This document shows, in pieces, positions 1-64,000 of a stretch of DNA of 64,000 nt. Numbering within the stretch: position 1 is the first letter of the stretch; every line of letters starts with the position of its first letter. A program made the translations under genes and the position numbers. Below the pieces are notes generated by a model. It was not told the DNA's origin and made no database searches. It saw nothing but the letters and a program-made list of their open reading frames with translations. The stretch comes from Lytechinus pictus (lineage: Eukaryota): positions 26,538,001 to 26,602,000 of the forward strand of contig NC_087245.1 in assembly GCF_037042905.1 (NCBI RefSeq). Direction: 5' to 3'.

Positions 1-654
1 TCGAATGAATATCTTTGGCCTGCCAGTTGTAATTACGCCCGTATAACCCTGACTCAGGGGATCAGATCGCTGAGGGCCAGCAATATTTGAAATAAGCTCC
101 CCACACTACTTCTATATGTCAAAGTGCAATGCCGCAGAACATTGCAAAAGGTGAATACAGATTTAAGAAAAGAAGGATAGCACGAAAGAAGAAGAGTAGA
201 GAAAAAGAACAGGAGAGCAAGGGAAAGAGGAGAAAAGGGCAAAAAATAGAAGAAATGAAAAAACACAATTGGTAGATGTTAGACTGCCATATAACAAATA
301 AAATCATAAATTTTAGAAGAAAACAGATAGCTCTTAAAAAATGAAAGGCAAAGTAAAACTCTTCGTCAGTCTGTGGCATGAGAAAGAGAAATAAAAATAC
401 AATTGGTTATAATTAATGAAGATCTTATAAGATGGATTAAATTTAAAAAAAAATATTGTTATGCCCAACTTTATAATTGATTAATTTTGTATAATCAACA
501 ATATCCTAGCCAATTAAGTGTAAAATCTTGGATAGTGTCATCATTATTATTATTATTTTATTTATTTATTTATTTATTTATGTATTTTTTGTTGGGGGGG
601 GGGTTAGGTTTTACATTTTCCAATCGCTAAGACACCCTGTGCATCCAACCAATT

Positions 655-1250
655 GCTTTCAGAACAAAGTCAATTAGTTATAAACGCCTAGTAAATCAAA
701 TGGTTTTTGTAACATTCCTGGTAGACCAAATGGCTGGCTGTGGACCAAATGCCTACTTAGACCAATTAGTTACGGACCAAACGCCTAGTAGATCAAATGT
801 TTTTTGTTACATTCTGGTAGACCAAATGCCTACTTAGACCAATTAGTAACGGACCAAATGCCTAGTAGACCAAATGGTTTTTGTAACATTCCTCGTAGAC
901 CAAATGGTTGTGGACCAAATGAAATGACTACTTAGACCAAATGGTTGTAGACCAGACGCCTAGAAGACCAAATGATTGTGGACCAAACGCATAGTAGACC
1001 AAATAGTTTTTTTTGTATCAATGCCTAGTAGACCGAATGGTCGTGGACTAAACGCCTAGTAGACCAGTGGTTTTGTAACAACGTCTAGTAGACCAAATAC
1101 CTAATAGACCAAATGGTTGTGGACCAAACGCCTATTAGACCAAATGGTTTTGTAACAAATGCCTAGTAGACCAAATGGTTATGGACCAAACGGTCAGTAG
1201 ACCAAATGGTTTTGGACAAAATGGATAGTAAACCAAGTGGTTGTAGACCA
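655..1250 (+). repeat. Minisatellite of ~19-20 bp units (core TAGACCAAATG / GGACCAAACGCCTAG)
   Basis: Many degenerate direct copies of (G/T)AGACCAAATG...; no ORF. Confidence 0.85.
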
Positions 1251-1299
1251 TGAAGTTGAGAGTCCTGCGCAGCCTGTCCAATATTATAATAGTTTACCA

Positions 1300-1787
1300 A
1301 CCGTGCAGATATACCTTTCTGCCTGGTTAAATTAACACAATTTCCCTCTGTAACAGGGTGTATCTGCAGATAGACCCCGATTGCCTGATAAAATAAACAT
1401 ATTATCTGCCATCATTTAATCTGGCAAAAAGGTCTATGTGCAGATAGACCCTTTTGCCAGATTACAGCCAATTTTTATAGGGTCTATGTGCAGATAGACC
1501 CTTTTGCCAGATAAATATCACTGTCTTCGCTCCCGAGATTAATCTGGCAAAAGGGTCTATCTGCATTAAATTGGATCTTACAAGAAAAGTAAAGGGATTA
1601 AAATAATAAAAAGGGACTAAAAATAATTTTTCAAAGATAAACTAAGTGATAGAATAGAGTCCACCAGCTAAAATTAACTCTCAAGTATTCTACAAGTAAA
1701 TTAAATGCTCAAACTTCAAAGCTGATTTTCTCAGAAAGTTTTTCGAGGGCGAATGTGCAGATAGACCCTTTTGCCAGATTAGGGCCG
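1300..1787. repeat. Cluster of direct and inverted copies of TGCAGATAGACCCTTTTGCCAGAT; probable non-autonomous DNA transposon fragment
   Basis: Motif at ~1303, 1438, 1488 and 1754; reverse complement at ~1419 and 1542. Confidence 0.55.
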
Positions 1788-2768
1788 TGAAGTGACCAAC
1801 ACTTTGAAGGTCCAACCAGCATGCTGAACGATCGCTACAAATGTTCATGTATGGCTTTCTGAACCATGATTAATTTTAGACAAAAATAGTGCTACATGTA
1901 GAAGAAAATCTCTATACCGGTAATTACAAAAATACAGGCTTTGCATAACAGAGCACATGTAAGGTTTGATGTCTGACTCGAACACTTGACAGTTTTCTTC
2001 TTTGCATTAAGTTTTGCTTGAATAGTTTAACAAAACATTGAAATAAGTGCAGGTTTCACGAGCACACTACATGTATGCAAATGAGGAAGTTAATGATGCC
2101 ACATCCACACTCACTTTTTCCAAGGTTTTTAAAAATCCATCTAATTTTCAAATACATGTACTTTAGTCATAGTCATAGATTAAATACTTTTTCCCTCAAA
2201 AACGTAGTGTACACATACATAAGTACACAATGGGATGAGTTGGTAATTTTTTTTTACACTTTTCACATAAAGCCTTTCTTCATGTGCATTTGAGCAGATA
2301 CATGTAGTGGCTACATGTAGTCTACAAAGAGCCTGATTAAAGCTTTGGTATTAAGGGTCAATAATATGAATTATACTCGATTCTAGCATTCCAATCGAGT
2401 TTAACTTTATTCTTTCTCATACTTGAGAAGTGGTGTTACATTACAAAATAAATGTTCTATTTTTAACAGAAAATGCATCAAGATAAATTTACGAGTAAAA
2501 TGAATGAAAACAAAATAACCCATAGCACATTTTATATCCTCCACACAATAGCTACATGTACATGTAAATACATGCTACTGCTACATGTACGTTCATATTG
2601 TGTAATCTGGTAACGAATAAGATTTGATAAGACTTATATTCTAAAGATAGTTGATAATTAAATTTCAAAGTTTGATTTCATTGTCAGATTGAAACAGTAA
2701 ATACTTTATACTTCAGGTTTTTACAGTCTTAAATGGATAACAATATTATAATATACTGGAATGTTTTA

Positions 2769-3150
2769 GTGGAGCGTTGTTGCCTGGCAGTGGATTATAG
2801 TCTCTGGACTTTGAAACAGAGGGTCGTGGGTTCAAATCCCAGCCAACAAGAAATTTATCCATATTAAGCTGCATTCAACCCAGGAGAGGTAACTGGGAAT
2901 TAATTTCTTGAAATGTGTGTGTGCTATAAAGTAATTATGGCTGCCAAGCTAAAGCTGGGGTAATTATCCAATTCGTTTGGAAAAGCATCAAGATAGCCAA
3001 TCAAGGTAGCTGTGCTAAAGCCAGTAAACATTATCATGTTAAGCAGGGCCCCCTGGGAGGACAGATTTTGGAACTGAAGTGGCTACCCTTGGTAAAGTAT
3101 TACATTATTATTATTATATTTATTATTATTACTATTATCATTATAAAAGA
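2769..3150 (+). mobile_element. tRNA-derived SINE
   Basis: tRNA-like head with B box GGTTCAAATCCC, a core shared with copies at 13964, 46388 and 50184, and an (ATT)n tail. Confidence 0.75.
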
Positions 3151-4195
3151 AGAAGTTAGAATCAATTCATTATGTGCTATATATACTGTTTATTAATATT
3201 ATCATTATTAATAATCAAGCAATGAAAAATTGTAAATGAAATTAGAATGTAGTATGTATTTTAGTATATAATGTGATCGTGTCAAACTCAAATCACAAGC
3301 CTCTATTCCTTGTGGTCCTAAAAACATACATACTTTATGTGTAGTCATAATGTAACCTTGGTATTCATGCCAATCACTCTACAGTGTATTACTTTGAGAT
3401 TTTCAAACAAAAATTTAACTTGAACTGCAATTCACATAACTGAACATTTACCAAAAGTTAAACTATAATATTTACATTCTTAAAATACTTATGGGGAAAA
3501 AGTGCGCTTCATTTCGAAAAAGTAAGAAAAGTGCATATTACATGTAAATGCAATTAAAATTATGTGGCTCCAGCTTTTTGACCGCAAACCCACATGTAAT
3601 ATGTGGTAAAACTGGTAATGATTTTATAAATGAGTATAAAATACTATTTCTGTACACTGACATGCCTACACATATCTTTAATATTTCATCATTTTTAGTT
3701 ACATGTATACTAGAGCCTACATGTACATAGTTGCACTAGTCTGAGTAGTCTCTGTTTAATGTAAATGTACATCTCACAGTCCGATTTCCAATAATGTGTA
3801 TAAACAGAGCTTGAATAGCCTTGATTGTGTTCACTACATGTACTTGTATTATAATGGCAATTTAATTGGCTCAGAGATGGCGAGATATGTTACCATGGTA
3901 ACTGTACACCTGTTGATGTGTGCTGTATATTGATGGCTTCAATCAATAAAGATATTAACTACTGTACCAGTACTGAATTTATTCCCATCTACATGAAGGC
4001 TCTTGGCGAGGGATCATCCGGTTTCAGTAGGCAATGGCATTGAAGAGCTGTTTATTAAAGGAGGCTTTTATCTATTTAAAATTAATGTGCCTTAATTAAC
4101 ATTTGATAAATGAAGGGGAAAAAAAAGCATTCATGCAAAGAAATAGTGAGTGGGGCAGTGACATCATTATTTTCATCACCTGCAAACATGCACAT

Positions 4196-7100
4196 GGTCA
4201 TTTTCAAATGTGTGTGACACGACAATTGGAGAGAGTTAAGGGCTCATATCTTTAAACTTAAAGGTTATGAATCAATCATGACTACCCTATTATGTACAAT
4301 GCAGGACTGGCATGGGCCACTACCAGTTTGATTTGAATGCTACAATTTGTTTAGTAGATATGATTGAAAAATGATGCGTGAGTGACACGACAAATTTTGG
4401 ACATGGGTTTCTGACCATTATCACTTATGATTGGATTCGTGCCCAAGTAGCGGTCCAGGAGTACTGTGAGTACCCATACATGTACGTAAATAGTGTACCT
4501 ATCTAGCACATATAGTCAGAATCAATCAAACCTTCTCTATTGAAAATGGTGCCCTCCTATATACCGTAAGTGACACGACATCCAAAACGTGAGTGACACG
4601 ACAAGTGCAAAAATACAACATTTATCTCAACAATGAAAGTATTTTTTGCATGATTTACAAGAGTTTAATCCCATCAACCAAAAAACAAGCTTAATTACAT
4701 AACACCTGCCTTTTCAAAGTTGATAATGTGTCATCCTAATGATTTATTCTTGGTTTATGGTCATATTTGCCCATCAACTCACATTCCCTATACCATACCG
4801 CATTATTGTCACACTCGGGCTTCTACCACTCTCCTCTTTGGAGGAGGAGGCACTTGAAGGAGGTGTTATGTGGTCTTGGCATTGACATCAACTCAAACAT
4901 TCTTTTTGTGGCCTGATTTCATTCAAAACTTTAACTCTTTATCTGTATTTGACAGTTTACGGGTTTACAATTCAGCATCCACAAATGATGGAATATTTTT
5001 TCCTTGTAAGAAAGGTATTCTCAATAGTCACTCGCACCATCTGGCATGGTTTGGTAGCCAATGATGTCATTTATGACTCCTTTTTCTTGAAATATTGGAT
5101 TACAATATTATCCTCCTTAAATATTTTAGGCCTTGTCCAAATAGGACTTGGCAGCTTCACTGTCTTTTTTTTGTACACTGTACCAAACCACAGTTACTTG
5201 GCTGCACACTTCAGATAGATAAATCCGTGAGAAACTTTAATAGGGATCAAGTTCAACTCATTAAGCATTGGTTTTCTCCTGAACACTGCTTGTATGTGGA
5301 CCCCTCCAAAGGCACTGTAGGCCTACCAAAATTCAGAGTTATGATTTTTTAGCAGGAATCTTGCAAGCTGTTTTTCATTGCTAATTATCATATCTGATAA
5401 TAAACCAAACCACGAGTAATACATGGAAAGCCACGAGGTGAAAGACGCATAGTTAGTACCTGATTCTTGCAAAAAGCCACAGCACAGTCTGTTTAGTATT
5501 ACCTACATGTACAACTTCATATCATTAGCCTTTCCTTTGATGAGCCCTCGGATGTTACACTGAAATTCAATTCAGCATCCCCAACCATCAAATACTCCCC
5601 CTATACCTCTATAGCTTTTTCCCACGAGGTCCAGCTCAGTTCTAACCAGGGTACCCCCCAAGAAAAATTGATCTACATGAAAACAAGGCAACTCACCAAA
5701 GTTGCTTAAATGCAAATTTTCGGTCTTGGTTGGGACTTGTTGGTACCTACCTAATTTACTCTATCAATTTTTGTGTGTAATGCAAATCTGCTCTGAACCC
5801 ACATTGGCCCGCTCACGGTAGTTTGCTGTGTAGACCCTAGTTCATCACTAGGGGTATGAATGGTGGCCGAACAAAGAATGATTTTGAACCAGGCATGTAG
5901 CTACTTCAAGCAATATCCAGAATGCTCTTTAAATCTCAGTGTATTCTCACCTGAGATGTTCTTGCAAAAAAATTGTTTATTTCATGTCCTCGAACACATG
6001 CTTTGTGGCAAAAAAGGTTAATTTCAATTAATCAGAAGGAAAGAGGTTTTTCTGATTTTGAAAGAATGTTTGGTGTTCACAGAGATTTCTTCATACTCTT
6101 TTCTACCATAAGAATATTTTATCTATTTCTGCAAATTTCAAAATAAGATCCCTGACCTTGTTACAAGTAGCTTTAAACCTTTCTTAATTAGTAAGACAAA
6201 GAAATAACATTCCTAAAAAGATAGGTGAATGTTCTGCTCATTTCTGTAAATGGAGACAGAGAATGTTTAAGTCATACCTGACTAACTTGAACCATCGCCA
6301 AATCTTTATGCACTATAAATATGTTCATTACTATGTATAGTGGTTTTCTCTTGATATATTCATAATTTTGTGTTGATTAATTATGTTATATTCTTTTATC
6401 TCAGTACATCATTAAAATATGAATTAGGATCCGAGTCTTCACACGAATGGAAAGTTGTCAAGATTTTTGAAACTGAGGAAACCATGGAGAGGAAAGAAAA
6501 TAGATGAACTCAACGTCAAATTCAATATTTCCATTGATAGGGGTGAAGTTGGGAAAATGGAAAAAATATTAGCCTTTCATAGGCCTAAATGATGTCAGGA
6601 ACAACATTTTGACTCCATCCCTGAATTTATCTTGTAAAATGCTTTAAAAATTATTCGATGTCCTTTTTTATACACAATATGAGACCGTGAGTGACACGAC
6701 ATTTCATGAGTGACACGACATTGTGAGTGACACGACACAACTTTAACAGTTAATTATAGCTTAACCTTAACACTTTGGACCAAGTTACTTTATATACAAT
6801 AAGGTATGGGAAAACTGTATTTGCTCCTGTACTGGGATAAATTAATTTTCAGAATACACATAACTAGAAAACTTTTTGTCTTTTAAACGTGAGTGACACG
6901 ACATCCAGTTTTGAAAACTTTAAAGATCTACTTTTTTCAGAAAAAACACTTCAGATAATTTTGTTTCTTATTTAGGAGTTAGATACAATACAGAACTTGT
7001 ATCTTACCAACAAATACGCTTCTAATACAAATTTTATATTGTGATAGGCAATATGTGAATTTTAATGCAAAAATCAGCATTTTGTAACATTAAATTTCCC

Positions 7101-7262
7101 TTGCACTAAATTCACTGTATTTCCAGACAAAATTAATAATTTTATGTAACTGAAATGAAAAAACATACTTTGAGATGTCTAGTTTCAAAAACCATTGAAG
7201 CCTACTGATTTTGAGCAAGTTTTAATTTTCACCCCCATGTCCACTTATGTTTGAAAATGACC
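4196..7262. mobile_element. Decayed 3.07-kb TIR DNA transposon with 4-bp TSD (Sola-like)
   Basis: 13-bp TIR GGTCATTTTCAAA...TTTGAAAATGACC; TSD ACAT at 4192-4195 and 7263-7266; motif GTGAGTGACACGACA repeated near both ends; no intact ORF inside. Confidence 0.75.
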
Positions 7263-10012
7263 ACATGTATGTGCCAGCAATGGCATAATGACCCCCAAAA
7301 TTTTAAGGGAATCAGACACAGTGTATTGGGCAAATTTTTTTACTTTTTTAATATCAAACTTTAATCATGTGATAGATTTTGACAAATATTCAAAAAACAG
7401 TACAATATTTCACGCACCCTTTTTTCCTTTCCTTTTCCTTCATTTTCTCTTTTTCGGGCCCTTTGTCATTGTTTTATTTATTTATTTATTTTTTTTTTGG
7501 GGGGGGGGGGTTGTGGCTCCCCAAGCCCCCATCTTTATGACATATTATGTACATACATGTACATAAACAGTTAAATGTGAAATAAAGTTAAACTTTAAAA
7601 TATAACCTCACTTTACATCTGATTTTGCTGAAATTTCAGCATTACACTTGTTTCATTTGGCTTTTGTAAAATTTCAAATCAACTTTTTCTTCAGGGAGAC
7701 TTGCCCTTTAAGAAATATTTAGATTCTGAAAGGCTTATCGACCAGTCTGCCTGGTCCAAATATGATTTGTTCAATTGAAATGAGTTTTTTTTTTCAACAA
7801 TCCCCTCTTATCAATTCATTGATTGTATTCAACAATTACACAACTGGGTAGCACATTACATTTACAGATTTCTCAAGATCATCTTAAACCACTCTTGTAC
7901 TCACTACACTTAGCTTCCTTTGAAGCAGAGAATAACGTTCAAATTTACTCTTATTGACTACAAGAGTACATACAAAACACTGTTTGACTCTGTACCTACT
8001 ACATCTAGAGCACCGTACAGCAGATAGACCGGGGACCCTCTCTGTCTCACATTTTCAATAACTTTTCAATTTACTGTATGTCTGCTTCAAAAAATACTGG
8101 AACAATTTGCCACTTAAAATAAGACAATCTGACTTCATTGCTAATGATATGCCAGGAAACCATTGAAACCCATCTCTCATAGGCCTATAGTTTGTAGTTT
8201 TACTTTTATTTTTTATTTTTTTTTTATTTTTACATAGTTACACACAATTTAATTCATTACAAGTGCTTTGGGCTTAATGAGAAAAGAGTAAATACGTTTA
8301 CAAGTAATGATAATAATGATGAGCGAATCAGAGCGATCAGTGTTGCGCAAGGGTAGATTGTGTGGCAGGTTGGATGGGGGACGGGGGAGGGATGTCTCAA
8401 TCTGCACCATGTGTGTATCAAGTCATTCTTCAACTGCCATAATAATACTTTTATTACAGGAATTAACAGGAAGACAGTAAAAATGTAAAAACATGTATAT
8501 GTACATGTATGTTAAGGAAAACTCTGAATTTTTATTCATTAAAATCAAAATAATCACCAAATGATATGAACTGAAACGATATTGACCTAGATCTACTGTT
8601 ATACAGAGAGAAAAATGTCAAATGTAGATCAATGTGGATCAATTCAGAATATTGGTGATTCATTGCAGCACTGGGACTCATGCCATGGTCACCACAAACT
8701 AAAGTGTGAATCTAAACTAAACTCTGCCTGAAGTCAAGACAGAGTCCATGGTACTAATACAGAAATTTGCTGGCTTGTACATTTTTTAACCTATCCAACT
8801 GAAGTTAAGTCAAGATGTGCACATAATAATAAAATCCGATTGACAGTATAAAAACAACAGTCTAATGTTGACCAGGTAATTATTTTATTCATATTTACTT
8901 CTTTTTGTCGCCTGTCCTGTTTTTTCCTCTTCTCATAAAGTTAATTGTAAAAATGAAAATGGCTATCATGATCACATTCGTGATTTTAACTTACATATAA
9001 ATTTTTGACTTTAAGAGTATACTCTACTGTCTGTAAACGTTAGTACGTTTCTTCTTCTTTTGTAAAGTATGGCAGTGAGTCCAAACTTTGCATGTGTCCA
9101 TACTAAACTGACGGTCATTATCTAAAAAACTAGCCAATATCCTTAACATCTGACATTATCAACATGAAAATCAACCTGAAATTATCCTTTGGTGAAAGTT
9201 TCTTTAGGATGAGTTCAGTATTCATGAAAATATTGACAAAAAAATTGGCAAATCTGTCACCGTTAGCGCCCGTTCCAAAGAAATCTGACGTTTTAACAAG
9301 CATCACGATAACGTCATTTTGCAAGCAGATATCATTTAAAAATGTGAGTTAAATGTGGTACCGTACTGACCAATTTTATACAGCATTTTGCCGTCAATCT
9401 GATATAAATAGATATAGATCTATAGACCTTTTGAGCTTGAGTTTTTGTTTAAATCTCCACAAAACTTTGGTCGTGAAAGCAAAGTTAGGTCACGTTTTTC
9501 AGAACAGATTTCCAGCACAGCGCGCATTCATCGATCGGAATAGAAATTTGAGATCGGAATACCGGCGAAACCCATTGACCTACTTCCCACTTCGTCAATA
9601 ATTCTATAGGGTCTAGTTTACAATCTTGCCGTCAATTTGATAGCTATTGGACTCTATTCAAATTTGCATTAAAATGTGAATTTTTTCAAACAAATTTTAG
9701 CCTGATGAATATTTTTCTAAAGTAAATGTCCATGAAGTTTGGACACCCCGTCATACAGACTGCCATTGCCTTGCCCTTGGCATTATCGTACTCTCTAATT
9801 ACAGACTACAGTCTCTGAGTCTCATTCTTGATCTAGTAGTACTAGTAGTACATGTAAAAAAAAATGTAAGTAAAGTAGCAAAAGTAGTAGCATATTAGTA
9901 TTAATTAAATATTATATCAATCATAATTCATACTGCCCCTCCCCCTTCTGAGCCTGGGCTGGAACATGTAGCCCATCACACTCACAGTGTATCTTTAGCT
10001 TTAAGAACTTAC

Positions 10013-10032
10013 CCAGAATCTACGTGAGACAT
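10013..10032 (-). CDS. Putative first coding micro-exon (MSHVDS-G) of a minus-strand gene continuing left of the window
   Basis: The minus strand reads GGAAG ATG TCT CAC GTA GAT TCT GG|GTAAGT (consensus donor), just downstream of a CpG-rich region. No further exons were recognised. Confidence 0.4.
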
Positions 10033-10540
10033 CTTCCTTTATTATGATCACACGAACAGTCTTCAATTTAATTAGCAATCAGCTGCAAGTTCAGCATCCG
10101 GACGTAGTTGAGCGCAGCAGCAGGCCCGTTTCACCCCGGCAGGTACCGGTACCGGGCCGGTGGATCTTCGACAGCCAGCACCGACAGGAGTCGAAGACGA
10201 AGCTAAATAATTCTGATCAAATTCCGATTAATCCAGAGATCCTTCTCCTTGTTGCACTGGGGACGAAGTGACGCGTTTTAAGTTTAACATCAACCGGCTT
10301 TCCTGATATTCGACTCGAAATTATATTGCTGTTAATATTTCATTATCATGCGAATAACAAAACCAGAGCCGTAAAGCACACATCAATCAATTAATTTCAT
10401 GGTCCCCACACAACGCATTGTACATACACACAATGCGATGCACACAGTCCGCGGTACACGTACACGCCGTCGTTATGGCAATCGGCGTGTGTTTGGGATT
10501 CAGGCAAAAGGTCATCATTATTTACGTATGGTGTCCGGTA
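10033..10540 (-). promoter_or_regulatory. CpG-rich putative promoter/5'UTR
   Basis: Locally GC- and CpG-rich, non-repetitive sequence next to the putative start exon; CpG-poor sequence lies to its left. Confidence 0.4.
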
Positions 10541-13500
10541 GAATCTTGAGGTAAAAAAATCGAATCAAGGGCCTTTTCATCCAAACTAAGCACATCCGGG
10601 GGGGGGGGGGGCTTGTCTGCGGGACATGATGAGAAAGAATTATACATAGAAAAAATAAATAACTGGATAAAAGAGTATATCTAGAATGAAATAAACCAAC
10701 ACAAGAGACTGCATCATCTAGGACGATCTCTATTAGATGATTGCTCTTGCACTATCTAGAACATGATAAAAAAAAAAAAGGGGGGGGGGGAGGGCCCACA
10801 TTTTTTCGGCACTTCCATTATAACATACTGTTGCAGAATGAGCAAATAAAAGACTTGAAATTAATTTTTTTTAATGAATATGGAGCACAATTTAAAAAAA
10901 ATCTATGAGTAGTAAAGTAAGCACCCCCCAAAAAAAATCGTATTATCGAAAGAAGATTCTATTATAAACTTTGTAGCCAATTAATTGGTATCATTTATCT
11001 TATTTCTGTACAAAAAGTAGAATATGCCTGTATAGCAGGAAAAGGAAATTGCTCGCAAAATCTTCCTTGGATAATGCAAACTATGTAAACTGCCCCCATC
11101 TCCCCCTCTCTCTCTCTTTTCTCCCACCCCCCCCCCTTTCTTTCCCTCACTCTCTCTTTCTCTCTCTCTCTCTCTTGTACACACAGGCGGAAACAGGGAC
11201 CTGGGAACGATTTTTTTCAGTGGGGGTGCTGAAATCTCTCCTCAAAAGTGGGGGGGGGGGGAGGAGGGGACCCAATTGAATTTTCCATACTTACACACAC
11301 ACACACCTCTAAGGGCACCACACACACACACCACTACATGAACGATATTACATTCCGCGTGTTGGGCATAGATGAGATAAAAGAGGCAAAGTGGTAATGC
11401 ATTGTACTTAGTTCCAACAGAGTTTATTTTGAAGTCCAAATTTTCGACGTTAAACACACGTCTTCTTCAGGGATACAATAAAGCTCACAGCTATTGTATC
11501 CCTGAAGAAGAAGAAGAAGACAACTTTAAACCTGAGTCTAACCTAAACCCGACTTCCGAATACGGACCACAGTGTTTAATAGGCTGATATGTAGCTTTAA
11601 ATACCAAGTTTTGAATTATACAATGCATATTTCAGCTCGAACATCGAGCTTTTATTATTTTGTTTGATTTACAAATTTATTTTTTAAGTGCTTTGTAAAA
11701 TGTTCGTTTTATTGTGTGAATATCTTTTGCAGCTTTTTTCGCTGTGCGCTCGCTTTATTTAATTTACCAAGTAAGCCTACATATTGTCTCTGTTTATTCA
11801 ATAAGATTCTTTATATATTAATTCTATAACAAATTACTTAAAATCCCCCTTTTAATATATCAACTCATAGATCCTTTTCATGATTACAAATGTGCTTAAA
11901 ATATCCAGTTTTCAGGCCTCAATGTCAACAAATTTCACTCACTCATTATGCTTATAACATTAATAAATACGATAGATAAAATTTTCATAAATTCCTAATA
12001 ACAAAAATTGTCGCTTTTTCAGAATAGGAATAGGAGGATAGTCATCATTTTCATATGATGACAAAATGTCCTTAGGCCAAGAATGTCCAAGTCTCAGGTC
12101 AAAATAGTAATAAAAATATCAGCTCGTACTTCTCACTCGCATTATTAATGTAGGAAAAGACCAAATTTCCCATCTTTTTCAACATGAATAGAGTGTCCCA
12201 TTTTTAGGTCTGAAATCTCAACTTTCCCGCTCGCGCTTTGCGCTCGCATTAATTGTTTGGTTTTATATACCTATACCGTTAATGATTACCAATAGTGCTT
12301 AGAATGTCAACTTTTTAGGTCGGAATGTCAAAAAAATTTCAGCTCGCGCTTCGCGCTCACAATATTTAATAGTTGAAATATGTATCGTCTTAATGGCTAA
12401 TTGCAAAACGTCCGTAACAGGTCCCTTACAGATCAAGCCAGAACCGCTCGCAGTAATTATTTAGCTATACGCATCTTGTTCAGGTTCACACACATTGCCC
12501 AGAATGTTCAATTTTCAGGACAAAATACATAAAATTCTAAACAAATTCTAGCTCGCTCTTCGCGCTCGCACCATCTAAATATGGCTTATGAGATTACTAC
12601 ACTCTTTAATGTTTTTTTTATAAGAATAAAGTTAGAAATGACTGTTAGGACATCAGCGTTTTGCCCCTCCCCCCCCCCCAATTTTTCACGACCAAGAAAC
12701 AAAAAGAGAAAAGGAAAGGGATAAGGGTGAAATATAAAGCCTATTATTTTCAAAATGTTAATGTCAATATCTATCACAAACTTTTATTTTTGTAATGAAC
12801 ACTTTGACATTTTTGCTCGCTCGCTTCGCTCGCAACTTCTTATTAATTTTACATAATACGCCGTATCAAGCCCCCTCAAACTTTTTTGCTCATTACGCCA
12901 CTGGGACAACCCCTTCAAAGAAACAAACAAAAATCAACTTTGAGCGGCCGATCGGGGAGAATATAGGTGAAAAAATTTGCCCCCCCCCCCTATTGGCGGG
13001 AGCTGGATCCGCCCCTTGCCCCCCCCCCCCTACCTTCGGGGAGAGATTTTCCGCCCATGCTTGTACACACAAACACGAGGCATAGTCGGATCCAGGCTAG
13101 GGGCGATGCGCGCGGTCCCGACCCCTCCCCTATATTATGTCGCATAAAAAAAGGTATCGCGTTTGAATGCACAGTCTACATGTATTGTGCAACAGTGATG
13201 CTTTCGGCCCATTCCAGATTTTCTTGCAGTACGTGCAGCTGTATGTTCTGCACTGTCTATCATATCAACCTCCTTTGGACATTCAGAATCTGACCAGGAA
13301 AATTTCCCTGATCTAACCGCACATAAAATCATAACCTTGAGCATGTTCAGAAGGGCAAGACATAGCCAGCACGAAAGGAGTACTTTAATACTTCAATAAT
13401 AAGACCAAGTAAAATTAGAAAAAACAAAAAACTGAAAATTTCATAAAAATCGAATAAGGAATAACAAAGTTCTAACATTTAACAATTAGGCATTATTTCG

Positions 13501-13799
13501 TTTAAACAATTCCATGCATGTCTTTATTAATATGCATTAAGAAAACTGAATATGTAATATCTCCACTTATTTCTTTTGCCAGGAATTTTATTATATGAAC
13601 TTATATTTCATTCCAACTTGGTCCCCCAAGAATGAGAAGCAAAGTGGATTGATTTCTGATTTAATATGTGTAAGATAATCATTGCTGCAACTTATTTTGT
13701 TACAAGGATTAAATACATGCATTAATACTAATGATTTTGCATGATAACATAAGAGAAAGGAACGTGGGAACATGGCATCACCAGCCTAAAATTCAATAA

Positions 13800-13963
13800 C
13801 AGGGGCCGCGGAATGGTTTTCAAAGTGGGGGGGGGGGGGGGGGGCTGACCATGCAAAAAATCACAATCATATGGTCATTTTTACGTTTTTGTACACGGTT
13901 TTGAAAAATAGTGGGGGCTGAAACCCCCTCCCAGCCCCCCCCCCCCCGTTTTTGCGGCCCCTG
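13800..13963. repeat. Short interspersed GC-tract element (CAGGGGCCGCGGAA...G-run...C-run...GCGGCCCCTG); related copies at ~15340, 15737 and 21004
   Basis: Inverted termini CAGGGGCCGC/GCGGCCCCTG and a shared internal sequence across the copies. Confidence 0.7.
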
Positions 13964-14243
13964 AATAATAATAATTATGTCCATTTATAGTGCAGTTATT
14001 ATACTGCGCTTTGATACTTGGTATCATTATATTGTTACCCCTGCTGTAGCTGAGCCGCCATACGGGCGCTGAAGCGTCAAGGAATAAATCCTACCGGGTA
14101 CCCATTCACCTCACCTGGGTCGAGGGCAGCACAATGTGGGTAAATTTCTCGCTGAAGGAAAACACGCCATAGCTTGGAATCGAACCAACGACCCTCTGAT
14201 TGAAAGACGAGAGTTGTATAACCACTAGACCGCGACGCCCCCG
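13964..14243 (-). mobile_element. tRNA-derived SINE
   Basis: (AAT)n tail on the left, core GGGTACCCATTCACCTCACCTGGGTCGAG, and a reverse-complement tRNA-like head. Confidence 0.8.
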
Positions 14244-16350
14244 TAACTACGTTATTGACTATCAGATTTTGATATTGTCATTTTTTTTTTTGCTCGATGA
14301 ATTTTCCTTATCTATTTAGGTGTGATTATTTTCAGCCCGGTGTAACCCTTAAATTTGTTTGATGACTGATGGATGGGGAATCGGTGCACCAATCAGGAAG
14401 AAAGTAAGGTGTAGAAGCAAAATAAGCTGAGAGACATTGACGGTAAAACCGAAACTGCGTTACAATTTGAGAAAACGACCTTTACAAATGGAAGCAAAAT
14501 CATAAATTTCCTATTCAAATAATTCAATTATAGCATTGGTACCTTAATAGCAAATTGATAACGAAGATATAAATCCTGTTGTTGAAACAGAAGTGAAATT
14601 GAAACAGGCGTTGGCTTTTACTATTTAATTTCCATCGATGTGTATTTCCCATTATCATACTTGGAATGGATTGTAAGCAACCTGTTATCAAAACCAATGA
14701 AAGATGAACCAAGAAATTATAAATTTTCACAGAAACTGCTTCATAAATTGAGGTTTCTCAATAAATTATATTTCGAAAACAAATTGAATTTGTAAAATAT
14801 TACGTATTCTATATAAGAAAGACATTTGGGTCACGCTGTATGAATAATCCAAAAACAACTGATTGTTATATACTTGTGAAATAAAGGTCCGGTTTTATTC
14901 ATAAACGTATATAGATCTGCATAATTTCATGAAACAATACTTTTTATGTACTTTTCTATAGATCACAATTAACAAGTATATCTATGTAATGAATGTAATG
15001 ACAACTTCATTATATTTCACGTCTAAGCTATTGAGAATATCAATTGGTGATAATGGCTTCACTAAAATCATGGACCCTATCACAAATGCTAAAATGATTC
15101 ATGCAATTACCATGATTACAGCCGATACTATCAAACGGCAATAGCGCCAACATTTCCACGCCATCATCTCAACGAAATACATCGTCTATATATTGTATTA
15201 ATGCAGCTCCTTATTCCAAAGGTTCATTATACAGAAAGCTCGAATCGTCTGGAGGTTCGATATAATCCGAAGATTTTTATTCCGACGATGAAATAAGTTT
15301 CGATATTCCGAAGCTTGGTTGATTCGAAAACGAAATAAGCAGGAGCCGCGGAAGCGGGGGAGGGGGCGTGTGGGCTTCAGCCCCCACTTTAAAAAAAAAT
15401 AACAACCTGATGTGATTTTTTTTCATGGCCAGCCCCCCCCCCCACTTTTGTCTCAGCCCCCACTTTCAAAATCGTTCCGCGGCCCCTGATAAGGGTCATT
15501 ATTACGATTTTTTGAGAGACCAATAATGAAGTTCATAAGTTGGGATTCGTTCATGAGAAAATCCACAGTTTCATGATTCCGATAAACGCGAATGGCAAGA
15601 GGTTGATTAATCGTATAAGAGTTAAAATAAAATAATAATCCGAAGGGCTGTTATCCTGCAATGAATAATAAGACTCGTTATTCCGGAGGTACGTTCAAAC
15701 GAAAATGAAATTAGATTAGTAAGTATGAATAAAAAACAGGGGCCGAGGAAACGGGGGGGGGGGGCTGCGGCCTTTAGCCCCCGCACTTTTTGCCATAACC
15801 GTGTACAAAAAAAACGTATGGTCAGCCCCCTCCCCCACTTTTTGCTCAGTCCCCATCCACTTTCAATACCGTTCCGCGGCCCCTGTGAAAGTCTTCTTTG
15901 CCTGACTATCGAACATTTAGAATAGCGACTTCAAATATTAAAATTCAAAATGATGATTTTTAAATATTGTTTTCATATCGACTTACCTCATTTCCTTTTC
16001 GGAATAAAAAAAAACACATTTGGATATATACGAACATTCGGAATAACGAACCTTATTTCATTTCCGGTTTAAAGAATCTCGGAATAACAAATCCTATGTA
16101 CAATTTTTTTCATCAAACGTAATTTCGTATACCGTAAATTGTCGCCTGATCTACGCCCTCTTCGTCTATACTTTCCTTTTCTTTTCTTCCCATTGGTTCA
16201 TCTTCAACACAATTGGGTTTTTAAATGGGCTCTAAGAGCCTCCTTATTACTGCCACACTCATCTGTACACCCTCGTCGTGAAGATGTGACCATCAAAGTA
16301 ACTTCAAGGTAACACTTTGTCTAATTCGCTGCGTACGGTCAGTGGAGTGA

Positions 16351-16947
16351 TTAAGGACAAGTCCCCCCAACAAAAAGTTGATTTGAATAAAAAGAGAAAA
16401 ATCTTACGAGCATAACACTGAAAATTTCATCAAAATCGGATGTAAAATAAGAAAATTATGACATTTTGAAGTTTCGCTTAATTTCACATAATTATTATAT
16501 GCACATCCCGGTCGGTATGCAAATGGGGGAAGTGATGACATCACTCACTCACTTTTTCTTTTGTATTTTATTATATGAAATATTCTAATTTTCTCCTCAT
16601 TGTCCTGTGAAACAAAGTTTTTATTTCACCCTGAACATGTGGAATTACCATTGTTAAACATTATGTGGTTCAGTCAAGTTTGTCCTTATTTTCAAATCTG
16701 TAAAAATTGAAATATTGTATGATTCAAACAATACAAAACAAAAGAAATAGTGAGTGAATGACATCGATTCTCTCATTTGCATGTGACTAAATTGTGCATA
16801 TAACTATTTTGTGAAAAATAAGCGAAACTTTAAAATATCATAACCTTTTCATTTTACATCCGATTTTGATGAAATTTTCAGTATTATGCTTGTCTGATTT
16901 TTCTCTGTTAATTCAAATCAACATTCTGAAGTGGACTTGACCTCTAA
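16351..16947. mobile_element. TTAA-flanked palindromic MITE (Kolobok/piggyBac-type); related fragments at ~7570, 13372, 21720 and 49751
   Basis: Ends TTAA-GGACAAGTCC...GGACTTGACCT-CTAA; long internal inverted repeats (AAATTTCATCAAAATCGGATGTAAAA / TTTTACATCCGATTTTGATGAAATTT). Confidence 0.7.
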
Positions 16948-17093
16948 CTAGGCATTACTATACATAAAAAAGTGGATTTACACTGTATTAATCATGTTTC
17001 CTTGAAGCCTTTGTAGTTTTTTTTCAATCTAATTGATTAAATCTTTAAGCTTTATGGATTCCTGAGGAACACGTACAGTCTATATCTTTATCT

Positions 17094-18467
17094 TTAAGCT
17101 GTAGAGTCTTGGTTTGAGATCCGTAAATATCGGCAGTCTTTAAGTTCATCAAATATATCCCCCAGGGATTGTGTCTTGGACATGGACGTACAAGCAACAT
17201 CAGCCCTTTGTGTGCTGTTGAACGGGAATGATTTGCTTTGCAACGCTCCTCGAGCTTTGCGAACACCATCCTGCAAGGAAGTACCTCTGGAATGACGTCG
17301 GATTTCCTCGATGTGTACCAGCTCACCAACTACTTGTGACACGCTCCGCCTAGGTGTCGAGGCAAAGGTTTGTTTCATGATACACGGAGAGGATTCGGTG
17401 TGAGATGCGCGTCGAAATGACGCATTTTGGTTGTGACGAGCACCGACGACGCTGCGCGGTGATTCGTTCGGAGACAAAGGTGGAGACATGATTTGACTGT
17501 CAGACTGGACACTACGACGTCCCATGTATGATGGGTGTCGTAGAGGAGGCAAGTTAACTGATGATGTACGATGCAGTAAAAGCTCTTGGTTGCTACGAGT
17601 TCCCGTTGTGTTTGTCAAGAAGGCAGGCTCGTGAGAGCTATGCCGTCTGGAAGGTCTCATCCCAGGTGAAGTGGTCACTGGTTTAACGATGTCCGAAGTG
17701 CGTCGACGTCTCGTCATTAGTTTCGCACGCTCGTCCCCGATATGCGATGTCGACCTCAGATTCAAATTAGTCTGCGAATGCCTTCTAAGTAAATGTGGTG
17801 ACGACTCAACTCTTGAGTGGTTTGGTTTATGGTCCAAGACAGTGTTGTCATTGTCCTCGTTCACATCTTCATTGGTCACCATTTCCCCAATCATTCCAAG
17901 TTCTCGTCCGGTGCAGAAGTTTGGCAGGTCTGTGACTGGAATCGAAGCTGCGTCTGCGGCAATACTTTCATCACTGAAATCACCTTTCGGTTCTGTTGCT
18001 AGCTCCACATCAAAATTTGGACCGACTTTATCAATGGACGCTGGTGACGAGTAGCACCGGCTAAGTGATACCTGTGACGGCGCCCCATCGCTTGATTTAC
18101 TTGGGCGACGCGGTAACTGCGCCGTTTTCAAACGTCCAGCAGAATTTGCTCGCGAAGAAGGTCCCGAGAAGAGATTGGTTATATCATCTGAACTTCCCGA
18201 TGAGTGTAGGTTGGCTATTTCTTGACGCGACTGCGTCATTCTCTGGTGTTCTTTTCGTCGTACGGAGTCAAACATCCGGACGGCGTGGCGACGCATTTCA
18301 CTCGTCTCCGAGTCTAGTTGGTTCATTCGGGATCGCATTTCTTTGGACAATGATTGAAGATTCTCCTCAAGTTTGCGTTGTTCCTTGATACTCGATTGAT
18401 GAAGACTCACAGCTCGGGCACCAACCACTGATGAAGCACTGATTTCTTGGTCGAATGGATATGCCAT
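17094..18467 (-). CDS. Uncharacterised 457-aa Ser/Arg-rich protein with N-terminal coiled coil and C-terminal DELKDCRYLR motif; CDS within one exon
   Basis: Long, GC- and CpG-rich ORF. A strong acceptor TTTCATGTTTTCATTTTCAG puts the exon start at 18486, followed by ACG-ATG-G (MAYPFDQ...). The upstream part of the 530-aa ORF call is intronic. Confidence 0.8.
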   Translation of the reverse strand: MAYPFDQEISASSVVGARAVSLHQSSIKEQRKLEENLQSLSKEMRSRMNQLDSETSEMRRHAVRMFDSVRRKEHQRMTQSRQEIANLHSSGSSDDITNLFSGPSSRANSAGRLKTAQLPRRPSKSSDGAPSQVSLSRCYSSPASIDKVGPNFDVELATEPKGDFSDESIAADAASIPVTDLPNFCTGRELGMIGEMVTNEDVNEDNDNTVLDHKPNHSRVESSPHLLRRHSQTNLNLRSTSHIGDERAKLMTRRRRTSDIVKPVTTSPGMRPSRRHSSHEPAFLTNTTGTRSNQELLLHRTSSVNLPPLRHPSYMGRRSVQSDSQIMSPPLSPNESPRSVVGARHNQNASFRRASHTESSPCIMKQTFASTPRRSVSQVVGELVHIEEIRRHSRGTSLQDGVRKARGALQSKSFPFNSTQRADVACTSMSKTQSLGDIFDELKDCRYLRISNQDSTA

Positions 18468-19519
18468 CGTCCTTAATTGTCTAGCTCTGAAAATGAAAAC
18501 ATGAAAGAGACGGATATAAATTACCTTGAAAGGAGAGTTTGTTATAATGAAATAATCATGGGTGTTTAAATGGAAGAGTTGAATGAAAAATATTTCGATC
18601 AATCGTCTCCTTTTTCGTGCCGTCCAAATCAGTTGAATTTTGCTAGCCTTTAAAATGTTTAATATATATATTTGCTTGACAGCCAATCACGGCTCGCCAT
18701 TTAGCGTCCATTGTCTGGTTACGGTTCTATTATACATTTATATTGTTTTGCTCTAGTGTTTTAGTCTTTCATTCGATTTTACTCCGATGAGTGCATGTCG
18801 AAAAGCTTCAGCATGTCAGTTTTTAAGGCTATTTTACGATTAACAATATATATATTCCCTTCTGTAAATTCATGGGGATGATGACAATTCAAAGTGTAAA
18901 AATATTATGTAATCAGTATCACATTGCCTAAGAATTATTGCTGTCCGAAACCATATATATTTCTCCAACGTGAGATTTAAAAAAAAGAATTTTGAATCCT
19001 GAGAATAACCTATATCAATGTCAATTTTATCTGATTATGATAGAGATTGGAGATTATTATGAAACATTTCGATTCGCAGCATTTTACTGAAATGTATTAT
19101 TTCCGATTTGAAATTGTTGAACAATGTCGCCATCTTTTATCGGAGGGGGGGGGCGCTTCAGCTAATGCACATAGAACTAGGCCTGTCACCCAACAAACTA
19201 AATGATTTGGACATCACGAGTAATGCAAGAAGATTAGATAAGTGAAACACGACATACGGTCAATGAAATTATTGCAAATTAGGTGTACAATAATTGCTTA
19301 TTATGACGTAATCCTAGGACACATCATTTTCCTTTATTTTACTCTAATTATCAAAGATGATAATTATTCGCTAATTATGTGTACGCAGCTCTTTTGCATT
19401 CTGCCAACTATTAGTATGATTAGTATTGCTATAATTGTAGTCACTGTTGCCCATAGGTGGCGTCATTATTGATTGGGAGACAGAGCAAGCAAGACGACCA
19501 GGACTGGTGCCCAACTAAT

Positions 19520-20299
19520 ACCTCGGTCACGTTCAAGTCCGATTAGGTTTACGACGTGCTTGCGATGTGTTTTATGGCCATTCTGGACTGGTTGCCGGCT
19601 GGGCACCCTTGGTCATCGTACGATGGCCGGGGCTCTTAGGTAGCATCGGAGGGATGATCGGACAAAGATAAGTGGGAGTTATTTTTTTTTTCGGATGTCT
19701 CTACCGATCTTTCTAGTCGCCCATCCATTCTTGACACATCGTTTAAGTATCGTCTGATGGCCAGCCATGAACGGACAGACATCGGCCGATTAGTCGACCG
19801 ATGTCTGTCCGGACATTAGCCACTAACCGGCCGATTCCGACCGGTATGCATCGATGTTTGATTGATATATGGCCAATGCATGTGATTGACATCTGCTAGT
19901 GATCACAGATGCATCAGGGCCTTTATAAACCGCGTCATTTTGCATTTACAACTTTCAGCGCGTTATTTTGTGCACTACATGACAAAAAAAAATGCCAAGA
20001 GGGAAAGTACACCGGCCGACAATCTCCTAGGCATCGTACGATGTCCGGATACATCTACCAATAATCTTCATCCGGCTTTCGCACGAGCACTGTTGGATTA
20101 ATCGGGGATTGGTATTGGAAGTCCCGTCGATGTCCGGCCCTTAATCGCTGCCTCCCCGGCTGGTGTGTGGACGGCCTCCGCACGATGGCATTTGTGACGG
20201 CGATGTGCTAAGGATCGATGTTAAAAAAATCTCTCACCCAACCGGCTATTACCGATTACCCCCGATTTATTGCCACCGGCCGGCGAATGTGACTTAGGC
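19520..20299. mobile_element. GC-rich MITE with imperfect TIRs
   Basis: Left end CCTCGGTCACGTTC versus right-end reverse complement CCTAAGTCACATTC; CpG-rich non-coding interior. Confidence 0.5.
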
Positions 20300-23200
20300 A
20301 TGAAAAGTCACAGCTGTGATAACTCATCTATTCATTTTCTTTAAAATGGGAAGTCGAACCTTAAAATGACACTAATTCTAAAAATCAGGTAAAGATGAGC
20401 AAAACGCAAAAAATGTCATTAAATGGAATTGAAAATAACTTAGACGTGGAATTTGTAAGTTTTATCGAGATGAAAGCTGACAAGGTTGGGTCCTCATCTC
20501 ACAGCAGGGCAATGGACGACTGTCCCTCTGAGATTTTCAAGTACCGAAGAAGGTATGTGAAAAGAGACAGAAGAGAAAAGAAAAGGGAAGAAAACATAAA
20601 AAGAGAGGTATAATTCATGTGTATTTGAATATTCATATCATACTTAAATGCCCCTCATTGTATTGAAGAAGAAAAAATGACGTCACCTTTTTGCTGCCTT
20701 GTCTTGCCTTGCCCCCCCCCCCTCCATCAATATACCCTGACGCCTCTCCTGAAAGTGGAGATGGGCTGATGATGCCATGCCTCTACTTTTATTTTATTTT
20801 TCTTACAATCCATAATCTCAATTACCAGGCATGATTGTTTCATTTTGCCAGTCATGTTTATAAAAATGTATATATCCCATGACTGTAACAAAACAATTTA
20901 CATGCGGTAAAGATGATCTCACACAATAATAACATGACAGAAGTCTATTAGTGCTGCATTCATATTATTAGAGAGGCATTTGAAAAGAATATGCAATATC
21001 ATGTCAGAGGCCGCGGAACGGTTTTGAAAGGGGGGGGGGGGTTGACCATGCAAAAAAAATCATAATCAGATAGTCAAAGTGCGGGGGCTGAAGCCTCTGC
21101 AGCCCCCCGTTTTCGCGGCCCCTCTTCCTAAACATTATTTTAAGACCGTTTACTTTCTGTTGTGATAACCTTAATTCTTGGTCGTCGGCTTGCATAGCTA
21201 GGCAGTAAAATAACCGTTTTTGCTAAGGTCGTTGCAATGTTTACAAACTCATCTTTGCGGGGGCAATGGGGGTAATTTAAACAAAGGTATTCGTTTCCTA
21301 ATTGTTGGATCTCCTATGAAAAACACACCATTGTTTTGTAAAAACTGCTTTAGTGTTAATTTGTAAAAATATATAACCAATGGCACATATCCAATCATTA
21401 AAAAAACGTAGTTTCACCTCGTCATACATCTTCATATAAATCACTTAATTCTGGTCATCTTTATGGGCATTTTTATTATCAATAATATTAACAACATTAG
21501 TAAATTCAAGATGCAAACCTGCCCACCCCCCCCCCAATTTAGACCAATAATGTAAATTTTATATTCTTTGTAGTTTCACATGAAGGCAGTTACAATCTTC
21601 TGTCCTGAGTAGACCATGTTCAAGACTACACTAATTTTCATGTAAAAAAATAATTTCAGGAATTGAAGATTATGCGCTATAACTTGCACTGATCACGGAA
21701 TAACTGAGATGAGGTCAAACCCTTTTTATATTAAAAAATGCTTATATACACTTTTAAAATTTTGAAAATTTGATCAAAATCGGACAAGGGATAACAAAGT
21801 TATGACATTTTAAAAAATTGCATTATTCCGGTGAAACAGTTTTAGGTATGTCTTCATGAATATTCAATTAGTAAACTGATGATGCCATATCCCCATTTGT
21901 TCTTTTTTACTATATTATAATTATGAAATTAGGTTTCTTCAGAGTTTTTCTTCCAAGAACTAGAAAATTTGATTGAAAACTGATTTAGTACATCAGATAT
22001 TCATTGCTGCAACTCATTTCTTAATAAGGGAGATATATCATTCACACATGTATGAAAAAATGAAAAATTAGGATTTTCATATAATAACACAATATAAATG
22101 AAAGTGGGGATGTAACATCATCGGCCCACAATAACGAATATTCATGACGACGTCCCGGGACGACGTACATAATAACCGTTTTCAGCAATAACTTCGTTAT
22201 TTATCAGATTTTGATGACATGCATTTTCAACATTTTAATTGGTCTGTGAATTTTACTCTATTCAATTTGATATAAATATTTTCAGCCCGGAGTACCTCTT
22301 TAAATTATTAAAACGAGCGCATCGAACTTTCAATGTTTTTTACATAATTTCTCTATTTATTTCTCCTATTTGTATTATCATGTTGGCAGAGAATAACAAG
22401 GTAGATTGGACAGAGATTAATCCTGAATGGTGTGCGTACATTTGAGTTTCCAATAATGTAGTACTATGTGGTATACTGCTAGTGGGATTAAGGCAGTTTG
22501 CCCCACCCCCAATCTCAACCCTCGTTCCACCTTAAAAGTTCCATGGCTTAGGAAAAAAGAAAGGAAATGGAAGGGGAAAGGGTGCAATATAAAAAAAAAC
22601 TATTGATATTATTTTGAACTTTGTCCCAAAACTGGATATTCAGTTTAAAGGGTATGCTTTTTTTTCTTCGTTTGCATGGGTTTTTCCCTTGATTTTTTGT
22701 TTACTACATCCATGCATGTTGTAAAGGTATTATATGAAAGGAAATTTTAGTTGGACAGCTGAATAGCTTCAAAATGGCCAAACCTCGTATCACTTTATTT
22801 TATATGCCCAAATTTCACAATAAATTTACAACTTCAGCTGGACAGATCTTAACAAAATAAGTCTACATGGTATACCAATCAATATAAACTATGTAAAGCA
22901 GAAGAAGTACCAAAACCCAACGAAAAAGAAGTTTGGATGATGCATGAAAAGTAATTAGCAAATGAGTTTCATGATTTTACAGTTGATTTTTTCTTATGTA
23001 ATATATTTAAGTTATTTCCATTTTTCTTTCTTCCTCATCATGGAATATGCATTATACAATAGGCCTATTCAATATTACTCCGACTGTATTATGGTTTATT
23101 AAAACAAAATAAAAATAAAATGAATTATATCATTTCAGAAAAAATTATACATCTTTTTGTCTACGAATGTAGTGCTTTGAAAATTTGGAGGAAATAAAAG

Positions 23201-23319
23201 ACACGTTTAAAGACAAAAACGTATACGATAGTTGAATTAATTATGACACACGCAATGATGTCGTATTAATAGGGAAATTTTATCTCCTCTACAATACCCT
23301 TCTTTTGAATACTCAATAC

Positions 23320-23446
23320 CTGTGTTATGTGAATCTTCCTCATTTCCACATTAAAATGGAAACACAATTTCTATTCCTTGCACTCGATGAAGGTTGGGTA
23401 ATTCTCTTTCTCCTGCCTGCCGACTTCGATGACGATGGCACTATTC
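23320..23446 (-). other. Candidate non-coding (5'UTR) exon of the 17094-18467 gene
   Basis: Minus-strand acceptor GTTTCTTTTTAG and donor CAG|GTATTG; all three frames contain stops. Confidence 0.3.
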
Positions 23447-26400
23447 CTAAAAAGAAACACTTCTTAGTCTGTTAGTCATCATACCATCATCTCAGCTAGT
23501 TTATAGGCAGGTCAGGCATTTGTCAGAAAACAATATTCAAAATTCAAATATTATCCAGCAGAAAAAAACAACGTTGTTCTCATTTATATATCTTCGTATT
23601 CGTATAGTTTTCATCAATTACTTCCACCATCCTTGTTCACGAAGTTTTATGGACCATTGGTAGTGCTAAACAAACTCATCTGTTTGTGCTTGATCGGATT
23701 ATGTAAGATTTTCTTCACGGTGAGTAAAATAAACGAAACAGTGTTTACAAAAGTAGGATATTCACCATTTCCGCAAAAGTAAACCTAGTTTCGACCATGC
23801 TAAAAGTTTTACCATTTATACACGATCTCGTGTCTAATCCGCAGTCGTTGCCCGGTATATCCAACAGAGGCAGATTCTGGAACTTCCGGGGGCTGAGGGT
23901 TGGTTGGAGGGGCGACAGGAGTTGGACGGGGCGTGTTGACTTACATGCCACCAGTGGCGGCGCTACAGAGAGACAGGAGGGGGGGGGGGGGGGGCTACCC
24001 GCCCTGCGTTTTTTCAATATAAGGTATGTATGGTAAGATTGTTAAAAAGAGGGACAAAGGAATAACTAAAATAGATCGAGAAAGAAGCAAGGAAAGAAAG
24101 AAAATAAGAAAAAGGGGATAGAAATAAAGATGGAAATAAAGAATGGAAAAAAGGGAGGAAGAAAGAAAGGGATATAGAGAGAGAGGGGGAGAGGGGTAAG
24201 GGGAGAGAGAGGGGAAAATAAAGAAAAAAAATAAAGGAAAAAGGAAAGAAAGAATGAAAGAAAGAAAATAAAGAGAGAAAGAAACAAAGGAAGACAGATA
24301 GAAAGGATAGAAAGAAAGTAAAATAAGACATAAACAAGATATTGTCTTTGTCGTACACACGTTTTTTAAATCTTTTGATATGCATGTCAAAAATATAATA
24401 AAAAGGGGCCTACAGCGAACCGTTTCATGAGAGTTATCAGCATTGACAAGTTCACTTTCTCCGACAGTTACCATAGTAACAGTCAGAGGCCAGTGCCTCA
24501 CAGCCAATCAGAACTTAGGATTTCACTAAAATTGTCAGCACTGACAATTTACTCAGTGCTGACAACTTTCATGAAACAACCCCCAGGTCTTACTCGATGA
24601 ACCAAAACAATAAAGTGACAGCATGGATGACTTAACGGAAGGGGCATTTTTTGTGTGTGAGGGGGGGGGGGGCGACCTCCATCTACCTCCCAGATACACC
24701 TCATTCTTCAATAACGAACATGGTATCAATATCGTGCTTTCATTCCAACACGATCTGTTATCGTAAACTACCTGTAACCTTTATATGTCCAGATTAAATC
24801 GAGCGCACTTTACCGCGAAATTCACTGGCTCCCACATCGTAAGTTTATATAAAAGTCAGACATCGAAACGACCCGAATATATATAGATTCGAGAGTCTAA
24901 AGCCCGGTTCTCAAGAAATCTTACAAGGCTTCTCGGAGTTTCATGAATACAATAAAAACTCAGAATAATGGGCAACGCTTGTCTTTCTGGTGATAATAAA
25001 TAGTGTCACAAAAATGAAAAACTTCCTTTAAAAAAAAAGAGAAAAAACAGACCCGAGTTTAAAAAGTTAAAAAGGTTTATCTCAGCCGGTTCGGAATCTA
25101 ATCATTGTTTAATTCAAGTTTGAGTACAATATCAATTTCACCAAATCTGAGCAAAACGCTCTCTATATCAGACTGTCTCCAATCTTCCATACATTTATTT
25201 CTATATCAATAATAATGATTTATAATTCAATGGTTTTTTTTACATTTATTTCCTTCCTGATCACTTAAGAAATGTTGTGCGTCAGTTATAATAGCTCTTA
25301 TTCATTTCTGTATTGTATTTATGGTCAATACGAGCCACAATCTTTTGCTTTTAGGGACTTACGCCTTCTTCTATAAAGATAACCTGTATATAGATAATAT
25401 ATTCCTTGATAGCAAATTGATATTGTGTGAATTCATGTTAAAAAAATTAAGAAATTTGTAAAATTGAAGAATAAAAAAGAAAGAAATATATATATGATTT
25501 TTTAATATAATTCTATTATTAATCTATTCTGTTGTATTTTTTTTCGTTATTTTTGGAGGGGGTGTAAAATTTTAAGATAAATGAGCCTGAAATTCTTGAT
25601 GCTGAGAAGTGGCTGATTGGAGTAGAATTTCCATTGTTGGTAAACAATTCTGTATTAACTTGTTAACAATTTGTCAGTAGGAACGTGCCGTCATCAGGGG
25701 AAACGAGAAAGCAAATAAATGATTGATTGATTTAATGTTCTCTTCTGAATCCATTCATATAATTCGTATAAAACATTTTGTCATAAAGTAACATTAAAAT
25801 TGTTTAGTGTTTTGGCATGAATCATAGAATGAATATACTAAAAATAAATATATATATGTCATTTATCCTCAATATCACAATGGATGGTAAATGAAAAAAA
25901 AAATAGACAGAAAGGGGGGGGCAGTGTTGGCACACTCGGTTGTGTCATTGGAAATTACTGGCTGTTTCGTAAGTTCATACCAATGTTTAGAAAGTCACTT
26001 TGAGGAGGCAATTTAGTGAACTTAAAACAAAAACTATTTGATAAATAAACATAGAATACGATAAAGCATTTCATAGAAATGAATCCAACTTGTATATGAG
26101 AATGGAGTCGACTTAATTTTCCGGAAGTTAAGTGCCGACAGCCGACAAGACGCCAGAAAGTGATTTTCTACATAATATGGTCAAACTTTTGAAAGTTTAA
26201 TATTCATGCTCCACGGGCGTAAATCCCAGGGGGTGGGGGATATACCCCCCCCCCCCACTTTTTGGAGAGGGGGATGACATGTACAATCACCCTCCCCCCC
26301 CCCCCCCCACACACACACACACATTTCAAGACAGAAACGATATATTTTTTTAATCAACAAAATTATAAATACTGCTGCATCTTTAAATTTGGTCAAAGTG

Positions 26401-26689
26401 CTTAAATTGGCCCTATTTTGCATTCTAAAAATGCAAAATTCCTCGCGCGGTCGCTCCGCTCCCGCGCTCAATATATTCTTACAAAAATTTGGTTCAAGAC
26501 AAATCCTTATATATTGCAAATGTTTTACTGTATCCGTGGCATCCTGAGAGTATGGTCATTATAACTCCATTTATTTATTGTATGGTACCATCATCTTCAT
26601 TATCATCATCATCCTCCTCCTCATCATCATCATCTTCAGTTGTACGATACCAATGGTCTTGAATATGGTTATAACTTTCATATAACAAT

Positions 26690-27140
26690 CCAAACATCAT
26701 TAAAGCCCCTGCTCCAGGCTCAATGAATACCAGACAAACAGCAGCTGTAACATGCCAAGTGATTAAAGACCTATTACAAAATGAAGAGTTCCTTAAGATT
26801 CTTGACTCGGCTGTCAGTAGAGCTGTGGAAAATGTTTTTATTTTAAATAGTAATTCATAATTGTTTGTATAAATTTCATTCAGGCATTATAGGCACCCCC
26901 CTTCGTTGTAGTTTAGTGATTTTTTTTTCTATCTTTGTTATTGAAGTTTTTGTATAATTATTATGTTATAGGGTCAGCTAATCACAAGGCTTGTTCCTTT
27001 CTTGCTGTCCCTCTCATAGTCAATCCAATGTTTATTTCTATTTGTTGTTTTTTTTTTTTCTATTTTGTGAATATGATACTTTGTATATGTATGTTTTTGT
27101 ATGGATTTTTATGAGCAAATAAATTGAAATTGAAATTGAA
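26690..27140 (+). mobile_element. Possible CR1/L2-type LINE remnant with (ATTGAA)n tail
   Basis: Ends AATAAATTGAAATTGAAATTGAA; short ORF1-like peptide MNTRQTAAVTCQVIKDLLQNEEFLKILDSAV at 26723. Confidence 0.3.
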
Positions 27141-30100
27141 TACATTTGGCATAAACATGGGGGGCGGGGTGGGGCCATAATCCTGGCATCTTTGTGGAAG
27201 CGGGGGGTTATTTGTACCAAAATGAGGCATACCCCTATATTTCAAATTTAGTGTACGACAGGGGCGGCGGAACGTATTTTCGTTTGAGGGGGGAGCAAAA
27301 AAGGGCACTTATGTGTCTAAATGGGTATTTTCGAGCAAATGTATATTTTCACCATGATAATTATCATCTGTGTTAAGTAGTTGTGTGTTTTGCAGTAATC
27401 AAGTTTATCAAAACCTTCTTGAACTTATTTCTGATGGTAAGTCATATATTTAGGATTTACCTTTTCCGCAAGAGAGCGTAGCCAGCGAGCGGTTTGAAAT
27501 TTTTTCAAATCTGAAGTTGTCAAACTTGCTTTTTGGTCAATTATGGCGCTATTTACTGTTAAAAGGGCATCATTGCGAGGTGTTGCGAGCGTGAATCACG
27601 AGCTCAAACTTTTGGACATTTCATGTAATAAGACATGAAAATTAAACATTCCGAGCAGTTTTTGTAATCATGAAAAAAGATGTGTATCTAACTAAGAAAT
27701 TATTTATTCTTTAATATACTGACCAGAAAAAGTAAGCTGGACTGCATTTAGTGAGTGCGAGCCCGAAGCTCGAACTGAAAATTTATGATATTCCAACGTG
27801 AAAACTGGACATTCTAAGCATTTTGTAACCATCATGAACATGATGAATACCTCACTTAACAAAATAATATTGATGCGAGTGCGAAGCGCGAGCCAGAACA
27901 TTATTATCTTAAATAAAGAGTATTCAAGATATTTCCTTTCTACAATAGTTTCCTTTTCATTTGCATCATTGTGCTATTTCCACGTTTTTAAACCTGTTTA
28001 TGGATGTTAATATTGTGGCCTATGATGGCCTATATCATTTTGATAAAACATCCTTATTCCCGATAATCATGATCCCATTTTTTTCTTCTCTTACCTCACC
28101 TTTAACAAGTGAACGAATGAGTTTCATTGAACAAAATCTGGACTGTTTAACCATGATTTGCTCTTTATATTTCTTTTTCCTTTTTTCTAAACGTTTAATA
28201 ATTTGCCCTTATCATCAATATGCATATCATTCTAAACGACTGAAGCAACCTTTTCAAGGTTCGCTCACAACGCTTACCGGATTTCTCCCATAATAACACA
28301 TCCCTTGAAAGACGATTTTGTTCATCATTTTGTCTCCCAAATATTGAAATTTCGCTCACTCGCTTCGCTTGCTCGCATATACTATTTAGAATTTTTACTG
28401 TATATACCAACAAATCTATTACAGCCAAAATAAAAATCGCAATCGGCCTTTAAGCTGAAGATGTTAGTATTATGTACAGCGGCGTAACAGGGGTCGGTGG
28501 CCAGGGGGAGCAAGAGCCAAAAATTTTCCGGTCATATCATGGTATGAACAGGCGTAATGGTGTAATGAGGCGACGATTTTGAGAGGGCCAGATTTTGCGT
28601 ATCAGGCCGAATTTATCTTTGAAAAAAAAAAAAAGTTGCGAGCGAGAAAATTTTTTGACATCTTTAATGCAAAAATCCAATTTTTTGATAGATTTTGACA
28701 AGATATCCAGAGAATAATATATTTCACTCTTATCTGTTTCCATTCCTTTTTTTGTGGTCTGTATGCCACTGTAAACATGATTCTTTGCGGCAGTAGCGTG
28801 AAGAGCAAAAAAAAACGAGAGGCGAAGTATGGTGCAAGTGCTAAAAAGCTGCTTAATATAAGTCCCGAGCGAGCGAAGCGAGCGAGAATTAAAATCACAT
28901 TTTCAACTTTGAGATATTTTTTGACATTATATTCAGTAAATAAAATCATATCCTACACTTTTCCTTTGGTTTTCTTTCCTCCTTTTTTTTCTTGGTTGTA
29001 GAATTTTTGGGGACCATGGCCCAACCCTTCCATACTCATAAACGGCAGTGCTATGCGGTTGGGGTCCGTCTGGAGCCCCCGGAACTTCTTGATATAAAAG
29101 CCATTTAAACCTCGCAGATTGCTGCTATTTTTAATCAAATCGCGGGTATGTATAGCATATAGCTTTTACACAACACATTTATTCAACCCAGTTGAACCAA
29201 ATATTTTGAGGGGGCAAAACATAGCAATGTGGGAAAATTTGTAAAAAGTCGCCAGTGAGCAAAACGAGCTGAAAAAAATGCCTATTGAAATTAAATTTTA
29301 ATAATGTGATAGATATCCATTATTCAGCAAATAACACATTTCATTGTTACCATTCATTTCATTATACGTTGTCTCCTATAATTTCTTTTATTTCCTCTTG
29401 GGTGTGAAACCAAGACCCCCCGCGCCTGTACGCCAGTGATTGAACGTAAAGCTTAATCTAGGAAGGGTCCCTACAGGGGGCGTTATAGATGAAGAGCCCC
29501 TACTGCGTGGGGTCTGGGGCAAAGCCCCAGTAGCTTAATTGCAAAAAATTTAGCAAGCTTATAGCACAATGTTGTATGCAGTCCATCTTTCTTCCCGCTC
29601 TTTATTTTCTATCCTCGGCATCCCGGTCATTTTATTAAGTTTTTTTGTCTTGTCCCTATTCTTTGTTTTCCAATTTAGCTTTTGACTAATTCCATTCTAC
29701 TTTCATTTCCCGCTATTGTTTGCCCTTTTGTCACCTTTTAATTTATTTCCCATCATGCTATTGCATTACATATGCCTATTTCGGAATGATTTGATCTTTC
29801 TCAAATGTTCTTTCGTTCCTTTTCCCGCTTTCCTTCCTCTTCCATTAAAAATATTTTTTTCTTCGTTTTCTTTTCACTTTCCCTTTCCTTTTTCCTTTCC
29901 TTTTCCTCCTTTCCTTTTCCCCTTTCCTTCCCCTTTCCCTTTCTTTCTCCCCCTTTTCTTTTTTTCCCGTTTTTTTATATTTTCCCAGTGAAATCCGCCA
30001 GGGGGGCAGCTTGCCCCCCTGCCCCTCCCCGCCTGTTACGCCACTGATTATGTACACATTTACAATATATACTTCATATGCATTTCCCGTGATGTGATAG

Positions 30101-33100
30101 TTACGTACACACCTCTTGAACGAGGTTTTTGGACCCCATTCTGTCTTTCAACTACTAAAAATTTGCTCGCTCGCATATTTTTTTATCAATTGTAAATCAC
30201 TACTTTATATCACAACAGACCCAATACAATATAGCCATTGAAAAAAAGCGTCATAGGCTTTTTACTGAAATATGGTAGTATTATGTACAAGTCAAAAATT
30301 ATATATCCCGCGTATACACAGCCCTTGCAGGGGTGTCCCCCAAATTTTTAAATTTCAGGTCAATATATTGCTATCACCCCCCCCCCCCCCTCCTGCTCGG
30401 ACCGGATTTACGCTAGTGGCAGGCTCACGTAACAGACCGAAGATACGTTCGCTTGCTAATGTCAAAATTTTATGTCATTCTTTATGCCAATGAGATTTTT
30501 TCATATGTAAAAAATACTTTTAAGATGCTACTTAACTCATTATTTACTCACTCGCCTGATATATACTGATTGTTCAGTTGACAATGTCGTTTACAAGCAA
30601 ATATTATTCTTACCTTATACTGATTTCTTCTTAAACCGTAAAATTCGTAAGCTATCGGAAATCTTGTTTATCACCATGCCCTTCCCGTAAAAATCACGAT
30701 AAGTGTCACATTATAATAAAAATAGAAGCATTACCGAGATCTTTTGTTTGTCAATATGTAATAAATCTGTTCATTGTTTTGATTAAAAAGAGGCAATAGA
30801 CAAGAAGGTGAGATGATGATGAGATAAATATCAAAAGGTTCTCTGTGAAGAATAACCAAGATCAGCTTTGAGCACTCGATATCTAACAAGATTTATGTTT
30901 TTCTTTTGTACGTAAGTTTGTTTCGGTCAAACGGAAATAAATTTTGAAAAAAAATCTAACATAATTATCACCCCTAACTCTGGCCTCTAATTTCCGAGGG
31001 TGGTCTGGAGAGTTTAAATCAATATATTCGGACATGGTTTAGAAATCCAGGGCATTGATAGGCGCATCCCCCCACACACGCACCACACCTTTAAAAGCTT
31101 CTCGAAAGGGGCCGCGATCCCAGGGGAGTGGGGGACGTGACCCCCTTGAATTTCGTATACAGCAGCCTATGGAAGAGTGTCATCTGCCCACCCCCCCCCC
31201 TGTCTCCCCTCTCCCACCAATATCTCACTAAATCACCGCGCATGGTTTATCGATATACCTTGCTTTTAGCATTGTCTCGCAATTGCTTATTAAATTTTAG
31301 AATCCCGAGGAACAAACGATATGCAAACATGATCTACATGGGATGGTTGCGGGGATATTAAAAGGGGAAATAAACCCCGATGAGCTGCTGCTTGAGTAAA
31401 TACCATTAGTGTCGGTTTAGTTAATTACTTGTTAGCTGAATATCCGTATATAATATGAGAAGGCTTTGTATGCAGATAAAAATTCTGGGAATGAGAGAGA
31501 AAATCATTCTTTAAGGGATTTCGTAACTTTGGAAAGTACTTGTCAGTCTGCTGCAAGCTCTATGTTAAGTGTTGTAATGAAGCCCTTACTTGTAGTTTTC
31601 GCTAAATAGTATTGTTATGCGCTTCATAAATGTTTTTTTTTTCTAAATTTGAGAGATATGAAATGCCACACTGTTTACCTCACTGCGAATAATGCAGTGT
31701 ATTATGCGAATAAAAAAGAAATGTTAGATTTTGTGAAAAAATGAAAAATTAATTATGCTCTAAGGTGTTCTCTACCAGATAACACCAAATTGTGTTCATG
31801 CTTGACCGAACATTGACCCTTTTTCACAAGTAAGGTGTCAAAATGGCTTGAGCCATATTAACTTAATTGGCGTGTATGAAAAATAAAAATAATTAAGCGA
31901 AACCCTCTAAAAATACTGTTCTCGGCACACAATAGTTATGTATGATTATGTTTGATGTATGTGTCGATTGTATTCAATATTTCAATTTATATTATTTTGT
32001 TTCATGCATGATCAAGGTTCATAATAAAATGCGTAACAACCTTTTTTAACCAGTAAGAACTTGACCAAACATTTTACTAAAAATGTTATGCATCATCAAA
32101 GCTATATGGCCGTCATTCACTTAGGAAGAAAAGTGCCAAATTAATTATATTTTTTTAATGTTATGTCAATAAAGCTGCCCAATAAACAATATCTTCTATT
32201 AAAATGAATATTCTTTCATTTTTCTCCGCCTTTTTCGCAGAGTCATACTCAATTAAAGTCTCTCATTAAAAAGGCTGGTAATTTAGTTTATTCCATATTG
32301 TCTGTATCCGTTTTCATGTATATTTCCAGCAATATATCTTGCAGGTAATTACACATAGATAATCCTCAGTCGAGCGAAGGCAAATATGGTAGAATTGCAC
32401 TCATGATAATTGACATGCAATACCTTTTAACCAACACAAATATAAATGAATGCAAAGAGCAAATAATTTTTATGGGGGTATCAAATTCAGACTGGGGCTT
32501 TCATTGTACCCAGTGGTATAATGAGCTAAAATATTTGAGGGAGCTACATATGGCGTATCGCGTAAAATTTATAAAATGCTGCGAGAGAGCGAAGCGAGCA
32601 AGCGAGCATAAAATTTCGATATTTTTATTAAAACAATCAAATTTTGTGGTAGATTTAGACATAATATTCAGTAAATAATATTATATTTCACCCTTCTTTC
32701 TTTCCTTTTCTTACCTTTCACTTGTTTTTATTGGTCGTGATTTTTTTGGGGGCGGAGCAAGAGCCCCCCCCCCCATCTGTACGCCACATATTGCGCCCAT
32801 TTTAATCACTGGCTTAGATCCATTATTGCAAATCGAGACGAGAAAAGTGTTCGTCGTTTTCGTATGATCTGATAGATGAGACTTAAGAACATCTGTCGTT
32901 CAAAACAGAATTATTTCTTATTTTGAAATACTATATAATATTGAAAACCGTTACGCACTATCATCCTGCTGAAAAATAAGTTGAGTTAATACTTAAATGA
33001 ATAATTCTTAGCATTTCGATTATCGCGATCGTTTTCCTCGAATTTTTGGTCAGTTGCGTCAAAATCCAAGTAGGCCTACCATTACCAAAACGGAATAATT

Positions 33101-33605
33101 ACATCAAAATAATATTACAATATAAGATTTTCGAAAGTTTAATGTGAGGTTATTGGTATTGCAAAAACTAAATGAAAAGAAACGCTTTGGGCTCTTTTTT
33201 TTTTTGTTGATGGGCTTGATTTGGGTGCTATTATCACGAGTGTTCTATATATTTTATCTCAGAACAAGCCTTTTGTAAAAGTTAATAATGAATTTTAATT
33301 TGAGCAGGGTAATTATCCTAATATAAGAATGACGAGCACGGCGCCCGTTTAAAATGAGTAAGCATGGGTCGAGTAAATGCAGTCATTTGGGGGAATTCCT
33401 TATAATAATTTCTAGCCACATTTGACCAGAACACCACCATTTATGACAAGAATAATTGTAATCTTGTCCATAAAGAAAAATCTTGCAAAAAAAAAGACAC
33501 AATTTTAGGTAGAGCGAAATAAAAAAATATATGCATTTTTCACGCACCACAAGGGGCATCATCGAGGTATTCTGCTAAAGGAAGCGGCGGTAGGGAGTTG
33601 ATTTA

Positions 33606-34018
33606 AGGCGACCGCACACCTTGCGATTGGTCTGCGACTCGATTTTGGAATAAAACGTAGTATAATTTGATGCTAATATTGAGACTTGGAATATCTTACT
33701 GTGTAACGTTCGAAATCATCGTACGAATACCTGTGTTCAAATCTGTGACTATGCTATCATCCGTCTTAGAATAAAAGCATATTTAATATCTAGTCGTAAT
33801 GACGTCATAGCAGTCGTACGATTGGCTACGATTTGAAACTGATTTGGCCTTTACTCCAAAATAACGGCTTACAATCTTACAAAAGGTTATATTAGTATTC
33901 TTTCAATTAATTTAACCTCATATAAAATGATATGTTCCATTCATATTTTCAGAAAATGAGCAAAATGCGATTTGTTCCAATATCGGATCGCGAACAGTCG
34001 TAAGGTGTGCGGTGGCCT
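33606..34018. mobile_element. PIF/Harbinger-type MITE
   Basis: ~21-bp TIR AGGCGACCGCACACCTTGCGA / TCGTAAGGTGTGCGGTGGCCT; 3-bp TTA TSD on both sides. Confidence 0.85.
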
Positions 34019-37000
34019 TTAAAGATGACTTCATTTTATCCTCAGTTTTTAATATTTTTCTTTAATCTTTCTTCTCTATTCATCCGTTCCTCTTTTATCT
34101 ACCTTTTTTTTCTTTTTCACTCCTTGGAAAAAACGGGGACAGTCGTCTCTGCTCTCTGGAGCTGGAGATAATGTGAGAGACTGAAAATATTGAATTTAAA
34201 AAAAAAAAAAATCTGACATGGAAAAAACAATAGCCACCTGTCCTACCCACCTATTTTTATTTTTTTTAAGACAATCACTTGTTTTAATCAAGCCTCTTCC
34301 TTGCCTACCACGTTTCTAAGCTATCAGTTACTCCCTTATTATGTATACTTTAAAAGATGTGATTCCTTTATTAACATAATAATTCGAAACGATATTTATT
34401 GTAGAAAAAATGGGCATACACCACATTTCTCACATACATTATTCACATATTTATAATTAAATAATGATATAAATGAAATAAATGAAGTAAAAAATACCTT
34501 GTGATTCGAAAGATCCGAGGGAATTCTGCGAAAGAAACTCTTTGGCACCGATGGGATGGCGATCTGCAGTGAGCTGCACTGGAATTGGTGGCATCAATTA
34601 AAAACATATATATACCTCCGAGTCGATCCTTGGTCAGCATTTACCAATTAGACTAATTGGCATTATAGAAGACAATATTCAATAGGACACGGGAACGGAC
34701 AAACTAAGTCCATTTTCTGCGCGGTGATCATGGGAAATTGAGAAGCTGTTGATGAGTGTTGGATGCCGACGCAAAGGCAAAAAATCGTCTTCGATTTAGT
34801 GTTGTTTTTTTTTTTACAGGAGCCGGGGATTGGGGGTGGGGGATGGGCTGCATCCTCCCTATTATTTAAATTAAATAATATGTACCAAAATGAAATTGTC
34901 ATCTGATTTTTATTTTGTACGTGGTCACCCCCCCCCCCTTGAAAACTGTTCCGTGATCCATGTTTTATGCCCCAAGAAGTATCGCATAACAAATCTAGTA
35001 TAGCGGCAAAGCCAGCAATCTTGACTTTTTCTTTCTTCGAATTTATACGAGGCCTAAACGTATATCATAGGCGGATCCAGCTTTTGGCGAAAGGGGGAAG
35101 GGGGGTTCGCGTACTGCCGAGCGGCGCACATATTTTTGCACTTCACCGGCGCCATAAAAGATGATGTTGAAAAAGGGGTAAAGTCTGACCCTGCCAAATG
35201 CTTTTTTCAAAATGTAGGATTTCCAGTCATGCCATTTTGCATGACCACACGCAGATAATATTTCCGGGGGGGGGGGGCAAGACTCGAACATATTTTTGAA
35301 AAACTAAAATAAAAACGATAGAGTAAACGGACCGAGCTGCTCAATGGGGCGATTATTTTTTTTTTACAAGTGTAATAAAAGTATTTGGTACACATCTCAC
35401 ATTTGCAAATTTTTCATAGTTTTCATGAAATGTTAAGGAAAAAATGTGTTTTCATAACAGCTGATCGGGAATTTGCCCCCCCCCCTTCCCCCTTGCTGCG
35501 TACGACCATTCCCTGAAGTCCACTTAAACATATATCTCATTATAACAGAAAATATACATCAAAATTATTTAAACATAAAAACTTATTAAAGAAAGAAACA
35601 AGCAAAAAGTAACACAAATTATGCATGTTATGTGCAATTTCAAAATCTCGTGTACTAACCCTTTTATTGCGATGAGGCCAATACTTTTGTATATTAATTG
35701 AGATACAAGTTTTTTTTTAACTATATATATACAATGATATTACATCATGAATCATTTGGAATACATCACCAATCCAGGTTTATATATTATCATTCAATTT
35801 TCATGTACATGATGTATAGGCCTATATACAGAATTTGGTATTTATATATATATTGTGATGCTTTTCACTAAATCTAATGCAGTTCGTAATGATGAGTAAT
35901 TTTTATCTAATTACTTTGATGAAACTGGATATAATGCTTCTGACCTGAATTCAGAAAGAGATCCTTCAAGACAGAGCTTTGGAAATAGTTCTCGAGTTTT
36001 ACAGGTATCGTTATCTTTGTTTTTAACTTCTTCCTGAGTGATCAGATGAATAATATTTAACTTAATGGAAGATGAAAATAAATCAAATTTTGTGGCGTAA
36101 ACATTTAAACGTTAAAACAAAGGTATTGACAAACTGTATTTATACATTGAAAACGATATTTAGTGGTTTAAGGTCTAATGAATATACGTCTGGTTGCGTA
36201 ATTATACACTCCCGGTATTAGCAACGGGTTTTAGCAAAGTTTTGGACTAAAATATCGAATCATCTTCATAAAACACTATAGTCATGATAGTAGCTGTCTT
36301 ACAATAAAGGCCATAGAGGTGGCACAATGTGGAATGTGTAAAAAAGAAAAGTGACTGACCCTTTTCTTATTAAAGCATTGGAAAATAAGATCAGAATTAA
36401 AGGATTTGCTCTACACTTTTGTATGATTCTGGGATTTTTTAAATAACAAATTAAAGATTTCATGACATCTGTGGGCAACTGCCCCGCCCCAGTCCACTCT
36501 ATAAGGGCATGTGATAAGCTTTGTTATTCGTTATGACTATTCAACAATAAAATGTATAACCATGCAGGTGCCGCTGATCATTCTTGACCGGCGCCGATCT
36601 AGATTTGGTTGGCAATAGGCCCTCCAGTTATATGCAGGTAGCGCACTGCTGATTATTTTTAACTGGCGAAGTTGTTGGGAAAAGGGTAGATAAAAGAAAA
36701 GATCGATGATATGATTGTGCTTTGCTGGGGGATAGTCTTTCCTTTACTGTTGCTAATATATCAGTGTAAATTTTTTTTAAGCGGCACCTTTTCTTTTCTT
36801 TCCATTATTTTTATTTTTTCAAGCGGTGCCTTTTCTTTCTTTTACTTTCTTTTATTTTTTTTTGAGCGGCGCCTTCGGCGTCGCTCAAATATTAGGGGGG
36901 GGGGGCGTGCGCCCCCTGTGCCCCCCTGTGCCCCCCTGGATCCGCCACTGTATATCCTACATGTACCTTTGAAATCAGGGTAAGGCTTAAAAAAACATAA

Positions 37001-38594
37001 TTAAGAGTTGAAATTCATCAGAGTTTATTGTCCGCACACTCCTCTCATTCACCTGACATTAATAATCTAATATTGATTATTCGGCTGTTTTTTTTAATTT
37101 TTATATATATAAAAAAAAATGAAATTAATCTGAAAACATATTCTTAACATTTTGGTAAAGTTGTAATTCTTTAATAAGTACAGGGGCATATTGGAGCTTA
37201 TTGAACTCAAATGATCTTAGTTAACCTGTCATTAGTGATAGCTGATGGAATAAGACTTCAAATTTTAGTTTACTGACCTAATATAAACACTTTCATCTAA
37301 CTAAACAGTGTCTTCTGTCATTTCAAAATATATCAAACTATCACATTCCGGCCTCACCAAAATAATCCTGACAAAATACATCCAACATATAGTATCCAAT
37401 ACCGCGTATATCATTTTAGTCAGGGAGATGTTTACAAAAAGCATTAGTTTCCAGATCGGAAATGAAAATAACAACTATCCACGACTGTGATTTAGGTAAG
37501 CCAATTTTCCAAAATTTTGCACGTAGGCCTGTATATCTCAGTTTTCATCTGCAGCTTTGTAATGTAACATGCCACACCACTTTACTGTCAAAATCAATCT
37601 GCGGTCCTTGATCAGAAAAGTTTGACAAATTTGGTTGGCATCGCGAAATATCGACAGAACGGATTTAGTTTTCAGAGATAACGGACTTTTTTCAAAGCAC
37701 ATGCTAATTTTCATCTATCTCACTCTCATCATGAATGCTTTGGGGTTAAGGCCCCCCCCCCCCCCTTCTGCTGGAGTTAGACCAAATTTGATATGGATCT
37801 CATTAAATGAATGATGCGAGAGTGAAGCGCGAGCTGATTTATTTTTTTGGGGGTGGGGCAATTTAAACTTAAAAACAGGACATTTTAAGCACTTTTTGTA
37901 CTCATGAATTGGATGCGTTTCTAATAACACAAGTATGCAAAGCGAGAGCTGTGTGAATTTGAGTATATATATATTTCTTCTTCTTTTTCCACTTCCCTTC
38001 CCTCTCCATTTTTTAAAACACTTTTTCTCATCCCTTCTAGTTTAGTTGCGCCACCGAAGGGGAAAGGTGCTCGATCGACTCCCTGGATGTACTTATACAC
38101 AGATATATATTGGCATAAAATGTAGAACAGAATTAAAGTTCGAGTGTTACTAAATGTCCTATAAATGGCGCCCAAGCCCCGGCCCCTATTGTACCTTTCC
38201 CCAATATTTAGTGGTGAATATTAAGCCCCGCTATATTTGCTTAGCCTTTGGCATGCAGATATTTTATTTGATCAGGTGCAATCAGGCCTATATATTCATG
38301 TAAAATCGCAAAAGTCATCCCATGCAACAGATTTATATTTTATATTATCCACATAATTACCGTTTTAGGTCATACACATTCCTATAACTTAAGTGATAAA
38401 TTTAGTGGGAAAGTGCACGCATAAGCCTAAGGGGTATCAAGTGTGGGACTCTGACTCTCTCCGAGTCTGAGGGAGAAAAGATTTTTTTTCTTTTTAGTTT
38501 GCACCTTGGAGATGCAATACGTATTGAGACCTTCAGTGAATGTTTGTATTATCTCCTTCAATTATTCTCGATTAAACTGTCAAAATAATGCAGT

Positions 38595-40381
38595 ATGGAG
38601 ATTATCAGGCGAATTGTTACACGAATGAAACTCCTGAGGAGATACAAGATCAGCACAAACACAAGACAACGAATGGTGGCTCTGATCTGCTGTCTATTTC
38701 TCGTTCAACTATTTGCTCTGACGTTTGGACAAACACTGATTTTTATGTGTGGGACTGCATTGGGGGTGTTCTGTGCTGTGAAACTTCGGGAAAAGCCCTC
38801 TGTTGTTCAGTGGGAAAGTGTCATTCCTTTCCTTCCCCATGTTGCAAAAGACAGGGATCTTCTCCAAATTGACAATGAAAAGGATAAAGGTGATCACAGA
38901 AATGCAGTAAATGGAGCTTGTGAAGAGTTAAAAGAAACCATTCAGCCAATAAAAATAAGAACGACTTTCCAAAATGAAATGAACGAATACATTCGACTGA
39001 TGTTGCGTGACTTTGTTGTTGGATGGTACAGGCTTTTAAGCGATGATGATCAGTTCTCTCACAATGTATTTCTACATTTCAAGGACATGATAAAGAACAT
39101 CAAAAGTAGATTTCTCAAAATTGATCAAAGAACTTTTCTTTGCATTCTCCTTCGTGAGCTTCAAGCTCACATTGACATATATCGCAGACTACAAACAAGC
39201 CGATCTCGCTTAGCCAGTAAATCTAGTAAGTTAGGGCGGATCGCTAAGAAACACTCTGTTGTGTCCATTTATGAAACCTTTGCGACCCTCCATCCAGCAT
39301 TGCAGAATGAAGATACTGAGAAAGATCACCTCTCGCAGTTATCTAATGCCTTAATTCTTTCCCTCTTGCCATCTGATGTGATTCACTGTGATACTCTAGT
39401 GTTCCTCTTACAGGACATCCTTATCAACAATGTCCTGCAACCTCTGGTAAATCTCATTTCGGAGCCAGACTTCTTAAACGAGGCATTCATTCTCCTGATG
39501 ATAGATGAGCCACTGGGGGAGGGCAGGCAGAATTCATCTGAACATGCTGAAAGGCTTGTGAAACGGGAACCAACACATCCTCCTGAAATCGAATGTGAAA
39601 TTGAAAGCAAGTGTGATAAAGATCTCCAAGACAATAGACATAGAAGTGACATGGAAAGTCTTGATATTGCCGTATCGCCTAGTAGTAGTACTGCAGATTC
39701 TCGGGACTTGGGGCAAAATGCCAGTACTTCAACTCATGGTCAGAACAGCTTACTGAATACAATAGATACAGAGGTCAATATACAACATCCACCTGATAAC
39801 GGTGGAGATGAAATGATAGAGGTTGAGAAACCAACACCATCTCCATTTGAAGTCATTGAGCCTCAACAACAGTTCAGCTTTCCCATGCCAATGACGATGC
39901 TAGAACCTAGCAAGGTCATTTCAAGGCAGGCAGATGAAAAGGCATCCAAAGAAGATGGACTAGATCAGATATCCGGAGAGCTGGATTTTCCAAATGTAGA
40001 ACCAAGTTTAAAGGTCAAATCTCATCGGCGGTCTGCCTCCACGGGTTCGAATGTCCTAGCCATTCAGACTCCCGTGTCACAATCAGTTGGGACTTTCCAT
40101 GACCATAAGGCAAATGATGCTTCTCTCCAGTCATCCAGAATTGAAGGTATGAGGTCTTGCTTCAGTGCTGAGTGCCTTACAGAGTTAGAGGATTCTGTCT
40201 CGACTTCTCAAGGGACGCTACTTACCATGGGGCAATCATTCCAATCAGCGTCTTCCCTGAGCAGTTCATGTGAGATATCTTTCAGCTCTATGCAGGATGA
40301 GCCAGACACCGATGGACACCCAGTTAATGCAGAGGCAGATATTGGACGTGGTTCTCCCCAACAAACTTCTCCTAGTCACAG
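38595..40381 (+). CDS. SNX19: Sorting nexin 19-like, coding exon 1 (N-terminal membrane anchor, PXA domain, low-complexity linker)
   Basis: Hydrophobic N-terminus; PXA motifs RDFVVGWYRLLSDDDQF, LHPAL and LQPLVNLISEPDFLN; donor CAG|GTATAC (phase 2) matches the next exon. Confidence 0.88.
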
Positions 40382-40398
40382 GTATACAAGTAATAAAT

Positions 40399-40756
40399 CA
40401 GAGTTCCCAGCCCATCAGGGAAAATTATTTTACTCTTTTCCAATCAGGGAAAATCAGGGAATTTGATAAAAAAATACCTCAAATCAAGGAAAATGTCTCA
40501 AATGAGGGAATAATCAGAAATTAATCGACCCAAAAGTTGGAGGCACGGTAGTCAGTCATATTTTGTTGCATATTCAAATCAACATCCATTGAATGACTGG
40601 TTACAGTGTTTTTTTTTGTGTGTTTATTTTACATGTAATTCACTGCAACAACTTACATGTAGAAAACATGCATAACTGGGAATGATTTTGAATAATTATC
40701 AGGAAATCTTTAAACTTCATCAGGGAATTTTGTTTTCTTGAAAAGCTGGGAACCCT
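40399..40756. mobile_element. MITE with CAGGGAA subrepeats
   Basis: TIR CAGAGTTCCCAGC / GCTGGGAACCCTG, flanked by ATAAAT on both sides. Confidence 0.7.
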
Positions 40757-40896
40757 GATAAATTTCAGTGGCAAAGTTTCTTTATCAAATGCAGCAAGCG
40801 TGTATAGACTTCACACAAGATTTAGTCGGATACATTCCATTTATTGGTATTGCATCAGAGTGATCAGACCTTAATTTCAACAGCAGATCTAAATTC

Positions 40897-42221
40897 GGGC
40901 AAGTCCAAGAAAAGGTCACCCTAGAAGGCAAAATTTCATCTTTAATTCAAGAAGTTATCTTTGGTGGGGTAAGAAATCCCAAATGTTGAATTTTTAAATT
41001 TCATTATGAAAAATTTGATGATATATTTAGCATATTTATGCTAATTTGGGGAACCTAATTTGCATAATTGGTAAAATGGGCATTACGTATGGGACAATTA
41101 TAAAAACTCATGGAAAATCAAAACAAAACTTGTGAGATTTAGTCATAGGTGGGACATGGACCTCCTAACATCTTATTACTTTAGGGGGGAAAAAGTGGTG
41201 TCATCTCATTAAACATGCAAATTAGGTCTTGTCCAAGGATGGAATGTCCCATACGTAACATTTTGAGGATGTGTTTTTAAGTTATTTCTCATAATACAAT
41301 ACTTGTATTGTTGCATCTCTGTGAAGTTCTAATTTATTAAGTATGAAAATGTTATACCACAAAAAGTTTCAAAAGTATAGTTTACTTTTTAATTTAAAAC
41401 ATGTTACGTATGGGACATTTACACACAATGTCAATGGGGAGATTTGTGTACAAAGTGAATGGAGAAAAACAAATTTTAAGAGTGCTCTAAAAAGTGATTT
41501 TTACCTTTTCTTTAGTTTTTAAAGACTGATTTGTTATGAATACTGATTAATGAAAACAATCGAAGCGAAAAAATTGTGAAAATGGAAAAATATGAAAAAA
41601 ATAAAAAACAATAGAAATGCATAAGAAATTTTAATGAAACCATTAAAAACATGAAAAAAAATTGTTGAAATGGCTTATTTCCTTTTTCAGTCATATCAAA
41701 TATATCTCGATAGAACATTTGAAAAAAAAACTCATTTTGTTATTACCATATTTTTAATTATTTTAATTCTTGAAATTATGGGGAAAATTGTGTACGTTAT
41801 CTATGGGGACAAAATGTCCCATACGTAACATGTCACTAATTTTTTTAATTAGAGTTTGTAATTAGAGGATTTTGGCTTCTGACATGAAACTTGCCTTAGA
41901 TATAGGCCTACTAGAGTGTTGTGACTTCTATCACACTAAGTTATAAGTTGTCAAATGAAATACCGGTACTTTCAGTGAATTCTCAACTTGAAAAAAATGT
42001 TTCAAAAATTGTCTTTTCTGCGTCCCATACGTAACGGCACATCTTTTCTCTCTAAAAGGTCAAGGTCATATGTCACCATTTTTTGCATGATTATTCTTCT
42101 CCTTGATGTCTACCATTATGAGGGAATTCAATCTAATTATAGTCATTTAACACTATTTTTCAGGTCATTAAAGCCTCTGAAATGTCCCATACTTAACACA
42201 TGTTAATTCTTGGACTTGCCC
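40897..42221. mobile_element. 1.3-kb non-autonomous TIR transposon with 4-bp TSD (Sola-like)
   Basis: Perfect 15-bp TIR GGGCAAGTCCAAGAA / TTCTTGGACTTGCCC; TSD ATTC; internal repeats TGTCCCATACGTAA in both orientations. Confidence 0.85.
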
Positions 42222-42607
42222 ATTCATGAATAGGCCTATACCCAAACTTGATAAACAAGTTGATTTGTTTTATATTGTTCTGTACATGTGATAGACTGTT
42301 GTCACATAACATGGAAATACGTGTACCTGGACACCATTTCATAAACGTTTGCAGCACTATTCCTTGTCAATTGTCAAAGTAACTGCAAGAGGCCAGTCTT
42401 TCTCAACCAATCAACAATCTCAAATTCAGTCAGAGCTGACACTTGTTAGTATTGATGAAACACCCACAGATCTTCATTTTGAGTAAAATTCATATTCAGA
42501 GTACAACTCATAATTTCTGTTAAAGGTGTTCTCACATAATGTGTAGATGGGAAAAAAATAGTGAAATTAACAAAATTATGATTGGCCTAATTTGAATGAA
42601 TTTTCAG

Positions 42608-42797
42608 GTATCCCCTCATCAGAAGTGAAACAGCTCCAGAGCTTCTTCATCCTGCACGCAATATCCTGGACCACAGCAATGGTAGTGAAATACCCTTAGA
42701 ATGGGCCACATGGAGAGTTATCAACCTGAACATTCCTACTACCAGCTGGCTAGGTGATCCCAAAGGAAAGAAACCTGTTGTCTACTTCATCATTAAA
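42608..42797 (+). CDS. SNX19: SNX19-like exon 2 (start of PX domain: ...VINLNIPTT...KKPVVYFIIK)
   Basis: TTTTCAG acceptor, GTAAGG donor, open frame, phase 2 to 0. Confidence 0.8.
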
Positions 42798-43436
42798 GTA
42801 AGGCAACTTGTCATAGGGATCAATACCTGGTGGATGTTTCATTAAAGCTGTTTGTAAGTTGAGAGTGACTTTAAGAACGACTGGTGATTCTTTCATATGC
42901 GCTAAATAATCACTGATGAACAGGTAATGGTGAATATCATTTACCACAAGAAAGGATCACCAGTCTCTCTTAACTTACAAACAGCTTAATGAAACCGCTC
43001 CCAGGTGTGGTAAAAATGAGTTCAAACGGAATTCAATAAAATGATCATCCAAGTGGTGGTCTGTATGTAAATAAGAAGTATGTATTAAATATTTATGGAT
43101 GAAAATTCATAATTGCTGAGAAATAGAGAAATAAGCATGATATTCTAGCTAGAAAGTGTCCTTGTCCAAGAAATGATATTACATTGTCCCACTTGTGTTT
43201 TTCTCTATTGGCAATCTTCAGTGTGATTTTTTTCAGCTTAGATTTCACAATTTCATAAAGTTAGGTTCACGTAAATAAACCAGATCTTGATAAAGCTTGT
43301 AGTTCAGCAGACAGAGACTTTCTGAGACATCTTTAAAATCAAGATTAAGTGTCACCATACCATCATACTATATAGATCTGGTACACATCTTTGATTGTGA
43401 AGTATATTGTCAAGTTTTCTCTTTTGTTTTTTGCAG

Positions 43437-43587
43437 TATGATCTATTGAAAAAGCCTACATTGTCTGATGAAACGGAACCAGCGTACAGCAGCAAGGATG
43501 AGATGGAAGTCCAGAGGCGTTACAGGGAGTTTGTTAATCTGCACACTAGAATAACAAACAATCCTCATCTCAGGAGGAATATGACTG
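43437..43587 (+). CDS. SNX19: SNX19-like exon 3 (PX core VQRRYREFVNLHTRI)
   Basis: Canonical PX RRY.EF..LH motif; TTGCAG/GTGAGT splice sites; phase 0 to 1. Confidence 0.9.
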
Positions 43588-43793
43588 GTGAGTTCACTTT
43601 ATTTGGATTTTATCACATGGTTGATTATCATCTGCAAAAGACACAATCCAGTTCTTAGATAGTATTTACATAAATTTAAAAAAAAAGTTCATGAATCAGA
43701 AACCATGTCCATGATACTATCGATTCCATTTCAGCAGTTGTCCAACCAAGCCCCATCCATTTGAGTTATACTATATTCATTGTTGCCTCTAAT

Positions 43794-44011
43794 GGGGTGT
43801 TGCAAGAAACTTGCGATCAATCGCAAGTCTATTTTTGGTCCCTAAATCAATTATATGTCTTGCAGTTAATTGCAAATTAGTGATTAATTGCTAATCTGCT
43901 CCTTGAAACAAGAAGTTTAATCTGATTTGCTACAGCTAACATTGATCTATCAGTTGTAAAAATGCAACAGAATATTTGTAATTGATCGCAGCTATTTTCT
44001 TGCAACACCCC
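43794..44011. mobile_element. Short MITE; similar TIR elements at ~42828-43004 and ~46929-47216
   Basis: TIR GGGGTGTTGCAAGAAA / TTTCTTGCAACACCCC. Confidence 0.7.
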
Positions 44012-44648
44012 CTGCTTCCAATAGGCATCTTTGGGGAATATGATGAGCTCAACTGATGTTTCCTCTTCATCTTAGCATTAAGGTATACCACCAAAGAATC
44101 TCCTAAGTGATTTTTTTTTTTTGTGTGTGGATGAAATTTACTTCCACCTGAGGTTCAATGGTTTACTGATCATAAGTGACATGTTTAAGTGTAAACCGTA
44201 GTCATATGCCCACAGCACTGAAAAGCTGAAAAGATATCACATGAATATCAAATGAGAGTCATGAGTCAAATGAGTTCAACTTAACAACATTTATTTTAGT
44301 TTATATTCAGCAACTGATTTTTTCTTACTAGAAGGAACTAATTAGTTGTGGATGGTTACTAAGAATCAGCTATGTGATGAAAATTGATTAACATCAAATA
44401 GTTCCTCAACAGAGCAAACAAAGAAAATGATTGATTAATAAAATTATTTTAACCAAACTCTTGATGAATTTAAGAATATGATTATGAATCACATCGGACT
44501 TTTCCCCATTAATACTGCAAAAGTTTGCATCTGATTTCAATATCATGTTGTTAATTCAAGTTCAAAGAACATTATAAACAGTGTGCATCAAAATGTTAAA
44601 TCCCTACTGAAAAGTATTATAATGTTACTGGTTATTTTTGTTAATCAG

Positions 44649-44746
44649 GCATTGGAAACATTCCTAAGCAGTCAATGTTGCCAATCAGTAGACTAAGCCC
44701 CGCCATGGAGGAACAGAAGAGATCCTCATTGGAAACATACCTCAAG
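44649..44746 (+). CDS. SNX19: SNX19-like exon 4 (PX: EEQKRSSLETYLK)
   Basis: AG/GTAAGA splice sites; phase 1 to 0; PX R...LE.YL helix. Confidence 0.85.
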
Positions 44747-45109
44747 GTAAGAGTGTTCAAAAGTCTTTTGGATGCATTTTTTTTACTTGGATGTTTTGAA
44801 ATTAAAAACAATTTTGTATAAATGCTTTGTGTTTGTTGAATATCCATTTAAGACTGAAGCCTAACTCACAACAATAACCTCAGGGCCCATCAGGGCCACT
44901 TGACTATATCCATGTGCTGAGCTTTCATTCAAAACCCAAGTCTAGCTCAACAGATTGACCTCAGGCCCAATTGTACCACCTGATGATATCCATGACCACC
45001 CCTATAACATTATAAATCTTCAAATAGAGTCTATCAGATGTTGATGATAATACTAAGTGCTTCTATTACTTCTAAAAAAAATGTTATTACTACATGTACT
45101 TTAACTTTT

Positions 45110-45372
45110 GTCAACTACTACTCCTACTCCTAACTTATCCTCTTCGTCCTTCCTCCTCCTCCTTCTCCTAGTACTACTATTTCTAATAATGCTGCTGCTG
45201 CTGCTACTGCTACTACTACTACTACTACTACCACCACTACTGCTACTTCCACTACTACTCCTACTGCTGCTACTACTACTGATATGCTACTACTACTGTA
45301 TACTAATACTTCTACTGTGTACTAAGTATACTACAACATATACTACTATTACTACTACTACGTATACTACAA
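45110..45372. repeat. (CTA/CTG)n degenerate trinucleotide microsatellite
   Basis: Seen directly in the sequence. Confidence 0.9.
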
Positions 45373-45415
45373 CATGATGTATAATTTTACATGTATCTTG
45401 TTTTCACTTTCACAG

Positions 45416-45538
45416 CAATTATTGAGTCGTCCTGTCATTCACAACAGTAGAGAGATGGCTGAGTTCTTGGCCATCGATGGAGATGGTCATATAGAGTTTG
45501 TGAAGAAAACTACCAATAAACCTCTAAGAATCGATAAG
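45416..45538 (+). CDS. SNX19: SNX19-like exon 5 (QLLSRPVIHNSREMAEFLAIDGDGHIEFVKK...RIDK)
   Basis: Resembles the SNX19 PX end as I recall it (S.EV.EFLA.....I.FVKK....RIDK); CACAG/GTAAGC splice sites; phase 0 to 0. Confidence 0.9.
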
Positions 45539-46010
45539 GTAAGCATTCACACCAACATAGCCGAGTTCAGGGGGGACATTTTCATGGAACAAATTGTCCG
45601 TGATTTTCATTGACTGTTATAAGCTACTGCAAATCCTTGCATCTGATTGGCTGAGATCAAATTAGTCTGAAATTCTCTGACAAAACTTTTTGTGAAGTGC
45701 TCACCGGGGGAACATTTCATTAATATTGGTTTTCTGACAAAACAAAACCAAAACAAAACTTTTTTATTAAAAGTGTATCCTTTGCGGAAAAAGGGCGAGA
45801 AAGGGCGCCACGGCCAAATTAAATTAAAAACAAGCATTATCGAATGGCCATGTTAAATCTTAAGTAAAAAATGGAGGGGCATCGCTGCCATGAAGAAGGG
45901 TGCTAACAGCCATAGCCACCAGTTTGCCATCTGCTAATCTAGGCCTTTTAGTAGTAGAAGTAGTAGTATGATCATTATTGAATGGCTATATTCTCTGTTG
46001 TTTTCTGCAG

Positions 46011-46301
46011 CTTCTGATCAATCAGGTATCGGGCATCGTTGGTACAATAAAAACCATCCTACCTGAACGACCAGTGATGATGCGGCCCTTCCAACCACAG
46101 CCAACAACAGCTTCCTCATTGGCAACCTCTGCCCATGTGGACCCACCAAGGCAAGTGATGCAGTCATATGACCAGAGTGGACCAGTGACAGAAGAGATTG
46201 AGGTATCAAGACAGCCTCTGGAAGGAGAGGACCAATTGGATCTTGGTGTAGCAGTTGATGCATCAAGGATCAGACTCTTTGGCTTGGATGATATAAAAGA
46301 G
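46011..46301 (+). CDS. SNX19: SNX19-like exon 6 (LLINQVSGIVGTIKTILP...)
   Basis: Acceptor TTTTCTGCAG, donor GAG|GTCAGA; phase 0 to 0. Confidence 0.8.
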
Positions 46302-46387
46302 GTCAGATTTAGTTACTATAGAAACTGAGGGGTGTTTTACAAAGATTTAAGTATGAGTTAGAGTTGCATTTAAATGCTGATGCGTAA

Positions 46388-46657
46388 AATAATGATAATA
46401 ATAACAGTCAGTTCTTGTATAGCGCATAACACATTATGAATAACGTCTCTATGCGCTTCAAAAAGGACTTGGATATTATTACCCCAGCTGTAGCTCAATC
46501 AGCCTTCAAGGGCTCAGTGCATTTCAAGGAATCAATTCCTGCCAGGTACATTCGAATACCTCACCTGGGTTGAGTGCAGCACAATGTGTATAAATTTCCT
46601 GCTGAAGGAAACTATGCCATGGCTGGGATTTGAATTCATGACCCTCTGTTTCAAAGT
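46388..46657 (-). mobile_element. tRNA-derived SINE (5'-truncated)
   Basis: Same core (CACCTGGGTTGAGTGCAGCACAATGTG...GCTGAAGGAAA) as the copies at 13964 and 50184. Confidence 0.75.
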
Positions 46658-48193
46658 CTAAGGTTTAAAGTTTAGGGTTCACTCAAACATGAAATGTACA
46701 CACTATTGTGTGATCTTGTTGAAACATCCAAGCAGTCTGGAAAAATGGTGTCAAAGATGCTCTTGTATTTCGTTGTTATACAATTTCAAATTTCGGCAGA
46801 ATGAAGAAAAAGAATTACTGTTTCAGATAAGCACATTTTCAAGTGTTTACTTTCTGAAGATTAAAACCAAATTACTATTTGGGTTATTTTCAGAGATCCT
46901 TCTCTGGCCACTTATTGGTGGGACATCTGGGCCCCGTCTTACAAAGAGTTGCGATTGATCTCATCAATCGTACCTCTATGGAAATCTATCAGTGTCATAA
47001 TTTTTTTGCAGGAAATTTGCACAATGTTACCTTTGTTTACAAAGGACATTGTGCAAATTTCCTGCAAAAAAATTTTTTAAGACAACAATGAATGCATGAA
47101 TATACATCATAGTTAGAAAATATTTTTGAACAAACATGCATGATAGATGTTTATGTTGCTGGCCATCCATAGTTGTGGTTGATTGGATCGATCGCAACTC
47201 TTAGTAAGACGGCCCTTGTCACAATTGCATATGCATCATTTTATCTGGCAGTATGCCTTAACATTGCTCCTTCGCATATGATGAAGGAACCATTTGATAA
47301 AATCAACTTCAAACTTTTCAAATTACCACTTTTTAGGTAGTGATCAAATAAGTTTTGTGATATCAAGCTCAGATGAAAACATAAGTTCACAGAGGTAATT
47401 CCACACCTAGAATCTGAGTTTGTAGAGAACTAAAGAACAAAATGATGGACCAATTTTAAGCTTTGCTCATGTATGCATAATGGTCTGAAAGTGAACTGTA
47501 ATACAAAATTGAATTTGGGTTTTCTCATGGTTTACTGAAGAACCATTGAATAACTTCAAACTTTCTTCCTGTATGCATGTAATTGATGATGATCTAATCA
47601 GATATTAAGTTCATGGGTCAAAGGTCTAATCAGATTTTAAGGCCATGGGTCAAAAGTGATTCAGGTCAATCACAAAGAAAGCTCATTCTCACAATAACTT
47701 AATAGCTCCAAGAAACAACAAACTCCATCATGTATGCAAATTTCATAAAATATGAACATCCGACCCTCCTATATGTGGGACCTTCATGAAATTTTCTGTC
47801 TCTGATTTCTTGTTCTATTGACAGTCTGTAATGTTCTCAAAGGACCTTGACTTGGTCGGTTTATGAAGTGAAGTAAGACTTGAGAAAGATGGGGGTTGGA
47901 CGTACAAAAAGGTTGATCATTTCATGGAATTGCCCGTAAAGGAGGGTTCCATGGCGTGCTCCGGCGACAATTGCTACGCTGTATTAAAATTCAATCTACT
48001 GATTGAATGACCAACTTCAACCCTTGATTTAACACTATACCCTATCCTAAACCTAACATAAAACCCTATTGCAACCCTGGCCCTAACTCTATATCTTATA
48101 AGAAATAAATCCTGGAGCAATTGTTTCCGGAGCAAATGTCATGTCACCTAAAGGAGTGATGATGGGGAGGGGGGGAGATAGAGAGATATAAAT

Positions 48194-49012
48194 GAAGAGT
48201 TTAGTTGCAAAAGGGGTTAGGTCCACTTTTTACCATTCCGAGAAAAACCATGTTTTTTATTCTCACTTACTGCATTACTCTTGATGTACTACCCTATCAT
48301 GTGAACATAAAATTGGGTATAAAAGAAATCTACCTGTCTTCATTTTTTTTCTATATATTATTTTGAAAATTATCATTGTGGACCTAACCCCTTTTGTAAC
48401 TAAACTGAAATGAATCCAATCTATTTTTATTAAGAAAGTGATTTTTCTTTGCCACTTTTATTCACGTTTTCATGTGAATTTCAAATTTTTGTTGTTTTCA
48501 TCAGAAACACTAAAAATATAGAGGTTTTGAGACAGTAAACAATAAAAAATTATGAACAATGGACCTAACCCCTTTTGACAAATGAGCTATTCAGAATAGT
48601 TTGTTTGCAAAAGGGGTTAGGTCCACTCTCCAATATTGCAATATTCTTATGCGAAACTTAATTGCAATATTGCAATATTCTTATGCGAAATTAAATTTTT
48701 ATGATACCCTACCATGAGAACATAAAATTGGGTATAAAAGAAATCTACCTGTCTTCATATTTTTTAAAATATTCTTTTCCAAAAAAAATTTGCGTGGACC
48801 TAACCCCTTTTGCAACAAAACTGAAATAGACCTAATAACCCCTTTTGAAAAAAAAAGTGATTTTTCTTTGCCATTTTAGATCACTTTTTAATGGGAATTT
48901 CAACTTTTCTTTGGTATCATCTTATAGAGCTACTAAAAATCTATACATTGAGACAAAAAAAAATCAAATTTGATGAAAAATGGACCTAACCCCTTTTGCA
49001 AGTGAGCTCTTC
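48194..49012. mobile_element. Head-to-tail dimer of a ~400-bp TIR element with 4-bp TSD AAAT
   Basis: Units 48194-48592 and 48594-49012, each bounded by ...GCAAAAGGGGTTAGGTCCA / TGGACCTAACCCCTTTTG...; AAAT flanks only the outer ends. Confidence 0.8.
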
Positions 49013-49374
49013 AAATACTAACACCTCTTTATATAGTTTGTTGTAGACTTGCAGATACAAATGAACATTTGATTGTATCTTCTGTTATGGGGTACCAATT
49101 CTATATTGAAACTATTTGAAATTTTAGAAATTATGTGTGTATTTTAGATCTCATAGTGGCGAAGGCATCATCTTCTACCTGATGCAGTCGAGAATCCATT
49201 AATTTCTCTCTATGTTTTTGTGGGAGTGTTTGATGTTTTTGAAGCTATAGGTTGAGAAGAAAAGGTAGAGCTTCTGAACATCTGAACTTGAAAGTATAGC
49301 TTTTGCATTCTGAATGACAAATGAATAAGAAGGGACAAAATTCTGAAGTCTTTGATATTTGTTTTAAAAATCAG

Positions 49375-49700
49375 TCCCATGTACAACAGGCCATGAAGCT
49401 CCTGATCAGTGAGAAACACTCCCAGTTCAGCCAACATGCACCATCGGGCGATCCACCTAAAGAATACAGCAAGGTGCTTCTTGGGCCCAGGTCAGAAGGC
49501 GATGGATCAGATGCTCCCAATGAACCCCATAACGAAGGGTCAAAGGTTAAGAAGGATCAGGAGAGGTCAGAGGTCAATGTAGAGGTTTATGAAGCTATCT
49601 TTGGGGTAATGAGTGAAGCTCTTCTGAATCAGCAGAGTTTTATCCTGGACAAGGACCTACGTGGGACCCTGAAGATTGTCATAGGAGACCTGATTGATAA
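49375..49700 (+). CDS. SNX19: SNX19-like exon 7 (start of PXC/Nexin_C: EAIFGVMSEALL...LKIVIGDLIDK); gene continues beyond the window
   Basis: In frame with exon 6; donor AA|GTGAGT (phase 2). The seven exons total 2966 nt (~988 aa) with no stop. Confidence 0.75.
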
Positions 49701-50084
49701 GTGAGTTCATTCTATTCTGGATTCCTAACATGGTTTATAATCAAAATTTATGTAATGGTCAAGTCCACCCCAACAACAGGTTGATTTGAGAAAAATTGAA
49801 AATCTAAAGTGAAAGAAGCGTAGCAATGGAAAACTTTTTTTAAATATTTGCTGTAAAAAGAGAAAACTATTTTTTTAATTGTTAGCATGTCATTTTCAAA
49901 AGCCAAATTTGCAGTATGTATGCAGAATTTATTCATTTCCTGTGGCCAGATATTTGTGTAGTTTCAGTGTGTTGTCAAGCACTTCTGTAATTATGCTGCA
50001 TTTACTGTAAGGGCACTTTAATAGAAACTTCCGATAAAGAGGCATTAGTACGGAGCCCGGGAAGAGACGTGGTAAAAATATTTT

Positions 50085-50630
50085 TATCTCGTTAAAACGA
50101 GATAGTTATCTCGTTTTAATGAGATAGTATCTCGTTAAAACGACATAGTATCTCGTTTTAATGAGATAGTTATCTCGTTTTAATAATAATAATAATAATA
50201 ATAGTTGGATTTATAAAGCGCTTTTTGCCAGAGGATACAAAGCGCTGCTATTATTACCCCGGCTTTAGCTCGAGCTACCATCACCGGCGCTCAGTGCATG
50301 CAAGGAATTACTCCTGCCGGGTACCCATTCACCTCACCTGGGTCGAGTGCAGCACAGTGTGGATAAATTTCTTGCTGAAGGAAAATACGCCATGGCTACG
50401 ATTCGAACACACGACCCTCTGTTTCAAAGGCGAGAGTCAGAACCACTAGACCACGACGCACCCACTGAGATAGTATCTCGTTTTAATGAGATAGTATCTC
50501 GTTAAAACGACATAGTATCTCGTTAAAACGAGATAGTTATCTCGTTTTAATGAGATAGTATCTCGTTAAAACGACATCGTATCTCGTTTTAATGAGATAG
50601 TTATCTCGTTTTAATGAGATAGTATCTCGT
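50085..50630. repeat. Subterminal array of 21-22 bp palindromic units TATCTCGTT(AA/TT)AA(C/T)GAGATA
   Basis: About 12 tandem units, interrupted by a SINE. Confidence 0.9.
50184..50465 (-). mobile_element. Full-length tRNA-derived SINE nested in the subterminal array
   Basis: Splits a repeat unit (TTTTAA|TGAGATAG); has an (AAT)n tail, the shared core and a tRNA-like head. Confidence 0.88.
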
Positions 50631-53600
50631 ATAAGTCCATTGCATACTGGAACCGGGTGGTCCCTGTATTAAGCCTATGGGAGTGAGAGAATTCAGTAGT
50701 CCACGGGTTAACAACATAATACCCGCGAGGCTAGACTAGACTGCGCGCGCTGGCGCTAGCGCGCTCGCTGCTTAATGCAGTAATAGCGTATATAGCCAGG
50801 CAGCCATGCCATGCCAGGCCTTGTACGTATGTACTACTAAGTTACGTCTACGGTAGATCGACTGAATTCAACCAGAAGTTGCCGGTTGCAATCGCGAGGA
50901 TTGAAGGTTAGTTCACTTCTTTTACTTATTTATGGCCGGGTCATTCAATGTAAAAGTGAACAAACAGCTAATTTAACAGATTTGCTCTTTTTCGCGATCA
51001 GTTCTAGATCTGTGTAACGTTAATTTTAAGACTGCTCAATTAGCAGACTGCAGTCCCCATCGGAAGCGCCCTGTTCTGGGGCCCGACGCTTCAGGCTCTC
51101 CGCGGTCTGGGTCTGGGACCCTGGCCTTGGGCTTGGCCTGCTGGGAAGGCTGTGGTCATTTTGCAAGCTAGAGACAAAGTAAACTAGATCTAGACGTTAC
51201 TTTTTTACGTGCTCGCATTGCAGTAGAAGTGTGGAATTTTCGTATGTATAGATCTAGACTAGTCTAGATATACGAGGAAAAAGCAAGCAAATGTCAGAAT
51301 TGTAAAAAAAAAAAAAACCCTCATATTCCACGGCTATTGATGTCTAGTGTGTAGAGTCTAGATCTAGATTCAACTATGCAATATGCAATACACCGCAACT
51401 TAGTATAGATCTAGATCTATTTCAGCGGCGCGGCAGATCCAGGATTTTTCAAAAGGGAGGGCCGAAGTTGGACCGAAATATCAGCCTCTATTTGGCGTTG
51501 ACGGTTGGATCCGCTGAGATTGCATATCTGGCTTCTCTAAATGCCTCTGAGCTCTGTCATTTTGTCAAAAGAATGCCCCCAGAAAGATGGTTATTCCTGT
51601 CTAGGCCGAAGTCTGCTCAGCCTCAGGGCCTCATCAGGCACCAGAAAAATTCGCTGACCAGTGAAAAAAGTGGAAAAAATGATCCTTAGCTTTTTCAAGT
51701 GTCTGTTTAGATCTAGTCTAGATCTACCCAAAATATTCCTTGACAAGCAAACAAAAAGGAGAAGGGGAGGGCCATGGCCGATTCCCCCCCCCCCCCTTGA
51801 TTCCGCCACAGTCTAGATTCTATGACTATGTTGTTCAAATTATTTGCTAGGTACCAGTTTACTAGTAGGTTTATTGTCACCCTTAGTCCTTACACTTCTA
51901 GCCATGTAATAACATTAACAGTAACTGGGATTTTGTCAAAATGTTTACATTTACGTATCTAGAGGCTAATAAAAAAACATCAGTGCAACACTGTTGAGTA
52001 TGTTGAAGCACTAAAAATAGAGGATTTATTTATTTAATAAATTTACTGTCTTCATATTAACTTTCATTGCTAACATGTTGAGCTATTTGATAAAATTATT
52101 TTTTCATTTTTGTTTTCTCAGTAAATTTACAATATTTTAATGTTTAAATGTTGCTGAAATAGTTACTTGACAAATGCAAAGTAAGATTAATAAACAAAAA
52201 CCAGTGTGCATGAAAAGTTTATTTAACCAGTTCTTTGGGGGGAAAAACACTGTTGCCTGTGCGTTTTAGATAGGTAGCCTATACACCATGGGGCTAACGT
52301 AGTGAGCCCCATGCCTGCAGGGGTGGTTTATTGTACTAGTAACTACGAGTGTAGAAAATCAATAAGTTTTGAAATATTATAAATAAGGACTAGACCTAGA
52401 CTGCATGCATGGCTGGAATACTCCCCCAGGGAGTGGAGAATGTGCATACATTGTGTGCGGGCAATCCTGATTGAATCCGATGACCGGGGACGGGCTAATA
52501 ATAATCTGTAAACTGCTTAGATACATTATTAATGTCTTACTCTTAAGCACTATAAAAAAGTGGATTATTATTATTATTGATTGTGTTTTCAATATTTTAA
52601 TTTTGTATTCATTGTATTTCTTCAGTAACTTAATGCCTGGCTAAAACATCGACAAACTTAAACTAATGTCATACATAAGTGTTAATACATGTGTAGGATC
52701 TACATCTATATAAGTTAGTTGGGAGTAGACTCTAGACCCTATATCATACATGTATGTATATGGTCCATCCATGCATGGACCACATACTCATCTCCCATCT
52801 TCCAAAAAAGAATAGCTAATGATTTTGGTAACAAAAAAATTGCCTCACTAATCATCACTGCTTCTTTGTTTTCTGTCTTCAGCGTGTTCTTCGGCAACAC
52901 TGAGGCAGCATTTGAGAAGAAATATCCCTCAGGCTCAGCTCACCAATTGAAGGACAAGGACAAGGGTTCTATCCAGAGTTTCCAAGTAAGATAATTCCTC
53001 TTATAATCCTATTCAGTGTAAGTGTTAAAAAAAGAAACTGAATTGAAATAAGAAATTAAATTAGATAGAAGAATAGGCAGCAAGATGAGGGGTAATGGAA
53101 TGTAAGTTCTAGGAAAAAGTTTTGAAAACACTTGTAACGATTTCTGGATCTGGATGTATACGATGCTGAACCAGTTGGTATATGATTGCAGCAGATGAGA
53201 GAGGGCGCAAAGAATAGATAGTTGAATCGTAGGTGGCTCTTCTCAATCTTAGACTTGAACACCTTTGATGATGGACAGACTATTGATTACTTATTAGAGT
53301 ACAGACTCAGTAATTTTGAATCCAAAGGACCTGTAGATGGTACGTACTGAACTGATAGACTCTTAGAGCTGTAGCGTACCTTTAGGATAGACCTAAACAA
53401 TCCAATTTTCTGGGCATTAGTTGGCACATAACCTTATTCTTGAAACTTATGACCTAATTCTTGTGCAGCCCTGATATGGGTATTAATTGCACAGGTCACT
53501 TACTGACTTTTTCTTAAATTCTCTTTTTAGGCACAATTTTTGTAGGGTGTTTTCTGCAGCTGTGACCCATGCATACACACCCTAGCCTCCAGCACAGCAT

Positions 53601-54302
53601 TGACCACCCAGCTAATCTCATTCAGGTATGACTTTCTGGGATTGATTTGAAGCTCAATGAACAGAAGGCTCAAGATTAGCTATTGTCACCTTCAACAGGG
53701 GTGGGTTCATTAGGATCAGGGGTGGGGGCTAAATGGAAAAGGGAACAGATTTATCAATTTTTTTACATGTTGGCCTTGAGGTGTAGATGTGCAAGAAACT
53801 TTTTTAAGAATGGGGGAAAATGTGTTGCCATGGTAACGACATATTATGCCAACAATTGAGGGGAAAATGCATTTTCAAATTAAACTTGGCACACATGTTT
53901 GCTTTGAAGTGTAGATGTGTAGGACACATTTTGGGACAGTGACAGAATGTGTGTTGCCATGGTAACGGCATATTATTCCAAAAACTGAAAAACAAAACAT
54001 ACTGTGACGCAATGAATAACTGCGCGGGGCGGGGGTATTAATCACCTTCAGTGATATTTCTAGTTATTATTATGATTATTATGAGTATGACTAAAATGTT
54101 ATTATTTTACTAATAGCATTATTGTTATATTGTTATAATATTTTGTTATTTTTTATCTTTCTAGGTTCCTTCATACATATGCTCTGGCACATCGACATCA
54201 GATTGATTTCCAATAGTCGGTTGACTTGGTGGGAAAGCTTAGAACTAATCAAAGCCAAGATCAGCATTAGCATCAGCGTCAGCATTCCACTGAACACAGT
54301 CA

Positions 54303-55124
54303 ATGGCTGGCCGTGATCATTTGATCAGTTTGTACTTTAACCTGGGAATGTCCTATAAGGAAATCATTTATATCTTAGCACAAGAACATGGCATAGAACT
54401 TAGTGAAAGACATCTCAAGAGGATATTAGCTCTGAATAACTTTCGTCGCCGACATTACACTAACTTAGCTGATGTGGTACAGTTTATTGAGCATGAGCTT
54501 CAAGGGTCAGGTCAGTTGCACGGATACCGCATGATGCATGCTAAATGCAGACAGAATGGTATGCATGTGAGAAAGGAGGATGTTCGTGTCATTTTAAAGT
54601 ATCTGGATCCAGAAGGCGTAGCAGCCAGAACAGCTAGACGACTAACCAGACGTTCTTACTTTGCTAAAGGACCAAATCATGTGTGGCACGTTGATGGATA
54701 TGATAAACTAAAGCCGTTTGGATTATGCATCAGTGGATGCATAGATGGCTATTCACGAAAAGTAATGTGGTTGAATGTGTATAATACAAACAATGATCCA
54801 AAATTAGTAGGAGGATACTTCTTGGAAACTGTTATGGAATGTGGTGGCTTCCCTTGCAAAGTTCGTGCTGATCGTGGCACCGAAAATGGACACATTTGTG
54901 CCTTTCAAAACTTCTTTCATCATAATTATGACTTAGAACGAAGAGTGTACATCGAAGGATCAAGCACTAGCAATCAAAGGATTGAATACTGGTGGGCATT
55001 TTTGCGGAAGGAATGTACACATTTTTGGATTGAGACCTTCAGAAGGCTGTCAGACAGAGGGGACTTCACTGGAGACTTTCTAGACAAGAATCTTGTTCAG
55101 TTCTGTTTCATGAGCATTCTACAG
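54303..55124 (+). CDS. DDE integrase-core transposase, exon 1 (Clr5/HTH-like N-terminus, catalytic D131, D190, E228)
   Basis: Motifs WHVDGYDKLKPFG..ISGCIDGYSR, VRADRGTEN and SNQRIEYWW; donor CAG|GTGAGC, phase 0. Confidence 0.9.
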
Positions 55125-55131
55125 GTGAGCA

Positions 55132-56286
55132 CCCTACCAGAAAGAACAGTCATCATGATGACTGATTTACAAGTTATTGATGCAATGGAGGCATCAGAGT
55201 CATCAAAAAGGCAGCAATTGGAACCCTTGAAACCCTTGAAATAATAGTTCTAAATAACATTAGATTTAATGGCAAATAGGCATCAAACAGTTATCAAAAG
55301 GCATAATTTGGCATCAGACATCATACAGACATCAGGAGCCATCATTTGGCATCAGGCATCATAAGTCATCATTGGCATCAGAAGTCATCAAATTGGCATT
55401 AGAGAAATGATATCAGGAAAATGGTCATACATGTAAATCATTTAGGTTTTTTTTTTCTCCTGACCTGCTTCGACCCATACAATGTAACATTTGACCCTGA
55501 CTGACAAATACATGTAAATTGTTCTGAATTATCAAAGTTTCTTAAGTAGAATTATGCAAAATATAAACAAATAAAACAAAAGGTTGCAAAAACAAAGAAA
55601 TACATAAGATATTCATTAAACAATACATTATTTGACAAAGAAATATTTTGCTACTGCATTTTTTTTTGTTAAGAAAATTGTTACACATGTCATAAGGAAT
55701 GTTCAACCTTTTTAAATTGATTTAGATGGCAAAATATGATTTTCTGCATAAATTTGCATAATTAGTTAAAAATAGAGTTTTTGAAAAATTTATTATACGG
55801 TCTTGTAGTTTGCATCAGACTGTAAATTGGTGGAAAATGTTGCATCGATCCACGGCCGAGATCAGAAAGGGCGTGGTTGCTCCAGCCCCCCCCCCCCATG
55901 ATGTTGTTTGTATATGTACACGTCCTGAGTCAAGTCAGATAAACTTCCATTCATAACCTGTTCATAGTTGTGCTATCAAAAAGGCTTCCTTTTCTAAGGC
56001 TTTTTGAGTGACTAAAACTTCAATTTTTGGAGGCATCATAAAGCCTTGTCCTAGAAACTTTCACAGTGATGACTAATGATGCCTTCTTCTGAACAAATAA
56101 TGCCGTGATGCCTGAATGATGACTGTGATGCCAGTTTCTGATGGTGCCTAATCTGATGACCATTGATGCCTCCTGATGACCAAATGGTGCCTATTGCTTA
56201 CCGTACCAAAATGATGTTTTTTGATGCCCAAATGATGTCTTACTTTACTAGTGATGCCCAAATGATAATTAATTTTTCTGGCCAGG
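55132..56286. mobile_element. Probable non-autonomous element in the transposase intron
   Basis: GGCATCA repeats on the left (55190-55400) mirrored by TGATGCC repeats on the right (56080-56260); ends CCTACCAGAAA / TTTCTGGCCAGG. Confidence 0.5.
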
Positions 56287-57114
56287 CATTTCACTCTTCT
56301 TAATGATTTAGAAAAGCACTGGTTACCATGCATCTTTGTGACAGAACTTGGAATCTAGTCATTGAAAAAATTGTGTTTCTTATTACATTTACAATATATT
56401 TTATTTTATGAGGGTTGGGGGCATTCACCCCACATGCTGGTACATGTACATGTAGGTATATGTGCCACAAGTACAGCAGAGGCAAAATTAGGGGGCTCAC
56501 CAAAAATGGGGGTTCACTGGAACTAAAGATCCAAGGAGTTCAGACCTCAAAATGTGCTTTGGAACTACATCTAAATCTGACTTAACTATGTAAAGGCATG
56601 TTGAATAATGTAATGCTTTGGAACAGTTTACTTGCCACAAAAGCTGGATATGCAAAGAACTCTTATCCATGTGAATTACATTCCTCACATGGCAGCCGCT
56701 CCTCTGAGGCAGCCCGGTGTCACATTTGAAGGTTTAGGATAAAAGACTAAGCATGATTCAATGGAATTGAAAAGGTGAAGTATTGTCACTTATTGTCAAC
56801 ATTTGTGGGCTCTGGAATAAAAATATGAAAATTTGCCATGTAATTAATCTGAAAGTTACATGCATCAGAATTTTTAGGGCACAAAATTGGGGCATTTCAG
56901 TAGCATATGTGTACCGTACAATATATTGTGAGTGCACAATACAATTAACTGCAGAGGACTTAGACCAAGAATATGGCCATAATATATCAGGTTCTTAATC
57001 AAGTAGTTCTATATTGCCGTAATTGGATTACTAATAACTTAAAGTTGTATTTATCAGATTCGTTGCACACAGTAATTTCACCATGGTAGTATTGTTTCAC
57101 AAATTATTTTACAG

Positions 57115-57444
57115 ACAGAGCTAGACAAGATGGCTGATATATGGAACAATCACCGTATCCGACCCTCTGTGAATCTCCATGTACCAAGTGGCCATCCAAT
57201 GATGATGTATCATACTCCACAAATCTGGGGTACTGAAGATCAGCTTTGCACCAATGTTGATGATGACGATCTGGCTGCATGCATAAGTGATGCTGTATTC
57301 CGATCTACCATACCATGCGACAAAGATGTATATGACTTGTGTGTGTATATTATGAAAAGAGACAACCTTGATCAACCAATGGAAGTCCAGGATGCCTTAG
57401 AATTGTACATCCATCTGAAGCAGGAGATTACTGTGTTGCTTTAA
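57115..57444 (+). CDS. DDE transposase, exon 2 (TELDKMADIWNNHRIRPS...PSGHP); spliced product 383 aa
   Basis: Acceptor TTATTTTACAG; in frame with exon 1; WN.H.IR motif typical of the integrase C-terminal region. Confidence 0.85.
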   Translation, partial: TELDKMADIWNNHRIRPSVNLHVPSGHPMMMYHTPQIWGTEDQLCTNVDDDDLAACISDAVFRSTIPCDKDVYDLCVYIMKRDNLDQPMEVQDALELYIHLKQEITVLL

Positions 57445-59520
57445 ATATATGCATTCAGGAAATTAAGCTGAAACCCCTGAAGCAAAATATATCTTAACCC
57501 TCAATAGCCCGGGGGGGGGGGGGGCCCCCCCCCCTCGAAATTTTTCGTGATAATTTTTTAACGCAAAAAGATCTCGCAATGAAATTTCATATGAAAGTAC
57601 ATGGTATCAAAGTACAGCCTAAGTTCGATTTCGGAGTATGTAGGTCAAAGGTCATAGCTCATTAAATATGCGAAAATGGTTTCCGTTCGATAACTTTAGT
57701 AATGTTTGACGGATTTTAATGAAATTTGATATTCCATAAAGTAGTAAACTTTCTGTACATCCAATCTCCAGGTATTAGTAACTTCCTTGCGTAGTAATAT
57801 AATAGTAAGTCTACTGGAGGTAACTTGTTTTAACGTATAGGTAATTTGTACTCGGCGAGGGGATGCGACGCTTAGCGTTGCTCTTGTTTTTACTGCATTA
57901 CTACTTTCTGAACCAATTCACCCGTTTGAATTTGTGTGTTTTGAACTTGTACCTTTCTCTTCTTCATGCTTCCTCGAGGAGCCGATGTATTTGCATTCTA
58001 ATGTGAACCTGTGTCATCATTACAAATTTTCAAAATACTGCATCTTCTTTTTGCTCAAGAATTGTGCACCTTGTATTCTTTGTCAAGGAGATCAGTACAT
58101 GTACAACCAGACATTAAAGCTTTAAAATCGTCTGGAAGTCCCCTTCAAGTACAATATATATACCTTAAAGTTAGGAAGCTAAGATACAATGGTTGCAAGT
58201 CGACTTGTTACATCTTCATCATCGTAATAACCACCATCACAATATTGACAACTAAAATTACAATAAACATCAATCCACAATTTAGGGAATTACCTGAATT
58301 GCCTTGTGGTGGCAGAGACTCAAAATGTTATTTTCAGGGGGGGGGGGAATTCTATTATCAAATTGCCAAGAACAAGTTAATATGAAGGTACATAAAAAGT
58401 GATGCATTACATTAAGAATAAAAAAACAAACACATTCTTGATCAATGCATTGTCAATTTGTGCTGGAAAAGATTTTTCACTCAGTTATTGCCAATGTAAG
58501 GATTTACCAATTGTATGCTTTGAAATTTCTGTTGAAAAGACATTTTATTGAATTTGAACAATTACATGTCTGAAATTGTGATTTGTTTTTTTTTACTTGT
58601 CTTCGAATTTCTATAAATTTCCATCTAATTGTTACATAACAGTCATTTCTCTGCTCCACAGTGGTACTTCATCTTCAATAGATATAGATGTAAAGGTGAA
58701 AATAGGCACCCACACACATGAAAAGCAACGTTACAAGAAGAAGAAAAAATTGACACAGAAGGCAAAAACATGGACATCCAACACTATTGTTGTCACATAA
58801 GACATTTGGGAAACGAGCAAGATGAATGACAGGTATAACTTTAATTGCAAGTAAACAAAAATAACACTTCGACAACAGACTGATTTATACAAACACAGTC
58901 CTTTGATTTCAGGAATCAGAACATGGAATCAGTGAGGAATCCCTCAACATCTTATTGAAATATGTAGAGGTTAATATCTTTTGTATGCTTTCTGAATGAG
59001 ATAGGTCAAGTTTTGTTTTGATTACCAAGAAAAATGACCTTTTGTGATTTTTTCCCCCTAAATTTTGTATATTATTGCTGTTCGCCTATGACATCACAAA
59101 TTCTTATCAAGAGAGGGCGACGTGGAATTTATCAAATTTCAAGAAATCATAACTCTTGAATGGATCATCTAATTTTGCTCAAACTTTCACTAATCTGCTT
59201 AAAAGTTAAATATTTATTTTAATGATGTATGGGTATAATTGTCCTTAAAGTGACAGCTGGAATATTAAAATACTTACATGACCTTTGATTTTGGCTAAAT
59301 ATGGGGGTCCCCATGCATGAACAATATACCCACCAAATTTTTTTTTTTTGTTAATTATTCACATTTTTGTAAGCACTATGGACAGATGACATTTTTATCT
59401 CTTAGTTTTACTCCACCTGGGTGGCTCTACAAAGATGGCTAGCCATAGGGAACATAATAGTATACCTATTATGTAATGGGAGCTTGCTCATCTGTCGGGA
59501 CCAATTAAAAAAAGTCTTCA

Positions 59521-60200
59521 TTGAATAATTGATTGAATTTATTTAACCACGGTAAAAAACTTAAACATAAATCATACAGAAATTACATTAAATAGAACTA
59601 CACAGAGAAACAACCTAGTAATAATAAGCATAATTAATTAAGCATGATAATGAAATGAATACGATAACAATGAGAGAAACATAATAAAAACAAGAAAACC
59701 TAACAATACATGTAAGATGTCTGTGTCATTTGTATAGTAACTGAAGGGAAAAGGAGAACAAAGATGAGGGAAGAAGAGGACGCGAGAGCATATAGGGGGA
59801 AGTCTGAGGAGAAAGAGGAAGAGAAGGGGAGAACATAAGACAGAGAGAGAGAGGAAGAGAAAGAGGGAGGTGGAGGTTGGGGGGAGACTGACACTTTAAT
59901 GGTACAATGCATCTACCTCTGCTTCAAAGAGCTTACGATTTGAGAAAAGATACTCTTTCAGGCAACACGTATAATTGGACACCCGTATAGATAAATCCCA
60001 TTGTTTGTTTTGAGTTTTCCTAAAGATAGTTTATGGCCGGAATTTCTGAGCCCGTAAGAACATCCTTTTAAAGAAATGTGTTCGCATAATGACGTAGGAA
60101 GCAATTTGTAAACAAGTTTGAAGATCTATCCTAGGGCTTTCCTTTTCCAACGTATTTGGACATGGTCAATTTTACCAAGAGAATAGAGCAGATCAGTACT
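59521..60200 (-). mobile_element. Probable LINE (CR1/L2-like) 3' remnant
   Basis: Minus-strand tail AAATAAATTCAATCAATTATTCAA, a pyrimidine-rich 3'UTR-like tract and a decayed coding-like stretch. Confidence 0.3.
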
Positions 60201-61664
60201 AAAAAGACTTATCAATGGACAAAACTGTTCTTCTCATGTAATAACCATGAACTAAAAAACAAGTGCATCGGGCACTGATATAAGTTAACAATTAATACAA
60301 TACATCTAACTAGTACAGAAAAATTATGAAACAAAACAATGTCAGAAAAATGTAACATCATTAACAAGAGCCCTGTGGGGATAGATGCTCTTCTCAGCAT
60401 GCTAATTAATTAACTTGACGCTATTTCTTGTCAAGCCCCCACATGTATATCATCACTTCAAACTGAACAATTCAATTTTGATAAAAATGTAAAAAAAGTT
60501 CCCAGATGCGGCAGGATGGACAGCGCACAACTGACAGGATGCGAGTCCTTGGCTCAGGTGAGCTGGAAATGTAACAATAATTTTAAAAGAAAAATACCTA
60601 ACAAAAGACAACTACAAGGGCAAACTCAAAACTTGCTACTTTGTTCTTGACCGTGAACAAAATGGATGATTTCAGGAAATTATTTTTTCCCAGAATTTCA
60701 GGGTTACGGTTATTCCACTCTAGCCCATTCCTCCAAAGTAACCTGTAATATAACAAATATATTCATATCTGGAAACAGGAGTACATGTGAAAATTGGCAA
60801 TTTTACATTAAATTTTGCAATTATTATTCATTTTGATTAATGTTATATCCATTTTAATTTTTTTTTCAGACTATGAGAGGAAAAAGATAATAATTGTTGC
60901 CAATTTGAGGAGTGAAAGCTGATTAATTCAGACCTGAAGAAAGCTCTGTATCTCTATGGGTTAAATTAAACTTCACTAAGCTGGAGGAATAACTGACAAA
61001 ACCTAGGCAATGTTATTAGCAACCATATAATGCATTGTAAAAATCGTCATGAATTTTGATTAAAAAATTCCTGTTCTAAAAACCGTATTCACTGCCATTG
61101 AGCGATGTCACAGCATTTAAAAGAATCTATAACAAGGAATTTAAAAAGAATTAAGAAAACTAAAATAATCATTAGAGAAGGGAAAAAAAGTGCAAGTAAA
61201 GGTGAACTTGCTATTACATGTAATGCATGTCACACCATGCAACGTGTACTGTGCATTGATGGTAGGCCATTATTATGACAGGGACGTTAGGGACCTGCTA
61301 CAGAATAATTTGAAACTATTCGTACTTCATGCAGACATCTGGACGAGTTTTAAAGCAAGACAATCAAATGTTTAACATTCCACTGCCAATAGACTAAAGT
61401 TAGATATTGGAGTCAAATGAAAGCTATGAATTTTCTTTATGAAATACCATACTTCATATTTATATTTTAAATCATGAAAGAAATTTAGTATTGACATTTT
61501 AAGGATCATTTCCTCCAAAGTTTGTGTCATATCGATTGACAATACATGTTGAAGATCTATTTAAACACTTAAAAACATCTCTTCGAAAATACAGGTTAAC
61601 ACCAATTTTCCTAACTTTGAAGTATGCGCGAGACAAACCCAAAACAACAAACACAAAAAGAAAA

Positions 61665-63855
61665 TCATGCAATGTCCATGGCGAGGTAGCCACTTGAAAG
61701 TACTGCTTGCCACTCTGATCTGAAATCTCTATATGAAGTATAACTTGTTGGCAGCTCAAGCATTGGTCCGCATGTGTGAGCCACTGGCCTTCGAGCTAAT
61801 CCAGTGGTATTTGTGAATTGTACAGAAATCTGTGTGGCAGTCATTACAGGCGAAGCTGTCAAAAATCTCAACAATGTGCCTAGACCTTCTTCGTTTTGGG
61901 CTCGGATGTATTGCTGCAAAAATCTAAGCGACTGGGCCTCCTCCCTTGTTTGAGGATTTGCGGCAAGTAAATCACAGACTTTCTTAGGAGTAGGTTTTAG
62001 AGAGCCATACATTATCTTGATAGAGTTAACATCTGGAAAAGCTGAGTGTAGGGCATCTCTGACCACCTTTCTCATGCCCTCCAGTGCATACATACTCTTC
62101 TGTATGATAACTTTGTGGGCCAGTTGGTAGATTGTGGGCCGGACATTTTCCCCTTTAGGGATAGAGTGACATCCCTCACGGTCTAGAATGTCTTCAAATA
62201 TGTCTTGCTCGTCATCTGACAGAACATCTCCTTGTAGAGCCTGCTTCACTGTAGCTCTTTCAAGTGGACTAAGAAACAGGAGGAATGTTTTAAGTAAGTC
62301 CTCAGTTGACACTGTCTCCTCTCCAAACATGACGGCTATTAGAAAGGCTGGGGCCAATTGCACAGGGAAAATGTTATGGTCAGAGTATCCCTTTGACAAA
62401 ATCCTCCCTATGGACAGCCATTCCTCCAAACCGTATTCAGGGTTCAATGAAGGCACCCTGTAATCCTCGCCATCTGCAGATGTATTAAAAAAGGAGTTCC
62501 AAAATGCACTATATGCTTCTCTAGATACTCCTCTGGCATCCACTCCTAACTCCTCTACAAAAGTTACCTTCAACTGGATACTAAGGATCTCAGGCGTCTT
62601 GAAAAGTGCAATCATTTCAGCTTGGATATTGCTTCGATGTAAACGGATTTGCAGAGCTTTTGTATCTGAAGGAATTCCCGCATCATCTAACTGAAGATCA
62701 TAATCTATGGCAGCTTGTTGAGGGTTTGCACGTTGAATTTGAGCATCAGCTTGTTGTTGGCTTCTTGGTTGAGTGTGATCGCCATTTTCAGTAGCTTGAT
62801 GTAGGTTTCCTGGTTGAGTTTGAGCACGATTGTCAGTGGCTTGATGTAGGTTTCCTGGTTGAGTTTGAGCACGATTGTCAGTGGCTTGTTGTAGGTTTCC
62901 TGGTTGAGCTTGAGCACGATTGTCAGTGGATTGTTGTAGGTTTCCTGGTTGAGTTTGAGCACGATTGTCAGTAGCTAGTGTTTGGTTTCTTGGTTGAGTG
63001 TGAGCACCATTGTCAGTGGCTTGTGCTTGGTTTGGAGGTTGAATTTCGGCACTAATATTAGTGGATCGTTGTGGGTTTACAGATTGACCTTCAAAGTCCG
63101 AGAATCCCAAATGTATTGGTGGTAATTCACAATCATCATCTATCATGCAACCTCCAACATATTCAAGGTTTAATGGTAATGTTTCATCTAGCTGAGATTG
63201 TGTGCCTTCATCACTTTTTCTCCCAAACTGGACAACATAACAGTCACTTGAATCACTTTCTTCTTCTGGCTGGTTTTCATTTTGATTGTCTGAAGAGGTT
63301 TCTGTCGATGGTTGGTCTCTATTTTTTTTTGGGGTGCACATGTATAGTCTCAAAACACGTGATTTCGCATTTTCATACAGTTCGCCTACAGTGGAATTCC
63401 CCATCTCACATCCTCTAAAATCTTGAATGTCCACTTCGTAGTCTTCAAATTTTACCCCTTTTGGATTTACCATCAGGGAAAAATAGCCCTTTTGCAGTTG
63501 CAAGAAGGTTGTCTAGTCCTTCGCTCTTGTTTGCTCTTATTTCTCTTGTCCCTCCTCCGCCTTGACTCCTCACTTGCTTTAATTCCTTTGTTGCATAGTC
63601 AAAATCCATCCACCCTACTTCTAATTTTCGTGTATCTTTGTGTGCATTGTTACGTTTTTTTGAGGGGGGATTGTCATCAACTGACTTTTTTTTTCTTGAA
63701 AGTCTTGTTCTCAGCCTTTCCAGAAGGCTTGACAATGGTTTTTCGTTTTTAGTTTGACACCTGCAGAATGCCCTTGCAGCGAGTCTATCACCGAAGGCAG
63801 GGAGGTAGTCCTTCAAGCATTCATCATCCATTTCAAGCAAGGCATGGCAGTCAAT
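61665..63855 (-). CDS. HECT-domain E3 ubiquitin ligase (G2E3-like HECT) with SAM-like N-terminus; one frameshift at ~63450; first exon outside window
   Basis: HECT motifs LKVTFVEELGVDARGVSREAY, LLRFLTAS and PVAHTCGPMLELP (Cys codon 61770-61772). ORFs 63445-63945 and 61665-63503 join if one A is removed. Acceptor TTCCTTCTCAG puts the exon start at 63855. Confidence 0.85.
62751..63020 (-). repeat. Coding tandem repeat, 6 x 45 bp (ATDNRAQTQPGNLQQ)
   Basis: Seen directly in the DNA and in the translation. Confidence 0.92.
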
Positions 63856-64000
63856 CTGAGAAGGAATTAAAAAAAAAACACATCTTTCAGATGGGAGATT
63901 AGAAGCGAATGCTCTTCTATAATACACATGGTAACCATACTTCAATAAACCCCAAATTACTCTTTAACAAGGGCAACGCAAAGCGTAGCATCCTCTAGCC

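Follow-up and report, generated by a model that had tools for sequence, protein, structure and literature searches.

A 19,946-bp transposable element in Lytechinus pictus carries two convergent genes, one for a DDE transposase and one for a HECT-type E3 ubiquitin ligase (E3), and comparison with related elements confirms, at the level of sequence, that the ligase gene belongs to the element. Structural modelling predicts that the SAM-like N-terminal domain of the ligase binds the C-terminal domain of the transposase. The reading that we favor, to which we assign a probability of about 0.55, is that the ligase would dock on the transposase and, by ubiquitinating the transposase or the surrounding chromatin, control or license transposition. 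The element begins in the 64,000-nucleotide stretch of DNA that was analyzed (the window) and ends beyond it; positions past the right edge are given as window-equivalent coordinates in locus L031. The window covers 26,538,001–26,602,000 of a contig of 44.3 Mb, and the genome totals 812 Mb.

Ends, arms and host site

The element extends from 50049 to 69994 and has TACGG..CCGTA ends. Its left end at 50049 is TACGGAGCCCGGG, with CATTAG directly 5′ and an array of ∼21-bp imperfect palindromes following, as the original prediction had claimed. That prediction also called for an inverted terminus followed by CATTAG downstream, and both are present (69971–70000): in a 93-kb scan the sole site with at least 17 of 24 matching bases is window-equivalent 69971–69994, in which 22/24 bases agree with the predicted terminus and next to which CATTAG recurs. 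The features of the arms and the insertion site are as follows.

49701..64000, on to window-equivalent 70613, + strand: intron of the PXA/Nexin_C sorting nexin host gene
50043..50048, + strand: left target-site duplication CATTAG, repeated at the right end
50049..53763, + strand: left terminal inverted repeat, two inserts and ∼2.06 kb that the right arm shares
50085..50630, no strand assigned: imperfect palindromes of ∼21 bp in an array, where the transposase may bind
50180..50465, − strand: SINE-like insert of 286 bp with a simple-repeat tail, left arm
50632..53625, + strand: CpG-rich terminal segment with candidate untranslated exons, in both arms
51092..52531, no strand assigned: segment of 1,440 bp that the right arm lacks
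window-equivalent 67935–69994, locus L031: right inverted repeat, ending CCGTA
window-equivalent 69995–70000, locus L031: right duplication CATTAG, beyond the window

The host gene encodes PXA 5′ of the element and Nexin_C 3′ of it, and the exons that flank the element splice together in frame across it, so the expected location in an SNX19 intron is borne out as far as an intron of a PXA-type sorting nexin. No tRNA genes were found in 49000–64000.

A mirror image of the terminal array had been expected at the right end; inverted repeats do exist, but they comprise ∼2.06 kb, that is, more than the terminal array. The left and right arms are 96.8–99.1% identical. The left palindrome array is split by the high-copy SINE-like insert, which has 98.9–100% identity to 29/29 other loci compared in the L. 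pictus genome. A local origin of the 1,440-bp segment by insertion was rejected, because near-identical elements in the sequencing runs of other organisms have it. In the left arm the candidate untranslated exons comprise a donor near 50907 and segments at ∼52883–52984 and ∼53531–53625, with the same set in the right arm. The CpG observed/expected ratio is 1.26–1.42 and 0.93–2.05 in the terminal kilobases and less than 0.7 in most other bins (exceptions: 51001, 57501, and 64001–65000); no RNA run is among the 24 runs listed as containing the element. Taken together, the arms suggest that a single promoter, duplicated in both 2-kb arms, probably drives both inward-facing genes.

The two genes and their linkage

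The coding features between the arms are as follows.

54303..55124, + strand: transposase exon 1, with a Clr5-like N-terminus and the integrase core (rva_4)
57115..57444, + strand: transposase exon 2, with the C-terminal domain, which contributes to the surface on which the ligase is predicted to dock
61665..63855, − strand: E3 coding exon 2, with the HECT domain and its AHTC cysteine; frameshift near 63446
63856..64000, − strand: E3 intron, running off the window edge
window-equivalent 66027–65923, locus L031, − strand: E3 coding exon 1, beyond the window

The transposase is intact, as claimed: the spliced protein of 383 aa is identical to an NCBI protein model from Lytechinus pictus, its integrase core matches rva_4 (E 1.5e-32), and its DDE triad (D131, D190, E228) is invariant in 67/67 homologues. 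Both genes and the inner arm are single-copy in the L. pictus assembly, which has one full-length copy of the element.

The stop of the ligase gene lies 4,220 bp from that of the transposase gene, on the minus strand, and the HECT domain is recognized as PF00632 (E 3.5e-9); the predicted gene is in its predicted place, but its reading frame is broken. When the gene is compared with the S. purpuratus protein (764 aa), a single surplus base shows up near 63446 and ends the frame after about 171 residues, which could reflect true decay or a mistake in the assembly. Across the frameshift, exon 2 encodes the second half of a SAM-like domain, a basic stretch, a ubiquitin-like domain, a linker of 45-bp repeats, and the HECT domain; the architecture of the protein is SAM-like + ubiquitin-like + HECT.

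PF00632 is matched in 12/12 ligase sequences. With Foldseek the fold retrieves the HECT domains of NEDD4, Tom1, and HUWE1 at E-values of 2e-6 and up, from a model with a low-confidence C-lobe; solved HECT structures are also found by a profile search with the ligase. The ligase cysteine aligns with the AHTC/SHTC motif of HUWE1/Tom1 and is kept in 73 of the 74 loci that show the motif region (of 79 loci) and in all 107 proteins that show the motif (of 173). The residue four from the C-terminus is mostly Met/Phe/Ile/Leu, as in HECT E3s, and is Asn in 15/62. The HECT dN/dS is 0.07–0.30 in 25 of the 31 pairs with dS above 0.1; the other six pairs (0.44–1.07) involve L138, L141, L119/L126, and L164/L170, which we suspect are broken copies. 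The fold, the cysteine, and the purifying selection point to an active HECT E3 ligase.

The N-terminus, modelled from 89 sequences, contains a five-helix bundle and a β-grasp domain (pLDDT 93–98). The bundle weakly resembles SAM domains: the profile matches include the SAM of ANKS4B (E 0.004), USH1G (0.17), and tankyrase (1.1), with the repeat protein E8 as the best, and Pfam SAM_2 and SAM_3 each match 1/19 ligase sequences with weak E-values. No convincing Pfam family, and none above the cut-off, was found for this N-terminus, and its matches in the protein atlas are unnamed eukaryotic clusters only. The ubiquitin-like domain (residues ∼108–211) has a β-grasp fold, with Z-scores of 9.6 to 7.6 against ubiquitin-like chains. 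A basic NLS-like stretch is present in 74/86 ligase rows.

We then asked of related elements whether the gene pair recurs. In a sister family in the L. pictus genome (54% transposase identity, about 50% HECT identity), a convergent HECT gene is present in 13 of 14 loci, the exception being a 6.9-kb copy that has none. Both ends were located in 12/14, with a 6-bp duplication in 11 of these 12 (10 distinct duplications, since C28 and C29 mirror each other). Seven sister copies have an open HECT exon of 596–613 aa; in four the HECT domain is internally deleted and the N-terminal part is kept. Of 79 HECT loci from a metagenome scan, 28 have an opposite-strand transposase downstream; the tail-to-tail pair is found in 25 of the 33 whose downstream sequence reaches 2 kb and in 9/9 where it reaches 5 kb, counts that are not all independent, several loci being copies of one family. 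The eight transposase-less loci among the 33 decide nothing, because all have less than 4.9 kb downstream and the distance from HECT to the catalytic exon is 6.5 kb in the window. Where HECT is preceded by at least 2 kb (22 loci), no transposase lies upstream; a further transposase, differently arranged, occurs at one locus. TATGG..CCATA ends with a 6-bp duplication enclose both genes in 5/9 of the long metagenome loci, and the S. purpuratus pair has consecutive accessions (XP_030856191/192).

The right inverted repeat is thus present and lies beyond the HECT gene, not to its left, and the homologues are multicopy and linked tail-to-tail to transposases both here and elsewhere, not single-copy host genes without such linkage; the two-gene mobile system of the original prediction stands. 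The ligase gene might instead be a captured host gene or a chance neighbor (Pack-type cargo) with no role for the element, much as Selaginella GingerRoot elements capture gene fragments (PMC6839031), and it is indeed absent from one sister copy and from a third L. pictus family. In that family (ends of the same kind, duplications in two loci, five loci examined for HECT) and at one other transposase locus, no SAM, ubiquitin-like, or HECT match was found in 6/6 loci. This reading is, however, largely refuted by the fixed position and orientation of the gene across deeply diverged elements, by the purifying selection on HECT, and by the breadth of its relatives: 1,065 clusters (50% identity) match at E ≤ 1e-30, with named members in sea cucumber and several fish, and no close single-copy host paralogue occurs among 26 genome matches, three weak ones left out.

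Congruent trees of the two proteins had also been expected, and they agree in part: the Mantel rho is 0.29 (46/5,000 shuffles as high), and 5/14 splits are common, as is 1 of the 6–7 well-supported ones. Strict co-descent of transposase and HECT is nevertheless rejected by the Mantel, split, and AU results. The trees use 17/26 pairs after dereplication, with partial domains (16 pairs in the AU tests, with L156 dropped), and include the L. pictus pairs C11 and C13, whose ends were not located; the C11 HECT is upstream on the same strand. For the crossing of transposase clades by HECT domains the AU tests give p = 0.001 and 5e-20, for groups named after the trees had been seen; on these trees, HECT domains have passed from one transposase clade to another.

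Among 28 linked loci examined, those with more than 1.2 kb of upstream sequence comprise 7 clade-I and 13 clade-II transposases; the ubiquitin-like part of the N-terminal module was detected beside 5 and 0 of these, respectively. Loci absent from the trees were given a clade by their match pattern. The SAM half was detected in only 1/11 clade-I metagenome loci. The helix of the transposase to which the ligase is predicted to dock (see below) differs between clades I and II. No N-terminal module is detectable in clade-II HECT proteins, and docking may therefore be confined to part of the elements. We read the ligase as a docking module that is matched to its transposase, joined to an exchangeable catalytic module.

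Predicted docking and the proposed role of the ligase

We modelled a complex of the transposase with residues 10–215 of the ligase, using the near-identical sequence from S. purpuratus, in three runs. The complex scores 0.87, 0.87, and 0.86 (median 0.87); the best control, one that kept the partner, scores 0.44 and the other controls 0.00. At least 63% of contacts are common to the runs, and the partner has a pLDDT of at least 77. In calibration, the score mark is reached by 51/78 solved pairs and 2/108 mismatched pairs (in eukaryotes, 39/65 and 2/126), and it is also passed by 7/44 blind neighboring pairs; the score is a measure of model confidence. In the predicted contact the GDR helix of the SAM-like domain lies against transposase residues 267–278 and 336–363, and the tightest contacts are near-invariant (G57-D58-R59 of the ligase; Q274, F267, and R337 of the transposase). 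Taken as a whole, however, the interface is hardly better conserved than other positions: interface conservation compared with the rest is 0.60 vs 0.47 for SAM (P = 0.058) and 0.50 vs 0.50 for transposase residues 281–383. The third family keeps the same transposase helix despite the lack of a ligase match in its five loci and the one other. The model supports binding of the SAM-like domain to the transposase C-terminal domain as a prediction.

The original prediction offered two roles for the E3, control of transposase turnover and degradation of host silencing factors. The former, transposase-directed role gains from the complex score of 0.87, and the latter found no direct support. A ligase with host targets only, which the tree swaps had brought to mind, was likewise lowered in rank after the docking model and the clade pattern.

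The mechanism that we propose is a cut-and-paste one, in which an IS3EU/GingerRoot transposon carries two permanent genes. The transposase would bind the palindromic arrays, excise the element at TACGG..CCGTA, and insert it with a 6-bp duplication; the ends and duplications are observed, and the chemistry is suggested by the DDE triad. By docking on the C-terminal domain of the transposase, the SAM-like domain would bring the ligase to the transposition complex. There its most likely substrate would be the transposase, which ubiquitination would restrain or take apart; the alternative substrates are chromatin proteins in the vicinity (about 55:45).

It appears unlikely to us that the enzyme works free of the transposase and has silencing factors or chromatin proteins of the host as its targets, in which case a SAM plus RAWUL-like combination might serve as a decoy of Polycomb type. 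The appeal of this reading is in the fold of the ubiquitin-like domain, whose best match is the Polycomb ULD complex 5fr6 (Z 9.6, rmsd 2.4, 79 residues aligned), followed by the C-terminal domain of Ring1B (Z 9.0); but the USP11 UBL (8.8) and ATG12 (8.6) tie with these, and therefore only a β-grasp fold is shown. The SAM profile matches, too, are to ANKS4B, USH1G, and tankyrase and not to Polycomb SAMs, and in the complex model the SAM-like domain sits on the transposase. The NLS-like stretch and the HECT swaps between clades would suit such an enzyme, as would the fungal IS3EU elements, in which an α-kinase lies opposite the transposase with a TET/JBP gene between them (PMC12730594).

The ligase might also be a structural accessory subunit, needed as a partner of the transposase, with the ligase chemistry secondary. 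IS3EU elements are reported to encode two proteins (PMC8232023), and the predicted docking and the four sister copies that keep the N-terminal part next to a deleted HECT fit this picture. We nevertheless regard it as distinctly improbable, given the catalytic cysteine kept in 73/74 loci, the purifying selection on HECT between families, and the clade-II proteins that keep HECT where no N-terminal module is detectable. Harbinger is a two-gene transposon with a Myb-like protein as the partner of its transposase.

Known relatives and apparent transfer between urchins

Set against published descriptions, the element fits IS3EU/GingerRoot by its ends (TACGG..CCGTA, within TAYGG..CCRTA; the definition is given as TA..TA in PMC10045372 and PMC12730594), its 6-bp target-site duplication, its integrase-type DDE with the first Asp (D131) 100–300 residues from the N-terminus, and its two encoded proteins; the likeness extends to the opposite orientation of the two genes (PMC10045372, PMC6839031). 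It differs from GingerRoot in its inverted repeats (∼2 kb vs 100–150 bp) and its length (19.9 kb vs 3.9–12.9 kb), and its second gene encodes a SAM-UBL-HECT ligase, which the IS3EU/GingerRoot descriptions examined do not name. The fungal IS3EU has the same ends and, as here, a protein-modifying enzyme opposite the transposase; that enzyme is an α-kinase, accompanied by a TET/JBP gene, whereas here it is a ligase and no TET gene is seen, and the accessible part of the fungal account describes no interaction of the partners (PMC12730594). The word 'HECT' occurs 0 times in the main texts of PMC10045372, PMC12730594, PMC6839031, PMC11934779, PMC4455052, PMC9700323, and bioRxiv 2021.09.26.461848. 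By title and abstract we found no HECT gene in IS3EU, and Repbase, Kojima 2019, or supplements may name the second protein.

Compared with HECT E3s (HUWE1/Tom1, NEDD4 family), the ligase shares the HECT fold and the AHTC cysteine motif and differs in its low identity to solved HECTs (12–20%), in being mobile and multicopy, and in its SAM-like + ubiquitin-like N-terminus without a Pfam family. Other transposons also tie a DDE element to the ubiquitin pathway or to proteolysis: Ginger1 (OTU) and Zisupton (Ulp1) carry ubiquitin-pathway proteases, and the Mu transpososome is removed by ClpX. In those systems the protease is inside the transposase or is a host machine, whereas here the ligase is a separate protein encoded by the element.

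The transposases from four S. purpuratus accessions are identical to the L. pictus copy in 382/383 residues, and after the frameshift the ligases differ in 6/593 residues, linker included. The split between the two species is dated at ∼40 My (PMC11688612); because of this transposase identity despite such divergence, it is very probable, judging from sequence, that L. pictus acquired the family recently through horizontal transfer. Sampled words of the element are present at 0.78–0.85 in 20 runs from 10 studies with five organism labels, which may not be distinct species. In four contig runs, the long pieces listed have 0.38–0.43% substitutions over 9.8–13.0 kb, introns included; no long piece of the host flank is among the matches listed for those runs, and in two runs the host exon differs at no fewer than 9 and 8 positions, respectively, within 34 bases.

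Contamination or mis-assembly could also produce the likeness to S. purpuratus, and the assembly has only one full-length copy, with no piece across the left junction among those listed in the four runs. We consider this very unlikely: one 6-bp duplication is present at both junctions, inside an intron with in-frame host exons; the left arm contains the SINE-like insert shared near-identically with the 29 other L. pictus loci; and the genome has 114 ends of the family (control 0), with 3/3 complete short copies checked having their own 6-bp duplications. The L. pictus derivatives have 99–100% identity in the unique arm segment. After its arrival in L. pictus the family would have given rise to short non-autonomous copies, while the full-length copy has probably begun to decay.

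What appears to be new here is the predicted transposase–ligase interface and the apparent transfer; the IS3EU/GingerRoot plan is already known. In the titles and abstract openings searched, we found no report of transfer between these two urchins. IS3EU has been described as structurally and functionally unexplored (PMC11934779), and with a second gene for an animal IS3EU and a specific predicted interface, self-control by the transposon versus countering of the host becomes testable; cell lines have been reported (PMC12521550) for the laboratory urchin with near-identical, apparently intact copies. The transfer, if true, would be a rare, datable case between two model urchins. Gene-family studies may be counting transposon HECT cargo as host adaptation; a sea-cucumber study, for example, read 20 G2E3 copies, possible members of this family, as host adaptation (PMC9700323). 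More broadly, and only tentatively, we suggest a widespread animal transposon lineage with its own E3 that docks on or targets its transposase (a ubiquitin switch), sufficiently independent of the host to have jumped intact between urchin genera ∼40 My apart, such that many 'expanded' animal HECT genes would be this cargo.

As a separate observation, L. pictus also has longer non-autonomous derivatives of the element (C6, C13, C19, C27, and C104).

Internally deleted sister copies and the ligase gene

Four copies of the sister family (on contigs C2, C3 at 28.53 Mb, C17 and C116 of the L. pictus genome) have an internal deletion in common, that is, their HECT domain is broken and the N-terminal part of the ligase is kept. 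Because three of these four copies have duplications of their own, they probably moved while already in the deleted state. The N-terminus of the element's ligase occurs in a database protein (P0242), where it is joined to a piece of a DDE_Tnp_1_7 (piggyBac-type) transposase; gene calling may have fused the two.

One of the candidate untranslated exons has a further copy, 77% identical, immediately inside the element's right arm (window-equivalent 67254-67353 of its locus, L031); this suggests that the arms grew by copying of the 5' region of the ligase gene. Relative to the window's copy, two copies from other organisms contain about 119 extra bases at window position 60784.

Short fold-back copies and arrayed ends

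Paired ends of the element's family delimit short fold-back copies (about 0.3-0.7 kb):

C4:534419-534872, short fold-back copy
C4:10929398-10929976, short fold-back copy
C5:38784547-38784893, short fold-back copy
Contigs C7, C8, C14 and C20, six further similar end pairs

In the three short copies that were read, the palindromic array makes up most of the sequence, and all three have 6-bp duplications. Dozens of family ends are also located on two further contigs, C27 (about 8,800-168,000) and C104, where they are regularly spaced in head-to-head and tail-to-tail arrays; non-autonomous copies may have been amplified there as satellite-like blocks.

A third IS3EU-like family and target sites

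C8:2181284-2193182, third-family loci L195-L196
C1:8765017-8771301, third-family locus

This family encodes a 438-codon transposase in a single frame and has repeat arms of ~53 bp. No HECT match was found at these loci; short frames on the plus strand may belong to a second gene of another kind, with several exons.

At other loci, two different insertions (L169 and L184) have the same duplication, CGCTCG, and that of L165 is CGGTCG; a target preference in their family is possible.

Other features of the window and genome

Window 17094-18686, minus strand, open frame of 530 codons
Window 48193-49013, small, unrelated element rich in repeats, both direct and inverted

A Pfam search with the 530-codon frame identified no family above the cut-off. 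The repeat-rich element is located upstream of the last host exon that precedes the transposon. Elsewhere in the genome, more than 20 degenerate transposase-like matches form a dense run on one strand (C4:22,365,000-22,400,000).
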